Of a DNA stretch of 10,038 bases, positions 1 through 10,038 are shown piece by piece (the stretch's first letter is position 1; every line of letters begins with the position of its first letter). The notes under the pieces are model-generated. The model was given only the letters and a program-made list of their open reading frames with translations, did no database searches and had not been told where the DNA came from. The translations under genes were made by a program, and so were the position numbers. Source of the stretch: Octopus sinensis. Taxonomy: Eukaryota. The DNA lies in the NCBI RefSeq assembly GCF_006345805.1, contig NW_021827636.1, forward strand, positions 1-10,038, read 5' to 3'.

Positions 1-268
1 AACATTGATTGCATACGCACACACTCGAGGTAATACAGACACATATATGCGCGCGCGTGTGTGTGTGCAATACTTGCACTTTCATCCCAGAGATTTAGTG
101 TCATCAGGTCACTGACACAATGCTTCACGATTTATCCATCAATGGGCGATGAAGTCTTTTGGAGTGAAATACCTACACGCACCTTGGAGTGTGCTAAGCA
201 CGGCTATCTTTAAGAAAGAGAGAATTCGATACAGGATAGAGAGCAAAGCATTTTATTTTGTGCATAAA

Positions 269-595
269 TCCGGGACTTATTATTTTGTAAGCCCAGTACT
301 TATTCTATCGGTCTCTTTGCCGAACCGCTAGTTACGGGGACGTAACACACACCAGCATCGGTTGTCAAGCAATGCTAGGGGACAAACACAGACACACAAA
401 CACACACATACACATATATTATATATACATATATACGACAGGCTTCTTCAGTTTCCGTCTACCAAATCCACTCACAAGGCATTGGTCGGCCCGGGGCTAT
501 AGCAGAAGACAGTTGCCCAGATGCCACGCAGTGGATTGAACCCAGAACCATGTGGCTAGTTAGCAAGCTACTTACCACACAGCCACTCCTGCGCC
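269..595 (-). mobile_element. tRNA-derived SINE family A, copy A1 (3'-truncated)
   Basis: The reverse complement begins GGCGCAGGAGTGGCTGTGTGGTAAG (A box), then GGTTCAATCC (B box) and an internal (TA)/(TG) microsatellite. It aligns with the full copy at 4711-5138 up to ATAAGTCCCGGA. Confidence 0.92.

Positions 596-596
<1 letters not shown>

Positions 597-657
<61 letters not shown>
597..657. repeat. (ATT)n microsatellite
   Basis: Perfect trinucleotide run. Confidence 0.98.
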
Positions 658-660
<3 letters not shown>

Positions 661-1011
661 CGTTTATATATTGGTTGTGAAAGATTTTTTATGTGAAGTC
701 GTGTGTTGAAACAGATATTGTTATATTTTGGAATGGTCATTTTGCCAGTTTAGCCAATAAAAACACACGCACTATATATTTGGTGTTACTTTGCTTCAGT
801 GTTATTTATTTATTACATTAATCTTAATCTTATTTCAGCCAGAGTTCTTTCGTCACACTCCTGTGACCGCATCAGTGGTCCTTTGTTTTCTTCTTTCTTA
901 TTTGTGTGTCTCTCCTTACTAATATTTGTATCTTCTGTTTATATATGTTCGTGTAATTTGATTTTGTTTATTCTTTCTTTTCCTTTTTATTTTGTTCATG
1001 TTTACATCCAC
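658..1011 (-). mobile_element. Probable Penelope-like element terminal-repeat fragment or retrozyme-like insert
   Basis: Non-microsatellite island flanked on both sides by (TTA)n. It contains a minimal hammerhead fold (837-880) and a TATATAAA (938-945, minus strand) upstream of it. No RT or GIY-YIG coding sequence is visible. Confidence 0.5.
837..880 (-). ncRNA. Minimal type I hammerhead ribozyme-like motif (variant or degenerate core)
   Basis: Minus strand reads GA-CCA-CUGAUGCG-GUCACA-GGAG-UGUGAC-GAAA-GAAC-UC^UGG-CU. Stem I is CCA/UGG, stem II is 6 bp with a tetraloop, stem III is very short, and the cleavage triplet is CUC. The core is CUGAUGC rather than canonical CUGANGA. Confidence 0.62.
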
Positions 1012-1069
<58 letters not shown>

Positions 1070-1158
1070 CATTATTATTATTATTAAGTATGCTTGTATG
1101 TATGTATGTATGTATAACAACAATACTAGTAATAACAATAATAATAATAATAATAATA
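1012..1158. repeat. (TTA)n followed by (GTAT)n and imperfect (ATA)n
   Basis: Direct reading of the sequence. Confidence 0.93.
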
Positions 1159-1204
1159 AAACATTTTTTTTAATTTTAATTAAAAATTTTTTTTTAAATA
1201 AAAA

Positions 1205-1545
1205 TTTTTAAAATGTTCAAATTTAGCTGGAAAGACATGGTAACAAAAGCTGCAATATTAGAAATGCTGAAAATCCAAGAATATTTATTTTCGAATAAAG
1301 GGAATTAAAGGAGAAGGGTTCTTGCCCTGTTGACCGTGCACCCGTCACTTTTGTGGGGTTTTCCACGACGACCTTATAGCGCCTCCTCTATTGGAAGTTC
1401 AATAAATTCGTTTAATTTTTAATTATGTATGTTGTTTACATACTGTAAAACCCTTTATATCGTCCTGTTTTTGTCTTTTATGTTGTATGTCATTTAATGT
1501 GTTTTTTTGTATGTGAGTCCTTGTAGCTAACAAAGGAATAAATTA
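1205..1545 (+). mobile_element. Probable 3' end of an L1/Tx1-like LINE
   Basis: Short ORF remnant 1213-1308 (MFKFSWKDMVTKAAILEMLKIQEYLFSNKGN*; F-x-x-x-W resembles L1-clade ORF2 ends). A T-rich 3' UTR ends GAGTCCTTGTAGCTAACAAAGGAATAA followed by (ATT)n, similar to SINE B tails. The clade is inferred. Confidence 0.4.
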
Positions 1546-1603
1546 TTATTATTATTATTATTATTACTATTATTATTTTTATTATTACTATTATTATTAT
1601 TAT

Positions 1604-1691
1604 GTTATGTCTGACTTTTGCTTTGCATTTGTACAAGTTGGCTCCGAGTCTCACCCAGAGACCTCAAGAGGCAACAAGTTGGAAGTTTACG
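1604..1691 (-). mobile_element. Possible 3'-UTR-only fragment of another R4/Dong family
   Basis: 88-bp island between TAT runs. The minus strand GAGGTCTCTGGGTGAGACTCGGA...CATAAC(AT)AATAAT resembles recalled R4/Dong 3' UTRs. No protein evidence. Confidence 0.45.
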
Positions 1692-1728
1692 TATTATTAT
1701 TATTATTATTATTACTATTATTATTATA

Positions 1729-1776
<48 letters not shown>

Positions 1777-1777
1777 C

Positions 1778-2021
1778 ATTCAGTAGTTTTATTTTTATAT
1801 CATGCTTTCTCTTCACTACCGAGCGCTGCTCTGTGTGCCTTGGGTATGTGCTGTGATTTGTTGTGATGCTCTGATGGTTACTGTATTGAAAGTGTTCTGC
1901 GTAGGATGTGTGCACTGCCATAGTAGTGCAATTTTCTGTATGTTATATGTGTTTGTAAGTCCTGGTGTTTTTGTTATGTATTTGTCTGAATATTTTTTAT
2001 CATGCCTAATGCACCTACTAT
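1778..2021 (-). mobile_element. R4/Dong-clade non-LTR retrotransposon, 5'-truncated copy 1 (frameshifted)
   Basis: Closely similar to 2041-2284. Encodes IVGALGMI...HILRRTLSIQ* (stop 1878-1880) with a 1-nt deletion near 1995 and a 1-nt insertion near 1920. A ~100-nt 3' UTR runs into (AAT)n. Confidence 0.88.
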
Positions 2022-2040
2022 TATTATTATTATTATTATT

Positions 2041-2418
2041 ATTCAGTAGTTCTATTTTTATAGCGTACTTTCACTTCACTACCGAGCGCAGCTCTGTGTG
2101 CCTTGGGTATGTGCTGTGATTTGTTGTGATGTTCTGATGGTTATTGTATGGAAAGTGTTCTGCGTAGGATGTGTGCAGTGCCTAGTAGTGCAATTTTCTG
2201 TATGTTATATGTGTTTGTAAGTCCTGGTGTTTTTGTTATGTATTTGTCTGAATATTTTTTTATCATGCCTAATGCACCTACTATGATAGGAATTGTTTCT
2301 GTTTTCAGATTCCACATTCTAGTTACCTCTATTTCCAGGTCTTTGTATTTTGAGAGTTTCTCCATTTCTTTTAGAGACAAGTTGTCATCTGCCGGAATTG
2401 ATACATCAATTAGAAAGC
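2041..2418 (-). mobile_element. R4/Dong-clade non-LTR retrotransposon, 5'-truncated copy 2, C-terminal part of the restriction-like endonuclease
   Basis: Open frame FLIDVSIPADDNLSLKEMEKLSKYKDLEIEVTRMWNLKTETIPIIVGALG...IQKIALLGTAHILRRTLSIQ* (stop 2141-2143). It carries the D-x-x-x-P...K-x-x-KY endonuclease motif and the R4/Dong-type ending. Flanked by (TAA)n. Confidence 0.92.
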
Positions 2419-2468
<50 letters not shown>

Positions 2469-2469
<1 letters not shown>

Positions 2470-2742
2470 ATGCTAGTTTAATTGCTGGGTATCCTGTCTT
2501 GAAATTTGGCGACGAAAGACGAAAAAATAAAAATTCACCTCAGATCTTAGGATTCTTGCAAAAATAGCGGACAGTGCGTTTCTGCCTGTCGACAAAGCGC
2601 GGCTCAGTTCCATTATCTTTTAGTTTTTCTTGGTAGCAATTTCGAGGTGTACCAATTACCATGGCAATAATAGCAGTCTTAGACTTCTACAATCCATTCA
2701 ACTTTTGCGCTAGGTTCTGATATTCCTCTTTCTCTTTTTTTA
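2469..2742 (-). mobile_element. Old, degenerate R4/Dong-type 3' end (different subfamily)
   Basis: Minus frame from 2740 reads KKEKEEYQNLAQKLNGL*KSKTAIIAMVIGTP...RQK, then after a frameshift ARILRS. This is collinear with EKLSKYKDL...MW...IPIIVGALG...QK...AHILRR, with the conserved W replaced by TAG. Ends in (TAA)n. May extend to ~2830 (QIID-like remnant). Confidence 0.72.
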
Positions 2743-3089
2743 TTGGTTGTTGTTGTTGTTGTTGGCGTCTGTTATCTATTATTTGAGTTTGTTTTCCCAC
2801 TTTATATCGATGAAATAGGATTATAAAGCCGGTGCGTAACCCATTCCGTTGCATGCCTATAAGCTAGCTAACTGGCAAGCTAAAGGATTATTTAGATTAG
2901 CGATTAAAGTCTGAGTATTCACTTAAATTAGTTAATAACCCTTAATTACAAGATCAGGTGTGAAATTTTTGCAACGCTAAGCAAAAACAAAATAAAATAT
3001 AAATTTAAAGAAAAAAAAACAATTGTAATAACGAAAAAAATGGCGGTGACAAAATCTACTTACAACTATTACTACTACAATTACGGCAG

Positions 3090-3125
<36 letters not shown>

Positions 3126-3194
3126 GTAATGATAATAATAATAATAATAATAACAATAATAATAATAATAATAATAATAGTAATAGTAATAATA

Positions 3195-3232
<38 letters not shown>

Positions 3233-3239
3233 TACTATG

Positions 3240-3290
<51 letters not shown>

Positions 3291-3300
3291 TTATTATTAT
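3090..3300. repeat. Head-to-head (AAT)n/(ATT)n microsatellite forming an inverted repeat
   Basis: Imperfect (AAT)n at 3090-3230 directly followed by (ATT)n at 3231-3300. Confidence 0.95.
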
Positions 3301-3486
3301 TTCAAATTTCGGCACAAGAATAGTAGTTTTAAGGAGTGAGGAATAATCGAAAATATCGAGTCCAGTACTTGATTTGGTACTTTATTTTATCGATTCCGAA
3401 AGAATGAAAGGCAAAGTCGACCTCAACGGAATTTACCGCCGAACAGTTTGTTCGACGCGCTAATGATTCTACCAGTTCGCCGCCTT
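3300..3486 (-). mobile_element. tRNA-derived SINE family B, copy B1 (diverged, internal deletion)
   Basis: Minus strand AAGGCGGCGAACTGGTAGAATC...GTCGACTTTGCCTTTCATTCTTTCGGAATCGATAAAATAAAGTACC...CTTGTGCCGAAATTTGAA aligns with 4096-4309. Confidence 0.85.
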
Positions 3487-3501
3487 ACTAATGTCCAAAA
3501 T

Positions 3502-3732
3502 AATTCTTTATACTACAGGCACAAAGTCTAAAGTTTGGGAGCTATGCGGATTGTGGGCGGGGTGAGGGTGTAGTCGATTACACCCACTGTATTACTCGGC
3601 TGGTGCCTTTGGTTTTATATCGAAAGATAAAAGGCAAAGCAAAACCCAAATCGGTGGATTTTGAACTAAGAACGTGAAGAATCAGAAGAAATTTCAACTA
3701 AACATTTTGTCAAACGTACAAACGATTCTGCA
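3502..3732 (-). mobile_element. SINE B, copy B2 (highly diverged)
   Basis: Landmarks TAGTCGATTACA, AAAGGCAAAG, TTTGAACT-AGAACGT and AACGATTCTGC occur in family order. Confidence 0.75.
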
Positions 3733-3737
3733 ATAAA

Positions 3738-3804
<67 letters not shown>

Positions 3805-3805
<1 letters not shown>

Positions 3806-4019
3806 CCTTTCTATTATATATACAAGGCCTTAAGTTTTGGGTGATTCGACTAGTCGATTACATCGACCCCAGAATTTCACTGGTACTTAATCTATCGACC
3901 CGAAAGGATGAAAGGCAAAGTCGACCTCGGCGGAATTTGAACTCAGAACCTAAAGACAAGACGAAATACCGCTAAGCATTTCGCTCGACACACTAACGAT
4001 TCTGCCAGCTCGCCGCCTT
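3805..4019 (-). mobile_element. SINE B, copy B3 (full length)
   Basis: A box TGGCAGAATCG, B box GAGTTCAAATTCC, central GCCTTTCATCCTTTCGGGTCGATAG, and tail ...AATAGAAAGG(ATT)n. Flanked by AAT runs. Confidence 0.93.
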
Positions 4020-4047
4020 GATGATGATGATAATAATAATAATAATA

Positions 4048-4095
<48 letters not shown>

Positions 4096-4096
<1 letters not shown>

Positions 4097-4309
4097 GTTT
4101 CAAATTTTGCCACAAAGGTAACAATATTGGGGGAGGGTATGAGTCGATTACATCGACCCCAGTACGCAACTGGTACTTATTTTATCGACACTGAAAGGAT
4201 GAAAGACAAAGTCGACCTCGGCGGAATTTGATCTCAGAACGTAGCGGCAGAGGAAATACCGCCAAGCATTTTCCCCGGCGTGCTAACGATTCTGCCAGCA
4301 CGCCACCTT
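4096..4309 (-). mobile_element. SINE B, copy B4 (full length)
   Basis: Same head and body as B3 with an alternative tail ...TTTGTGGCAAAATTTGAAACC(ATT)n. Flanked by AAT runs. Confidence 0.93.
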
Positions 4310-4455
<146 letters not shown>

Positions 4456-4576
4456 TATTTGTTGAGAGAAATAAAAAGAAAAATATTTCTTAAAATTGGT
4501 AACCTAGAAACCTAGATATCAGCCCTACATCTACCCCCACCCTATAACTCAAATTTTCGATAAAATGTGTCAAATG

Positions 4577-4670
4577 GTGTTGTTGTTACTGCTGTTGTTA
4601 CTTAGCCCCGGGTTAGTCCTTATCTCGCAAACCTATAAACAATGTCGTTCCAGCGTTATGCATTCCTTTT
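4577..4670 (-). mobile_element. Possible 3' tail of another retroposon ending GGGGCTAA-(CAA)n
   Basis: Minus strand ...GCTGGAACGAC...ATAGGTTTGC...GGACTAACCGGGGCTAAGTAACAAC resembles a recalled octopus repeat tail. There is no second copy in the window to confirm it. Confidence 0.35.
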
Positions 4671-4710
4671 CTTTTTTCTCTCTCTTTTCTTCCTTTCATA
4701 TATATATATA

Positions 4711-4873
4711 GGCGCAGGAGTGGCTGTGTGGTAAGTAGCTTGCTAACCAACCACATGGTTCCGGGTTCAGTCCCACTGCGTGACACCTTAGGCAAGTGTC
4801 TTCTGCTATAGCCCCGGGCCGACCAATGCCTTGTGAGTGGATTTGGTAGACGGAAACTGAAAGAAGCCTATCG

Positions 4874-4914
<41 letters not shown>

Positions 4915-5138
4915 ATGTGTTTGTGTGTCTGTGTTTGTCCCCCTAGCATTGCTTGACAACCGATGCTGGTGTGTTTACGTCCCCGTCACCTAGCGGTTCG
5001 GCAAAATAGACCGATAGAATAAGTACTGGGCTTACAAAGAATAAGTCCCGGAGTCGATTTGCTCGACTAAAGGCGGTGCTCCAGCATGGCCGCAGTCAAA
5101 TGACTGAAACAAGTAAAAGAGTAAAAGAGTAAAAGAGT
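4711..5138 (+). mobile_element. SINE family A, full-length copy A2
   Basis: A box TGGCTGTGTGG (4721-4731), B box GGTTCAGTCC (4764-4773), CORE-like GACACCTTAGGCAAGTG, internal (TA)n(TG)n, 3' GGCGGTGCTCCAGCATGGCCGCAGT, and tail (GTAAAAGA)x3. Confidence 0.95.
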
Positions 5139-5167
5139 GTATCGAGGACTACGGTATTTAATGTGAC

Positions 5168-5364
5168 CTTTTATATTTTATTTTTTATTTCACTTATTAC
5201 ACTAGGGCCATGCTGTAGCACCGCCTAGGAGGGCTTTAACCATGCAAATCGGCCCTAGAGCACACATGTATATTTTAAAATCTGATAGTGATTTTATCGC
5301 TCATATTTGCCGAACCGCAAGGTTACAGGTACGTAAACAAACCGAGACTAATTGTCAAACAGTG

Positions 5365-5416
<52 letters not shown>

Positions 5417-5569
5417 CAACAGGATGGGCTTCTTTCAGTTTCCATCTACCAAGTCCACTCACAAGGTTTTGTCGTCCCGAGACTATATAGTAGAAGACTC
5501 TTGCCCAAGGTGCCACGCAGTGGGTCTGAAGCCGGAGTCAACTTCTTACCACACAGCCACGCCTGCGCC
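5168..5569 (-). mobile_element. SINE family A, diverged copy A3, tail-to-tail with A2
   Basis: GGCCATGCTGTAGCACCGCCT, TTTGCCGAACCGC, GCTTCTTTCAGTTTCC and CACACAGCCACGCCTGCGCC are reverse complements of A2 segments. Expanded (TA)n at 5368-5415; deletion in the tRNA region. Confidence 0.9.
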
Positions 5570-5973
5570 TACATACACACACACGCACACACACACACAC
5601 ATACACATACACACACACATAATACAATTAAGATTCAGTTGAATTAGGTACTTAAAATTGAGGCACCTTGTTAGGTCTAAGTAACATGCAAACTCTACAG
5701 TATTTAGTGAATATCAGACTCGGCGCACAAGTGCCGCCCACGTGATGTTCTTGCAGTGTCTGCAGATAATAAGATCCAGCTGAGCGAAGAAATCTGCTCT
5801 TAGCTATTCAGATATGTACTTTACACTAAAAATATTGTCTATAATATTTACGAAGCGCAGATTCCATGATAGGTGAATAAATTATGAGTAAAATAGAGGT
5901 ACAGGTGTCAATCCATTATGGCCGTTTCTAACGATTCTTGAATTGATTAATGAAAACATTACATTTTGTTTCT

Positions 5974-6075
5974 CCTCTCTCACACACACAACACCACACC
6001 ACAATATATATATAATATATATATGTGTGTGTGTTGTGTGGTGTTGTGTGTGTGTGTGTGTGGTGTTTATGTATA

Positions 6076-6153
<78 letters not shown>

Positions 6154-6158
6154 TATAT
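5974..6158. repeat. Compound (CA)/(TA)/(TG)/(TA) microsatellite
   Basis: Direct reading. Further (CA)/(TG) runs lie at 5571-5619 and 6343-6408. Confidence 0.95.
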
Positions 6159-6723
6159 GAATAATGTTCAGCCTACTTAAGCAGTCCGAAGGCATAGTAG
6201 TAGCTTACAATTACTTTTTATAAAGTATACGAATTAGGATTCCGCTAAATCGGTTCGTCTAATTTGCATGACACTACATATCCTAACAATGTGAATTAAG
6301 TATTTGATTCATTATACTCTCCTTAGTGACCCATATATGAATACACACACACATACACACGCATGTATGTATGTGTGTGTGCGCGTGCGCATACAGACAT
6401 ACATACACAAACTTATTACACGCAGTATCTTAATTGCAACGGACTACTTTAAGTTTCATGCTAGATGGAAGGTATCCGACTACGTAATACGTTAGAAAGA
6501 AAATGAATGTACATGAAATAGTAGCATCTCTTGAATGTATTAAGTGCTGTATTTTTACTTAGTCTTTTAAGAAATGAATAATCACTACGTGTGGTGGTGG
6601 TGGGGCGGAGGGTTGTGTGCCCGTATTGGTGTCGTGTCTGCTTGGCCAATAGTTTGAACCGACAACTTGTAAGCCGACCCTGAAACAGCTTCCTTTTCTG
6701 TAATGTCAACCATTTAAAAATAT

Positions 6724-7139
6724 ATATTTCTTTACTGCCCACAAGGGGCTAAACATAGAGGGGACAAACAAGGACAGACAAAGGGATTAAGTCGATTACA
6801 TCGACTCCAGTGCGAAACTGGTACTTTATTTATCGACCCCGGAAGGATGAAAGGCAAAGTCAACCTCGGCGGAATTAGAACTCAGAACGTAGCTGTAGAC
6901 GAAATACCTATTTCTTTACTATCCACAAGGGGCTAAACACAGAGGAGACAAACAAGGACAGACAGACGGATTAAGTCGATCACTTCGACCCCAGTGCGTT
7001 ACTGGTACTTATTTAATTGACCCCGAAAGGATGAAAGGCAAAGTCGACCTCGGCGGAATTTGAACTCCTAACGTAGCGGCAGACGCAATACGGCTACGCA
7101 TTTCTCCCGGCGTGCTAACGTTTCTACCAGCTCGCCACC
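6724..7139 (-). mobile_element. Dimeric SINE B with 10-bp target-site duplication
   Basis: Full unit 7139-6909 followed by a headless unit 6908-6724. TTAAAAATAT occurs at both 6714-6723 and 7140-7149. Confidence 0.93.
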
Positions 7140-7516
7140 TTAAAAATATTTAAGATTTAATAAATATTTAAAACGAATATATACATACACATACTCACAC
7201 ACACATATTCATACATACATTCCGTTATATCCACCATAGTTTTTATCTGTCGATCGTGTTGTATACTTCCACAAAGTGGCTAATAGTTTCGTCTTACATC
7301 TACGACCCTAACCACTGACACAATTTCACTGAAGTGGAGCAGCACTTTAAAATTAGTAAAGCCTGATCATATTCACAATAACAGCGTCATAACCCTGCAT
7401 GCCCTTCTTTAGACGTAGTCAGGATGAGTATCCAGAAAGAAGACACTTGCTTTTGTTGGTTCATGTGACCCAATAATGGAAATATCTCAGTGGATAACGC
7501 ATTCGACTATTTAGTA

Positions 7517-8125
7517 GCTGGAAGCACGTTCAAATCTTACGTACAGGCATTTCGTTATCCTTGAATCTAGATTGCTCTTTTTTGCTGATAATCTTTTCTA
7601 CTAAAGGCATAAGGCCTGAAAGTTTAGGGGAGGAAACTAGTCGATTACATCGACACCAGTGTTTCACTGGTACTTAATTAATCGACCCCGAAAGGCTGAA
7701 AGGCAAAGTCGACCTCGGAGGTATTAGAACTCAGAACGTAGCTGTAGACGAAATACCTATTTCTTTACTACCCACAAGGGGCTAAACAAACAGATGACAA
7801 ACAAGGACAGACAAACGGATTAAGTCGATTATATCGACCCCAGTGCGTAACTGGTACTTAATTTATCGACCCCGAAAGGATGAAAGGCAAAGTCGACCTC
7901 GGCGGAATTTGAACTCAGAACATAACGGTAGACGAAATACCGCTAAGCATTTCGCCCGGCATGTTTTGCTGACAATAAGTTCAATTCCCATGCAGATATT
8001 TCATTACTCCTAGGTTTGGAACACTTTGATCTGCTGATAGTAAGTTCAAATCTTGTCAAGGCATTTCATTGTCTCTGAGTGTAAGCCATTCCATTCTAAT
8101 GATAGTATGGCTAAATCATGTGATT
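7517..8125. repeat. Diverged ~65-bp tandem repeat interrupted by a SINE B dimer
   Basis: Units of the form GCTGAyArTAAGTTCAAATC...GGCATTTCATT start at 7517, 7584/7968 (the split unit) and 8033, with a weak unit at 8098. Confidence 0.65.
7593..7963 (-). mobile_element. Dimeric SINE B, 5'-truncated, with 13-bp target-site duplication
   Basis: Units 7963-7758 and 7757-7593. TTTTGCTGATAAT (7580-7592) matches TTTTGCTGACAAT (7964-7976) with one mismatch. The A box is missing. Confidence 0.92.
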
Positions 8126-8694
8126 GTGTTCCATCGTCTCTATGCATCGAACTCTTTATATTCTGTATCGCTACCAAGTCAGCCAGGTGTCTAGTCCGTA
8201 TCTAATCCGTGGTGTACAGTTTTATCGTCTCCATCATAACTATTCACTGAATACGAATGGAGTACACAACTAAAAATGCACAAGCGAATATAATTTGAAG
8301 AGGTTGTTGGAGACCATTGACAAACCATTGACAAGTAGTTCTGGAATGACTGTTCCCAGTTCCCAGAACTACGCCATTTTTTTTATATGATCCAGTTTCC
8401 TTTATTGGGATAAAGGAAAATATTTCGTTGCTATTTCCTAACTGGAAATGATTAATTTAGATTGAAGGTTCCAATAAAGAGTTATCCACTTGGCATTATT
8501 CTATGCCATTAATTACTGGAAGAAGTTGTTGGAAACTACCGACAAACTATTGACGAGTAGAAACAGGCTATTAACAGCAGCAGTAGCAGTAGCAGCAGCA
8601 GCAGCAGGAGTAAGAACAAACGTAACAATAACAACAAAACTAACAACAACAATAGTAATAGCTATAAAAAGAGCCACGAGAACAAATTATTTCA

Positions 8695-8892
8695 ATGGCC
8701 ACAATTTTGAGGGGAGGGGCCTGATGATTTCATCAATCCACTGCTTGACAGATACATTTTTTTTTCTTTTTTTTTTAATCGATCCTGAAAGGCTGAAAGT
8801 TGACATCGACGGGATTTGAACTCGAATATAAAGAGCTGGAAGAAACGGCGCTAAGCATTTTATTTTGTCCGATGCGCAAACGATTCGGCTAA
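8695..8892 (-). mobile_element. SINE B, old diverged copy
   Basis: ATCGATCCTGAAAGGCTGAAAG, GATTTGAACTC, GCTAAGCATTT and AACGATTC occur in family order. Bordered by (GCA)/(ACA) repeats. Confidence 0.8.
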
Positions 8893-9049
8893 CATATTAA
8901 CAACAACAACAACAACAACAAGTCAAAACAATAACAATGACAACAACAACACTGTAATTAAGGTATCATGTGACTGAAAACGGAGCTATTAATGTCTTGT
9001 GCATTTTATTATTTTTTTTTGTGTTGTTTTTGTTTTGTTTTTTCTCCAG

Positions 9050-9099
9050 CCAAATCTGAAGATATCGATTACAAGCGAGAGACGTATAGAATGGTATAG
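9050..9099 (+). CDS. Candidate short exon (xKSEDIDYKRETYRMV*) of an unidentified gene
   Basis: A ~45-nt T-rich tract ends TTTCTCCAG at 9049. An open frame follows, to TAG at 9097-9099 or to a possible donor ATG|GTATAG at 9094. No homology recognised. Confidence 0.35.
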
Positions 9100-9261
9100 A
9101 TATCCGATATATAAATCTATATAGACTTCACTGGTTCATAATCTGACCATGCTAACAGCCAAGGAGTAGCTTTCACTTGGATGGTATCCGATCGCATTTA
9201 CCGTTTTAGTTTCCATGCGATATCGTGGCTTATCACCGGACAATATTTATAATCATCAATA

Positions 9262-9424
9262 GGCGCAGGAGGGGTTGGGTGGTAAGAAGCTTGCTTGCCA
9301 ACCACATGGTTCCGGATTCAGTCCTACTACGTGGCATATTGGGCAAGTGTCTTCTACAATAGCCTCGAGTGCCTACCAAAGCCTTGTGAGTTGATTTGGT
9401 AGACGGAAACTGAAAGAAACCCGT

Positions 9425-9462
<38 letters not shown>

Positions 9463-9510
9463 TCGACTTGTGTGTCTCTGTGTGTATCTGTGTGTGTGTC
9501 TGTGTGTTTA
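9262..9510 (+). mobile_element. SINE family A, copy A4 (3' half missing or degraded)
   Basis: GGCGCAGGAGGGGTTGGGTGGTAAG...GATTTGGTAGACGGAAACTGAAAGAA, then (TA)n(TG)n. Similarity to A2 is lost afterwards. Confidence 0.9.
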
Positions 9511-10006
9511 ACTTCCCGGCACATCTCGTCCTAGCCAACAAATCGTAGAACCACCAGAAATGGGTCACTTAAAGTTTAGGCGAATGAAAATTGAACTGCA
9601 CTATTTCTGTTCCGAAATTCATCTTGCAAGTGCAAAAATCGATAATGTGTTTGTTTAGGCCTTATCCCATGCATTGAATAGTGAACTTTACTCAGTCAGC
9701 TGTTTGACGTGAACTGTGTTCACCAGGCGTGCAAGCATGCGTAAATTGCATGAAAAATAAAAAATCAAGATATAAAAACGAATCGCCGTAAACATTGTAG
9801 AAATTCGGCAAAGAAATGAATTTTCGGGATGTAGCTTGGAGGGTTTTTTCGTATTAATCGTTTAGACTTTGTGAACACATACCAATTGTTTTCATAACAT
9901 TTTTAACGCTTTGAATTAAATGTGACCATTTTGCGTTGTGTCTGCAGTTTGAATCACTTTAACCAAATTTTAGCAGGCCGGATTTTTGATCATCACGATA
10001 CATCGC

Positions 10007-10038
10007 CAGACGAAATACCGCTAAGCATTTCGCCCGAC
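10007..10038 (-). mobile_element. SINE B fragment running off the window edge
   Basis: CAGACGAAATACCGCTAAGCATTTCGCCCG matches 7930-7958. Confidence 0.85.

What the first reader, a model, noticed from the sequence alone, without database searches (positions are those of the whole stretch)
837..880. Minimal hammerhead ribozyme fold inside a microsatellite-embedded insert
Seen: the minus strand has a complete type I hammerhead topology, CCA-CUGAUGCG-[GUCACA GGAG UGUGAC]-GAAA-GAAC-UC^UGG, with all three helices correctly placed around the core. Known: Penelope-like elements and retrozymes carry minimal type I hammerheads whose tiny stem III has a palindromic loop, and they cleave as dimers. Here GAAC is one change from palindromic GUAC or GAUC. 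Inferred: 658-1011 is a Penelope terminal repeat or a non-autonomous ribozyme-bearing retroelement. C in place of the conserved A9, plus an extra G, is either decay of this copy or a family-wide non-canonical core, which would be new.
Basis: partly seen in the sequence, partly recalled or inferred. Interest (0 to 1): 0.8.

Follow-up and report, generated by a model that had tools for sequence, protein, structure and literature searches.

The report
Penelope hammerhead with lineage-wide core change
This is the tail end of a Penelope-type jumping gene whose self-cutting RNA motif swapped a normally fixed letter (A9 to C) in the parent element and then spread to over 2,000 copies, so the motif is likely weakened and likely not needed at full strength for the element to multiply.

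Summary
The minimal type I hammerhead on the minus strand (881-836, cut site 842/841) is real. It lies in the 3' terminal repeat of a 5'-truncated copy of an autonomous Penelope-like element (RT + GIY-YIG; full units about 4.5 kb elsewhere in the genome), not in a retrozyme. C9 is not decay of this copy: 2,045 exact genomic matches carry C9 and 178 carry A9. Older subfamilies and outgroups carry A9, and the oldest sampled also have a self-complementary helix III. After C9 was fixed the ORF kept evolving under purifying selection (pN/pS 0.13), and helices did not change. The extra G is a known Penelope trait. All 56 published representative motifs have A9; my searches found no natural C9 family, but the largest variant survey (Lunse 2017) was unreadable. 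Cleavage is untested. Most likely C9 weakens the ribozyme and the element does not need it at full rate; a still-active non-canonical core is the main rival. The scan noted a different variant core in another genome before. New variant of a known kind, and a ready natural test of whether Penelope hammerheads matter.

The parts
661..1164 (-). 5'-truncated copy of a Penelope-like element: part of the 3' UTR plus the pseudo-LTR; weak match goes on to about 1204; no ORF body in the window
   Evidence: BLASTN to other copies 658-922 at 93-96% and 920-1164 at 84%; tblastn of the element's proteins finds no ORF body in the window
836..881 (-). minimal type I hammerhead motif: helix I 881-876/841-837 with bulged A879, core 875-869, extra G868, helix II 867-852, GAAA 851-848, helix III stub 848-843, C17 842
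   Evidence: sequence; descriptor hit, 0 of 1000 shuffles; alignment with older subfamilies
869..869 (-). C at hammerhead position 9, a change fixed in the source lineage
   Evidence: 2,045 C9 vs 178 A9 exact matches; older subfamilies and outgroups A9; rooted ORF tree
660..740 (-). first 27 codons of the element's ORF, from an ATG about 100 nt 3' of the cut site; in tandem units the frame runs on into the ORF
   Evidence: frame open for 100 aa or more across the junction in 6 of 14 junction units; third-position changes between subfamilies at codons 3, 4, 6 are silent
918..923 (.). breakpoint of a private deletion of about 100 nt between TAA microhomologies
   Evidence: other copies match in two pieces about 100 nt apart
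1012..1086 (.). (TTA)n tract that is part of the element's own 3' UTR, not a flank
   Evidence: same tract with the same flanks in L029, L201, L227
596..657 (.). (TAT)n host microsatellite at the element's 3' end (likely insertion target)
   Evidence: 57 of 82 copies with a defined 3' end are followed by (TA)n and 3 of 82 by (ATT)n

Best explanation
The motif is the hammerhead of an autonomous Penelope-like retroelement whose source lineage fixed C in place of A9, a change that likely slows self-cleavage tenfold or more, and the element went on multiplying, likely because it does not need fast cleavage. Shown: location in the pseudo-LTR, order of events (self-complementary helix III and A9; then two A-A mismatches in the dimer helix; then C9; then U17), continued amplification and purifying selection on the ORF. 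Inferred: A9 holds the general base G12 in a sheared pair through its N7, which C lacks; an RNA cut in the 3' repeat would lose the 120-180 nt that lead to the element's 3' ends, so uncut RNA from tandem sources would serve as template; the helices would persist because the whole pseudo-LTR (promoter, 5' leader, ORF start) is constrained.
For: C9 in 2,045 of 2,415 exact matches. Subfamilies sorted on flank markers get younger as C9 takes over: median divergence 3.8% and 2.7% (A9 in 39 of 42), 1.8% (mixed), 1.8% and 0.9% (C9 in 80 of 86). ORF tree rooted on 3 outgroups has A9 copies at the base and a 97/92 clade with 39 C9/T9 of 41 rows. Early to young C9: 49 silent changes in 229 sites, 26 replacement in 899, pN/pS 0.13. 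Full units with C9 in both repeats exist. All 56 published representatives have A9. G12 amine to A9 N7 hydrogen bond (PMC2553840). Dimer helix III went from 6 pairs (+0.2 kcal/mol) to 4 pairs (+2.4). No sharp pile-up of 5' breakpoints at the cut site (54 vs 43, 51, 35); 0 of 18 full-unit 5' repeats start at it, 11 span it. Naiad and Chlamys clades amplify without canonical hammerheads (PMC8557442).
Against: No cleavage was measured and I found no rate for an A9C mutant. Helices show 0 changes in 26 positions where 5.6 are expected at the silent rate, and the motif 1 in 46: no sign of free decay after C9, though the neighbouring 3' UTR (16 of 307) and leader (3 of 95) are also slow. U17 is allowed by the NUH rule and common in published Penelope motifs. 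C9-G12 Watson-Crick trapping is predicted to be minor (0.04-0.08). Breakpoints are somewhat denser at and just 3' of the cut site than 9-20 nt upstream once 1-nt deletion artefacts are set aside. More-than-unit insertions in C9 subfamilies also fit a circular template, which would need cleavage. The breakpoint test shows no clear cut-site signal in A9-era copies either, so it cannot separate A9 from C9.
Confidence: 0.55

Rival explanations
1. The C9 core still cleaves well enough. Penelope hammerheads are slow anyway, and the extra G could slip into position 9 with C bulged out, or a host factor could help; cleavage and circularisation would go on as in the A9 era.
For: Helices unchanged since C9 (0 of 26); typical C9 copies fold helices I and II as well as A9 copies (0.90 each); published minimal motifs have low activity and natural core variants keep some (PMC4209133; PMC3088659; PMC3884650); 11 of 18 full units are more than unit length. 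The G-in-register idea rests on recalled base-pair geometry, not on a call.
Against: A9 invariant in 56 of 56 representatives and the majority state in every older subfamily sampled; no compensating change came with C9 (1 change in 45 positions between old A9 and early C9); the dimer helix had already weakened; C9 did not arise as a second lineage.
Confidence: 0.3
2. The motif was already non-catalytic in vivo before C9 (from the loss of the self-complementary helix III) and is kept for another job: a promoter or leader structure, an RT-binding hairpin, or a pause site. C9 would then be a neutral passenger.
For: Dimer helix III lost two pairs in the A9 era; the only A9-era full unit checked also spans the cut site (L259); pseudo-LTRs hold the promoter in Drosophila Penelope (PMC2377424); helix II is the same in the majority of all subfamilies sampled (but those columns were fixed by my search patterns).
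Against: The core stayed canonical through several A9 subfamilies while N7 and loop II changed, as expected of a working ribozyme; helix I changed in a pair-keeping way.
Confidence: 0.13
3. C9 is post-insertion decay of this one copy.
For: Scattered private C9 or T9 changes do occur in very old copies (15 rows, 14 changes on the tree); this copy has private changes such as U at 837.
Against: 2,045 exact C9 matches and a C9 clade on an ORF tree that leaves the motif out.
Confidence: 0.01

Closest known systems
Minimal type I hammerheads of metazoan Penelope-like elements (Cervera and De la Pena 2014, PMC4209133)
   Same: Position in the pseudo-LTR on the sense strand; 6-bp helix II opening with G10.1-C11.1; short helix I; extra nucleotide between 9 and 10.1; helix III stub that needs a dimer; mostly truncated single copies, some inverted pairs.
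   Different: C at position 9 (A in 56 of 56 listed); extra nucleotide G (consensus H; G in 1 of 56); loop III not self-complementary in the recent subfamilies. The described core variant is the compensated U3-A8 pair; C9 has no compensation.
C-terminal-endonuclease Penelope-like elements with a zinc-finger linker (Neptune and Nematis clades; Craig et al. 2021, PMC8557442)
   Same: RT then CxxxxCxxC linker then GIY-YIG; partial tandems and inverted 5' copies; insertion at (TA)n; hammerhead near the 3' end.
   Different: RT3-RT4 spacer about 130 aa in 12 relatives against about 60 in Drosophila Penelope; linker spacing resembles Nematis by eye; clade not assigned by a tree.
Naiad and Chlamys elements (PMC8557442)
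   Same: Penelope-like elements that amplify without a canonical hammerhead.
   Different: They have an N-terminal endonuclease and no recognisable full motif; here the motif is whole but for one core base, and the steps can be dated.
Natural hammerhead core variants (Perreault et al. 2011, PMC3088659)
   Same: Natural departures from the core (U3-A8, C6, insertions, U15.1-A16.1) with low or no activity.
   Different: The section read names no change at position 9, and those variants are rare single cases rather than thousands of copies (figure 5 and supplementary figures not seen).
Non-LTR retrozymes (PMC7229834; bioRxiv 10.64898/2026.07.22.740005)
   Same: Type I hammerhead, tie to Penelope repeats.
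   Different: Retrozymes are non-coding tandem repeats of about 300 nt; this motif belongs to a coding unit of about 4.5 kb.

Membership tests
Penelope-like element (EN+) | RT domain followed by GIY-YIG endonuclease in one unit | tested here: met
   L095 ORF with YVDD and GIY-YIG (Pfam GIY-YIG E 0.0013, below cut-off); relative P0002 RVT_1 E 0.004, P0004 both domains, all below curated cut-offs. No copy with an unbroken ORF among 22 loci read.
Penelope-like element (EN+) | Pseudo-LTR from partial tandem, inverted 5' copies | tested here: met
   L095 tandem plus inverted piece; 18 junction units; repeat-to-repeat 4,575 and 4,554 nt in L301, L303
Penelope-like element (EN+) | Hammerhead motif in the pseudo-LTR, sense strand | tested here: met
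   motif 300-800 nt 3' of the ORF end on the same strand in most of 40 copies that reach the ORF
Neptune or Nematis clade | CX2-5CxxC linker before GIY-YIG | tested here: met
   motif matched in 10 of 12 proteins listed
Neptune or Nematis clade | Placement in the clade on an RT tree | not tested
   no reference proteins of the clades were held
Hammerhead ribozyme, minimal type I | Three-way junction with helices I, II and A15.1-U16.1 | tested here: met
   helix I pair 2.1-1.1 is G-C in old and A-U in young subfamilies (whole-structure covariation not beyond shuffles, 36 of 500)
Hammerhead ribozyme, minimal type I | Core CUGANGA ... GAAA ... UH | tested here: not met
   position 9 is C; met in the older subfamilies
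Hammerhead ribozyme, minimal type I | Self-complementary helix III loop for dimer formation | tested here: not met
   4 of 6 pairs with two A-A mismatches; met (6 of 6, with G-U) in the old subfamily, 21 of 30 copies
Hammerhead ribozyme, minimal type I | Site-specific self-cleavage | not testable with these tools
   only contigs were available, which cannot show RNA ends; breakpoint test inconclusive
Non-LTR retrozyme | Non-coding short tandem repeat, one hammerhead per unit | tested here: not met
   no tandem array at 837-880; motif tied to a coding unit

The most novel reading that the evidence does not exclude
A natural hammerhead core without A9 that still cleaves: CUGAUGC plus the extra G forms a working active site, making this the first family-wide replacement of A9, present in thousands of copies and invisible to every CUGANGA descriptor and to Rfam; hammerhead counts in animal genomes would then be too low.
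Probability: 0.25. Interest if true: 0.75.

Novelty: new variant of a known kind. Interest (0 to 1): 0.55.

Why it matters
Why Penelope elements carry hammerheads is stated as open in the literature (processing of the precursor, or a passenger; PMC8557442). One genome holds a dated series of four natural versions in a single self-propagating lineage: self-complementary helix III with A9, mismatched helix III with A9, C9, and C9 with U17. One gel decides: if C9 is dead, an autonomous element multiplied to thousands of copies under strong selection on its protein without a working ribozyme; if C9 cuts, the hammerhead consensus needs widening. In this genome the C9 pattern has more matches (2,928; control 96) than the U7-A9 pattern of all families with the same spacing (2,506; control 239).

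Tried and rejected
Rfam: no hammerhead match for C9 or A9 copies. Single-copy decay: rejected. Second, older C9 lineage: suggested, rejected because 15 old C9/T9 rows scatter on the tree (14 changes; 307 of 500 shuffles as low). C9-G12 Watson-Crick trapping as the mechanism: predicted 0.04-0.08, not supported. Cleavage-defined 5' ends: 54 matches at the cut site, about 14 of them likely duplicates on unplaced contigs, against 43, 51 and 35 at control offsets, the last two inflated by 1-nt deletions; one control was mis-designed and is not used; inconclusive. 'C9 boosted copy number': not claimed, since exact matching under-counts old A9 copies. RNA: no RNA holder listed; four runs laid were contigs, position 9 was not among the 40 rows shown, no splice-like joint was listed: no verdict on expression or cleavage. 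Metagenome relatives (10 loci) showed no hammerhead I could identify, most ending near the ORF. PDB sequence search gave nothing useful. Papers: Lunse et al. 2017 and the Nelson-Uhlenbeck review could not be read; searches for a C9 variant or A9 mutant data found nothing relevant.

Full report
Observation. A relaxed descriptor that allows any base at 9 hits the window once and none of 1000 dinucleotide shuffles. Rfam reports no hammerhead here nor in three loci with A9 copies. This copy folds poorly: its lowest-energy structure is a different one and helix II has probability 0.28, against 0.90 in an A9 copy and a C9/U17 copy that have C at 837 (two further loci tried there did not match the script's anchor).

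What it belongs to. The stretch is a dispersed repeat (1,243 candidates, 40 scored). Sixteen regions with paired motifs were fetched; many hold RT and GIY-YIG reading frames. L095 shows the plan: an inverted piece, a 5'-truncated tandem copy, a unit with ORF, 3' UTR, the motif, and (AT)n. Its last 420 codons hold the YVDD motif, a CxxxxCxxC linker and a GIY-YIG domain. The nearest database protein, 95% identical, is named by its source a hypothetical Octopus vulgaris protein with an RT domain; I take the genome to be an octopus on that basis. Repeat-to-repeat distance is 4,575 and 4,554 nt in two C9 units; none of 22 loci read has an unbroken ORF, breaks being mostly frameshifts that may be decay or assembly error. 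An ATG at window 740 opens 27 codons that run on into the ORF at tandem junctions (100 aa or more in 6 of 14). Of 90 pattern-anchored copies 82 go 120-180 nt past the cut site to one of two 3' ends, 57 of these into (TA)n. The window copy is 5'-truncated in the 3' UTR at about 1164-1204, includes the (TTA)n tract at 1012-1086 and lacks about 100 nt at 920/921. This is the described architecture of Penelope-like elements (PMC8557442; PMC2377424).

C9 is a lineage trait. With 30 letters fixed, positions 9 and extra read CG in 2,045, AG in 178, of 2,415 matches; most others seen are CA or TG, as CpG decay would give. The looser C9 pattern has 2,928 matches (control 96), 97 of the first 100 from this family. 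Older versions differ in loop II and N7 and are mostly A9: loop GAAG 276 matches, A in 24 of 30 loci; loop GAUG 355 matches, A in 27 of 30; loop GGAUG 258 with one mismatch allowed. Of 174 copies, 145 were sorted on flank markers (29 unassigned; the sample was enriched for A9 by design): median divergence 3.8% (14 A, 1 C), 2.7% (25 A, 1 C, 1 T), 1.8% (8 A, 9 C), 1.8% (5 A, 52 C), 0.9% (1 A, 28 C; U17 in 23) (whose position labels are 2 too high). U17 has 678 exact matches. A tree of the last 480 nt of the ORF (58 copies, 3 outgroups) roots among A9 copies and puts 39 C9/T9 rows and 2 A9 rows in a 97/92 clade; C9 needs 4 changes, so reversion or template switching occurred. Old scattered C9 copies are private changes, not a second lineage. 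Exact matching under-counts old copies, so no gain in activity from C9 is claimed.

The lineage stayed autonomous. Between 10 early and 14 young C9 copies, majority differences over 376 codons are 49 silent in 229 sites and 26 replacement in 899 (pN/pS 0.13, Fisher p 1e-18); changes within groups gave 0.47-0.62. Over the same span the motif changed at 1 of 46 positions (C17 to U) and the helices at 0 of 26 (5.6 expected at the silent rate), but the 3' UTR (16 of 307) and the leader (3 of 95) are slow too, so constraint on the motif itself is not shown; recombination could also inflate the silent rate. Against the old GAUG subfamily, which also lies behind the same kind of ORF, helix I changed G-C to A-U at 2.1-1.1 and U-G to C-G at 2.3-1.3, and helix III G-U to G-C; the covariation score is reached by 36 of 500 shuffles, and helix II columns were fixed by my patterns. 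In 21 of 30 old copies helix III is fully self-complementary for a dimer (6 pairs, +0.2 kcal/mol); the recent form has two A-A mismatches (+2.4).

How it most likely works. Shown: the place, the order of changes, continued amplification. From the literature: minimal Penelope hammerheads cleave weakly and only as dimers (PMC4209133); G12 is the general base and pairs with A9 through three hydrogen bonds, one to N7 of A9 (PMC2553840); core changes usually lower activity (PMC3088659; PMC9901934, whose text does not single out A9). Inferred: C9 slows cleavage; cutting the 3' repeat would remove the ends used for integration; tandem sources (a full tandem stands at L296) can give more-than-unit templates without cleavage. 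Of 18 full units, 11 have a 5' repeat spanning the cut site, 7 start downstream and none at it; breakpoints show no sharp peak there. I put this reading at 0.55, an adequately active C9 core at 0.30, a motif already non-catalytic before C9 at 0.13. U17 is within the NUH rule (PMC3884650) and is not counted as decay, though it allows a 10-bp duplex between two molecules across the cut site.

Comparison and novelty. The extra nucleotide is a described trait. All 56 motifs in the 2014 alignment have A9, including the U3-A8 variants; no cephalopod is listed. Searches of the held library for A9C, CUGAUGC or CUGANGC with hammerhead, and for octopus Penelope hammerheads, found no description. Lunse et al. 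2017, which by its title surveys Penelope-linked variants, was not readable, so prior notice is not excluded. What I saw of each paper: PMC4209133 parts 1-2 of 4 and supplement file 2 parts 1-2 of 3 (file 1 not searchable); PMC8557442 passages, a supplement search and one supplement part; PMC3088659 passages and section 8, no figures; PMC3884650 passages and discussion; bioRxiv 10.64898/2026.07.22.740005 part 1 of 5 (supplements closed); PMC2553840, PMC9901934 (plus a supplement search), PMC2377424, PMC7229834, PMC6765202, PMC6155905, PMC11014351 passages only; Ruffner 1990 and Lunse 2017 as reference entries only.

Verdict. A Penelope-like element with a hammerhead-shaped motif that fails the core consensus at one position across a young, abundant, self-propagating lineage. 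New variant of a known kind; interest 0.55, because either outcome of a simple cleavage assay bears on an open question.

Noticed in passing
P0002-P0018; L095:2700-3180: The RT of this element and of its relatives has an RT3-RT4 spacer of 130-133 aa (12 proteins), about 70 aa longer than Drosophila Penelope: an insertion-in-fingers-like stretch in a C-terminal-endonuclease element, which PMC8557442 describes only for Naiad, Chlamys and some Coprina. May mark an unnamed subclade.
   Followed up: partly
window 895-925 and L062, L374, L382 upstream of helix I: Splice-donor-like GTAAG words stand 20-45 nt 5' of the motif in old, middle and youngest subfamilies; no good acceptor was seen and no such joint was listed.
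   Followed up: partly
L118, L120, L124, L125, L132, L137, L139, L140: Several other abundant hammerhead-like repeat families with A9 in this genome (2,506 pattern matches, control 239), some with palindromic helix III loops.
   Followed up: no
G000:C6:39301900-39307970 (L257): A tandem array with units of about 395-490 nt derived from the element's 5' ORF start.
   Followed up: no
window 1756-2284 and on to about 2420: 263-bp tandem duplication (2 copies, 95%) between (TAT)n tracts, followed by unique sequence; may be the end of another mobile element.
   Followed up: no
window 270-586, 4720-5126, 5169-5530, 9273-9443: Copies of one SINE-like repeat; one ends at the microsatellite into which the Penelope copy sits.
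   Followed up: no
window 3375-4310, 6718-7140, 7640-7950: Several copies of a second interspersed repeat, one as a 184-bp tandem.
   Followed up: no
L344, L350, L352, L353, L360 and similar: Two unrelated abundant repeats also match the CUGAAGCG...CGAAA pattern; helices were not checked.
   Followed up: no
lay of runs on L095:4200-5150: Runs labelled as four organisms hold the element; one contig in each of two guessed-RNA runs spans the tandem junction into the ORF start.
   Followed up: partly
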